Source of the DNA: Somniosus microcephalus
Taxonomy: Eukaryota
Length of the DNA stretch: 64,000 bases
Direction of reading: 5' to 3'
NCBI GenBank assembly: GCA_052327205.1
Contig: CM126222.1
Location: forward strand, 62,620,001 to 62,684,000
Below the pieces are notes generated by a model. That model was not told where the DNA came from. It saw nothing but the letters and a program-made list of their open reading frames with translations, and ran no database searches. The position numbers and the translations under genes are program-made. Below are positions 1 through 64,000 of this stretch, piece after piece (position 1 is the stretch's first letter; every line of letters begins with the position of its first letter).

Positions 1-159
1 ATATACTAAATGCAAACAAACAGAAACTTCAATGAGGTAAATAAACACATTTGTAAAAGCTAAGGATTTAGACACTATCTTTTTATAGTACTAGAGTAAA
101 ATTTTAAACCAAATCTATACATCACAGTAATACTAAAAAAACAAAGTAATTATACTGAC

Positions 160-238
160 CCGATTCTTAACTTCATTTCCCCGGACAGATGATTTAGGCT
201 TTCGTGAACTTGCCATACTAAGTGGCAATAGACCAAAT
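160..238 (-). CDS. COG1: COG1 exon 13; final exon lies beyond the window start
   Basis: ttccag|A acceptor and CGG|gtcagt donor; (R)FGLLPLSMASSRKPKSSVRGNEVKNR; 79 nt. Confidence 0.9.
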
Positions 239-683
239 CTGGAACACAGATTCACAATACTAATGTTGTGTACGGTTTCGTTAACCACAAGTGACAAACT
301 ATTATGGATCAGAACAAGTGAGCAAATTAGCTGCATAATAATGTATTAAAATGCTGTAAGTTAGCTGAATTGCTGACCTGCTAATGTGTTGTGTCAAAGC
401 AGAAATTGAAATATGCTTCTTTGCGCCAGCTGCACACACGTCTTCATTTTTACCAGGGCCAGTTTGTAAGCTGGCACGTCAGGGATAGAACCTCTCACCA
501 AAAACACACATTGGAAACTAAGTTGTTGCCAAAAACTCATGTGGTCTACATGCACTTGAATATTAGCAACATTATTCAGCCAAACATGAACTGACCACAA
601 TATGGACCTTTCACTTTACTGAGTTAGTGTTAGTTTTGCTGCCTTTTAATGCAAGAAACATATTATAAAGCAAGTGCTACCCT

Positions 684-810
684 GTCAAAAGGTCAACGAC
701 CTGAAACTTTAACTCGGTTTCTCTCTCCACAGATGCTGCCTGACCGGCTGAGTATTTCCAGCATTTTCTGTTTTTAATTCACATTTACAGCTTCCGCAGT
801 TTTTTGCTTT
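684..810 (+). mobile_element. Penelope-like element 3'/pLTR fragment
   Basis: Near-identical to 42922-43018; flanked by tgctaccct / tgctatcct, a probable TSD. Confidence 0.75.
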
Positions 811-1169
811 TGCTATCCTACTGGACCACTTAAAAAGGAATACTTTACTAAGGTGCATTGGGAGGATTTGATCTTAGAATTTCAATCTGTACAATAAACG
901 AGCTACAGCAATGCCGGCATGGTGCTAAAGTGGAATCAAGGTGTTGGCTGATGTATTTCAACCTTAATTAATGGGTTTCAAGAAGGAGCCAGACAGATTC
1001 TAATCAACAAATGAGATTTAGGGTTATTAGAAATGGAAATACTGTGGATAGGTAGGCTGGATGGACTGAAGATCTTCTGCCTGCCTGAAAGTGTTACTAG
1101 GTTACAAAGCATAGAGTTAAAAATATGAGATTATAGAGGGTGGTGTCCAATCAAGCAAACTTAAAATCA

Positions 1170-1265
1170 GTACAACAACAACAATTTGCATTTATATAGC
1201 GCCTTTAACACAGTGAAACATCCTGAGAAGCTTCACAGGAGCGTTATCAACCAAAATTTGATGAG
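1170..1265 (-). mobile_element. L2-type LINE 3' end fragment
   Basis: acaacaa..ttgcatttatatagcgcctttaac...ttcacaggagcgttatcaa; the same tail recurs at 29125 and 58135. Confidence 0.6.
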
Positions 1266-1517
1266 CAACTCTTTAGAATGGAGGTCTTCTAGTTTCCACA
1301 ATTGTTAAATTCCTACTGTCCAAGCAAAATTATATTGGCATTGAGAGCTATGCAAGTCTTATCTGCTCCCCATTTGGATAGAAAACAGTTTGATAGTATC
1401 TATTATCAAGTTTGGACTGTATTTCAATTCCTTTCAGACCACATAAACATGTGCGTAAGCTTACTGCAGTACAACCCTTTCAAGCTTGCTGCAGAAATTC
1501 AATAAGGATTCACTTAC

Positions 1518-1627
1518 CGGATCTGACTAGAAGCCAGTGGCAAGATGTTATGAGGTTCTTGTGAATTAAAGGTTGCACTTCTGCTGGTATATTGTTTCTC
1601 TGTGCCTGTTAATAATCCAAACAGCAC
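1518..1627 (-). CDS. COG1: COG1 exon 12 (not in ORF track)
   Basis: ctttag|GTG acceptor and CG|gtaagt donor; VLFGLLTGTEKQYTSRSATFNSQEPHNILPLASSQIR; 110 nt. Confidence 0.95.
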
Positions 1628-2534
1628 CTAAAGGACAGAAATATGTATTTTACAGTGCGATTTTCTACATCAATACAACATTTTTCTGTCAGACTCTACG
1701 GGCCGCTAAGATTTGTTCATCAGAGGCCTGGCCTTGCTTTGGCAAGTTTTACATTTCAAAGATTGATGTGGTTACAAGAGCCTGAGCTTTTAAGGGTGGG
1801 TAAACACGTCTTTAACCCCAATTTCAGCCAATGAAAAAGCAAATTTTTTGGAATTAGGGATTTAAAGATGAACACTCTAAATTTAAGGCACTGAAGGATA
1901 GGGAGTGAGAATAGGGGTGATGCAAGAGCAGGACTTGGTACAGGACAGGATACAGCTGTGTTTTAGATTTTTTTTTTTTTAAATATAGTATGGTTAGCAG
2001 TACAGCAATGAGGCTAATTCTGACATCTGGAGTTGCTTCATCACAGTATCATTAAGGATTTGCTTCAGTGTCACGGTACATCAAAACTGGTTAGCATAAG
2101 GGGACAGCAGTCAATGTGCCCATTTTATATGAGTACCTGCCAGTACACAAAGGCTTACAAACAGGATGTTCTATGAGTGTTCCTCAGAGAATATACTCCT
2201 TTAAATAATGGTAGGTTATAAATAATAATTGTATTTGCAATATTTAACTCAGGCAATGCTAAATATACTGCAAAGCTTGTAAAGAGATAAATAAGCAATT
2301 AGACATCATTTTTTCCCCACTTATAATGGAAAGTATACACATTTTCTAGTAAAATATGTTTTTTTTTTCTACTTTATCTATACTGCATCTCAGAAGGGAA
2401 GCATGAAAGCATGCAACCTTAGATATCAATACAGACACCGCTGTCACTCTGCGGCCAGCCAAGTGCAAACTATGGTAATAATCCACCAGCTTCCTGTTTC
2501 ACCCATCAGCTAAACAATTCAGTTTCACTTAGTA

Positions 2535-4500
2535 CTGTTCCTGCAGATTGGAAGGCAGCAAATGTAACCCCACTATTTAAGAAAGGAGGGAGAGAGAAAA
2601 CGGGAACTAGACCAGTTCGCCTGACATCAGTAGTAGGGAAAATGCTAGAATCTATTATTAAGGACGTGGTAATAGGGCACTTAGAAAATAATAATAGGAT
2701 TGGACAGAGTCAACACGGATTTATGAAAGGGAAATTGTGTTTGACGAATCTTAAGAGATTTTCAGGTTGCAACTAGCAGAACAGATAAGGGGGAACCAGT
2801 GGATTTGGTGTATTTGGATTTTCAGAAGGCATTCGATAAGATGCCACACAAGAGGTTATTAAACAAAATTGGGGCTCATGGGATTGGGGGTAATACACTA
2901 GCATGGATTGAGGATTGGTTAACGGACAAAAAAAAGAGTAGGAATAAACGGGTCATTTTCGGGTTGGCAGGCTGTAACTAGTGGGGTACCGCAAGGATCA
3001 GAGCTTGGGCCTCAGCTATTCACAATCTATATCAATGATTTGGATGAGGGAACCAAATGCAATACAGGTTGAGCATCCAAAATCCAGAGTTCCGGAATCT
3101 GGACGATTGGTGGCAGGGTCGTCTGGAATCCAGAACTTCGGATTTTGGACGCTGAACCTGTACTTCAAAAAGCCATTAACTTTTGTTATCTTTTTTTGAA
3201 AAATCCTATGAAAAATGTGAGTGATACAATAAAACTTGAGTGTTGTGTGTTATCCTCCTTAATCTGCACAGCTCCACCAAGTGTTTCCGCCAGGCTGCGG
3301 CCACAGCACCACGCCGCCCTGGTGGCCTAGTGTGGGCCATCGGATGCTCTGCAGAGCTCGCAGCGTCCCTCCCCTTTAACAGAAGGGGAGGGGTGGAGAA
3401 ACGCATCAGCGCTACGCAGAGCGGCCCAGGCATTTCCGGACGCTGAACGTCTTTCTGATGTCCGAAGTCCGGAAACGCCCGAGCCCAGGTTGCGATATTT
3501 CCGGACTTCGGACATCAGAAACACGTTCCGAAGTCCGGAAACACATGAAAATTTGCTCGGGCTCGGTCCAGAGGTTGCCGGATTTTAGACACTCAACCTG
3601 TATATCCAAGTTTGCTGATGATACAAACCTGGGTGAGAATGTAAATTGTGAGGAGGATGCAGAGAGGCTTCAAGGGGATATAGACAAGCTAAGTGAGTGG
3701 GCAAGAATATGGCATAATGTGGAGAAATGTGAAGTTATCCATTTTAGTAGGAAAAATAGAAAAGCAGAGTATTTTTTAAATGGAGATTGGGAAATGTTGG
3801 TGTTCAGAGGGACCTGGGTATCCTTGTACAAGAATCACTGAAAGTTAACATGCAGGTACAGCAAGCAATTAGGAAAGCAAATGGTATGTTGGCCTTTATT
3901 ACAAGAGGATTTGAGTATAAGAGTAAAGACGTCTTACTGCAATTATATAGGGCCCTGGTGAGACCACACCTGGTGTATTGTGTACAGTTTTGGTCTCCTT
4001 ACCGAAAGAAGGATATACTTGCCATAGAGGGAGTGCAACGAAGGTTCACCAGACTGATTCCTGGGATGGGGAGGTTGTCCTATGAGGAGAGATAGACTAG
4101 GCCTATGATCTCTGGAGTTTAGAAGAATGAAAGGTGATCTAATTGAAACATACAAAATTCTTACAGGGCTTGACAAGGTAGATGCAGGGAGGATGTTTCC
4201 CCTGGCTGGGGAGTGTAGAACCAGGTCACAGTCTCAGAATAAGGGGTCAGCCATTTAGGACTGCGATGAAGAGAAATTTCTTCACTCAGGGTGGTGAATC
4301 TTTGGAATTCTCTGCCCGAGGGCTGTGGAGGCTCAGTCGTTAAGAGTATATTCAAGGCAGAGGTCGATAGATTTTTGGATATTAATGGAATCAAGGGATA
4401 TGGGGATAGTGGAGTTGAAGTAGATGATCAGCCATGATCTTATTGAATGGCGGAGCAGGCTCGAGGGGCCAAATGGCCGACTCCTGCTCCTATTTCTTAT
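2535..4500 (+). mobile_element. CR1 LINE 3' portion (degraded RT), interrupted by a MITE
   Basis: VDLVYLDFQKAFDK, SKFADDT, LYRALVRPHL.YCVQFWSP; CR1 3' tail gatcagccatgatc..gaatggcggagcaggctcga..ctcctgctcctat. Confidence 0.9.
3065..3600. mobile_element. Tigger/pogo-like MITE inserted in CR1
   Basis: TA|CAGGTTGAG...CTCAACCTG|TA; CR1 sequence resumes exactly across it. Confidence 0.85.
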
Positions 4501-4577
4501 TGGCCCAATAACTCAGCCAAGGTTGCATCTTGAGAAAGCAGAGACAAATTTGTTTTGAATCTGGCGACTGTACTTAC

Positions 4578-4686
4578 AGATGTCCTTTGAGAAAGTTTGT
4601 TCAGATTGTTGTTAAGGTGTGGGGTAAAAACATCCAAATCAAACGGATCAATATGGCTTTCCAAAGTATCAGCCACATTCTGAACC
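4578..4686 (-). CDS. COG1: COG1 exon 11 (not in ORF track)
   Basis: aatcag|G acceptor and TCT|gtaagt donor; VQNVADTLESHIDPFDLDVFTPHLNNNLNKLSQRTS (COG1 IDPFDLDVF motif); 109 nt. Confidence 0.95.
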
Positions 4687-4815
4687 CTGATTCAATAAAC
4701 ACAGAGAAGAATATCAACCTTGATAGAGACTCGATTTGTCTCTCCAATACCAGGAGTATATATAAAATAAGAATTTAAAAGTGAAATAACTTTGCTATTT
4801 AAAGGAAATCAGTAC

Positions 4816-4943
4816 CTCGGGTCCAGCTGGATCCTGCTGCTTTTCACCTCTTCATTTCTGGCTGTTAAAACTGAACCAAGGTACCGAAGATCAAAAAGCA
4901 GTTGCAGAGCTCTATTCTGGGTTAAAGGGAATGCAGAATCAAC
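4816..4943 (-). CDS. COG1: COG1 exon 10 (not in ORF track)
   Basis: tttcag|GTT acceptor and AG|gtactg donor; VDSAFPLTQNRALQLLFDLRYLGSVLTARNEEVKSSRIQLDPR; 128 nt. Confidence 0.94.
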
Positions 4944-5946
4944 CTGAAACAGAACAAATTAGTGCCACATTTAGCAGTTATGCTCCAAGGAAATTAATTC
5001 AGTAACCTCTCTTTTTAAGTTGTTTCTAAGTCAGAAAGAAACTGTTTTTGAATGAAGGACTTCTGATCCTGAAGTACTGTAGATCTTAAAGCTCCATAAT
5101 CACACCCTGTATTAAAAGTAGCAGAGTTCCGGTGATTCCCGATAAGATGGGGAATTTATAACTGAAGGTCACCAAGAGACGATTATATCCTTCTAACAAT
5201 GTAATATTGCCAGAGGTAGTTCAGCTGGTTGCCTGCCTACCCCCCCCTTGAATGAGGAATAATTTGAGGCAATGAGGATGTAAAGCATAAAACAAAATAA
5301 ACTTTAATAAAAGAATAAAACAAACAAAGCCACAAGTTCTCTCCAGGACCATGACTCGCCAATGTTGCTGGTGGCTCATGCAAAACACATTGTGGACTTC
5401 AACATCTTCCAAATACTCGGAGATCAGATTATAATTGGAGAGTGTGAGGGAGGTGCTGCCAATGTAAGCAGGATCTGTCAGTGGACTCTCAGTGCGATCA
5501 GGAACTAGCAATTTTTGAATGGCATTCATCTGACTGCAAATCAAATAAAGAGGGATTATTCAGGGTTGCAAAGAAAATGTTTCAAAAGTCTGTTGTATTT
5601 ACACAAGTCATTTTCTTGAATGCAGAAACAGATGGAAAGTCAAAGCAACTATTTGAGACAAGTGATGTGGGGGAGGGTACCAAATTGCTGCTGCCTCCTA
5701 AAATACTGAAAGATTTAAAAGAGTTAAATGATTTGCTTCTTTAATCTGCTTTCACATTTCAATGAGAGAATTTCATTTGACACTTTTCATGCTTGGGTGA
5801 TGAATGATAAAAGTTTTTCTCGTGTTTGAAGAACTGTAGACCATTTTTGCAAATTAACTGTTTCCACTGCACGTCAAAACGAGTCATCTCCAACTTCTGT
5901 GCGATCGCAGCTCTGGTTACTTATTTTCACAGCAATAGGTCTGGAG

Positions 5947-6080
5947 CAATGTTCGCGTTAAACTGCGTGGCGGTCTGGAGGTCCCATGCAGGCCGCTCAG
6001 CAGCTTTTAAATGGAAAAACCGCACATGTGCGGGAATTTGAATGGCCCGCGCACCAAAAAAAGAATTAGCAGGAACATTG
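5947..6080. mobile_element. hAT-like MITE
   Basis: TIR CAATGTTC/GAACATTG with an 8-bp TSD GTCTGGAG; same family as 40761-40919. Confidence 0.8.
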
Positions 6081-7328
6081 GTCTGGAGGATCAAAGGTCA
6101 AAACTTTGTTGCAATATCGAATAACCACCACCAGATGTCTTTAGCACACTTTTGAACATGATCCATGCTTTATAGAGACCTGCAGTGGACCAGACACAGG
6201 GATAGGGGGATAAAACAGGCCATCTGTAGGAACTTTAAGATATTCATAGATTTACTGCCAGAGAATACATACTGCGTATCATAAAAATTGAGGATTAGAA
6301 GGCTGGTTTTAGTATTGGCATTTTAAGGCATTAAAAATATCATATTTTAATCATTAGATGCAGTAAACCAACAATGTCTTGGAGCTGCTCCTGCTCCACC
6401 AATGTAACTTGGCTGGGAGAGTGGCGGAAACCCCGTTTACACACAAACAGGGTTTCTGCCGCACTGCTGATGAAGTTACGGTGGCAAAACAGGAGCAGCT
6501 CTGAGGAAATTACTACCCATCAAACTCAAGTTGTGCCAATAGAAAAATGGTTAAAAAGCTTCAGCCTTCATCACAATCTCTTACTTTTGAGTTTAATGAC
6601 ACAGCAAAGACACTGATTGTCTGGGTGGATGCACCAACTACATAGTAAATTAGTAACACTTCCAAGACTTGATATACACCATGTACATAAACCTTTGAAA
6701 TTAAAATCAGACTGGCAATAAGTAATGGATTGCACAGATTGCTTAATTTCTATGTTCTTCGAATTATTTCATTTTTGCTTTATGAAAACAATGTCTATGA
6801 CACTGGTTTTATTTAAAGCCATCATCAACTAACCAAATATAAAACACATTACAAGTTGAGGTGGAGTGGGGTGTTGATACCACCAGGCCTGTTATTGTGA
6901 ACATGGTCTGTCTTGGATGACTGTGGCTGCATGTGCAATTTCCTGGGCAACACAAGTGACAGATGCAAAATAAATTCCACTATCCCATTGAAATTAAAGA
7001 CACTGTGTAGCACTTTTACAGCCATTATCCAATCAATAAATGTAGATTTGCTCATCCCCCAATACCAAACTGAAGGACACAATTCTTCATACGTGTATAC
7101 ACCAAACTGGTCAATGGATCTGAATAAAAAAAACGGATGGGCTAGAAAGGAATTAAAGAGAGCGACGCATAGGTGGGTTCAACGAGACTCACGATTGTTA
7201 CTTTTTTGAAATGCATGCCATGACTCAGGACTTTGTTTGAATACTTAGTGTAGTTATTTTGCAGTTACAGCATTATTTAGAGGACCAACAATAGCCTGCT
7301 AATTTAAAAAAAAAAAATAAATACACAC

Positions 7329-7490
7329 CTTATCCAGTTTTGTGGAACACAATTTTTCATAACCAGTAAGCACCTCATCCAAACAAGACTTCAGCAACTC
7401 CTGAAGTGTGACCTTAGGAACAGCATGACCTCCAACTCGGTTTACTTCTTGGCACAAGTGAAAAAGCAGTGACTGGACGTACCAAGATGG
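7329..7490 (-). CDS. COG1: COG1 exon 9 (not in ORF track)
   Basis: ccatag|CCA acceptor and AAG|gtgtgt donor; PSWYVQSLLFHLCQEVNRVGGHAVPKVTLQELLKSCLDEVLTGYEKLCSTKLDK; 162 nt. Confidence 0.95.
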
Positions 7491-7589
7491 CTATGGAAAA
7501 ATCAAAGACACAAAACAAATTAAGTGCTAGAATAATAATTTAACATTCTAGAAAAATTAATTTTCTGAAAATAAACAGCCCAAGCGGTT

Positions 7590-9385
7590 TAAGAACATAA
7601 GAAATAGGAGCAGGAGTCGTCCATCCGGCCCCTCAGGCCATTCAATAAGATCATGGCTGATCTACCTCATCTCCACTTTCCCGCCCTATCCCCACATCCC
7701 TTGATTCCCTTAATAGCCAAAATTCTATCGATCTGTCTTGAATATACTCAACGACTGAGCCTCCACAGCCCTCTGGGGTAGAGAATTCCAAAGATTCACC
7801 ACCCTCTCAGTGAAGAAATTTCTCCTCATCTCAGTCCTAAATGGCCGACCCCTTATTCTGAGACTGTGACCCCTGCTTCTAGACTCCCCTGCATCTACCC
7901 TGTCAAGCCCTGTAAGAATTTTGTATGTTTCAATGAGATCACCTCTCATTCTTCTAAACTCGAGAACATAGGCCTAGTCTACTCAATCTCTCCTCATAGG
8001 ACAATCCCCCCCATCCCAGGAATCAGTCTGGTGAACCTTCATTACACTCCCTCTATGGCAAGTATATCCTTCCTTAGGTAAGGAGACCAAAACTGTACAC
8101 AATACTCCAGGTGTGGTCTCACCAGAGCCCTATATAATTGCAGTAAGACGTCTTTACTCTTATATTCAAATCCTCTTGTAATAAAGGCCAACATACCATT
8201 TGATTTCCTAAATGATTGCTGTACCAACATGTTAACTTTCAGTGATTCGTGTACAAGGACACCAGGTCCCTCTGAACACCAACATTTCCCAATAGCTCAC
8301 CATTTAAAAAATACTCTGCTTTTCTATTTTTCCTACCAAAGTGGATTACTTCACATTTCTCCACATTATATTCCATTTGCCATGTTCTTGCCCACTCACT
8401 TAGCTTGTCTATATCCCCTTGAAGCCTCCTTGCATCCTCCTCACAACTTACATTCCCACCCAGCTTTGTATCAGCAGCAAACTTGGATATATTACATTTC
8501 CTACTTTCCAATCTGCGGGAATCGTTCTAGAATCTATGGAATTTTGGAAAATGACAACCAATGCATCCGCTATCTCTATAGCCGCCTCTTTCAAAATCCT
8601 AGGATGTAGGCCATTAGGTCCAGGGGATTTATCGGCTTTCAGTCCCATTAATTTCTCCAGTACTATTTTTTTTTACTAATACTAATTTCTTTCAGTTTCT
8701 CATTCTCGATAGACCCTTGGTTCTCTGCTATTTCCTGGAAGTTTTTTGTATATTTGTTTAATCTCTCTGCCATTTCCTTATTCCCCATTATAATTTCTCC
8801 TGTCTCAGCCTGTAAGGGACTCACATTTACTTTCACGAATCTTTTCCATTTTCATACCTATAGAAGCTTTTACAGTCTGTTTTTATGTCTCTCACTAGTT
8901 CACTCCCATATTCTATTTTTCCTTTCTTTATCAACTTCTTGGTCCTCCTTTGCTGAATTCTAAAATCCCCCCAATCCTCAGGCTTACTACTCATTTTGGC
9001 AACATTATAAGCCTCTTCCTTTGATCTAATATTATCTTTAACTTCTCGTTGACCACAGTTGAACCGCTTTCCCTGTGGGGCTTTTGTGCCTTAATTTACA
9101 ACAAATATATATTCCTTTATGTATTAATTCTTTAAATGCTAGCCATTGCTTGTCCACCATCATACCTTTTAATGTAGTTTCCCAATCTACCCTTAGCTAA
9201 TTCGCCCCTCAGTAGTTTGCTTTGTTTAGATTTAAGACCCTAGTTTCAGATTTAGCTAAATCACTTTCAAACTCAATATAAAATTCTATCATATTATGGT
9301 CACTCTTCCCTAAAGGTCCCTTTCACTACAAGGTTATTAATTAACCCTTTCTCATTGCACAATACTAGATCTAAAATAGCCTTAA
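7590..9385 (-). mobile_element. CR1 LINE, 5'-truncated, with an internal deletion near 8495
   Basis: KSPGPNGLHPRILKE, SKFAADTKLGG, LYRALVRPHLEYCVQFWSPY, RNFFTERVVNLWNSLP; 3' tail at 7590. Confidence 0.9.
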
Positions 9386-9486
9386 AAAAGTTAAATGCAA
9401 ACTGCTAAAGCAACTTTAAAGAAAGGTCACTGACAAGTTTGGAAATTCAAGTAAAATATAAAAGGAATGTAGATTTTAAATATATT

Positions 9487-9740
9487 GGCTCGGATTTTGC
9501 GGTGGGTATGACGGCGTACTCGGAGAGTATGCTGTCATACTGCCTTTGAAATATATCGCAAGTCCAGGATTTCCGCACACGCTGGCGCTAAATCCCGAAC
9601 TTGCGATCGGTCAAGGTACGCCTTGACAGATCATCCGCACAGCCTTGGAAATCGCAATTGCTGGCGCAGAGTTGGGCTTTTGCCCAATTACATTCAAAAA
9701 ATTTACAGTTAGTGAAAGCAGACACAGGAGCCTGTTTCAC
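9487..9740. mobile_element. Probable non-autonomous DNA-element fragment
   Basis: CpG-rich block starting ggctcggattttgcgg, resembling the GGATTTT-type termini at 45975 and 57112. Confidence 0.35.
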
Positions 9741-11297
9741 ATCTTAAAAGATCCAAGTGTACATTTTGGTGGAGGAAACTTTTTTTGGTTGGTCGATTAA
9801 GGTTCAAATGGCCGTGCCTTTCAATTTAAAGCATATATAGTGTGACACAGTACAGTACTGTCACCCAGTCTTCAAAACCAGGAAACATGGCAAACTAGAA
9901 TAAAAAGGTTTCAATTTTTCTAGCTCGATGTTCAATATAAATTGGTGCTTTTTATGTGTATGAGAGAGAGATGTACACAAGCACACAAGTAAATATTTAA
10001 ATAGCCTGAATAAAAACCATCTCCTAAATTCAAAACACTCTTCTCACAGCGCAGTGCGGCTCAACGCTCGACTTTGCAGACTTTGAAGAAGAAATCAATT
10101 CAAGATTTCACAGATAACTTAGTTGTTTCAACAATGTGTACTTTAGTTCTGTATCGTTAAATGGAGAGCACACATCCAAATCATACAAACAGTAGTTAAA
10201 GATTTTAATCATTTAATTTTGCAAGTTTCATGTGAACACACTATTTAGCATGCTCTATTTTACTTTGTTAAATTCTGAAAATTAAATTGATTGTGCATGA
10301 AAAAATATCCTTTAGAAACACAGAAGGCCAGGCAGATCGAAAGTCTTCATTATAATTACTTGGGAAGTTGAATAAGAAAGTTAAATAAAGTGAACAATTA
10401 TCAGTTTTCAGAGACCAATTCTATCCTTTCAACTCAAAAAATGAACGTAAACAATAGAATACATCTACAACAAAGAAAATAGATTTCTCTATTACTGTAC
10501 CAGTCTAAAGAATATATTTTAATCCTGAAAATTACCATTGAATATATGGCTGGGAATCGCTTTCTGAAGTTCAACAACATTACTTGTAGGAGATATAAAG
10601 CATTGTCAGGCCTTTACTGAGTATCAAAACAGGAAGTTGTATACATAGAGACTAATAAATTGAGAGTTTGGATGAAAAAAAAAACAAAATGCTGATATGA
10701 AATATGTCCAAGTACCAGTTTAATTAAAAGTTTTTAGAAGTTTTCAAAATGTAATTTCAATGGAAGAGACTGAAAGAAGTTTCTGTGGGCATGGCTTAGT
10801 TTTGACAGATTTTGTGGGCATGTGTTCCCTTACACATAGGCTGTATGCTGCGCTCCTGAGCTCACTGATGTCATACGCTACGCACACTCTGCAGCGCCGA
10901 AGAGGAAGTCTCCGTTCTGGGCCTCGCACAAGCCAAGTTCGTGTTCTTTTCGTAGGTCGGCGGTGTACGCCGTAGCTACGCCACCGACCATCATTTTTGG
11001 GCCGTTTAGTTTGCAATATCACTGGTCATCCAAAAAAGCTATTATATGGATGAAATCTTGTCCATTGGTACCTCTTAAAAAGAAAAATCAAACTTTTACA
11101 AAATATGGCTAATAGCCTTTCCACCTCAGCTTTTTAAAAAATATTTTAACATGGAGCACTGCTGCTATCACTCAAGGAGTTAACTCCAAGAAGTTGCTGT
11201 GGCGGACAAGGGAAGCGGAGTGAACTTCAATTGTTAATCCAAGGTGCTTCAACAATCTTGTCATTCGAACTATGAATATTAATTCAGCTCCTTCGAT

Positions 11298-11650
11298 GGC
11301 ACGGTGGCATAGTGGTTAGCACTGTTGCCTCACAGCGCCAGGGACCCGGGTTCGAATCCGGCCTCGGGTGACTGTGCAAACTCCACACAGACATTCTCCC
11401 CGTGTTTGCGTGGGTTTTCTCCGGGTGCTCCGGTTTCCTCCCACAGTCCAAAGATGTGCGGGTTAGGTTGATTGGCTATGATAAAATTGACCCTTAGTGT
11501 TAGGGGGATTAAATACGTGGGGTTACGGGGATAGGGTGGGATATGTGTTGGTGTAGGGGTTACGGGGATCGGGTGGGATATGTGTCGGTGCAGGCTCGAT
11601 GGGCCGAAATGGCCTCTATCTGCACTGTGGGGTTTCTCTGATTTCTGTGA
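11298..11650 (+). mobile_element. tRNA-derived V-SINE (HE1-like), near full length
   Basis: A box TGGCATAGTGG, B box GGTTCGAATCC, V-domain (gggtgctccggtttcctcccacagtccaaaga), CR1-type tail and ctgtgat repeats. Confidence 0.85.
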
Positions 11651-11889
11651 TATAGGGCCCAGCAACACCTGTCAAGCTGCCTAAAAAAAAGTCCACAGTG
11701 CTTATTAAATATTCCAAAACATGCACACAAAATCAGTCAAATATATCACAATTCTTTGATACAATTCAATTTTTTTTTTTATAAAAGCAAGTACTGATAT
11801 GGGACTGAATGGCAGAGTGGATTAGGGCACCGTTCTTGCACCTCTGGCAGCTGGAGGCGAATCCACCCTAGATTGCTGGGTTGTTAACA

Positions 11890-12750
11890 TCAATGACCTG
11901 GATTCATACACTCAAAGCAGTCAAATTTACAGATGAGACAAACTAGATGGGCCAGTGGAAGTGGAGGAGCCAACTCAAAAATTACAAAATGAATTGAACA
12001 AAAGGTGCAAGTGGGCAAAACAATGGGAAATAATTTAATGCAGACAAGTATAAAATGATACACATAGGAAGAAAAAAAGACAACATGGATATTCCATGAA
12101 TGGTGTTGAAATGCTACGGATGAAGTTGAAAGACACCTAGGAGTCTTAGCAGACTCAACATTAAATATGCCCCATCAATTTGCAGCAGCAATCAACAACA
12201 TTGAACTACATAGCCAGAATAGTAGAATACAAGTCAGAGGAGGTAATGATGAACCATATAGTGCTCTGGTCAGACCGCACCTTGAATGCTACATCCGGTT
12301 CTGGTTCCCAAGAAACAAGAGCGAGATCAAAGGGCTGGAGGCAGCGCAGAGAAGAGCCACAAGGCTGATGACCAGTATTTGCTGTCTGATTGTGAGGCAA
12401 GCCTTGTGCTTTCAGCTTGGAAAAGAGGTGATCTTAGATTGTTAAGGGTATAGAGGAAGTAAACCTGGAATATTACTTTAAATTAAACTGTGGGAGTACA
12501 ACTTAGGAAACAGGTTCAAACTAGTAAAAAATTTATTTTGGTACTGGCATCAGGAAATTCTTCTTCACACAAAGAATGATCAACATGTTGAATAAACTTC
12601 TAGCGTAATGGAGACAAAAACCTTGGAATAATTGAAGAAACAACTGGATGCTACACCATGGAAGTCCATTAGGATCTCTCTAGAAAGATGAATTAAGATG
12701 GGCTAAGTGGCTTTCTTCATTTGTAATTATCCTGTGATCATGTACTTCCT
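11890..12750 (+). mobile_element. Old CR1 LINE 3' fragment
   Basis: YSALVRPHLECYIRFWFP..QRRATRL; aattcttcttcacacaaaga. Confidence 0.7.
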
Positions 12751-14599
12751 GCCACCTATAAGCTTCTTTCAGGAAATTTGTGCAGTCCAAATCCTGTTCT
12801 TAGTGGCATAGCTCCACTGTATACAATTTGGCATAAATAAGCAAACCTTTGCAAAGAGGCCGGTGTCTGAAAAGGAAAAAAAAACTTACTCTGGTGAAGT
12901 GAGGTTGCTCTCCTGAGGTCGAGGTTAGGCTGCAACATGGAGAGCTTTACTCTGCACCTGCCACATGTGATACCTGGCCCAGAAGTGCCTAATAAAGGCC
13001 CCAGGTGCTTAAAGTTAAAAGTTATTCCATTCTCTGCCACAAGGCCACCTTGATGAGCAGCAATATTCACCAAAAATAAAAGTATTTGAGGTATGGATTC
13101 TTTCTAATCAGGGTGCCTGCTATTGTTCTTAAAGCCAATTCCTAAACTTCTCTCAGCCTTTTGTTTCTCAGATAAATGTTTTATTTAAACAAAAATAAGT
13201 ATGTAAGCATAAAGCGTTTGAGAAAGTAAGTGCAGGACATCTCCAAAGTATAAACGAAACTAGGAGATAAATCAGCAAGTAGTGATTAGACAATGACAAA
13301 GTTGGGGATTAAAAATCTATTGCAGAAGCATGGAAAAACTGAGGAAGATGAAGAGTTCTGCAGTTCTGATGTCCTGGAAAAGAATGAGGCAAAGTAGGAG
13401 ACTGTGCAATAAAACTTGATTTCAACACAATGAAAATACAGGGAAGAGGATGTATTTGGAACAGAGGGAAGAAAAGGTCAGGGAAGCAATAACCACAGCA
13501 ATATCAAAAAAATAAAGACAGGAAAGGCTATAATGGAGAGGGGTTTGAGGTGAGAAGAGCATGAGGGGCCACCTACCAGGCAACAAGCCATTTCTTGTAT
13601 CCTGCCCAGGTGTCGAAGAGATGTTTTGGAAAAGCCTTCCCACATATGGGAGCATTATTATTAAACACTTGGATAGATTTGGGCATTAGAGAGTTAAGAT
13701 TTGTCGAGGGAACAAAAGATTGTATGTTCAGCATGCCCATCTCTCCTGTTCCGACTCTATGACTTTACTCAATAAAAATCACATCAGTAATGATCAGGGC
13801 TCACAGGAGGAAGAAAAAAGCCTGGCTGGATGGAATTGGTCAATCAGTAAGTCATACTACTCATGCAAGTTTAAAAATGCATGTGATGAATGCTTAAAGA
13901 ACTCACATGTTTGGACTACCTTATTCTCATCAGGGCCCCATTTTTTCCAAGCATCAAATCAGTACAAGCACAAAAAGGAGCCTTCTAAAAATGGAGTTCC
14001 CATTCAATCAATAATGATCAGATTCAATGTTTCAGTAAGTGTTGTAATTATCCATACAATTTTACATTTCAATTCTGTGTTGTATATAGACAGGATTTAT
14101 GTCTTCGCCACATCTACAGTACTGATAGATTAGATTACAGACATCTGTGGTTTCACATTACTGTGAGCACTACTTTTATTGCCTCAGAAATAGCCCAGCA
14201 AATTCCAGCAGCAGTCAAGTAACAGTTGTACTTCACTATAAATAACAGGTCTTTTCAAAACTATGGAATGAAATTTATTCTTTCAACATTGTTGCTTTTC
14301 TCAATTCCTGCAGGTAATATCAACACTAGATAAAAGAATTCTGCACGTGAACTACTGAATGGTCCACACCACATGCGGCTTTCTGCAACGATCCTAAATC
14401 CTGGGCCAACAATGTTGCAAAATAAAGAGTGTCAATATGGGTTATCATTTCTGAGTTTTATATCAAGTTAAATGACTCAAAATTCAACAGCATTGGAAGC
14501 TTGTGCTAAAGGTTACACTTGTGAAAATTTTGGGGTTTATCTTTTCAGACGTGGAGCAAGAACTTTGACATAATTGTAATTCTTCAAGGAGCCCTCGCA

Positions 14600-15200
14600 A
14601 AACCAATGTCAATGGGGGTCAAAGGAAAAGCCCTCCAGTAGTTGTTGTCATAGCCGACACAAAGGATGATGGCTGTGGTTGTTGGAGGCCAATCATCGCA
14701 GCTACACTGCGACAGCTCCTCAGCCTAATCATCTTCAGCTACTTCATCAATGATCTTCCCTCAGTCACAAGGTCAGGATTAAGGCTGTTTGCTAATGATT
14801 CCAGAGTGTTCAGTTCCATTCACAACTCTCTCGATAATGAAGTAATCCAGCAGGACCTAGATAACATCCAGGTTTGGGCTGACAAATTGCGGGTAATGTT
14901 CAGGCCGCATAATGTACAAGGTAATGAGCATCTTGAACAAGAGAAAGCCCAGGCATCTCCTGCTAACATTCAAGGGGACCACCATTGCGGAGTGCCCCAT
15001 CATCAATATTGTGGGAGTCACCACTGGCCAAAGGCTTAACTGGATCAGCTAGTTCAACACCATGGCTATAAAAACAGGACAGAGGCTGGGTACTCCGAGT
15101 GGCTCATCTGAGCCCTCAAAGTCTCTCTATCATCTACAAGACAAATATTGACCTGGATGCAGGTGCAACCACAAGAACTCAAGAAGCTCGACTTGTGACC
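14600..15200 (+). mobile_element. Second non-LTR retrotransposon family (CR1/L2/Jockey group, clade uncertain), degraded RT fragment
   Basis: QQDLDNIQVWADK, LSPQSLSIIYK; homologous to 15245-16725 in the opposite orientation. Confidence 0.65.
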
Positions 15201-15244
15201 TGCTGTCTGTCTATTGCGGGCTCAAAGCTGCACTTAGCAGGTTT

Positions 15245-16725
15245 TTTCAATATTCGTTCCTGGGGTATGGGCGTCGCTGGCAAGGTCAGCAGCTATTGCC
15301 CATCACTAATTGCCTTTGAGAAGGTGGTGGTGAGCCGCCTGCTTGAACCGCTGCAGTCCGTGTGGTGAAGGTACTCCCATAGCGCTGTGAGGGAGGGAGT
15401 TCCAGGATCTTGACCCAGCGACGATGAAGGAATGGTGATATATTTCCAAGTCAGGATGGTGTGCAACTTGGAGGGGAACTTGCAGGTGATGGTGCTCCAA
15501 TGCACCTGCTACCCTTGCCCTTCTCGGTGCTAGAGGTTGCGGGTTTGGGAGGTGCTGCCAAAGAAGCCTTGGCGAATTGCTGCAGTGCATCTTGTAAATG
15601 GTGCACACTGCAGCCACGGTGTGCCGGAGGTGGAGGGAGTGAATGTTCAAGGTGGTTGATGGGGTGCCAATCAAGTGGGCTGCTTTGTCCTGGATGGTGT
15701 CGAGCTTCTCGAGTGTTGTTGGAGCTGCACTCATCCAAGCAAGTGGAGAGTATTCCATCACACTCCTAACTTGTGCCTTGTAGATGGTGGAGAGGCTTTG
15801 GGGAGTCAGGAGGAGAGACACAGGTTGCAGAATACACAGCCTCTGACCTGCTCTTGTAGCCAAAGTATTTTTATGTTAAGTTTCTGGTCAATGGTGACCC
15901 CCCCCAGGACGTTGATGGTGGGAGATTTGGCGATAGTAATGTCATTGAATGTCAAGGGCAGTGGGGTTAGACTCTTGCTTGTTGGAGATGGTCATTGCCT
16001 GCCACTTATGTGGTGTGAATGTTACTTGCCACTTATCAGCCCAAGCCTGAATGTCGTCCAGGTCTTGCTGCATGCAGGCAAGGACTGCTTCATTATCTGA
16101 GGAGTTGCAAATGGAACTGAACACTGTGCGATCTTCAGCGAACATCCCCACTTCTGACCTTATGATGGAGGGAAGGTCTTTGATGAAGCAGCTGAAGATG
16201 GTTGGGCCTAGGACACTGCCCTGAGGAACTCTGCAGCGATGTCCTGGGGCTGAGATGAATGACCTCCAACAACCACAACGATCTTCCTTTGTGGTAGGTA
16301 TGACTCCAGCCAGTGGAGAGTTTTCCCCGATTCCCATTAACTTCAATTTTACTAGGGCTTCTTGATGCCACAGTCGGTCAAATGCGGTTTTGATGTCGAG
16401 GGCAGTCACTCTCACCTCTGGAATTCAGCTCTTCTGCCCATGTTTGGACCAAGGCTGTAAAGAGGTCTGGACCCGAGTGGTCCTGGTGGAACCCAAACTG
16501 GGCAGGTTGTTGGCGAGCAAGTGCTGCTTGATAGCACTGTTGACTACACCTTCCATCACTTTGCTGATGATTAAGAGTAGACTGATGGGACATTAATTTG
16601 CCGGATAGGATTTGTCCTGCTTTTTGTGGACAGGACATACCTGGGCAGTTTTCCACATCATCAGGTAGATGCCAGTGTTGTAGCTGTACTGGAACAGCTT
16701 GCCTAGAGGCAAGGCTAGTTCTGTA
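15245..16725 (-). mobile_element. Second non-LTR retrotransposon family, RT to 3' end
   Basis: [63 protein letters not shown]; A-rich 3' end near 15245. Confidence 0.8.
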
Positions 16726-17325
16726 GTTTAATAGCCAACTAATTTCCTTAGGAAAGAGATGAGCAGATCAAGTCAGTCCTAGATGACTTGGCTGGCAATG
16801 AGAATCTAATCAATCCACTGTGGCAGACTCTGTAATATAATAACTATGACTGGCAGGTCCACAGTACTCCAGGGCACTGTTGATGATTGACGAGAAACCT
16901 GTCTCACAGATGGGGCCTGGAGGGACACACCAGTTAGTGTAGACTGAAATTATTCTCAACTGGTTCCAGATAACTCTAGAACACAGTCTTTTTGTGACCA
17001 CTTACCAAACACACAAGGTGGTAGTCCTAGCTGAATAGGCAGTGGGAAGTTTAGGAGTGCCCTCTCCTAGTAAGAATGACGTTTTTTCAGCTGGTTAAAA
17101 TCCAGTAATACTTCATACACACCAACTCTTGCCAACTTGCACCAAAATTTTCTGGGCTTAGCTATGATTAGGCTCCCATTTACCATTAATGTCATAAATC
17201 AGAAAAAAACAGCAAGAGTACTGTGACAGAAGCAAAATAAAGTCAACAGCAACCACTGCTCTTCCCCAAATTAGTACTTCAGTATTTTTGTGACCAGTTA
17301 CTGTTAATGAGCTCCCTTACTAATA

Positions 17326-17662
17326 CAGGAAACTTTGGTTTATCCGGAGGTTAACTGTCCGGAATGCTCGAGCCACTGGCAAAATTCAGGAGTCGGTTCA
17401 GTAAGTTTTTTTTCTTTTCGTTGCTTTTTTTTCCCCACTAGTCAGGCTCTGCAAGGTCTAGCTAAAGCTGTTGCTTAGCTACAGAGACGCTTGCAAGCTA
17501 CGGCCGACTGTTTAGAAGCTGTTGCTAAGCAACAGGGTTTGTTGCTAGATACGGAGCTCAAAAGCTTCCGTATGTTTTAACATTAGCGCTGGTTTGTCCG
17601 GCAGTTTTGATGGGACGGCAACAGCTCGGTCCCGTCGGTGCCGGATAGCACAAAGTTTCATG
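17326..17662 (-). mobile_element. Tc1/mariner/Tigger-like MITE (CAGGAAACTTT family), complete
   Basis: TA|CAGGAAACTTT...AAAGTTTCATG|TA; internal sequence is reverse-complementary to 18516-18740 and 53716-54024. Confidence 0.8.
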
Positions 17663-17675
17663 TAAAGGGAAAATA

Positions 17676-17707
<32 letters not shown>

Positions 17708-18116
17708 GATTTCACATGCAATAATGTTGAACATGCACACTGCATGCAAACTTTGTGAAAATATACATTTTTTAAAAACACTTTTACTATCACCACCATC
17801 GCACCCCACCCCGCAAATTCGAGTACTTTGGAGATAACCCTCCGTAACAACAAGCAGTCCTACAATAAGTACAACACATATATAGGGAGGAGCTGAAGAG
17901 CATACGCGGTTGTTTGGGGTGCGGCAGGGGGAGTAGCCCGTGTGTTAGGGTCCCAACTCCTCCCATCTTATTGGTAAAATCATCGTACAAAAGAAGTGGA
18001 GGTTTTATACCAGCATGAAGGCAAATTCATACACTGATAATTAAGGAAGACTGTCAGTGATTAACTAGGTCTATGAATTTGAGCCAAACAGCTCCAAAAT
18101 AAACAATCCTTCCAAC

Positions 18117-18263
18117 CTGGACAGGAAGACGAATTTTGGACGTTACACTATTTCCAGCTTCTGTTTCCTCTTGAATTTCAATTTCATCCCAGCTGGTGGC
18201 CGTAGATAAAATAGCTCCAGCTGAATGAGTGTGCAATGTTTGAGTGAAGCGGTAAACAAGAGC
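18117..18263 (-). CDS. COG1: COG1 exon 8
   Basis: tttaag|GCT acceptor and CAG|gttgga donor; ALVYRFTQTL...WDEIEIQEETEAGNSVTSKIRLPVQ; 147 nt, phase 0-0. Confidence 0.94.
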
Positions 18264-18515
18264 CTTAAAGAAGAAAATCAAAAATATTAAGTGGCAATAA
18301 AAGGAATGATAAACCAAGAAAGTAGAACGACTAGTCTTCACATCAATCCTAAAGTAAGTGAGTGTTTCTGTTTCCAGCCTCCAGTTACAACAATCCCAAT
18401 GCACCATGATCGAAGGAACTGGTGGAATTGTTCAATTGGAACAAAAACCTCTATTATATAGGGTTAACAGATGAAATTAAATCAGACAAAAGAAGCAATT
18501 ACCTGTCAAAGTGAC

Positions 18516-18740
18516 GAGTGCTCCGTATAAAGCAACAAACCCTGTTGCTTAGCAACAGCTTCAAAACAATGGCCACAAGTTGCAAGCGTCTCTGTAGCTT
18601 AGCAACAGCTGCAACCACACCCTTGCACAGCAACACATGGAGGAAGGCAAGTAATAAAAGTAACCTGAACCTACTCCTGAATTTTGCCGGTTAACCGAGA
18701 TTTCCGGTTATTTAGGTGCCGGTAAGTCGAAAGTTTCCTG
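18516..18740 (+). mobile_element. CAGGAAACTTT-family MITE, lacking its left end
   Basis: Near-identical to ~53800-54024; ends AAAGTTTCCTG|TA. Confidence 0.8.
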
Positions 18741-19374
18741 TATGTGTGTTATATATGCAATTCACTCTTCCAGCTCTCTGATATTTGAATAGCAACTCGC
18801 CATTCAATCTCCAGTCTCAGCTCCCACTATCTATTTTGCTGGGGTGTCTTTAATTTTAAAATCAGCATCAGGAGCCTGGGCTGAAGGAAAAATTATGATC
18901 TAAACATTACAGTCCCAGAGGAGTGGAACAACAACTGACAGTAATGTGCTCACCTCCTCTTGTGCAGCGATGTAGCAACTCTGCCTCCCAACTTTAATTC
19001 TGGTTCTTACAACCAATTTAAAATTGCCGATAGAGGGACATGAGATTAAAAATCAGCAGCACAAAACTGAACTGAAATCAGAAGGGAGCTGTCATTTAAA
19101 TATCATCGTGCTGGGGGAGCAGAGCAATAGCCGACTGGAATACACTCCGGGACAAACATACTTTCCACAAGGAAAAAAAAAATCAATCTCACGGTCCTGT
19201 AACTGCTCATCAAATGTTTGTGCACCAGTCTTTCTAACCTTTGGTTACCCCTTTGAGCAGAGGGATGAAATCCAAATTGACAGAACCCCTTTTTAAAAAC
19301 AATTCTATAGTATGTAAGCACTGTAAAATTCTCCCTTAATAAACAAACATCAGCAGATAAAAGTAGTCACTGAC

Positions 19375-20175
19375 CTTTGATATGCTAACAGTCCAAATCC
19401 TATAAGCACTCGTGCTCTGTTGCAACAGCTGATCCTTGACTTCCTGCCACTTAGCCTGTGCTGGTTTCACTTCGTGCAGCTTCCCCTTGCCCAGCTTCTT
19501 GACAGGACGGGGCTCACGTACAAACAGATCATTACTACTCGACTTGCCCAAAATGCACTGCTTTAGGTGAGGGCAGAGTTCTCCTATAGACTGGCATAAC
19601 CGAGCCATAAAAAGGACAGCGTTGAGATTGCAATCGTTAGGAGAGTACGTGCAGTTCCGTAATCTCCCTTCTGCCATTTTAAGCTCTGCTTTCACACAGT
19701 CCAGGATGTATTGTACGCAAGAAAGGCAATGTGTCCGTAGCATTTCTTCAACCTTAGCTGTATCAGCGTACCTATCAAACGCCGAGCTCTGTAGCTGTGA
19801 GGATGAGTGGTCATTTAAACTGTCCTCAACAGTAGAAGAATCTGGTGGAAGGTACATCACTAAATCATCCAATTTAACTTTTAACTTGGAATCAAGTGCC
19901 GAACAGAAACTTTGAACACAAAGTGTGAGAGCTTGGGCCTTCATAGAGAGTCCACTCTTTACAAACTGGCTCCGGTTGGCAATGCTGACCCAGGCAGTGT
20001 CTGGTAAAAGGTCATTACTGCTCTCTGACCAAAGAAATGCAGCCACATTGTATTCAAACTCAACGGGTTTGTTCGAAAGAACGCTGGGGTTCTTGGCCTG
20101 CAGTTCCTGGAGAGCTGAAACTAAGAGCTGTTTGGAACTGTTTGAGATGGATTCCAAACCTTCTTTTGTTAGTGC
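19375..20175 (-). CDS. COG1: COG1 exon 7 (large exon)
   Basis: ttacag|GCA acceptor and AAG|gtcagt donor; ALTKEGLESIS...LFMARLCQSIGELCPHLKQCILGK...WTVSISK; 801 nt, phase 0-0. Confidence 0.95.
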
Positions 20176-20389
20176 CTGTAAAGAAGAAGAGCTAGTAATA
20201 GTGCCCAATAGAACCAAGTTCCCCAATTATCACCTACAATATTCTTAATATTCATTAATTACATTTTAAATTTTGTTAACTAAAAGTGACAGCATTCTTT
20301 GATTTTGGTCTCAATGGCGACAACAATAGGCATTTTATAAAGTGCTTTTAACAAAGAAAAACTTCTCAGGTCTTTACAAAGATAAGAGC

Positions 20390-21495
20390 TCACGGAGTTG
20401 GGGGTAATATATTAGCATGGATAGAGAATTGGCTAACTAACAGAAAGCAGAGTCGGGATAAATGGGTCATTTTCTGGTTGGCAAACGGTAACTAGTGGGT
20501 GCCACAGGGATCGGTGCTGGGACCTCAACTATTTACAATCTACATTAATGACTTGGATGAAGGGACCGAGTGTAATGTAGCCAAGTTTGTGGATGATACA
20601 CAGATGGGTGGGAAAGCAAGTCGTGCAGAGAACTCAAAGACTCTGCAAAGGGATATAGACAGGCTAAGTGAGTGGGCAAACATTTAGCAGATGGAGTATA
20701 ATGTGGGAAAGTGCAAGGTTATCCACTTTGCCAGGAAAAATAAAAAAGCAAATTATTTTAATGGAGATTACAAAATGCTACAGTTCAGAGGGACCTGGGG
20801 GTCCTTGTGCATGAAACACAAAAAGTTAGCATGCAGGTACAGCAAGTAATCAAAAAGGCAAATGGAATGTTGGCCTTTATTGCAAGGGGGTTGGAGTATA
20901 AAAGCAGGGAAGTCCTGCTACAACTGTACAGGGTATTGGTGAGACCACACCTGGAGTACTGCGTACAGTTTTAGTCTCCTTATTTAAGGAAGGATATACA
21001 TTGGAGGCAGTTCAGAGATGATTCACTAGGTTAATTCCAGAGATGAGGGGGTTGACTTATGAAGAAAGGTTGAGCAGGTTGGGCCTATACTCATTGGAAT
21101 TTAGAAGAATGAGAGGTGATCTTATTGAAACATAAGATACTGAGGGGGCTTGACAAGGTAGATGCAGAGAGGCGGTTTCCCCTCATGGGGAAATCTAGAA
21201 CTCGGGGGCATAGTTTCAGAATAAAGGGTCGCCCTTTTAGAACTGAGATGAGGAAGAGTTTCTTCTCTGAGGGTCGTAAATCTGTGGAATTCCGTGCCCC
21301 AGAGAGCTGCGGAGGCTGGGTCATTAAATACATTTAAGGCGTAGACAGATTTTTGCAAGATAAGGGAGTGAAGGGTTATGGGGAGCAGGCAGGGAAGTGG
21401 CTTTGAGCCCTAGATCAGCCATGATCTTATTGAATGGCGGAGCAGGCTAGAGGGGCCAAGTGGCCTATTCCTGCTCCTATTTCTTATGTTCTTAA
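20390..21495 (+). mobile_element. CR1 LINE 3' portion inserted into an L2 fragment
   Basis: [26 protein letters not shown]; tail ctcctgctcctatttcttatgttctta. Confidence 0.9.
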
Positions 21496-22330
21496 AGCTT
21501 TAAGGATAAAATGAACACCAAGCCAAAGAAGGAGATGGTAGGAGCAGTGACCTAAAGCTTGGTCAAAGATATGGGTTTTAAAAATGGTCTTAAATGGAGA
21601 AGAGGGAGGTGAAGAGGCAGGGTGGATTATAGAGAGAATTCCAGATCATGGGGCTTGGATGTGGAAGACATAGCAGCTAATGGCAAGACAATGGGAGGTG
21701 GTGCCTAAAACGGCAGCATCTGAGGAACAGAGAGCTTGGGAGCAGAAGAGGGTGGAGGATATAAAAGGCATCAAAGGATATGGGGAGAGAGCAGGAATAT
21801 GGTATTGAGATAGAGGATCAGCCATGATCATACTGAATGGCGGAGCAGGCGCGAAGGGCCGAATGGGCTACTCCTGCTCCTATTTTTCTATGTTTCTATG
21901 AGAGTTACAACACTGGAGGAGGTTACAGAGATAGAGAGGAGCGAGGTCATGGATGGATTTAAACACAAGGATAAGAATTTTAAATTTTAGGCATTGAGAG
22001 GACTGGGAGTCAATGTAGGTCAGTGAGGACGGAGGTGATGGGGGGAGCAGGATAGGATATAGGCAGTGGAGTTATGGATGAGTGAGGTTTATGGAAGGTG
22101 AAGGATAGGAGGCCAGATTGGAAAACATTGGAATATTGAGTCTGGAAGTCACAGAGGATTGGATGAGCGTTTCCGCGGCAGAGGCAGTCAACGTTACGGA
22201 TGTGGAAGCAGGCGTTCTTAGTGATGAAAAGGGCACGGGTCAGAAGCTCAGCTCGATGTCAAATATGACTTCAAGGTTGTGGACAATCTAGCTCAGCCTA
22301 AGGAAGCGGCTGGGGTGGGGTAGGGAATGG
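21495..22330 (-). mobile_element. L2-type LINE fragment (continues 20315-20385), containing a short + CR1 tail at ~21755-21900
   Basis: Purine-rich L2-like antisense sequence similar to 58135-58640; CR1 tail near-identical to 29020-29120. Confidence 0.65.
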
Positions 22331-22778
22331 AGTCAGTGGCCAGGGCTGATGATGATGGCCCACGTTATAATTCTAAACAATTGGCAGGTTTGTTCTGCAA
22401 GTTCAGAACGTATGACGAGAATCTGATACTCTGTCTCCCTGTGTAATGTTATATTGCTGGAATTGTAAGAGGTAAATAAAATTAAATTCTTGGCTTGATT
22501 TTTCAAACATTTTAGCAATTATAAAATATAATGTTCCCGGCTTTAACCTTTGAAGCCCATCTTTCGCAGTTATTAAAGAGGCCACAGGGGGAGTGGATCA
22601 TTTCCTTTCGTAAATCCACAGATAAAGAACAGATTTACAATGTCACTATACGTAGCACATTAGTGATTTGAACAGTAAATAAGAGATACTGTAAAACGGA
22701 AAATTTCAAGGAATCACTAGCAATGGATTAACAACTAAGTTGTTTGCATTTGTTCGGCTAAGGCTTGATGTTATCTAC

Positions 22779-22989
22779 CTGTAATCTGTCGAGGAAGAGC
22801 TGCTGAAGGAAGTCCTCCCAGAAGGAGAAAGGTTTCTCCAGTAGTCGGCAGCACACAGTTTCCCAGTTCTGACTTATAGATTCACTGGTGAGGAGTTCCC
22901 ACACGGCATCTCGAATTCCAGCAAGACCCTTCAGACTTTTCACATAGATCAGCAGGTTCCCAATTCCCATCTTTATGTCATCCTTACAC
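22779..22989 (-). CDS. COG1: COG1 exon 6
   Basis: ttaaag|G acceptor and CAG|gtagat donor; CKDDIKMGIGNLLIYVKSLKGLAGIRDAVWELL...FWEDFLQQLFLDRLQ; 211 nt. Confidence 0.94.
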
Positions 22990-23554
22990 CTTTAATAAAA
23001 GTGAAAGTCTAGGTCAGTACTAAAAGATTAAATCACCGCATTTGAGAATCTATATATTAAAAATCTCACAATGGGCACACACTTTATTCTCACAAATTTT
23101 ACTTCCTGTTTACATGATTTTTGGCCATAAATTTCTGTCAACATCTAACATTTTAAATTGCTATACCCTGTACCAGTATTCCCCATTCTATTTTGCCATA
23201 TTGACTATCATGATGCAAATTCAGGCGCTGACTACTAGGTGGCTCTGTCGAGCAAAATTCTGAAATCTCTTCCAATTTGATTGTCATCTTGTATATAAAA
23301 ATTTTATGCTCATCGTATATAGTGTCAATGTCACGAAAATATACTGGTAATGAATGAAAAGTGATGGTCTTATCGAAGATAAGTGTTACAACAGATCCTA
23401 AAAACCAGCTAAGCATGTAATTTATTATTGGCATAAGGCTATGATAAAATGTATCTGTGAATAAAATTTCCAACTTAGTTTATTGCTGTGTACATTTCTC
23501 TGTTACAATAGCATTAGTTACAATCAGTTTCGCTCAGTGGCAGTACTCTATATT

Positions 23555-24950
23555 AGGACATAAGATGTAGGAGCAGGAGGCCATACGGCTCCTCGAGCCT
23601 GCCCCACCATTCAGTAAGATCATGGCTGATCTTTGACCTCAACTCCACTTTCCCACCCGACCCCCATATCCCTCGATTCCCTTAAAGTACAAAAATCTAT
23701 CGATCTCGGCCTTGAATACACAACGTCTAAGCATCCACAGCACCTTGGGGTAGAGAATTCCAACGATTCACAACCCTCCGAGTGAAGAAATTCCTCATCA
23801 GTCTCAAATGGCCGACCCATTATCCTAAAACTATGTCCCCTAGTTCGAGATTCTCCAGCCAGGTGAAACAGCCGCTCAGCATCTACCCTGTCAAGCACTC
23901 TCAGAATCTTGTATGTTTCAATGAGATCACCTCTCATTCTTCTAAACACCAGAGAGTATCGGCCCAATCTACTCAATCTCTCCTCATAGGACAACCCTCT
24001 CATCCCAGGAACCAATCTAATGAACCTTCGTTGTACCCCCTCGAAGCCAAGTATATTCTTCCTTACGTACAGAGGCCAAAACTGAACACACTACTCCAGG
24101 TGTGGTCTCACCAAAGTCATGTACAATAGCAGCAAGACTTCCTTACTCTGTACTCCAACCCCCTTGCAATAAAGGCCAACATATCATTTGCCTTCCTAAT
24201 TGCTTGCTGTACCTGCATGTTAACTTTCTGTGTTTCATGTACAAGGACACCCAAATCCCTCTAAATACCAACATTTAATAGTTTCTCACCATATAAAAAT
24301 ATTGTTTTTCTATTCTTCCTACCAGTGAATAACCTCACATTTCCCCACATTATACTCCATCTGTCACGTTCTTGCCCACTCACTTAACCTGTCTATAACC
24401 CTTAGCAGACTGCTTGTAACCTCCTTACAGCTTACTTTCCCACCTAGCTTTGTATCATCAGCAAACTTGGATACATTACACTCAGTCCCTTCATCTAAGT
24501 CATTAATATAAATTGTAACTAGCTGAGGCGCAAGCACTGGTCCTTGAGACACCCCACTGGTAACAGCCTGCCAACCTGAAAATTACCCGTTTATTCCTAC
24601 TGTTTTCTGTCCGTTAACCAATCCTCTATCCATACTAATATATTAACGCCCACCCACCACCCCCCAACCCCATGAGCCCTTACCTTGTGTAACAATCTTG
24701 TGTGGCACCTTAGCGAATGACTTTGAAAATCCAAATATACTACATCCACTGGTTCCCCTTTATCTACCTGCTAGTTACATCCTCAAAAAACTAGTAGATT
24801 TGTCAAACACTATTTCCCTTTCATAAAGCCATGTTGACTCTGCCTAATTATATTATGATTTTCTAAGTACCACTTCCTTTATAATGGATTCCAGCATTTT
24901 CCTGATGACTGATGTCAGGCGAACTGGCTTGTAGTCCCCCGTTTTCTCTC
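23555..24950 (-). mobile_element. CR1 LINE 3' portion, apparently splitting a degenerate tRNA-like SINE head
   Basis: [37 protein letters not shown]; flanks gctcagtggcagtactct and gggttcaagttcgactcc resemble A and B boxes. Confidence 0.88.
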
Positions 24951-25745
24951 ACCTCTTCTGACTATTTGGAGTGAAAAGTTATGGGTTCAAGTTCGACTCC
25001 AGGACACAATGGCATAATCTAGGGCAAACCAAATAGATGTTGCAAGGAGGAACTTTCGGGCTTTCCAGTTGGATGAACTATGGTCTCTCATATGTAGTGA
25101 TCCAGTGACACTAAGTAAATGTTGATATCCTTTCATAAATAAAATGCCAGTTTGTATTCAGATCATTCTCAAAAACAAACAAATTGAAATACTTTTATAG
25201 GCAGAGGCATAGTTTGACTTCTCCAGAAAAAAAATCTTTTGGAACTTTTGCATAAATAAAAATGACCACAGGTGTGTAATCAGCAGTCTGTCACACTTGA
25301 AATATTAAAGAAATAAACACATTTTCTTCATAAAATTTCCCTCAATGTGAAGCATAGTGCTGTTTTTTCTTTAAACAGGTATGCTTACTCACACAAACAC
25401 GTGGACAGCTCCTCCGTTTTAAAAAAGCACAATATTAACTTCACTTCAATAAAACTTCTGAAATTTGTACGCAAGCTTTTCTTTAAATAATTCTGAAAAA
25501 CCACCAGACACTGGGAAAGCTCAGAGTAAAGAGGGACACGCACAAAAAAGGGGAAAGGAAGGAAGGAGGCGAAGAGAGGGGAAGAGGCAGTAAATCTCAA
25601 TCTTAGCGATGAAGAAATCCATAAGCTCTTTGCATTTGGTGCTAAAATTACTGTTGGTAGGTCATCCACAAAGTGACTTATTCTAATGCCACTGGTTTCT
25701 GCTCTTCAGTCTTCAACAATGTGCAACTAAAACCCACTTGCTTAC

Positions 25746-25902
25746 ATGTTGATCCATTGCTGAAGAGTATCTCTCAGGTAATCACGGTTTATTGGATGAG
25801 CAAGGGTCCTCAGAGATGGCTGAAAATCCACAATAGAAGGTGGCAAATATTTGAACCAGGTCTCAGATTTCATCTCCTCTTTTAACACTGTGATTCCTTT
25901 AT
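25746..25902 (-). CDS. COG1: COG1 exon 5 (not in ORF track)
   Basis: ttgcag|AT acceptor and AT|gtaag donor; DKGITVLKEEMKSETWFKYLPPSIVDFQPSLRTLAHPINRDYLRDTLQQWINM; 157 nt. Confidence 0.94.
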
Positions 25903-26218
25903 CTGCAAACATTAAGCAAAGATGTGTTTAGTTGCCTTGGCCCATATTGTGAACACAGCCAAAAATTCTCACCAATATTTGCAAATATGCACTCTGGCTG
26001 ACATTGCATTCAAAACCACAGCTCCTCACAATTGGAATTTTCGACATGACACAATCTGATGCTGTTTTTATACACCAGTACTTTCATCAGCGTAGCGTGA
26101 GCAATCAGTTCCAAGTTAAGCAAGCAAAAAGGGTAAGATCTAGAATCACTTCTGTAGGCATGTTACATCTTTAAGAACAAATTTTAATAGCAACTGACAT
26201 TAATAGATCCGCACATAC

Positions 26219-26389
26219 CTGCTGGGGACTCACTTGTGATGGATTCCAAGGTAGTGAAGAGAAGGCCACAGGTTAGTGCAGTGTCTGGCACTTTCCCTTG
26301 AGTCGGTGTGTAAAACACAGCTTGAGCCTGATACATTGTGGTGGCTAACAGCTCAACCAGTGAACACACCTGTGCCTTAATACCAGCAC
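26219..26389 (-). CDS. COG1: COG1 exon 4
   Basis: ctttag|GT acceptor and CAG|gtatgt donor; GAGIKAQVCSLVELLATTMYQAQAVFY...ESPA; 171 nt. Confidence 0.95.
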
Positions 26390-26612
26390 CTAAAGACAGA
26401 ACACTAATTAACTTCTGCAAGGTTCAAAAAATGTGACTTAGCTCTCAATCCTTGAAAGTACCATTAAAAGGTAAACCCAAATTCTCAATCCATTACCATC
26501 AACCTCAGTCCTTGGTCACAATAATAGACAGTTTCTCTTTTCATTTATTCAAAGGCTAGATTCAAACACTTACTCCTTTTTCTACAGAAACGGGACCAAG
26601 ACTGGTACTCAC

Positions 26613-26794
26613 CATGGTGGGGTTGGTTAAGTAACTGCTGAATCGCTGATTTCCTTGCCAGAAGAAAATCAGCGAGAGCTTGGCGTGGTGAGCTGTCTTC
26701 CAGGAGCATTATGGAACAGAGAGCCTCCGCAATAGCTTGGTCCGATACTGCCCGGCCCTTCAGAAGGATTTTACTCTCCTGTAAAATGGATGCT
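26613..26794 (-). CDS. COG1: COG1 exon 3 (not in ORF track)
   Basis: atttag|A acceptor and G|gtgagt donor; ASILQESKILLKGRAVSDQAIAEALCSIMLLEDSSPRQALADFLLARKSAIQQLLNQPHH; 182 nt, phase fits both neighbours. Confidence 0.95.
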
Positions 26795-28679
26795 CTAAAT
26801 TAAAAAAAACAGATGGACTTAGAAACTGTATTCGTCCCATTCCAGAACAAAATGAAGCTTTCACTTCACAGATAATTAACTTTGACACAATAGCCCTCAC
26901 CAAAAACACAGATTTCATTCTTTAGGACTTAGAGTAAGACCAAGAATAAGTTCTTCCCACAAAGCGGAAGAACCACCAATGAAATACTGTATAGTACATG
27001 TAAAAACTGTTAGACAGCGCTCATTTCTGATCATGTAATAGAAAAGACAGGAATATTTTCACTTTGCATCCAATAATTACAAACTATTTCAAGTCCCATG
27101 TGTGTCATATACAAACTACAGCTCTCCTACATTCGTCACTCACTGCACTTTTAACCCCACCTTCAGAAGTGCGAAATCGCCGACTGCCGTTTCATACCAA
27201 CAATCTTTATCTGTGATCACTCTGACTGAGACTGTTAAATTCATACCAACTACAAGTGATTCGGAAGGCAGTTTTAAATCCAAAAGGAACTGAATTCATT
27301 TTTTTTTTATTCAACAAAGCTGCAATGTTGCTGCAGAATTGGTAAGCTTTTGTGCAAACACATGCAATTACTAAACGATCACACTGAAAGGTGCAAATAT
27401 ACTTCACATCCAGTCCTGTACAGTGGGACACGCTAACTGGGGGATGGCAAAAAGGTTTTTGTCTGATACCAAGTGGATTGTATAGCCTGAGTGAACCTCA
27501 TTAAGCATCCTACTATGGATGTGTGGTTGATGGAGAGACAACCCCACCAACTGGATCAGCTAAGGAAGAATTTCAAGTGTGGCAGTGGGAATGGGGACCA
27601 ATATGCCTCTGGTTATCCCAAGAACCCTGTAACCTGATAAATTTTAATATAGAGAAGGATCATAAATTCTCTGTGCAATCTATTCCATGATCTAGCATTT
27701 GGAAAGAGATAGCCATGCCTGTTGACAGCACAATTTCTGCACGCAGGTTGAATATTTACATTATAGCTATATTTGCAGCCTTCAGGCTATCTTCACATCT
27801 CTAACCGTTCATAAAGCCTCTGACAGTCCTGACACCAGGTAGTGAATGGAGCCATACCCATTATCAGCTAAGATCTACTTCTACAGAAACATGGTTCATA
27901 ATCCAAACATGGGTTAGTCATTTTTTTTTATAATTGGGGATTGTAATTAACACCCTCCAGGTCTGTTGGACGTAGTGACTCCCCAAAGAAAGGAAAGCTT
28001 TCTTGGCAATTATTTATCATCTATATCTGATGTTTTTGTTTTTAACCTATCGCTAAAATCCCAGCAACAAATTTGATCATCTAAACCGAGGTATATAACT
28101 CTGATCAGTATTGACAAACAGGGAAGCATAAAGAAACAAATCAACAAAGCTGTACATTTTGTTGTAAAATGTTAAGTTAGTTCATTGTCTAATCAGAAGT
28201 AACATCTACTTAGATTCAAGGTGGGCTAATTTTCCCAATTCCCTGAAAGCATTCAACAAAGTACTATCTGGCACATCTGACCTACATCCTTTTGTCGGTA
28301 TCTTGAAAAGGTTGCCAAACGTGATATTTGGCATTAACACGGAGCAAAAAGGAACCTGCTGCCTCGAGCTGGCACCCCACCGATCATTCAAAAGAACCAA
28401 TCCAAAGATTAATTTGGGATCAGAATAGCTAGGTCCTATCTAATACTGCAATGTACTACATCCTCTCAAACAAGTTACAGATTGGCCCTGTCTCACTGTC
28501 CTGGTTTACTTTAGAAGTGGCAAATAAGCAAAATGCTTTGGTAAATGGAAAAGTTCAGATGAGCAAGGAGATAGAAAAGCCTACCTCAATTATGAATTTT
28601 TAGTATAAAATTAAGACAGTCATCAAGAATAATGTCACATTAGAGTGGTGGATCATAACAACAACAACTTGCTTTTATG

Positions 28680-29120
28680 CCAGACGGATTCCTGGGATGG
28701 CAGGACTGTCCTTTAGGAGAGATTGGGTCGACTAGGCCTGTATTCACTAGAGTTTAGAAGAATGAGAGGGGATCTCATTGAAACGTATAAAATTCGGACA
28801 GTGCTAGACAGACTGGATGCAGGGAGGATGTTTCCCCTGGCTGGGGGGTCTAGAACGAGGGGTCACAGTCTCAGGATACGGGGTAGGACATTGAGGACTG
28901 AGAAGAGGAGAAATTTCTTCACTCAGAGGGTGGTGAACCTGTGGAATTCTCTACCACAGAAGGCTGTGGAGACCAAGTCACTGAATATATTTAAGGAGAT
29001 AGATAGATTTCTAGACACAAAAGGCATCAAGGGGTATGGGGAGAGAGCGGGAATATGGTATTGAGATAGAGGATCAGCCATGATCATATTGAATGGCGGA
29101 GCAGGCTCGAAGGGCCGAAT
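28680..29120 (+). mobile_element. CR1 LINE 3' end inserted in an L2 tail (28655-28680 and 29125-29425, minus)
   Basis: LGLYSLEFRRMRGDLIETYK..RNFFTQRVVNLWNSLP; the L2 tail resumes after it. Confidence 0.88.
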
Positions 29121-29719
29121 GTTTCTATATAGCACCTTTAACATAGTAAAACGCCCCAAGGCACTTCACAGGAACATTATCAAACAAAATTTGACACCGC
29201 GCCACATAAGGAAATATTAGGGCAGAGTGGTAGGTTTTAAAGAGCATCTTAAAAGGAGAAAAGAGAGGTAGAGAGACGGAGAGACTTAGGGAGGGAATTC
29301 CAGAGCAGCTGAAGGCACAGCCACCAATGGTGGAGCGATTACAATCTGGGCGGCTCAAAGAGGCCAAAATTCGAGGAGCGCAAAGATCTGAGAGGGTTGT
29401 AGGATGTTACAGAGATAGAGAGGTTTGATCCATCATTCTGCTAAGCTTACAGCTGGTGGATGTCATCAAAAGTGAAGCTGTTCTTTTTGTTCAGAGCAGT
29501 TAACTCATTGTCTGAAAGAGAAGCAACCAAAACACTACAAACACTGCAAGTATATTAAGGAACTGCACACTTTGTGGGCAAATTACATTATCTTCAATGC
29601 TACACAATTCGGTTGAAAACTGTGGTAGTGGATTGCACAACCACCTCTCCACAAGGGTACCATGCTCACTTCAGTTACAAATATCTAACTATTGATAGGT
29701 GATTACATTTGAAACACAT

Positions 29720-29826
29720 TGAGGTAGATTTTCGAATTGTTGCTCCGGTGTAAAACTGATGTTGTGGATCAGCCGCCCATTGTAGAAATGGATGGCTGAC
29801 CAGCAACACTAGTTTTACACGCGGCA
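29720..29826. repeat. Palindromic mini-MITE
   Basis: Arms ggtagattttc/gaagatatacc, gtgtaaaact/agttttacac, tcagcc/ggctga, ccatt/aatgg. Confidence 0.6.
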
Positions 29827-30586
29827 AGTTGAAGATATACCCCACCAGGTAAAACAGTTGATGAAGTGATTATGAAAACTGGTATATGTCTGGAAGTTCT
29901 TAAGTAAACTACTTTTCAGAGTCAGTGACTCAATATCTACTCAAGTGATGGAAGGCAGGCAGCCTTCTACAAGATCATAACCAGAGCAGTACCACAAGAG
30001 TTGCTGCTGTGTAAATTGGTTCTTCAGTTTGTATTAGCAACACAAGGAGTTTTAAGAGCCACAGCTACATCCCAGTATTCTGTATTAACTAGTGATGAAT
30101 CTCAACATCGTGTCTCCTGTTTTGTAGAAGTGTTTCCTAGCTTGCGCAATGTCTGAAACTCCATTGATCAAGAAATTCAAATACAACATTTACCACTGTC
30201 CTTTCAACAAGATCACTGGAACAGACGCACACCCATGGGAAAGCTCAGACTTGCCCACTGGCACACCAGTAAACATTTTCTCGTTTTTTGTATGTTCTCC
30301 AGAATGATCAATGTTAATTTCGAAACAGCTGCCCTTTGTTTCCATTTCACTCAATATACAAAAGTTAACAAGTCTGACTTAAAACTATGATAATCTTCAG
30401 AGAGGCAATTTCACAGGTATAGAGTCAAAACTAGAAACCATGTGTGAAAGGTGATTTTAAAACATTGTGACACTGCTACGCAAGCCTCCAAAATTGGTAT
30501 TAAAATAATGCATAAGGTGCCAGTGGTATTTGACTGCTGGATGAAGTGAGAAGAGTAAAAGTTATTTTCATTCATGACTAACTAAC

Positions 30587-30831
30587 CTGAAATGACCTGC
30601 TGCTGCTACTTGTCGAACAAGGATGGGAAAGCGTGCCAGGACAGGACTGTAATGGGAACCGGAGGAGTCCAACTGGAGGATACTATGAATGTGACAGCAC
30701 AGCAGATACATCTGAGTAGCATGGAGATACTGAGATGATTCTAAGGCACTCCAAATCTTCTCTGGCATATTCAGAAGGAGTTTGATCTGTGCTGCCATAC
30801 TGTAGAACTTCTCCTGGGACTGCTGCTGAGC
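30587..30831 (-). CDS. COG1: COG1 exon 2
   Basis: cttcag|GCT acceptor and AG|gttagt donor; AQQQSQEKFYSMAAQIKLLLNMPEKIWSALE...RQVAAAGHFR; 245 nt. Confidence 0.95.
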
Positions 30832-30929
30832 CTGAAGCAGAAATATAAAATCACTGTCTGCATTGCACATTACTGTTACTCACATGTCAGTAACACAGTT
30901 TAAAGATCAAGTTTGCCAGGATCATTATA

Positions 30930-31100
30930 ATCACACAGAATCACAGAAACCCCACAGTGCAGATAGAGGCCATCTTGGCCCATCGAGCCTGCACCGACAC
31001 ATATCCCACCCTATCCCCGTAACCCCACGTATTTAATCCCCCTAACACTAAGGGTCAGTTTATCATAGCCAATCAACCTAACCCGCACATCTTTGGACTT
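30930..31100 (-). mobile_element. HE1-like SINE 3' half
   Basis: Reverse complement of ~11445-11650. Confidence 0.85.
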
Positions 31101-31129
31101 TTACCTTTACAGATGCTGCTGTGCTTGGT

Positions 31130-32810
31130 TCTACTTGTCCCATAGTCAGAACACTGCCTGAATTTGCTTTTCATTCTCCCACAATTGCTTTTAGTGGCCC
31201 AAGGCTCCACCTCTGGCTCCCTTCCTAACCTCAGCTACAAGCTGTCCCTCTGCAGCGTTATTCATAGGCATGGAGTCAGCTTCCATATGCCACCACTGTG
31301 TTATCTGCTGTCTTTTCCCAAATCAAGTCGTAGATGGTCCACAATTTCTCCAATTTAGTTTTGAAAAACCGCCGCCACCCTGCTCCAAAATGTGCATCTT
31401 AGCCCCCAAATTCACCCCTTCCCTGGGTGCTTAAGACTGAACCCAACGGTATGCAACATCGGTGACCTATTTCATGAATGAGCTTCAAACCATATACAAT
31501 GGCAGTGCAAGATGGCTACCAGGCTGACCACTAGGTTCCTCGCCTTTGCAATCTGATCCATTGCCATTCCTAGTCCTGAACCATGCCTCCCACCCCAACA
31601 GCTGCTGAACTTCCGACTTCATATCCACTCTATCACAAAGACTACCTATTTCACCTCCATACCATCACCCACTTCTGCCCCAAACTCATCCCATCTGCTC
31701 CCGAAATCTTCATCCATGTCTCTATTCCATCCAGACTCAACTGTTCCAAAGCTTTCTTAGCCAGTTTATCATTCTGCAACCTCTACATAAACATCAACTC
31801 ATCCAAAACTCTGCTGCCCAGACCCTACCCTACACAATGTCCTCCAACACATCAAATTTTAAATTCTCACCCTCGTGTTTAAATTCCTCTAAGGCCTCAC
31901 CCCTCCCTATCGCTAACTTTTTCCAGCCCTACAACACCCCTTTATGAAATCTCAATTCCTTTGATGTCAGCTTCTTGAGCATCCCCCTTCCCTTCACCCC
32001 ACTATTGATGGCCATGCCTTCAGCTGCCTAAGCAACACTCTGGAGTTCTCTTCCTATATCAACATAACAAAAAAACGATTATCTGGTCATCACATTGCTG
32101 TTTGTGGAAGCTTGCCGAGCGCAAATTGGCTGCCGCGTTTCCTACATTACAACAGTGACTACACTTCAAAAAGTACTTAATAGGCTGTAAAAGCACTTTG
32201 GGACGTCCAGTGGTCGTGAAAGGCGCTATATAAATGCAAGTCTTTCTTTCTGAACCCCTCCACCTCTTTGCCAAAGCATTTAGTCACTGCTCCTACTACT
32301 TCCTTATTTGGTGCAGCATCCATTTTTTGATTACACCTCTTGGATTTTTCTACATTAAAAAGTGCTGTATAAATGCAACTTCATGTACTCAAAGACTGAC
32401 TATTTCCACTTCAAACATCATCTACCTCTGCCCATACCATCTGCTCAAATCCACATCAATGCCAGTCATCTCGAAGATCCACTTTGCCAATCCTTTGAGG
32501 ATCGCTCTACATAAACTCAAACTTACCTAAACCACTGCTGCCTGCATCCTAACCCATACTAAGTCCCACGCATCTGTCACCCATCTCACTTTCAACATTC
32601 TTGATCCTATACACTGGAATTCACTCCCTAAATTCCACTCCCATTGGTATATCTTGTCGTACTTTCAAAAGCCTCCTCAAAACCAAAATGCTTTGGCCAC
32701 ATATTCGGTCACCTCCCCTGACTACTTACTACTAATGCTGGCGACTGGTTTCTTGTTCAGTACGAGATGTTTACTATTTCATAAAAAGGTACCACATTAA
32801 TGCAAATTGC
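31130..32810 (+). mobile_element. L2-type LINE fragments with an inserted Deu-SINE 3' half (32058-32250)
   Basis: EIFIHVSIPSRLNCSKAFLASL resembles L2 LIHAFVTSRLDYSNALL; the SINE part matches 49651-49840 in reverse. Confidence 0.65.
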
Positions 32811-33180
32811 AAACGCTGGACGAGATGGGTCTTTGTAATGTCATAATAAAACACTGAACTGAAAACATGTTCATTAAAAATTGATAACATGTACAAAAAA
32901 AACTGAAATTAAATACCCTATGCAGACAATTAATTATAAGCTTAGTACTGATTTAGAAACCAGTCGAAATTCCACCTGAAAGATTTCATACAGAAGAGAC
33001 CAGTGGGATGGGGAGCGCCAAAACGCAACAGAAAAATAAACGACAATAATGTATGGCACAGTGCTACAAGAGTAGTTTTTTCCCCCTCCCTTAGGCTTCT
33101 GTGAAGCGCTTTGGGACATTGGGCACTGTATTAACGCCGGGTGCTCTGCAGACACGGGCGAGCGCTGGGGGGTCACACAC

Positions 33181-33492
33181 CTGGTTGCGCTGGGCGGTGA
33201 AAGTCGCTGCTTTGCCGGCGGCCGGTTTGATTCTGGTGCAGTACTCGTACATATCCTGCACCGAGCTGACCACTTTCTCGGAGCACAGCCGCATCTCGGT
33301 GATGGTGTCGGCCGCCTCGATCAGGTCGCGGTACCGCTCGCCCACCATCTGGCGCAGCTCCTCCTTCTTCTGCTCGATGTCGCCGCGGACCCGGCGTTCC
33401 ACCTGCCGGATCTCCTCCGTGCTGTAGCGCTCGAAAAGGGACACGGTGTCCTGGATGTCGCTGACGCGGAGGCTGCTGGCGGAGACGGCCAT
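33181..33492 (-). CDS. COG1: COG1 (conserved oligomeric Golgi complex subunit 1) coding exon 1
   Basis: ATG in a strong Kozak context (ACCATGG) at 33492. Encodes MAVSASSLRVSDIQD...LFERYSTEEIRQVERRVRGDIEQKKEELRQMVGERYRDLIEAADTI, the Vps51/COG1 N-terminal motif. Donor CAG|GTGTGT; 312 nt, phase 0. Confidence 0.96.
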
Positions 33493-33829
33493 GGTCCTCG
33501 GGGCGGGAGGGGAAATGGTCGCCGCTCCGGGCAGAAAGTGACCGTCGGACCAGACCTCAAAACAACCAACCTCCCGATTTAAAAAAAAAACACAAGACGA
33601 TTGTGAATGAAACAATGGTGAAAGCTTGAAGTCACTGTTTTTTTTCCCCCCCCCTTCACCCGTAATTCTCTCTTGATCAGAAAGACGTGGCCCTGAAGAA
33701 AAATGAGAGGGCGGGTTGGGCATAATACGCATGCGCGCGGGCTTGAACCCGCCCAGTCCCGACGCATGCGCAAATGTAGCTGTATGCTTGCGCCTGCGCG
33801 GACATGATTCCTCCCCCCCCCTTCTCGCT

Positions 33830-33961
33830 TCGGAAGGGGGCGGGGCAGCTGCTCGAGCGGAAGTTCACAGGTGAGCTGAGCGGCGTGATAGCTCTCCACC
33901 CTCGGCTGTAATGCGGGAGTGAAGCGCTGGAGGAGGCGGCGATACTCAAACTGCACGTTCG
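33830..33961 (+). other. CANT1: Putative CANT1 non-coding first exon (alternative donors after 33870 and 33961); 5' end unknown
   Basis: Plus-strand donors CAG|GTGAGC and TCG|GTAAGC inside the island. The CANT1 ATG exon starts at a splice acceptor (47864), so an upstream non-coding exon is required. Confidence 0.55.
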
Positions 33962-34430
33962 GTAAGCGTTATCGGCTCTTTAATGGCTGTCCCGATTCCG
34001 GTGTTGGTCGGTGCCTGCACACGGCGAGGCGAAGAACCCGAGTCACCGGCCCCAGCCGCCCCCCCCGGCGTTACCAGGGCAATGCGGTGCGTGTGGCGCC
34101 TGCCCCCCATGCCCCGGGGCGCCGCTTGCTCTGCACAAGAAATGTCTGGGACTAGTAGGAAGTTCAGCTGCAAAAAGAATATCCGTGGTCTCGCCCTGAT
34201 CCTGTACCACTGCTGCATAGAGGCCGAGTTAATTCTTTTAAAAAAGAGTACGAGGTGATCGATAAAAGCAGGGAAAATGCGATTGTCAAACTCATTAATA
34301 CACCCTGCAAATCGATGTCACCTGTTACAATGTGTGTCATAGTTTTGTACCCAGTCTTAACTGCTCGATTTCCCCATACGCTGCAGTCTTTATGCAACTA
34401 TACCCTTTCGTTTTGCATGTACAGTAGTAC

Positions 34431-34790
34431 ATAGAAACATAGAAGATAGGAGCAGGAGTAGGCCATTCGGCCCTTCGAGCCTGCTCCGCCATTCAACGAG
34501 ATCATGGCTGATCATCCAAACCCTAGCACCCGGTCCCTACACCGACAGCCATCCCACCCAAGCCCTATCCCCGTAACCCCAGGTATTTAATCCCCCCTAA
34601 CACTAAGGGCCAATTTTTATCATGGCCAATCAACCTAACCCGCACATCTTTGGACTGTGGGAGGAAACCGGAGCACCCGGAGGAAACCCACGCAAACACG
34701 GGGAGAATGTGCAAACTCCACACAGACAGTCACCCGAGGCCGGATTTGAACCCGGGTCCCTGGCACTGTGAGGCAACAGTGCTAACCAGT
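34431..34790 (-). mobile_element. HE1-like V-SINE carrying the dominant CR1 3' tail
   Basis: tRNA head and V-domain as in the 11298 copy, followed by gatcagccatgatc..gaatggcggagcaggctcgaagggccgaatggcctactcctgctcctat and ttctatg repeats. Confidence 0.8.
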
Positions 34791-37539
34791 GCAATATTAT
34801 TCAGTTACTAAACCTTAATTTAATATTTTAAGAATCGCAGGTATCTGCTACGACTAGAATAGGATCCATTTCCTGTAGGAGCAAGTTGTAAGTTTGGGGC
34901 ATGAATTTGCAAATTAATTTTTTTTTCGTGTTGATTCTGGCATAAGCACTGCCACAGGTTTACATGTACTGTCAATTTCTGTATATTTAAGCATAATTAT
35001 GGGTATAAAAGTTACATGCATCCATGACAGAATCACTGGTGGTTATCTGAGAGAGGCTGCAATGTTTTTGGAATGTGGGTGACACTGGCAAGGCTCCATT
35101 TCTTGCCAGTTTCTTGTGCCCCATGGAGGCGGTGGTGGGCCGCCTTAGCCTGGTAACTACAGAGCTAATTTGCTGCCCGCAACCTGTGGTTAATACTGTC
35201 TGCTTAGAATGAAGCTCAATCACACTTGTTCTTTCTCCACCCCCTGCCCTGGTCCCCATTCCCTAGCCAGGGGAGATGTGCACCCACATGCAGAGCTCTC
35301 TGGAGCTGATACATTTTGGATGTTTTGAAAGCACAAGCAGGAACATTGCTGCACTTGAAACAAAAATTAATTTCTTTAAGTTTATTAAGTGCTCCAAATG
35401 TCCAACCGACCACCCCCCCCCCCCCCCCCCTCCCCCTTGACTTTTTAATTTAGCTTGATGCCACACTGGAGTTTTACTCCTTGCAATATCAAGCCTGAGT
35501 TTTAGATGGCCTTGAGGGGTCTCACATTACTGCTTAAGTTGGATCAGGACCTGAATCTGAAGTTACTTCTGCATCATAGCAAAGTGGAAACTGCTTCACA
35601 GCATTGCAGAAGCAGCCATATAATTACACTTGTGACACATTTTTATGGCACTACTGTGAAGTATTGAAACATAAAATGTTGATGCATCTATAAGGAAGCT
35701 GAAATTTGAATGTTTCTTAATAAAGCATATGGGTACATTTACATTTTTTGACTATGAAATGAATAGTGTTGGCCTTCCCTATCCAACCATTCTTACCTTC
35801 CTCCACCCAGCCTTGGGGCAGATTCAAGTGACGTTTAACAGTGGATTGAGTAACATCGTAGCAACAGTGAGCAGTGCCAGTGTATTCATGATTGGAATTA
35901 TTTACAGTAGTTTAAAAATTATTTCACTGTAGATTTGTGATACCATAGTAAACAATTCATTTAGTGTATAGTTTTAAAATTATGTTGGTTTTCCCCTCAT
36001 AAAATTCCAGTAACTTGGAACATCCTAATTCATTGGTAATGAATCTTGCATAAGAATGATTTAGGTAATGATTGGTACAACTTACTTCAGGTATTTTATA
36101 ACAAAGTTAATTGCTTAGTTAGTTTTATTACCATTTATTGCAGATTACTTGCGTGCTGTTTCTCCAGTGAACTATCTTGTAGGATGTACTGTTCACAAAG
36201 ATGTGCTGGTGATGATGCAGCTTTATGCGCATCTGAGCTAAAAGCAAACTAAAACTTCTGTGAAATCGGCTGATGGCCGACAGGAGCTAAGTCAGTTGCT
36301 CAAACTTTACCCAGCTGTGACTTCAAAGTAAGAAATTGGATCTGTTTGCCAAGTTCCTTGCCAAGACTTCACCACCCTTTTACTGCAGTTCATAGATAGT
36401 GATGAAATTTACTGACCGCATTGGTCAAAAGACAATTCACATTCAGTTTATAGGAGGGAGTTAAACCAAGTTTTAGATACGATTTGTAATCCAATAGTGC
36501 TTAAATAAATTATTTCCAAGCCGATGTACTTGGATGGCGGGGGTGAGGGTGGTAGGAGAGAGAGGAATGGGTAAACTGGAAAAAACACACTCTCTCTGCT
36601 CTTGTGGAGTGGCAGCAATGGGAAGTGAAGGAGAACTGGAGATGTTTTTTTTATTTTTGCCGACTTATTGGCACCATTATCCTTGGAGGGATACAAGAGG
36701 CTGAGAATTTAATGGTCGTATCCCACTGGAATAGTTTGAGACCACCGATCTAACCAATAGCACCCATATTACATGTGTGTGCAGTGTCAGTCTCCAATTA
36801 ACGCACTATTGGCTTTAGTTATTTCTTGTGGAGATCCGGGAGAGCTGAGAGCCATTTACTGATGATGGGCACATTTGTCAGATGAGAAAAAATGAAATGG
36901 TTTCAGACAAGTTTTTTTTCCTGTTTAGTTAACTTAATTACGCTCAAGTAGTTGGGCAGATGGGAGATAGTGAAAGCGGCAGAAAGTTAGAGGCTGGAGA
37001 GACCAGGACTGAGCAAACAGGATGATGGGAATTAGAGAGTGATGGAAGCTGAAGGGTTAGAATGTAACACAAAAACTGCAGATGGTGCCAACCGATCGGG
37101 CAGTATAGGAATGAACATTTAAAGCAAAAAGTTATTTGCAGGTAGCAGGGCTTCTTTGCTTGGTTCCAAGCATGAGGAATGGTTGCTGTTGGGGTTTAGT
37201 GGGTCCTTGCTATAAAAGTTTATTCTCTGACTTACTGACAACAAACGCTTTAAAATAATTAATTGTAAGTGGAAACCCTTTGGGATGTTTGAGAAGCTTG
37301 ATGAGTTGCTATATGACGAAAAGTATTTATTCTTCACCATGTAACAACACCATGGGAGATCTCTGTTTACTTAATTTATCTATACATAAACACTGGAAAA
37401 TGCCTTTTTCTCTACAATCCACAAATGCCAATGAAATCAATCACACGGTCAGAAATGTCCAACATTTAATTGCAAAATTAATTAATTGCTGTGAAAAATT
37501 GGTATTCTCTAATTTAAGAATTTCATCCCCTTCATGCTA

Positions 37540-38260
37540 CAGATGTTGGTGTTTAGAGAGATTTAGGTGCCCTCGTAAAGGAAACACAAAGTTAGCATGC
37601 AGGTACAGCAAGCAGTTTGGAAGGCAAATGGAATGTTGGCCTTTATTGCAAGGGGTTGGAGTATAAGAGTAAGGAAGTCTTACTACAATTGTACCGGGCT
37701 TTGGCAAGACCACACCTGGAGTACTGTGCACAGTTTTGGTCTCCTTATTTAAGGAAGGATATACTTGCCTTGGAGGCGGCTCAATGAAGGTTCACTAAAT
37801 TGATCCCTGGGATATGAGAGCTGTCCTATGAGAAGAGATTGAGTAGATTGAGCCTATACTCTCTGGAGTTTAGAAGAATGAGAGGTGATCTCATTGAAAC
37901 ATAAGATTCTGAGGGGGATTGACAGGGTAGATGCTGAGAGGTTGTTTCCTCTCGCTGGAGAGTCTAGAACTAGGGGGCACAGTCTCCTGAGATAAGGGGT
38001 CGGCCATTTAAGACTGAGATGAGGAAGAATTTCTTCACTCAGAGGGTTGTGAATCCTTGGAATTCTCTACCCCAAAGGGCTGTGGATACTGACTCGTTGA
38101 GCATATTCAAGGCTGAGATCGGTAGATTTTTGGACTCATGGGGAATCAAGGGATATGGGGATTGGGCGGGAAAGTGGAGTAGAGGTCGAAGATCAGCCAT
38201 GATCTTATTGAATGGCGGAGCAGGCTCGAGTGGCCGTATGGCCTGCTCCTATTTCTTATG
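37540..38260 (+). mobile_element. CR1 LINE 3' portion
   Basis: RKNFFTQRVVNPWNSLP; CR1 tail. Confidence 0.88.
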
Positions 38261-40760
38261 TACAGTGTATTTGCATGTTCCCTTCAGTACAACTTTTAAG
38301 AGTACTTTTTTGGGTGGAGAGGGGAGGAGCAGCAAATGGGGAAAATGTACAGGAGGCTGATAAGCATCTAAAAAAGATTGACATTTCAGGTGTGGCCTGG
38401 TATGTGGTAGTAATCATTACATCATAATCTGTTCCTGGGTCACTCTAGAACCACAAATTACACTGAACAATGCTACCTTATGAATGCGTATACTATTTCC
38501 ACTATTTTAATGGGGGCATTAGTCCCTTGGAAATAAAAGGGTTAATGCCTCTCTTAAAATAGCAGAGAAGAACTTGCGTTGGAATATTATACAATAACAT
38601 TGCTCACAGTGACTAGTTTCAGTCATGCTTTTTTCCCCCAAGGTGCTTGATGTTGGTCAATAATATCAGACAAACAACTGTGACATCATTGAAAGCTTTT
38701 TGGTTCAAGTGTGAATCTTCAATTGATTATTTGAAAAGTCTTTGCTTGCCTATATTGTACATCCATAATACAAGCAGAATGGTGACAGCCCAGCCGCTCG
38801 AGGTGGAATTAGCCTGTAATTTCCTGTTGCCAGATTGAACTAGGAACAACCAGTGAATCTATCATTAGCTGTTTTCTCTGAATAAACATATATTTTCGTA
38901 ACTATGTGCCACTGCAGTTCTTAATATTCATTTTAAATAAAAATGTTGAATCTAAATGACATAGAATATTGGTGCTTTATGAGCTCAACCCATTAGAATG
39001 TAAGTTTGCTTCTATGAACCTCCCATGTAAGCTCCTGATCATAGTTGTGGCATTAGGAGAAGCATAGAGCTCACAACTAAAGCATTTATTTGAAAAAAAC
39101 CTAATGTAAATATAAAGCAAGATTCAGCCACTGAAGCTTAAACCCCGCTGGAGTACTGAATAATGAACTCTTTTATTAGTTGCTATTGGGTGAATGCGAC
39201 ATTCGAGAAATCTGTGGCGTATTTGTAGACAGATGTAGTCTGCCGAGGTGGGTTTTCTCTAAGTTGATACCCTCTGGCAAACAGCCACATGTGGTCATAT
39301 CTGTAGTTAGCCTGTTTAAATCTCAAGGCAATGTTTGTCTAAGTTGTGTGCCTCTGATTCTAAAGCACTTTTAAGTTTAGAAACTGGTGGCTTGAGTATA
39401 TCATAAACACATTACAATTATTCTTAAATACTGTTTCTCGTACATGAAGCTATCGGATGCCAAGACTAATAGATGCAACTTGTGTCATGATGCTTATCTA
39501 TTATGGCCCTGTTGCTGAGATAACTATATATAGTAAAATCATGTAACCTCTTTTATTGAGTTTGTCTGAAAACATAAAACCATTGTGCCCTCCCAATACG
39601 GGGTGATGAGTCATTGGTTAAGTTCTCCTGGGTCTCTAATCCTTAAAATAATTTAGACTTTTCTACTTAAACTTGTTTGTTACACATAGAACGAAAATCT
39701 GGCAAGATCAGCTCGTAAAAGAATGGAAACGACCTCAGCTCAAAAAGGCAAAGCTTTTGCTGTGTGCCAGGTTGAAACCTTGTGATTGCAGTGTTTAATT
39801 TTATCTTGCAATGCGATATTTTGTTTAAATTGCGCAGTAATCAAATAGTATTTTTTTAATTGAAGTATTGAACATATTTCAGTGCGGTCTTCATTGTAAT
39901 TACTGGTTAGCGAGCAGATATAAATTACTGCATGTTGTTCAGCAGGATTTTTTTTCCACAATCTACATGTATAATCTGCAGAATTAGTATACTTAGATCT
40001 GTTTTCATAAAATTGGCTTAGTGCACTATCACAGGATTATAGAGAATGCATTATGAAATAGTAATAAACATAGCAAATGTTATCTGAATTGAAATTACAA
40101 TGTTCAAAAATTGTCAAAATAGTCACCAGTTTGCAGTGTTGGGGTCAAAGTTAGTCACCATGGCAGTTTTGTTTGGCAGTTCTGATTTTGGGACAGTAGC
40201 ACCATATTAACATCCTTTTGCAATTTTTGTCCTTTGGTCTCTGCATTTTCCATTCTCGCCCAGTTCTCCATCAGACCCCAGGCAGATGCGGAAAGTGCAT
40301 GTCCAGCAGTTCAAAATAAAATCCTTGAAAAATGCGTATCTTCCTGTTGTCTGAACACGATAAGTCGGCACTTTAGTATTTCCTAATGCAGTCTCTAATG
40401 AGACCTGTGCCTTTAACTGCATTTGGAAAAACTTGAATGAGGAATTAAACTTATTGCTGGTACTCCACCCCAGTGGAATATAGCCAGGATATAGAGGCAT
40501 ACTGAAGAAGCAGTTGGACAAGTTGGGTTGGTTCTATTCACCGTACAGTTGACGACCTATGCCCTTTACACTGGAAAAGTATCAACAGCAGTGTTGTTTA
40601 TTTTGGGTGGATCTCTTGAATAATTGGGCCATGGGTAATGCTAATGCAGGGCATTTGTTTCTGGACAGAATTGAAGATAAACCACTGAACATCAATACAA
40701 TTCCATTGGGCCAAGGCGGCTGCAGGCACAGCCACCAATGGTGGGGCACAGGGTTGGGCC

Positions 40761-40919
40761 CAATGTTCCCGCTCAACTAAAATGGGCCCTTTAACTGGCT
40801 GTGCGGCCAATTCACATTTTAGCACATGCATGATTTTTTTTCCCCATGTAAAAGCCGGTGAGCGGCCTGCAAGGGACCTCCAGACCGCTGCACAGCCGTG
40901 CAGCTTAATGGGAACATTG
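40761..40919. mobile_element. hAT-like MITE (second copy, opposite orientation)
   Basis: TIR CAATGTTCCC/GGGAACATTG; TSD gttgggcc / gttgggcg. Confidence 0.8.
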
Positions 40920-41025
40920 GTTGGGCGAATGCACAATAGGCTAGATTCCGAGGAATTCGGGCGGGGCTGGGGTTACAGCGATAGAGGCACAAGGCCCTGA
41001 AGGGATTAAAATACCAGGATGAGAA

Positions 41026-43018
41026 CCGTCACTGACCTCATCTCCTCTGGAGATCTCCCCTCCCCACAGCCGCTACCTCCTTCCCAAGATCCACAAACAG
41101 GACTGCACTGGTAGACCCATCGTTTCAGCCTGTTCTTCCCCACGGAACTTATCTCTTCCTATCTCAACTCTTTTTTTCTCCACTTGTCCAGTCTCTTTCC
41201 ACCTACACCCGCGACTCTTCCGACGCCCTCCGCCACTTTAACAGTTTCCAGTTTCCTGGCCCCAACCGCCTCCTTTTCACTATGGGCGTACAATCCCTCT
41301 ACAACTCCATCCCCCACCAGGATGGCCTGAGGGTGCTCCGCTTCCTCCTTGTACAGAGGCCCAACCAGTCCCCATCCACCACCACCCTCCTCCGCCTGGC
41401 TGAACTTGTTCTCACATTGAACAACTTCTCCTTTGACTCCACTCACTTCCTCCAAATCAAAGGCGTTGCTATGGGAACCCGCATGGGTCCCAGCTATGCC
41501 TGCCTTTTCGTGGGATATGTGGAACACTTTGGTCCAGTCCTACACGGGTCCCCTCCCTCACCTCTTTTTCCGGTACATTGATGACTGTATCGATGCCGTT
41601 TCCTGCTCTCGCCCTGAACTAGATAATTTCATTCACTTTGCTTCCAATTTCCACCCTTCCCTCACCTTCACATGGTCCATCTCCGACTTCCCTTCCTCAA
41701 CTTCTCCGTCTCCATCTCTGGGGATAGGTTATTGACAAACATTCACTACAAGCCCACCGACTCCCACAGCTACCTGGACTACACTTCCTCCCACCCCGCC
41801 TCCTGTAAGGACTCTATTCCATTCTCCAAGCTTCTCCGTCTCCGCCGCATCTGCTCGGACGATGCCACCTTCCATACCAGTGCTTCTGACATGTCTTTTT
41901 CCTCAACCGAGGATTCCCCTCTACAGTGGTTGACACGGCCCTTAACCGTGTCTGTTCTATCTCCCGCACCCCTGCCCCTCCCTCCCAGAACCACGATAGA
42001 GTTCCCCTTGTCCTCACCTTTCACTCCACCAGCCTCCACATTCAACGGATCATTTTCTGCCACCTCCAGCGTGATCCCACCACCAAACGCATCTTCCCCT
42101 CACCTCCCCTTTCAGCATTCCGTAGGGGCCGCTCCCTCCACGACACCCTGGTCTACTCCTCTATCGCCCCCAACGCCCCTTCCCCCGGCACCTTCCCGTG
42201 CAAGCGCAGGAGATGCAACACATGCCCTTACACCTCCCCCCCTTCCCACTGTCCAGGGCCCCAAACACCCCTTCCAGGTGAAACAGCAATTTACTTGTAC
42301 TTCTTACAATTTAGTATACTGTATTCGCTGCTCACGATACGGTCTCCTCTACATTGGGAAGACCAAACGCAGATTGGGTGACCGCTTTGCGGAACACCTC
42401 CGTTCAGTCCGTAAGGGGCACCTCGAGCTTCTGGTCGCCTGTCACTTTAATCCACCGCTCCGCTCCCACTCTGACCTCACCGTCCTTGGCCTCTTGCATT
42501 GTTCCACGGAAGCTCAGCGTAAGCTCGAGGAACAGCACCTCATCTTCCGATTAGGCACTTTACAGCCTTCTGGACTCAACATAGAGTTCAACAATTTCAG
42601 ATCATAACCTCGGCCCCTATCATATGTATTTTTTATCCACACTTTTTGTCTGGGTCTTTTTTTCTTCTCTCCCACAGGGCAGCTGTCTTTCATTCTGCCA
42701 GCGCAATTTACACTTCATCTCGAGCCATCCTTTGTTTCTTAACTTGTCCCATTACCACCTCCTCTTGCCTTGAATATCTCAATCTCTCCTACCTTCTATC
42801 CTATCACAGGCCTTCCCTTTTGTTCTTTCATTTCCCCCCCCCCCCCGCAATTCCCAGCCACTACACTTGCTTAACAATGTGTTCCATAAAAATCTGTTCC
42901 ATTTCCTGCTTTTTTCCAGTTCTGACGAAAGGTCATCGACCTGAAACGTTAACTCTGTTTCTCTCTTCATAGATGCTGCCTGACCGGCTGAGTTTCTCCA
43001 GCATTTTCTGTTTTTATT
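41026..43018 (+). mobile_element. Penelope-like retroelement (Neptune-type), 5'-truncated and frameshifted: RT, Cys linker, GIY-YIG endonuclease, 3' pLTR
   Basis: LLPKIHK..GRPIVS, GVAMGTRMGPSYA, RYIDD, HYKPTD, linker CKRRRCNTC, LVYCIRC..LYIGKTKRRL..RFAEH, GLN end (stop at 42607). TSD TGAGAA (41020-25 / 43019-24) inside an L2 fragment. Confidence 0.9.
42918..42954 (+). ncRNA. Minimal type I hammerhead ribozyme motif (Penelope pLTR)
   Basis: AGTT-CTGACGA-A-AGGTC(ATC)GACCT-GAAA-CG-TT-AACT: stem I AGTT/AACT, 5-bp stem II, palindromic ACGT in place of stem III. Confidence 0.7.
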
Positions 43019-43559
43019 TGAGAATTTTAGGTTTGAGGCATTGGGGACAGTGGAGTGGTATGAAAAATCACCACTGATGTTATAAGTTTCATTTCCTTCC
43101 ATAAATGAAAATGGGTCCACAGAAGACGTTAAAGATTTCTGAGAAACTGGGGAAAAAAGCAAAACCAACCATAATATTGAATTAATTTCATGAAAGTTAT
43201 TTGTAATGGGAAACCTTTATTCAACCCACTATAAATTAGGAAACCCAAGTGGGTTAGAGTCAGAGTTGGTATATGTAATGCAGGATTGCATATCTTGACC
43301 TGCTATTTCTAAATGACCCAGATTACATACAAAAAGTAGAAATCATAGCACCCCTGGGGATAGTGACTGCAGAGCAATCAAGTTTGACATAATCTGGACT
43401 GAGTAATATCAAAGACCAGGAGCCAGGTTTATAATTTTTAAAGGGGTTAAATTCAAATAGGTGAGTGAAGAATTGAGACAAATGCATTGGAGGGAGGATG
43501 TTTGCCAACATTTCAGTAGAAAGCAAATGGGACGCCTTGGAAGTATATTACAGTGAGGA

Positions 43560-44440
43560 GGATAGTGATAGACTTCAAGAAGACATAGACAGCTGCTGAA
43601 ATGGGCGGACACAAGGCAAATTAAATTTAACGCAGAAAAGTTCAAAGTGATACATTTTGGTAAGAAGAACGAGGATAGGCAATATAAACTAAAGGGTACA
43701 ATCCTAAAGGGGATGCATGAACAGAGAGACCTGGAGGTATATGTGCACAACTTGTTGAAGGTGGCTGGGCAGGTTGAGAAAGCGGTTAAAAAAGCATACG
43801 GGATCCTGGGCTTCATAAATAGAGGCATAGAGTACAAAAACAAGGAAGTTATGATGAACCTTTATAAAACACTAGTTTGGCCTCAACTGGAGTATTGTGT
43901 CCAATTCTGGGCACCACACTATAGATAGGAAGGATGTGAAGGCCTGAGAGAGGATGCAGAAAAGATTTACGAGAACAATTCCAGGGATGAGGGACTTCAG
44001 TTATGTGGATAGACTGGAGAAGCTGGGGTTGTTCTCCTTAGAGCAGAGAAGGTTGAGAGGAGATTTGGTAGAGGTGTTCAAAATCATGAGGGGTCCAGAC
44101 AGAGTAGATAGAGAGAAACTGTTCCCATTGGTGGAAGGGTCGACAACCAGAGGACACAGACTTAAGGTGATTGGCAAAAGAACCAAAGGCGACGTCAGGA
44201 AAAACTTTTTTACGCAGCGAGTGGTTAGGATCTGGAATGCACTGCCTGAAAGGGTGGTGGCGGCAGATTCAATCGTGGCTTTCAAAAGGGAGTTGGATAA
44301 GTACCTGAAGGAAAAAAAAATTGCATGGCTGTGGGGAAAGGGCGGGGGAGTGGGACTAGCTGAAGTGCTCTTGCAGCGAGCCGGCACGGGCTCGACGGGC
44401 TGAATGGCCTCCTGTGCTGTAACCATTCTATGATTCTAAG
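43560..44440 (+). mobile_element. CR1 LINE, second subfamily (different 3' tail)
   Basis: LYKTLVWPQLEYCVQFWAP, LFSLEQRRLRGDL, FFTQRVVRIWNALP; tail ggcctcctgtgctgtaaccattctatgattcta. Confidence 0.88.
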
Positions 44441-45970
44441 GAAATAATGCTTCACATGCAGCACAAGTACATATCTAAGATCAACAAGCTCAGACTATCA
44501 AGCATGACCCTAAATGGATAACAAACAATCAAGTGGAAAAGTGACCTCTACAGATCCTTCAGTGAGCAATGAGAAGGTGCTCACTGTGAATATAGGATTA
44601 TGTTGAAACAAGTTAAGAGTGATCAGAGGAGCTAAGAGACACTGACAAAAGACACAGCCGTAGAGCCAAAATAGAACAATAAATAATCTCGGTATCACAG
44701 TAGCAAGAGGACTAACTGAGCGGAAGTGAAAATACTAAAAGATGCAAATGGACTTGAAACTGATGATGAGCACAAGACAGTAAATATTCTGAATGACTAC
44801 TTCCTCAAAGTATTCACAAGGGAAGATATGAATAACATGTTCTGCCTAAAAAAGAGTGCCAAGGTGCAATTCAAGGCTTTGATATAAATGAGATGGAAGT
44901 CCTAGACAACCTAGGTTTAAAACAACTAAATCCCCAGGGTTAGATGATATTTAACCCAGAATGTTGAGACTAGCAAGGAGATTTGCAAGGCGCTGACAAT
45001 CATTGTAATGGAGTCAGTGGACACTGGGGAAGTACCAGTAGATTGCACTCAGGCTAATGTGATGCCCATAGTCAAAGAGTGACAAAACAGACACGGGCAA
45101 CTATACACCTATTTGCCTTCTATTCCATGCAAAATAATTTAATCATTTCGTGGGAGTGAATTTGAGGATTATCTGTACAGCAACCTAGTAAACAACAGTC
45201 CCAACCTCCTTGATTTCCTTTGAGAAAGTAACAACCCAAGTTGACTAGTAAACCATATAACATTGCATAATAAGACTTCCAAAAAGGTATTTGATAATTA
45301 ATAATCTTTCATGTGTATCTTTAAATTTAAAGCTTATGGGGATTCAGGGCAAAACTTGGTTATGGATAAGAAACTGGCTGAAAGGTAGAAAACAATGGGT
45401 ATTTTTGGTAAGTGGGGTGGGAGGGGAGTATTGAGTGAGTGTGCCCCAGAGCTCAGTGTTGCTACCACTACTATTTCTAATTTACACCATAACTTGGATT
45501 AGATTCTAAAATTCAATGCAAATTGGTTGAATTTGCAGATGATACCAAGAGAGACCGTGGAATCGAAGGAGACAGCCAGAAACTACAGAATGAGGGAAAC
45601 AAAATGTGTGGGGCAAACCATGGCAGATTAAATTTAATGCATTTGATATTGCACATGGGAAGGAAAAATTAGCAACATCCATACTTGATAAAGGGTGTTG
45701 AAATAGCTACGGATGAAGTTGAAAGAGACCTTAGGAGTCTTAGTCGACTCGACATTCAACGTGTCCAGCCAATACAGAGCAGTCAACAAAGTCAATAGAA
45801 TGTTGAACTACATAACCAAAACAGTAGAATAAATGTCACAAGAAACCATGATCAAACTGTACGGTGCTTTGGTCAGACCATTCATTGAGCACTATCCAGG
45901 TCTAATCGCCAAGAAAGAAGGGAGACATTTGAGCACTGCAGGCAGTGGAGAAAAGAACCACGAGATGGAT
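44440..45970 (+). mobile_element. Old CR1 LINE fragment (probably continues 43190-43560)
   Basis: Degenerate tctgaatgactacttc, gacttccaaaaggtatttgataa, tttgcagatgatacc, ctttggtcagacca. Confidence 0.65.
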
Positions 45971-45974
45971 TCCT

Positions 45975-46737
45975 AGGGCTGGATTTTGTCAATGGGGATG
46001 TGATGGAGGCGGGACTGGGTTGTAGTCCCGCCTCCATCGATTTGTGGCCAACCCCCACGATTTTCCCTTGTTTGACCTTGTTGAGCCTGCCCAGCGGGCT
46101 CAGCAGGCCAATTAAGGGACACCTGGTTACAGGTGATGTCAGGGATTGACATTTCATCTGTCAAGAGCTTTTGACAGATGAAATATCAGCGTTTGACAGC
46201 TTGACACTCTCCCCTTTACTGGTTGCTTCTCTCGCGCCGCACCCACTCTCACCGTTGCTGCTTCCCAGCTCTGCAGGAAGTGCTGGTTTCCATGCCCACT
46301 CACACCCCAGTCTCCCTAGCTCCAAACCCCCAGTCCATTGTCGTCCTCTCCCCAATCCATTTCCACTCTCTTTCCCTTAGTCCCTGTTCACCCAACCCAA
46401 CTCCATCCCACAACTGTTCCTGCTCCATGTCTCTCCTTCCACTCCCTCACCCCAGCTTCCCCCAGACTCACCCCTGATTTTGCACCAACTGGCCCCGTTT
46501 CTGGTCACCCCAAAGCGGGAGCTGGCTCTCTGTGGCGGAGGGTGAGGGTGGCGTCACTGAGCTGGAGGCTTCTCTGTAGCGACAGCCGACAACATTATGG
46601 AGCGAGGTGGGCACTCCTGTAGGGAGAAATTTAAAGGGCCAAGTTCTCCCGGGCTGCTAACAGCAGTGCCCTGGAGAGTCATGTCCCATTCCGGGAGATG
46701 CTTGGACAATCCAGGAGGGTTGGTAATCCTAGCCCTT
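45975..46737. mobile_element. Composite non-autonomous DNA element(s)
   Basis: Ends agggctggatt and aatcctagccct; internal 14-bp perfect palindrome at 46151-46184. Confidence 0.45.
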
Positions 46738-47106
46738 TGAGATCTGGCAACAACTTTATTCTGTGCTTTGTTGGGCTAGAAGGCAACCACTCACTGGTTG
46801 TGATGCATTTTTCAAAGATTGTGATTGTGTCAGTCTACACAAGGTAGACTTTGTAATGGCTAAAAAAAAAAGGATTTTAAAGCTGGGTTTTTTCAGCCAA
46901 TAAAAAACATATTTTTGTAAAAGCTAGTTTCACCTCTAAAATGGGAGGAGGAGGCAAAAGAAGAGTAAAATATTTGTCAAAACAAGTAATGAAGAGTTGG
47001 AATAAGTTAACATTTAAAAAGACACACTGGGGAAAGTGGGAGCATTGAATTGAATTTTTTTAATGCAAGTTTTGTTTTAGGTTTTTAGTTGTGGTTTCAA
47101 TTAGTA

Positions 47107-47332
47107 CAGGTAGACTATCCTTTATCCGAACTTCCGAAAACCTCTAAAAACCGAAAGTTTTTTCGTTCCGCGTAAGTCGTGCGCACGACGCCGACCCCCA
47201 CCCCTGACCCCCCGCCGACGCCGACCCCCGACAAATTTCCCAGTCTTATAAAATACCTTCTGAAATCCGAAATTTTCCGAAAACCGAAACATGGCTGGTC
47301 CCGAGGTTTTCGGATAAAGGATAGTCTACCTG
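47107..47332. mobile_element. Tigger-like MITE with perfect 24-bp TIRs
   Basis: TA|CAGGTAGACTATCCTTTATCCGAA...TTCGGATAAAGGATAGTCTACCTG|TA. Confidence 0.9.
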
Positions 47333-47886
47333 TAATACGAAAAGGTAAAATAATCAGAATGACAGAAGAAATAGGGTGAGCAAGAGTGTGTTCAGTTTTT
47401 ACTAATCAAAAGCTGAAGTGTGTTTTGTGGAAGGTCAATATTACAGCTAGAAAGTTATCTTTTGCATTTGAATAACTATTATTGTAATATTAGGCTTTGT
47501 TTCAGTTGTCAACTGAAAAGTTTAAAACCCTTGAGTGTTTGAAATTCCCTGACTGCCGTTGCTGCTGTGAGGATTAACGTACACATGATCATGTACGTTT
47601 TATTGTAGACTTGCTATATGTGGTAAAGATATACATCTTGTGGAGTCTCGTAGCGCCAATTATTGTAAAAGTAACTTATTTGGGTTGAAACCACAATAGT
47701 TCTCAAAGCAATATCTTCTGTTTTTGCTGAATACTGTAATTGTGCTGAGATTACATACAATTATCACCTTTTATAACCATCTTGCAACATATTCTTTGCA
47801 TGTTTTTTGTTGATAGTCTGACGTTTATTTTGCCTAACTCTCTTTTTTCCCCCCTTCAAATAGGTTTCTGCTTCTGCTGTGGCCTC

Positions 47887-48520
47887 ATGTCTGTACTCCT
47901 ATATGGTTTACCGGATGGAAATGATTCTATGAGCTCCCTTCGCATATCCGTTGGTGGTCTTCCTGTTATAGCTTCCATGACAAAAACAAGAGATTCTCGT
48001 TTTCACCTGAAATGGAAGGCGATACTAGCAGCTGCTATAGCTCTCTTCATACTATACATGCTATATTTTCACAAGGGTTCTCCAAATAGCCCTCATCAAC
48101 GAAATGTCCACAACTGGCAGATTGATAACTTTCCAAGGGACAGATACAATGACACTTACCCACTTTCGCCCCCACAGAAGACCCTGGAAGGCATCCGATA
48201 CCGTATCGGGCTTATTGCTGACCTGGACACAAACTCAAAGAATGAACTGAACAGTGACACTTGGTTCAGTTACCTAAAGAAAGGCTACTTGATTTTATCA
48301 AACAGCGGTGACAAAGTGACTCTAGAATGGGACAAAAATGAGTCCATTCTCAAAACGCATTTGTCAGAAAAAGGACGTGGCATGGAACTGTCGGAACTCA
48401 TAGCATTTAATGGAAAGCTTTACACTGTGGATGATAGGACAGGAGTGGTATATGCTATTGATGGGGACAAGGCGGTCCCTTGGGTAATCTTGTCAGACGG
48501 AGACGGAACTGTTGAGAAAG
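47887..48520 (+). CDS. CANT1: CANT1 (calcium-activated nucleotidase 1) first coding exon; exon starts at 47864
   Basis: caaatag| acceptor. [33 protein letters not shown], type II TM segment ([17 protein letters not shown]), [40 protein letters not shown]. Donor AAG|gtacc; 634 nt CDS. Confidence 0.96.
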
Positions 48521-48679
48521 GTACCATAGCAACTTACTCTAATTTTTCATTTGCACAAGTCATTTCTACTAGCCTTATGGAATACTGTAGATTGCCAGTC
48601 ACTATAAATCTTGAAACCTTCACATGGGAGTCTTTACTCTGAGTAAAGATTGGTGTATTTAATTTTCTGCTTTTTATAT

Positions 48680-49360
48680 TGTCACAAGCGCAGTAGGCCA
48701 GGATTAGACGAGCCGAGGATGTGAGCTGAAATGTAGATTGGAGGATGTTACAGCAGTAGGATCAGGAAAGGCATTGTGAACAAGAACAAGGATTTCTAAG
48801 TCCATGCATTGGGGGCTGCAGAGCCAATGGGATCATCTGTCAAGGATGTTGGGTGAACAAGGCTTACTGCAAGGTAGGATGCAAACAGCTACTTGCATTT
48901 ATATAGAGGGACAGAGACCTGATTTAAACAAGTAATGGGAGAAATGGGTGTATATTTGGGAGGTGACAACCTCTATTCAAGGACTTTGCAGGGAAAAAGG
49001 AGGTTGGAGATGGGGCATAGTTTGCAAGGACAGTGGGGTCAAAGGTGGGTGACGACTGCAGGTTTGAAAGAGAGGAAGCCCTTTATAATGTTAGCTAGCA
49101 TGGGTCCAGGAAGGGAAATTGATGGTCAGCTTACTGGGAAAGGGTCAAGAGAGCAGGAGGTGGGTTTCATGGAAGAGATAAGTGCAGAGAGATGGGGGAG
49201 AAACTAGACAGAGACCAGGATTCTGGGGAGCTTTAGCTTGGTGGGCAAGGGAGAAAAAGGGATGCAGCAGAGGGGGCTGAACAGATGAGGGGCTCAATAC
49301 CTTGGTGCAACAGAAGAGCACTTCAGAGGTGAGGGTGGAGGGGCAGGTGGAAAACTTACT
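48680..49360 (-). mobile_element. Old L2-type fragments
   Basis: Purine-rich L2 antisense signatures (agagccaatg, aaagggaggttggagatggggc-like). Confidence 0.5.
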
Positions 49361-49650
49361 GAATGTTTCCAGGCAGAGCGTATTGTTGTAGTATTTACTC
49401 ATTTTAAGTTACTCTATTATAGCCGTCACTGATAGTCAATTCTTGGATTAAATGTTACTGTTTTGTTAAACTGAAATTGTTATTTGTATGTATGACAATG
49501 ACAGTAACATTTTTTTTGCCCATTGTGTTGTTTCTGAGAGGATGGGCAGGTTACCTGCTCCCAATCCATTGTCATTGCCAATATAACTAGCTGTTGGCTT
49601 TGGAATGTTACCGAGTGTACAGAGGTGTTTTTCTCCCTCTCACTCTGCAA

Positions 49651-50097
49651 AAAGACTTGCATTTATATAGCGCCCTTCATGACCACCGGATGTCCCAAAG
49701 CGCTTTACAGCCAATTAAGTATTTTTTGAAGAGTAGTCACTCTTGTAATGTAGGAAACGCGGCAGCCAATTTGCACACAGTAAGCTCCCACAAACAGAAA
49801 TGTGATAATGACCAGATAATCTGTTTTTGTTATGTTGATTTGAGGGATAAATATTGGCCAGGACACAGAGAATAACTCCTCTGCTCTTCTTCGAAATAGT
49901 ACCATGGGATTTTTTACGTCCACCTGAGAGAGCAGATGGGACCTCGGTTTAACGTCTCGTCCGAAAGACGGCACCTCCGATAGTGCGGCGCTCCCTCAGC
50001 ACTGCACTGGAGTGTCAGCTTAGATTTTTGTGCTCAAGTTGCCAACCACCTTCTGACTCGGGTGAGAGTGCTACCCACTGAGCCACTGGCTGACACA
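49651..50097 (-). mobile_element. Deu-domain SINE (SacSINE1-like), near full length
   Basis: Minus strand: tRNA-like head gtggctcagtgggtagcactctcac, Deu core ggtgccgtctttcggacgagacgttaaaccgagg, L2-like tail ..gcgctatataaatgcaagtctt. Confidence 0.8.
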
Positions 50098-50605
50098 CAA
50101 GAAATGTGTGACCACTGATTCCTCCCAAAACCTATACAAAAAAAGGTTTTTGTAAGAAAATTAAAATAATGGGCCAAAGGAGGAATTACTCCGTACAGCT
50201 CCATGGGAAGCTTTTATGAACTGCTGTTTGAGGCAATTTGGTTAAAGTACTGAAACCAAAGCTTTCCCGCTGTAACTGTTTAATGAGAGTACTATGGGAG
50301 CAGTGATAGGAGCCCCAATCACTGCAGCACTCCAAAACTACCAGTGGCAACTAAACATGACTGTATCCTCAAAATCAGGATACCACCCTTGGGTAGCTGG
50401 AGATATATTTTCAGCTGATTGCTATTTTACTTTATATCAGTGCAACAGTGTATATATGATGCAAAAACAGAATGTGCTGGTTATACACAGGTCAGCCTGT
50501 AAAGGGAAAGGGCTAGTTGATGTTTCAGATGTATGCCCTTCATCCAGAACATTACTTGTATAATACCTTTGCTGTGACCCTACTTTTGCTGTGCTATTCC
50601 TTAAG

Positions 50606-50809
50606 GTTTCAAAGCTGAATGGTTGGCAGTTAAAGACGAGCACCTTTTTGTGGGTGGACTTGGTAAGGAATGGACTACCACCACAGGAGAGGTAGTCAAT
50701 GAAAATCCGGAGTGGGTGAAAGTTATTGGTTACAAAGGTGATGTAAATCATGAAAATTGGGTGTCTCACTACAATGCACTCCGTGCAGCTGCTGGAATCA
50801 AATCTCCAG
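50606..50809 (+). CDS. CANT1: CANT1 second coding exon
   Basis: ttaag|GT acceptor and CAG|gtaaga donor; [27 protein letters not shown]...NPEWVK...[18 protein letters not shown]; 204 nt. Confidence 0.96.
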
Positions 50810-52881
50810 GTAAGAGTTTTGGGGATAGGAAAGGTGTTTTAGTGACTCGATGCATGTACGTGGAGAAAACCTGTAGTGTATATATATTTGAGCTAAATGG
50901 AGTAATTTTTGACCTTTAGTAATGGGTGTGACAACATTAGATACGGGTGTTATTTTCCAGGACACTGACGAGCAGCGATCCTTGATCATGATTATGGATG
51001 CATCCAAAATTTGTAGTTTGGTGTGGGCATGCATCAAATAGATATAATTTTTTTAATACCCCAGTGAGGATGCATTATACATAAACATCAAAATCTCAGA
51101 TAAATGTCCCAGTGCTGCTTTTATTGATACTAGCCATCTTGACTAAATTCTGTGGTTCAGTCTGCTTTGACGAATGTACTTCAGAGTTCATGGGGATTTT
51201 ATTGACTCTAGTAAACCGTTGTCATCTCTGACCCCAAGATAAGGCTATGGATTCTGGAATTTGTATCTCATTGTCTCCTGATCAGATTTAAATTGATTTA
51301 CCTAAAGAGCATTGACATTGGGTGTACCTTTTAGCTGTGATCTGCAACTTCAACGACAGTCCTGGATCTTTAGGAATTGCCCACCTCTATGGACCTCCCC
51401 TTCTTTCCTTCCTCCCCGTCATTCCTTCACTTCCCCACCTATTTCCTCGTGGGTTTATCTTGGAAGAGTCGGAGAGAATTTTCTTTAGCCCCACCCAGCC
51501 AATGTTAAAGCTCTTTTTAACTTCCTCTAGAATTTAGTGCTATTCTAAACAAAAAACAAAGTCCACTGCACTCTGGAGAAACAAACCTAGAAATCTGATG
51601 GTTTGGTGTAGATGGCGCCACTTTACAAAAACATCTTGGCTACATTAGATCTTGTGTTTTGTCATAGAAATTGAAGTCTGATCATTTTAGATCAAGAGGT
51701 TACAGTACTCTGGCCACCACAGCCCTCAGAAGCTCATAATCTTCACTTCTTTAGAGCTCTGGCACACTATACCACTAGTGGTTTCCATCACAGTTATTTG
51801 TTTTGTTTGTAATAAAATGTTAGCCAATCCTATCACTAAGCAATGTATTACTCCAAATTACTTTAAAAATCAGATTATGATTGCATTAAACTATAGCCTA
51901 CACTGCAGTTTATTTTGTGAAAGAACACTTGTGGAACACTGCTATTGGCATTGCTTGCCTAGATTTATTACCATGTATGCTAACCGTCTTAGCTTTACTT
52001 TTCTGCTTTACACTAGAAATGTGCAATTTAAAGTTATATTTCCATGCAAGGACAGAGAATAGTTAATAGAATTGTATAATCAGCTGGGAATTACACCAAT
52101 TAACTGGATAACCAAAAACTTAAATTTTTACTGATTACCACATAACTATTCGTGCTATAGCTTTTAAAGTAGGGTTTAAGAGCAGCCAAATAATGCTGGT
52201 GGTGATTATCAGCTCTCATTTAGAGGGGCGTGTTGTCAAATGACCCTTTTTCAATGCCTTTTATTTGTAACTAACATGCCTTAATCATGGAAGGATCTGC
52301 TCCAGGGGCATCTGTTGATTATCTGCATAGTTTTGATTTAATCGATCAAAACTCTGGTTTCAGACCACCTCAGAAGGGTCATTGATGCCATTGTTAGCCA
52401 ATTACCTGATGCTGCCTTTGTCGTCAGCACTGCCTTCTTCTGCATTCGAGGGTTGTGTCCATTAGTTACATTTATAATGAGATTTAGCTATTTTCACTTT
52501 TGCCATTTTCAAATGTTGGTTAGCCATTCTAGATAGCTTATTGTGTTTTTGTATTATCAACATGTGATATCTGAAGTCAGGAGGTAATTTTAAAAATAGC
52601 TGCAGTTTATAGTATGCTGTATATGTTTGATCGTGTTCTATGTACTGTTTTAGTAATGAAAGTTAACATTTTATTTACTGTAGTTTTTCTTCTGTTAAAC
52701 AACTCTGCTGTGGTCACTAAAATAAAACCAATTCAGCAAGATTTTTATGGGAAGCTTACAAGGAAGGATAAAGTGTTATTGAATCTTCATAAGGAAAATT
52801 ATACTGTAAAATCACTGTCTGAAATTTAAACTTTGCATCTCTTCTCTCCTCCTCCTCCCCCCCCCGCCCCGCCCCCCGTAG

Positions 52882-53252
52882 GATATCTCATTCATGAATC
52901 TGCAGCCTGGAGTGATCGACTACAGCGCTGGTTCTTCCTGCCACGGCGAGCGAGCAGTGAGCGCTACAATGAGAAAGATGACGAACACAAAGGAACAAAC
53001 CTCATTATTAAATGTACTCAAGATTTTAAGGAGGTCTTGGTGAGCAAGATTGGAGTGGTTAACCCTACTCATGGATTCTCTTCCTTTAAGTTCATTCCAG
53101 ATACGGACGATCAGATCATTGTGTCGCTGAAATCCGAGGAAGATAATGGGAAAATAGCAACTTATATTCTGGCTTTTACCTTAGATGGACGCTTCCTTTT
53201 AGAGGAAACAAAAGTGGGGGATATAAAATATGAAGGAATAGAATTTATATGA
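52882..53252 (+). CDS. CANT1: CANT1 last coding exon (total 402 aa)
   Basis: cgtag|GA acceptor; [25 protein letters not shown]...[11 protein letters not shown]...LKSEED...KYEGIEFI-stop (TGA at 53250-52); 371 nt. Confidence 0.96.
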
Positions 53253-53503
53253 GCTATTTCCTGATCAAAAGTGCACAGATCTGGATGAAAGTACTACTGT
53301 TTCCAAGAATATTCAGAAGGGCAGTTCCCCATGTTGGTATTATCCTTTTAAATGCTTCTTGGTCGCCATTAATCTGAAGTGTTCTTTTGTGATACCCTCC
53401 TCTTTGTTTACATGTAAGAAACTGAATACAAGGTATTGCAAAATTAGCCCTTTTCTTCTGCTCTTTTTCAAACTTCAACATTCTTTCTAATTTTGCTGAA
53501 ATT

Positions 53504-53509
53504 AATAAA
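53504..53509 (+). terminator. Candidate proximal CANT1 polyadenylation signal
   Basis: First AATAAA after the stop codon, followed by GT-rich sequence. Distal AATAAA sites also occur (e.g. ~55246, ~59138). Confidence 0.35.
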
Positions 53510-53715
53510 AATATACTGGGATGTTGCCTTGTGCTTACATGGTGTAAAATCTGCAACCAATCCAAGAAATTTGCAAATCAGTACTGGTCTGGTTTGCTCA
53601 TTTGTTTTTGAACTTGTTAACATTACACTTCCTGTAGTTGCATATCATAGAACCAGAAAGAATTGTAAAACTGGTCAGCTCACAAGGATTGGATACCAAA
53701 GTAATTACCATGGTA

Positions 53716-54024
53716 CAGGAAACTTTATCTGGGACCGACGTGGTGCCGGTTCATCAACAATTCCGGATAACCGAAAGCTATAGTAAAAGATACGGAGCTG
53801 AGAGCTCCGTATAAAGCAACAAACCCTGTTGCTTAGCAACAGGTTCAGAACAATGGCCACAAGTTCCAAGCGTCTCTGTAGCTTAGCAACAGCTGCAGCC
53901 ACACCCTTGCACAGCAACAGATGGAGGAAGGCAAGTAATAAAACTTACCTGAACCTACTCCTGAATTTTGCCAGTTAACCGAGATTTCCGGTTATTTAGG
54001 TGCCGGTAAATCAAAAGTTTCCTG
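53716..54024 (+). mobile_element. CAGGAAACTTT-family MITE downstream of, or within, the CANT1 3'UTR
   Basis: TA|CAGGAAACTTT...AAAGTTTCCTG|TA. Confidence 0.88.
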
Positions 54025-54168
54025 TAGAATTTGGTCAATGTCGCTGACGTTTTAAAAGATATCCCAAACTCCACTAGCAAAGCAGCTATTAATATTCTGT
54101 GTCATGTATGTGGCTACTTCAAACTTGGAGTACTACTTTGCGTTTTTTTGAGGGGACAGACAAGTGGC

Positions 54169-54907
54169 AAAGTTTCTGCGAGGTTACGCTGGTTTTCCCC
54201 AGCACAATTCCCCTGAAATCGGCCAAACCCGTGCCGACTTTCAAGTGCAAGTTATGTCCAGCACAAATTGCGTTTCCGCAAATTTTTTTTGTGCTGGTTT
54301 AAAAAAAAATTGCGCTGGAAGCCCACCAAACGGGCCACGGCCCCGATCGAATTAATCACCATGGTGAGTTCCTGCTAATTGAGCTCGTTTGCAGCCCTTT
54401 GAGGAGGCTCTTAAAATTAAGCGGCTTTTTTTTTTTAGGTGCCAGTGAACTAATGGGCACCTTTTTAAAACGTTTTTAAAATATTAAATAATTTACTGAA
54501 GAAACTGACTAGTTTACACCAATCAGACTAGTAAATGCTTCTGTAAAGTTTTTAAAAGTCATTTTCAGTTATTTAATATCGGGTTATTTACAGGTGGTGG
54601 TCTAGATAATATTAAAAAATGCTTATTTTTTGTGATAAACCCATTTTCAGCTGTATTAATAAAACTGCACCATGTTACCACTCGGAAATATATATCCAGG
54701 AATATTTTTTTAATGCAGATGGGGACAAAAAAACAATTACGTTCTAAAACACTGCTCGTTTGTGCTGGTTCATGGAAGATTTTACATTTGTGATTGTGCA
54801 AATGAGTTAGAGCGGAAACTTGAAACCTAACTTCACTACGGAAAACTAGTGCAATGTGGAATGTAATTTGTGCCTGGATTGCCAATTGCACCCAAAGCGG
54901 AAACTCT
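54169..54907. mobile_element. Probable non-autonomous DNA element
   Basis: Imperfect TIR agtttctgc / gcggaaact with CpG-rich ends and an AT-rich middle. Confidence 0.4.
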
Positions 54908-55889
54908 TCTCATAGAATCTTGATTACCATACAGCTTTTGGGGAAAGGTTATGGCAGAAAAGGGCACATAAAAGCTGGAATTGATTTCTTATCCTGTTTT
55001 CCAGTATGTTCTGCAGTTTGCTTCACTGCTTAAGTAGCGGTGGGGAGAGGAAAATTGTATTAAAGTCCACAAAATAAGCACATTCTGTTTCATCACTGCA
55101 TGATTTGAGGAAAATGCAGCATATAGATCAGCCTGACTTCCAAATGTACCGGGGCTCCGATTAACAATGAGATTCCGAGTTACACAGACTCTACAATGAC
55201 ATCACAAGTATTTAGACAATACCTTTGTCAATTACATATTTTTTTAATAAAATCTTCAAAAGAACTGCACTGTTTCAAAATTTCAAACTCTGCTAGTTGC
55301 TGTTCCACTTAAAGTGGAAGCTAGCAAAGAAATGTCACTTCTTTTATATTGGATTGAGTTCCAGAATCCAGAAATTACATTGAGCTGTTGGAGAATATAT
55401 TTTTTGATCCATTTTAAGTAATTACACCAGCTATCTATTCTGTAATACGATTCTGTAAATCAAACAAGATTGAATCATCTTTCTAGTTTTGGTGCCAAAA
55501 TAGATCTTAAGTCAACTGGTAAATCAGTCACATGGTCTGCACATTTTGATCATTACTTGCCCTCTGAATTGTTATTTTAGCTTCTGTGATCCACATAATG
55601 GTTATTGTCATGGGAAGTTGTATCTATGTCCTTTTTAATATGGTGGATCAATTTTTTTTTAAATGGTTCTTAATTGTTGATTTTCTTAGTTTGATTTGAA
55701 CAGGCTACTTGTCTTAAACTGTTTTATGTAAGGTCAACCTTGTCAACTTCCGTCGCAGGGGTTACTCCTTTCCACAGTTCCTCATCTACTTGTTGAGATG
55801 ATGTGTTCGAAGTGGTTGGTGTGTTTGTCTTTTGTAAGTGCAATTTTGGTGTCAGAAGTCAGAACTCTATGGCCTCTATCTACTACATG

Positions 55890-56380
55890 GGTATGGTAGG
55901 ATAGAATCAGTCAGCACATTGTGCCTGGGCTGGATCTTTGAAAGAGCTATCCAATTAATCCCATAGCCCTGCATAGTCCTTTAAGTATATATCCAATTCC
56001 CTTTTGAAAGTTAATATTGAATCTGCTTCCACTGCCCTTTCATTCCAGATCATAACTCGCTGCATGAAAAAAATTCTCATCTCCCCTTTTTTTCTGTCAA
56101 TTGTTTCCTCTGATTACTAACCCTCCTGCCACTGGAAACAGTTTCTCCTTGGTTACTCGATCAAAACCTTGATAATTTTGAACACCTTTTAAATCTCCCC
56201 TTAACCTTACAACAAAAGCAAAATACTGCGGATGCTGGAAATCTGAAATTAAAATTCTAAAATAAAAATCCCCTTAACCTTCTCTGCTCTAAGAAGCACA
56301 ATCCCAGATTCTCTTCTCTACTCCAAGTAACTCAAATCCCTCATCCCTGGTATAATTTTGGTAAATCTTGTCAGAAGCTA
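55890..56380 (-). mobile_element. CR1 3' fragment (second subfamily) with a 60-bp Penelope-tail insertion
   Basis: Reverse complement resembles 43960-44430. Confidence 0.7.
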
Positions 56381-58134
56381 GAATGCTATGGCATCTCCTA
56401 CGGTAATATGTTTATGGCACTAGACTAGCAGTCCAGACCTATATAGGACCCCAATTGCAATTTCAAGGTACAAATGGGCGAAGCGTAAAACCCAAATGGC
56501 TGCCAGCCGATCCTTCCCTCCCAGGCTCTGACTGTCAACCAGCTTGGCATGGGAGCTGGCCAATTTCCCATCCTCCCAGAACCAGTGGGGCACCCACAAC
56601 TGGCCGACGGACTGGAAATGATGCCCATGCCTCAATGGCTTGGGCCTCCCACTGGCAAGAAGGTGTGGGCAGAGGGCATGCGCTACCGGTAGTTAAAATC
56701 ATCCCTCATGTTTCTACTAAATATCCTTTGTATATCAAATCTTACCTGTATAGGGTCAGTTTTTTAAAATGTTGTAGTGCAAACAGACCACAACCCTACA
56801 CAATCACCATATTGTTGCCTTTATCAGCAGAAGGGTATCCTACAGTTGTTCATCCCTCTACCAATATATCCACAGCCAAGAATTAAATACATGTTTAGGA
56901 TTTATATACAATGTCTAAATTTGTTAACTTCCGACTGCTACATAACCCAGTCTGAAAGGTACCAATTACTGACCAAACCAGATTTGTCAACAGCAGGACT
57001 GCAGCCCGACACGGAGTTAAGTGCAACTTAACTCTTGCCAGAGACTTCCAAGACAGATATAGTACCAGCTACAATAGCAAGGGTACAGTTGATGCCCTCA
57101 TAACATTAGAAGCCAGATTTTAACTCCGGGCGAGTTGAGCGGGTGGGTAGCATGGAGTTAGAAACTCCCACTACTCTAGAAGTGACTTTTAAACTCTGGG
57201 ACCTCATTTAAATCCCACTGGCTGACTTCCTATCCATTCCAGGTGGGTAGTCAGCGGGAAATCTGCGTGGCATGGAAGTAACTCGGTGACACTTACCTGT
57301 TTGGGTCACTTTGGGCCCCAATCATCTTCCCCGCTGTCGTCACCTGGCAGGAATGTCAGTTAAAATCGCCCCTGAAGTATCAGTGATTACAGCAAAGGTA
57401 TGTTGATTCTGAAGATCATCAGAATCCAAAACGTAATACTGTAAGTACAAGTTATTTAATTGTAAAGCTCACAATCTTGACATTAGCCAGGTTACATTTG
57501 TTAATGGTATAATAGTTATAAGATTGCCCAAGATTAACAGAATGGTATTAATGTGTTTCTAAGTTCCAAGTCAATATTCAGTGCATCATTGGTGCAGATC
57601 TCTTGCATTAAGCGTTCTGCTGGTGACAACATAAAACTCAGCTATTGACACTTTCTATTTATGACATGCATATGCATCCTTGATCTTTTGAATCGAGGCA
57701 GGCAGGACAGGTTCAACAAGTTCTTGCTGAATGGAGTTTAACTTTAAGCTAATGTGAAAAGAATCCTACTTCACATGATTTAGGCAATTAAAAGTCAATT
57801 TAATAACAGACCTATTTCTAAGGTATCAGTCAAATACACAACATATCTTCAGTTACAACTTTTCCCTGTGGGATCTCTAACAAGATATAATGCTATATTG
57901 ATAACTGGGTCACAGAGTCCTTGCACAAGGCCTTCAGTGGCAAGATTAGTTCATAGTTTTTATCCTAGGTCTCTTGAACCAAAGAATCTTTCTTTGCTCA
58001 ATTGCACCTGCTTCTTTATGCATTGCACTGCCATTTTGTCTGAATACTGAAATCACAAGGGAATTAATTAATTTCCTGTTAGGTTAATTTCCAATAATCT
58101 TTGATTGGACCTTTACTTCAGTTTGAATGAGTGT

Positions 58135-58640
58135 ATTAACAACAACTTGTATTTATATAGCGCCTTTTAACCTAATAAAACATCCCAAGGCACTTCACAG
58201 TGTTATAAACAAAATTTGACACCGAGCCACAGGAGAAGAAATTAGGGTGGATGAAGATGTAAGTTTTAAGGAGTGTCTTAAAAGGAGGATAGAGAGGCGG
58301 AGAGGTTTAGGAAGAGAATTCCAAAGCTTAGGGCCTAGGCAGCTGAAGGCATAGCCACCAATAGTTGAGCGATTAAAATCAGCAATGCTCAAGAGGTCAG
58401 AAATAGAGGAGCGCAGATACCTCTGAGGGTTTTCGGGCTGAAGGAGATTAGAGATGGGTAGGGGCGAGGCCATTGAGGGACTTGAAAATCAGGATGAGAA
58501 TTTTAAAATTGAGGCGTTGCTTAACAGAGCCAATGTAGGTCAGTGAGCACAGGGGTGATGGGTGAACGGGACTTGCTGAGAGTTAGGACACAGGCAGCAG
58601 AGTTTTGGATGACCAAGTTTAGATAGGGTAGAACGTGGGA
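58135..58640 (-). mobile_element. L2-type LINE 3' end
   Basis: RYLRSS..RSTIGGYAFSCLGPKLWNSLPKPLR; tail ..gcgctatataaat. Confidence 0.8.
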
Positions 58641-59569
58641 GTGCGTTGGGTTTTGGTATCGACATTCAGAACCCAATCAGACATGTAGGATTTAACAAAA
58701 TGGGTATATGTGGATACAGTAACATTCAGCATGTTGGGTAAATGTTTTGCAGTGAAGTTTTATGTATTTTGTATAGTACATGGATCACAGAATTACCTTA
58801 AACTTGTATTAATTGCACAAACCATGTTTTTAAATTGGCATTCCTCATCTGTGTTAAAACGGCTCAAATTCATGAATGGATGGATCTCACCGATGAATTG
58901 CAGTTCTGTTGTTTTTAACCACCATTAAGCACTCAGGCTGAACTAGGATGTTTGTAATTATCACAGTCAACTCTACTATATTTTCAAACTGTATCAAACT
59001 TTGATTTGCTGCTTTCACATGGGCTATTTTGTATGTGCTAGCTCTATTGGTGAGGTTTAGTATCAAAAAGTTAACTCCAATTAAAATTTTACTGTCTTCA
59101 TTTTTTGATACTGGCTGTAAATCTCTTGATCCCCTTTAATAAAATGTGAAAAAGAACAAGATATTAATAAATCTTTTGTCCATTAGGTGTGCAGCCTGTC
59201 TTTAGTTCCATACTGCTTAATTGAACAGGATTAAAGAGAGCCTAAATTAGCCATATAATGTTCAAATGCTGCTACTTTCAATTCAGTACAGGAGAAGCCA
59301 ATGGCCATTTCCTCTTGCTGTTGTAGTTTGCATAGAAAAATTGAAAGAACAGAGTTTCTGATTTAACTGACCAAAGTTTAAGCCATGTTTCTATTTTATT
59401 TAGATTATTACACGTTGTGAATATTTTGTTTGCTCTTATGCTGTGCATACACTCTGAGTAAGGTGTGCAAAGAAACTACCAGCCCTACCCCTTTGGTAAA
59501 TCATACGCAGTTTTTTCTTGTCCTCTGCATACTTGGGACTTCAATATGATTGAAGATCAATTCATTCTC

Positions 59570-60100
59570 CTACATTGTCAAAATAATGGGATCGATTTAG
59601 TAGGAGTAAACTTGAGGATTATCTACTACAACAACCATCTAGTAAACAATACTCAGCTTGACTTCAGAAGTGGAAAATCCTGCCGGACTAACCTTGATAA
59701 CTTTGGACTGGGAAACCCAACTGTGTGGTGCACTTAGATTTCCAAAAGGCATTTAACAAGGTTGAACACAAATGGCTATTATCAAAGAAAGAAATACTTG
59801 CATTTATATAGTGCCTTTCATGACCTCAGGACCCCCCAAAGCACTTTACAGCCAATTAAGTACTTTTGAAGTGTAGTCACCGTTGTAATATAGGATATTA
59901 TCTAAGCTCAAAGCTGTAGATTCCAGGGTAAATCTTGAGAATGGACAATAAATTTGCTGAAGTGTAGAAAACAAGTGTTACTTATTAGAGGAATAATGGA
60001 GTGAGTGCCACAGTGGGCAGTGTTGGGACCAATATTGTTTCAATGATTTGGATTCATAAACTCAAGTCACATTTACAGATGATACAAAACTAGAAAGAGC
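59570..60100 (+). mobile_element. Old CR1 fragment with an inserted Deu-SINE 3' end (59790-59895, minus)
   Basis: ttagatttccaaaaggcattt, gtgttgggacca, acagatgatacaaaact; the SINE tail matches 49651-49755. Confidence 0.6.
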
Positions 60101-61029
60101 TTTTCATCTTTTGTCCCATGTTGAGTATTCAGGGGACCTGGTGTTTGCTTTCACAAAATCCTTCAGATTGGTATTGAATGTTTTTATTTAACATTTTGTC
60201 CTTAGATTAGGATTTGAGTCTGTTGCAATGAGCCCGTTGTAATAATTTGAAATATCTATAAAGCTTATGTTCTAGGAACTGCATTTCCCTATGTGTTGGT
60301 AAATACACTAAATAGACCATTGGTGATCTCCCACCTGAAAATTGTTGCTATGTTATAACCATAGCATAGTTAGATCTAGTATTTAATTTTGTAACTGAAG
60401 CCCATACCCAGTTAAAGGTCTCTTAATGACTACCATGCCACTCAGTCCACATGTGGGGTAAGGAATTCTTAATTTTCATCCAGGCTACATTATTTTACTT
60501 TTTGAGAAAGGACCGCGTTTGTGCTTACAAAGATGAAGGACATGGTGCTGAAAATGAGAAAACTTTTGACTGTAATCATCTTTGCCCCCATTACAAATTA
60601 CGTACCCCTGCCATGGATTCTACCATGCCGCCCCGCCAGCCATTGTCTCAGGATAAACTAGACAGTTTGCAATCTTTGCCATTCTACGACCCGGAGTTCC
60701 ATCACAAAAATTGCCAACTTCCATCTCTAGTATGCCACTACCCCGCCTCAGAGACCATCTTCTGCTGAAACCCTCAGCCATGGATTTGTCTTCTCCAGAC
60801 TATTGCAATGCTCTTCTGGCCAACCTCCTATTCTCTAACCTCTGTAAATTTCAGCTCATCCAAAATTGGTGTCCATATCCAATCCCACATCAATTCCCAC
60901 TCACCCATCACTGCTGTCCTTCCTGATTAACATTGGCACCTAAAAATGGACCTAAAGGAATTTTCATGAAGTCTGAAAGTAAACAAGGCATACACAAGAC
61001 TATTATGGCCAGAGGTAGGCAATGTTGCA

Positions 61030-61650
61030 AATGTTGAAGTAAGCAGTTAACCACTGGAAGCTGGATCCCAGTCATAGCCATCCATCGAACCAGTCCCAGA
61101 ATTAAAACTAAATACACAGTTCACTATTCCCCAATTCATTTTCTTGCCAAATACTTGTCAAACTTCCTCTTAATATTATGGGCGTCATCAACCTCAATAG
61201 CCTCTCTCAGCAGTCTTTCCCAAACATTCACTATCATCTGTGTGAAAGTCATTTCTGATCTCTCCATCCACTTTCCCTTCTCTGAGCTTCATCTCTCATC
61301 ATTCTCAATGGAACGTGATGTTCTTAGAGATTTTGAATGCCTCAGTAAGATCTCCTCTCGGGCTCCCCTTTTCTAGTGCAAACAAACTCAAGTTCTGTAG
61401 TCTTTCCTTGTAACTTAGGTGTCTGATGTCAGGTATCATATAAGTAGCCCTTTACTGGACGTTTTCTAGTGCCCTGTCTGTCATATGGAAACCAGCACTG
61501 CACACAGTGCTCCAGGTGCGATGAACCAAAGACCTACATAGGCTCAGTATCACATTCTGTAATGTGTGTTCTATTCCATGCAATACACAACCAAAGATCC
61601 TATTGGCTTTATTTACCACCGCCACACCCTGTAGACAAATTCTTTGCCTG
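61030..61650 (-). mobile_element. Old CR1 fragment
   Basis: VNKANRIFGCV..ILSLCRSLV. Confidence 0.5.
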
Positions 61651-62509
61651 TAGTACCTCGTCACCTGCTTGAACTACTGTACCCTTCTCCCCACCCTGTT
61701 CCGTCCCGCTGCTGCTCCCACCCAAAGCACCCATACCTTTTCCTCTCGCCACTCTATCTCCATACTGAGCACGTATGCCTTTCTCCCACTGTTCAGCAGC
61801 TGACCCACCCCTGACAAATCATGGTAAAGTGTTTAAAGATCTTTAAGCCTGTTCCGAGCAATGGTCAGACTTTTGCAACTGTGGGAGGCAGAGTCTAGGG
61901 AATTGAGGTTGGGTTGGTGCTAAAGTCTGATTGTAGCAGGAGGGTGAGCCAGCAGTAATCTCGAGAAACCTGTATTATTTGAAATAGGTATGCAGCAGTG
62001 GTGCTGGCAAAGCGCTTTTCTACATTTCTGGGGACTAATACTCCTTCAACTCCTCATCCTAGCTCCTGCAGCTCCCCCCCCTCTCCCACTTCGAGTACCC
62101 GAACCTTTCCCCTTCCCCACTCCCTCCTGCCACTTCCACACAGCCCCACGCTAAGAACCCATAAATCTAACCTCCACCAGTCTTCATTGCTGACACACCC
62201 TGAGCACGCCTGCTCTGTCTGGTTCCACATTAAGATAAGTGAAACAACTTGAAACTTGCCTTTTGGATAGCAGCCACCAGCCGTCAGTTTAAGGACCACT
62301 GGTTTGGCTGCTGTACGCTGAGCATTCTGTGGTCAGTCACAATCGTATATCACAAAGGAGCCTGAAGCAGGTGTTAGAATCATTGCTTATACAAATCGGG
62401 GGCCTAAGGCCAGTTTCAGGCAGGCACCCTGGATGACTACAGGGTGCACTAACCAATAAGGCACTTCTGGAACGGAATGAGCAGCGTGCACCATATTGGG
62501 TCTTGCAGT

Positions 62510-62653
62510 GGACCTGTCTGACCTGCTCTTGTAGCCACAGCATTTCTGTGGCTGGTCCAGTTACGTTTCTGGTCAATGGTGACCCCCCCAAGGTGTTGAT
62601 AGTGGGGGATTCGATGATGGTAATGCCATTGAATGTCAAGGGGAAGTGGTTAG
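62510..62653 (-). mobile_element. Fragment of the second non-LTR family, cut by the Gypsy LTR
   Basis: Matches 15840-15970 (ctgacctgctcttgtagcca...cattgaatgtcaaggg). Confidence 0.75.
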
Positions 62654-63033
62654 TGTGTCCGTGTATAATAAGACACAGACTGCGGAGAACGGCACAACAG
62701 TTGTTTACTCAACGTGGCTCACAGTGGAACTGATCTGTACAGATTACTACTCAGGGCTATATACAGGTGTGGTCACTGCCGGTACTGCAGTATACATGAG
62801 CTGTAAAAGATATGGTGTGGAGATGCCGGAGTTGGACTGGGGTGGACAAATGTAAGAAGTCACACAACACCAGGTTATAGTCCAACAGCTTTATTTGAAA
62901 TCACAAGCTGAAGAAGGAGCAGCGCTCCGAAAGCTTGTGATTTCAAATAAAGCTGTTGGACTATAACCTGGTGTTGTGTGACTTCTTACATCTGTAAAAG
63001 ATAGTTCTCCCCTTAAAAGGTATATACATTACA
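62654..63033 (-). mobile_element. Gypsy 3' LTR (~190 bp once the internal insertion is removed)
   Basis: Minus strand TGTAATG...GGACACA, preceded by polypurine tract AAAAGGGGAGGAAT (63034-63047). Confidence 0.7.
62813..62991. mobile_element. Inverted (fold-back) Penelope-like pLTR insertion with a hammerhead core, 12-bp TSD
   Basis: Perfect 60-bp IR 62850-62909 / 62932-62991; TSD CTGTAAAAGATA at 62801-12 and 62992-63003; core CTGAAGA-A-GGAGC(AGC)GCTCC-GAAA-GCTT. Confidence 0.75.
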
Positions 63034-63139
63034 ATTCCTCCCCTTTTAGATTAACAGTACCATAACACTCATTTAACATAAATATCAAACTAATTACAAT
63101 TAACACTTTTAACATGCAACATTAGCTGAAAATAGTTAT

Positions 63140-64000
63140 TTATATATTCAGTCTTTGGGGAGGCTTCCTGATCCTTTCTGGATAGCGCCTTTCCCGACTG
63201 TCTTGCTCTTGGTGCGGAGGCGATTCTGGCCCCCTGTCGTCGGTTGGTTCATCAGCTTCCGATGCTACTGTTTCTGGGGTAGATGCAACCTGTACGTCGG
63301 GTTCATCACCAGGTATGTATGGGCGAGGCATGGGGTTGACTTGTTCCTGTGACTCTAGGATCTGGTCAGCATGGCATCTCACGATGCTCTCCCCAACATC
63401 CACTGTGTACATTAGTGGGCCCTGCCGTGTGCATATCGTTCCTGGCTGCCATTTTTCTGTTGGGTAATCGCGGGCCAAGACTGGTTGCCCTACATTGAAG
63501 CTCCTTGTTGGCTTCTCATGGATGTGCTGGAATTGCTTACTCTCAACATCTCTTCATACGTTTGGTCTGAGCAAATCCAGGTGAGATCTTAACCTTCGGT
63601 TAAAGAACATCATGGTTGGGGCCTGGTTGGTGACTGCATGTGTCGCATTCTGGTAGGCGAACAGGAAATTGTCCACCTTGTGCTGCAGCGGAATGTTGTC
63701 ATTGTACATAGCCTTTATTGCCTACTTAAAGGTTTGTACGAACCTCTCAGCCAATCCATTTGTGGCTGGATGATACGGGGCGGATGTGTAATGCCTTACC
63801 CCATTCTTTTTCAAGAACCTCCGGAACTCTTCGGACACAAACTGTGGTCCGTTGTCGGAGCAAATCTGTTCTGGCAAGCCATTCCTGGCAAAAATGGTCC
63901 ATAGGACTGCAATAGTTTTCTCCGTGGCGGTGGAGGACATTTTGATGACCTCAGGCCATTTCGAGTGCGCATCCACGGCTATTAAAAACATTGAGTCCAT
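63140..64000 (-). mobile_element. Gypsy/Ty3 LTR retrotransposon pol 3' end (integrase), pseudogenised
   Basis: VDAHSKWPEV, FARNGLPEQICSDNGPQF, SAPYHPATNGLAERFVQTFK, then a stop; C-terminal RRYPERIRKPPQRL; runs off the window end. Confidence 0.9.

What the first reader, a model, noticed from the sequence alone, without database searches (positions are those of the whole stretch)
62801..63003. Perfect 60-bp fold-back with a hammerhead core at its tip, inserted into a Gypsy LTR
Seen: a 179-bp insert between 12-bp direct repeats CTGTAAAAGATA; arms 62850-62909 and 62932-62991 are exact reverse complements. The 22-nt spacer and adjacent bases read CUGAAGA-A-GGAGC(AGC)GCUCC-GAAA-GC-UU-GUGA: the same architecture as the 42.9-kb hammerhead (extra A, 5-bp stem II, 3-nt loop, palindromic tetramer, here AGCU) with a different sequence, so a second family. 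The inversion breakpoint falls exactly at the core's first CU, so full arm pairing would sequester C3-U4 and the cleavage site. Inference: an inverted pLTR made by template switching at the ribozyme, or a non-coding retrozyme-like unit giving an auto-inhibited ribozyme on a Dicer/ADAR-length dsRNA stem.
Basis: partly seen in the sequence, partly recalled or inferred. Interest (0 to 1): 0.7.

Follow-up and report, generated by a model that had tools for sequence, protein, structure and literature searches.

The report
Folded-back Penelope stub with dead ribozyme
This hairpin is a young stub of a known jumping gene (a Penelope-like element) whose end was inserted twice, back to back, as in thousands of other places in this genome; its self-cutting RNA motif has lost a stem and likely cannot cut, so the locus is ordinary, though the family's junctions hint at how such back-to-back copies are likely made.

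Summary
The sequence is as described. It is a 5'-truncated head-to-head insertion of a Penelope-like element (PLE): inverted 3' end with the 37-nt tail, direct 3' end without it, 12-bp target duplication, in one LTR of a Gypsy whose other LTR is empty. The tail-arm 32-mer has 8,521 exact copies; 61 of 90 sampled copies are head-to-head; 3.1-kb parents exist. Breakpoints are about 3.5-fold enriched around the hammerhead, but not at C3-U4: this junction has 5 copies against 405 at a palindrome a few bases upstream. This copy has lost helix I (1 of 4 pairs), so the ribozyme is likely dead, not auto-inhibited; it fails the retrozyme tests. The anatomy is published, and this scan reported such fold-backs before on other DNA of this genome. 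Possibly new at family level: exactly one tail in 40 of 40 copies, equal mirror forms, arms sharing variants and a TATA/Inr-like site just upstream suggest both target ends prime on one RNA and run off its 5' end. That is inferred; RNA reads did not test it.

The parts
62801..62812 (.). Left target-site duplication (12 bp)
   Evidence: single copy in the empty partner LTR
62813..62849 (-). PLE tail, 37 nt (element +85 to +121 with hammerhead C3 = +1), inverted; ends at the A of the parent ORF's start codon
62850..62909 (-). Left arm: inverted copy of the pLTR 3' end, element +84 down to +25; runs 5 nt past the predicted cut site
62908..62909 (.). Junction, 2-nt microhomology shared by both arms
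   Evidence: sequence; 5 exact copies of this junction in the genome
62908..62991 (+). Direct, 5'-truncated copy of the pLTR 3' end, element +1 to +84, no tail (includes the right arm 62932-62991)
62908..62940 (+). Remnant minimal type I hammerhead: core 62908-62914, extra A 62915, helix II 62916-62928, GAAA 62929-62932, palindromic tetramer 62932-62935, predicted cut after 62936; the 5' strand of helix I is missing
62992..63003 (.). Right target-site duplication (12 bp)
62654..63033 (-). Host Gypsy 3' LTR (about 189 bp without the insert); insert lies about 30-42 nt from its upstream end; 4 of 189 differences to the partner LTR
   Evidence: 5,269 exact copies of a 23-mer of this LTR
63035..63047 (-). 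Gypsy polypurine tract
   Evidence: sequence
63731..64000 (-). Gypsy integrase core, continuing beyond the window into RT/RH/PR/gag
   Evidence: rve E=2.5e-18
62649..62653 (.). Gypsy 5-bp target-site duplication, in a LINE-like flank (LINE identity recalled, not tested)
41627..42954 (+). Comparison only: a different PLE family, GIY-YIG frame 41627-42607 followed by a hammerhead with a 4-bp helix I (core at 42922)
   Evidence: PF01541 E=2.7e-5; 26% protein identity to this family's ORF

Best explanation
The insert is a young, 5'-truncated, head-to-head insertion of a Penelope-like retroelement whose hammerhead has lost helix I and likely cannot cut, likely made when both nicked ends of the target primed reverse transcription on the element's RNA and the two short cDNAs were joined. 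Shown: family identity, parents of 3.1 kb, tail on one side only, target duplication, loss of helix I, junction counts (about 0.93 for this part). Inferred (about 0.5): the enzyme nicks both strands about 12 bp apart; one end starts at the far end of the tail (+121, the ORF start), the other at about +84; both copy the same RNA; a TATA/Inr-like promoter puts the RNA 5' end at about -6, so many cDNAs run off just upstream of the ribozyme; the two antisense cDNAs anneal through short self-complementary words, which the ribozyme region supplies, most often the palindrome straddling C3. In this copy one cDNA ended at +25 and joined at +1/+2 through 2 nt. The product is a passenger with no expected function.
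For: 8,521 exact copies of the tail-arm 32-mer, 0 for the reversed control. 61 of 90 sampled copies have an opposed partner; 42 have a target duplication, mostly 12-14 bp as scored. Long copies run into an RT frame (RVT_1 E=1.4e-9) with a C-X4-C-X2-C linker and a GIY-YIG-like end. L236 is pLTR-ORF-pLTR-tail (period 3,132 bp), L238 adds an inverted pLTR. Helix I pairs: 4 of 4 in an intact copy, 1 of 4 here; C3, U4 and the cut site are paired with P>0.98. For two primed ends: 40 of 40 copies chosen by junction have exactly one tail, 18 against 22 in the two mirror forms; 0 of 45 visible partner ends carry a tail; the partner reaches further 5' than the tailed arm in 33 of 61, so it is not simply copied from it. 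For one template: arms agree at diagnostic sites, 37 of 38 (24.8 expected), 21 of 23 (10.7), 19 of 19 (9.5), and share a deletion in L193. For a nearby RNA start: ends fall at 1.5-1.8% per nt in -11..0 and 0-0.45% in -23..-12; a TATA-like word at about -36 and an Inr-like word at -8..-2 are kept in long copies. In vitro an anole PLE starts reverse transcription at the two ends of the tail and extends both strands (PMC11167929).
Against: No read evidence for the RNA start: neither RNA run shows a pile-up of starts at -6 or at the cut site (table 6; fragmented libraries over many copies, so weak either way). Arm agreement could also come from one subfamily being active at a time or from later conversion; only 3 shared variants were private to a copy, and L078 is discordant at 4 sites, L039 and L085 at some. 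22 of 61 junctions have inserted bases, not microhomology. Copies with two tails exist (L005/L027, L016). The enrichment window -11..+33 was chosen after seeing the data. The GIY-YIG Pfam hit (E=0.0048, 17.6 bits) is below the cut-off. Drosophila Penelope has a TATA-less promoter (PMC2377424).
Confidence: 0.8

Rival explanations
1. Same element, but the fold-back is made by self-priming: one cDNA (or an antisense template) folds back at a palindrome and is extended, as proposed for rotifer PLEs.
For: The commonest junction (405 copies) is a perfect palindrome with a 2-nt centre, and the variant with the longer palindrome is enriched there (24 of 40 against 21 of 64, p=0.008). Explains arm identity directly. 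Proposed in PMC3846280 (passages).
Against: The partner reaches further 5' than the tailed arm in 33 of 61 copies; mirror forms are equally common; the predicted cDNA hairpins are weak, -0.8 to -1.7 kcal/mol. Fold-back followed by pairing with a second cDNA would give the same product as the best explanation, so the two are not fully separable.
Confidence: 0.2
2. This copy began as a longer palindrome (for example the common class) and lost its centre by a later deletion.
For: Long perfect palindromes are prone to central deletion (general knowledge); the window's junction can be reached from longer junctions by one deletion (sequence).
Against: The copy is very young (60 of 60 arm identity, identical to L003 at another site); the same junction recurs at 5 sites in two subfamilies and in both mirror forms; 405 perfect palindromes persist undeleted.
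Confidence: 0.1
3. One reading: a non-coding retrozyme-like unit that spreads by itself and carries an auto-inhibited ribozyme on a dsRNA stem.
For: One other locus has the identical 179 bp with another target duplication (L003). Family RNA reads show more A>G and T>C differences than DNA contigs (18/21 and 17/15 against 5/8 and 4/7), a weak hint of editing.
Against: 5 copies of this junction, split between two N7 variants and both mirror forms; no tandem units in 30 best loci; helix I absent; two complete hammerheads in tandem define active retrozymes (10.64898/2026.07.22.740005). The RNA and DNA runs are not from one individual.
Confidence: 0.03
4. The palindrome is an assembly or read artefact.
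For: No read or contig laid spans it.
Against: Target duplication against an empty partner LTR, asymmetric tail, 22-nt spacer, an identical copy at another site, thousands of relatives with their own duplications.
Confidence: 0.02

Closest known systems
Complex insertions of endonuclease-positive Penelope-like elements (PMC8557442, PMC3846280, PMC2377424; passages read)
   Same: 5'-truncated copies, inverted copy adjacent at the 5' end, 30-40-bp tail on one end, target duplication of about 9-13 bp, partial-tandem parents, palindromes at inverted junctions.
   Different: Here both halves are so short that only a 179-bp fold-back remains; junction classes and the one-tail rule are counted across a family.
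PAc, Poseidon of Anolis carolinensis (PMC11167929; parts 1-2 of 4 read)
   Same: Tail bounded by two preferred ends; hammerhead in the pLTR next to the ORF start; uncut RNA used as template (arms here run through the cut site).
   Different: In PAc the ORF starts inside the hammerhead and the tail lies in the ORF; here the tail is 5' UTR and ends at the start codon, and the protein has a Neptune/Nematis-type linker.
Minimal hammerheads of metazoan PLEs (PMC4209133; parts 1-2 of 4 read)
   Same: Core, extra nucleotide after A9, G10.1-C11.1, palindromic positions 15.2-16.2, no helix III as monomer; that paper also notes pairs on opposite strands.
   Different: Helix I is lost in this copy and the cut site is buried in a 60-bp duplex.
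Non-LTR retrozymes of animals (PMC7229834 abstract; 10.64898/2026.07.22.740005 part 1 of 5 and passages)
   Same: Short, non-coding, type I hammerhead, PLE-derived.
   Different: Not tandem, one incomplete ribozyme, no uniform unit; inverted rather than head-to-tail.
L1 twin priming (recalled, not read here)
   Same: Second target end primes on the RNA; inverted piece joined by short microhomology.
   Different: In L1 the inverted piece is a different, upstream part of the RNA; here the two pieces copy the same region and differ by the tail.

Membership tests
EN+ Penelope-like element insertion | Belongs to an element with an RT frame | tested here: met
   RVT_1 E=1.4e-9 and 3.2e-7 in two long copies
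EN+ Penelope-like element insertion | C-terminal GIY-YIG endonuclease | tested here: met
   Pfam hit weak, E=0.0048, below cut-off, but aligns with the window's GIY-YIG frame, E=3e-19, with two cysteines before the YIG motif
EN+ Penelope-like element insertion | Partial-tandem parent pLTR-ORF-pLTR | tested here: met
   L236, L238
EN+ Penelope-like element insertion | Inverted 5'-truncated copy and 30-40-bp tail on one end, with target duplication | tested here: met
   37-nt tail, 12-bp duplication; 61 of 90 copies head-to-head
Neptune/Nematis clade | CX2-5CxxC linker between RT and endonuclease | tested here: met
   C-X4-C-X2-C in L124; definition in PMC8557442
Neptune/Nematis clade | Placement in an RT tree with reference PLEs | not tested
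   no reference set on hand
Minimal hammerhead (min-HHR) | Core, extra nucleotide, G10.1-C11.1, palindromic 15.2-16.2 | tested here: met
Minimal hammerhead (min-HHR) | Helix I of 4-5 bp | tested here: not met
   1 of 4 pairs here, 4 of 4 in intact family copies
Minimal hammerhead (min-HHR) | Self-cleavage as a dimer | not testable with these tools
   needs a bench assay; no Rfam hammerhead hit at E<=1 in the window
Non-LTR retrozyme | Tandem units with at least two complete hammerheads | tested here: not met
   single unit here; none tandem among the 30 best loci
Non-LTR retrozyme | Uniform unit that spreads as such | tested here: not met
   5 copies of this junction in two subfamilies; junctions vary
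Non-LTR retrozyme | Abundant unit-length linear and circular RNA | tested here: inconclusive
   two RNA runs cover the family on both strands; no unit ends seen, one 34-nt go-back joint in 15 reads not at the ribozyme
Ty3/Gypsy LTR retrotransposon (host) | Two LTRs, 4-6-bp duplication, polypurine tract, PR-RT-RH-IN order | tested here: met

The most novel reading that the evidence does not exclude
The thousands of short fold-backs are a genomic record of the PLE mechanism: a protein dimer primes both target ends on one RNA at the two ends of the tail, the second cDNA displaces the first, both run off an RNA start about 6 nt upstream of the hammerhead core (a strong-stop-like product), and a palindrome built into the ribozyme's 5' edge joins them. 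This would explain inverted pLTRs and the one-sided tail together.
Probability: 0.4. Interest if true: 0.6.

Novelty: new member of a known kind. Interest (0 to 1): 0.27.

Why it matters
The locus itself matters little: a dead passenger in a young Gypsy LTR. The family matters a little more. How PLEs make inverted pLTRs and a one-sided tail is called unresolved in PMC8557442 and PMC11167929. This very young family, with thousands of copies, gives sharp predictions (RNA start near -6, one template for both arms, one tail per insertion, one dominant junction) that the existing in vitro PLE system could test. It also warns that hammerhead counts in such genomes include many truncated, buried motifs.

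Tried and rejected
Rfam scan of the window gave only generic hairpin hits and no hammerhead. A 68-base DNA search of the genome returned nothing because its words are too common; patterns were used instead. The first 30 loci are ranked by likeness to the query and so biased to similar junctions; they were not used for breakpoint statistics. No RNA holder on record was listed; two raw RNA runs of a species label holding 0.90 of the words were laid. They showed no pile-up at the predicted start or cut site, and nothing spanned the window's palindrome: no verdict. Cleavage-site run-off as the main source of junctions: rejected, 21 copies. Microhomology length alone: rejected, the 5-nt helix II junction has only 15 copies. 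Spread of the insert by the host Gypsy: rejected, only 2 loci carry this LTR-insert junction, with different inner junctions, and their LTRs are no more alike than other LTR pairs. Intron of the apyrase gene: rejected. Minimum-energy folds do not give the hammerhead even for intact copies, so folding says nothing on activity beyond helix I. Sequence look-up in earlier findings was empty. Paper searches returned nothing.

Full report
1. Observation. The direct repeats (62801-62812, 62992-63003), the 179-bp insert, the two exact 60-bp arms and the 22-nt spacer are as described. The RNA folds at -129.8 kcal/mol, z = -18. A scan for hammerhead cores found two in the window, at 42922 and 62908; Rfam found neither. 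The host is a Gypsy on the minus strand: LTR 62654-63033, partner LTR beyond the window with a single copy of the 12-mer, a 5-bp duplication and Pfam hits for protease, RT, RNase H and integrase. The two LTRs differ at 4 of 189 positions, while arms and duplication have no mismatch, so the insert is younger than its host.

2. What it is. The whole insert matches a dispersed family: 1,226 candidates, 40 scored, one identical over 179 bp at another site with another duplication. A 32-mer spanning the tail and arm has 8,521 exact copies in 6.4 Gb. I took the first 90 of the 100 listed places (all on C1, 1-55 Mb; chosen without regard to the junction) and mapped them on one natural long copy, L124, with hammerhead C3 as +1. 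61 of 90 have an opposed partner within 70 nt, 5 run beyond the 1.5-kb flank, 24 show none; L048 and L049 are duplicates counted twice, and one end (L062) was set by hand. Long copies lead into an RT frame ending in a C-X4-C-X2-C linker and a GIY-YIG-like domain (the Pfam hit is below cut-off), which points to the Neptune/Nematis type as defined in PMC8557442; no tree was made. Of 17 loci with a tail extended into a start codon, 4 continue in a shared frame. L236 is pLTR-ORF-pLTR-tail with a period of 3,132 bp, L238 has an inverted pLTR in front. So the window's insert is: tail (+121 to +85) and +84 to +25 inverted, then +1 to +84 direct. This is the anatomy described for PLEs: inverted 5'-truncated copy, 30-40-bp tail on one end, target duplication (PMC8557442; PMC3846280; PMC2377424). 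The 42.9-kb element is another family: 26% protein identity and only a 44-nt nucleotide match between the pLTRs.

3. The ribozyme. Intact copies have all marks of the minimal hammerhead of PMC4209133, with a 4-bp helix I. In this copy the 5' strand of helix I is replaced by the end of the left arm; 1 of 4 pairs remains. C3, U4 and the cut site sit in the duplex with P>0.98. Removing the left arm removes any 5' strand for helix I. The motif also needs a second copy for helix III, and none is near. The Gypsy transcript would carry the antisense, and the apyrase gene's last coding exon ends at 53249. The ribozyme is therefore likely dead, not held in reserve; this is inferred, not assayed.

4. 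Is the breakpoint special? Ends of both arms are enriched in -11..+33: 31 of 90 tailed arms and 20 of 61 partners, about 3.5 times the flanking rate (p about 1e-8, window chosen after seeing the data). The peak is at -11..0, followed by a drop. Exact genome counts, each covering both mirror forms: this junction 5, cut-site/helix I junction 21, helix II junction 15, and the junction at the palindrome straddling C3 405. The 5 are split between two N7 variants and both mirror forms, so they arose separately.

5. Mechanism. In 40 of the 405 (taken from the first 41 listed, leaving out one already in hand) exactly one end has the tail, 18 left and 22 right; none of 45 visible partner ends in the unbiased set has one, though two loci among the 30 best matches have two. 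Arms of one copy agree at subfamily sites far above chance; in the 40 copies 22 variants are shared by both arms and 43 lie on one arm, 17 of these from one truncated copy aligned into its flank; only 3 shared variants are private. The partner reaches further 5' than the tailed arm in 33 of 61. A TATA-like word at about -36 and an Inr-like word with its A at -6 are kept in long copies (35 of 46 with one exact form). PMC11167929 shows two RT start sites bounding the tail, extension of both strands and uncut RNA as template. Together these favour priming from both target ends on one RNA, run-off at a start just upstream of the ribozyme, and joining through short self-complementary words. All of these steps are inferred. 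Against them: no read support for the start, 22 of 61 junctions with inserted bases, a few discordant copies, and a TATA-less promoter in Drosophila Penelope. Self-priming, proposed in PMC3846280, remains a live rival for the joining step.

6. Reads. Two RNA runs and DNA-like contigs cover the family on both strands. A>G and T>C differences are more numerous in RNA than in contigs, but the runs are not from one individual and reads come from many copies, so this is only a hint. Nothing laid spans the window's palindrome; the empty LTR site is seen.

7. Known and new. The anatomy and the ribozyme type are in print. Earlier notes of this scan report folded-back PLE ends, buried hammerheads and ends at the ribozyme's front edge elsewhere in this genome; I had noted the start-site idea before that look-up, and they are not independent support. 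I found no paper giving the one-tail rule, junction classes or twin priming for PLEs in searches; most subscription papers are not searched, older PLE papers cited there were not read, and no supplements were opened (the figures S1-S2 of PMC11167929 may bear on the tail ends). Seen: PMC11167929 and PMC4209133 parts 1-2 of 4; PMC8557442, PMC3846280, PMC2377424, PMC6155905 passages; the 2026 preprint part 1 of 5 and passages; PMC7229834 abstract. L1 twin priming is recalled.

8. Verdict. Real, young, ordinary: a new member of a known kind. Interest 0.27, carried by the family-level pattern, not by this locus.

Noticed in passing
G000, pattern; loci L179-L218: One junction, a perfect palindrome with a 2-nt centre just upstream of hammerhead C3, has 405 exact copies, about 80 times the window's junction; it occurs in three N7 subfamilies and both mirror forms.
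   Followed up: yes
L002 / L169 (C18:66202601) and window 62801: The same nucleotide of the Gypsy LTR was hit twice, in two elements about 4.5% apart, with different inner junctions; about 0.003 second hits expected under uniform insertion, so a target preference is likely. Duplications are AT-rich (66% against 53% in flanks) and 23 of 42 follow a C.
   Followed up: partly
L045, L057, L058; L006, L020: Other repeated target sites: three insertions at what looks like one site of a LINE-like repeat, two at one site of another repeat.
   Followed up: no
L171-L178 (21 copies): Fold-backs joined at the predicted cut site keep helix I, extended by the whole arm; these, not the window's copy, are the candidates for an intact core at a hairpin tip.
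   Followed up: partly
L078, L039, L085: Arms discordant at subfamily sites, suggesting that some insertions use two templates.
   Followed up: no
L124:5500-6052: More A>G and T>C differences in RNA reads than in DNA-like contigs, a possible sign of editing of family transcripts; not from matched individuals.
   Followed up: partly
L232-L235: Four loci on small contigs share one flank after an extended tail, probably a duplicated or satellite-like region.
   Followed up: no
window 682-779 and 42922-43019: A second copy of the other PLE family's pLTR end, 90% alike.
   Followed up: no
window 47749-53249 (+): Three exons of an apyrase-domain gene (PF06079).
   Followed up: partly
window 3433-3541: Another short palindrome, 80% self-complementary over 110 nt.
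   Followed up: no
L031-L032 (window-based 72,000-82,000): Further long open frames and LTR-like 39-mers related to the host LTR just beyond the Gypsy.
   Followed up: no
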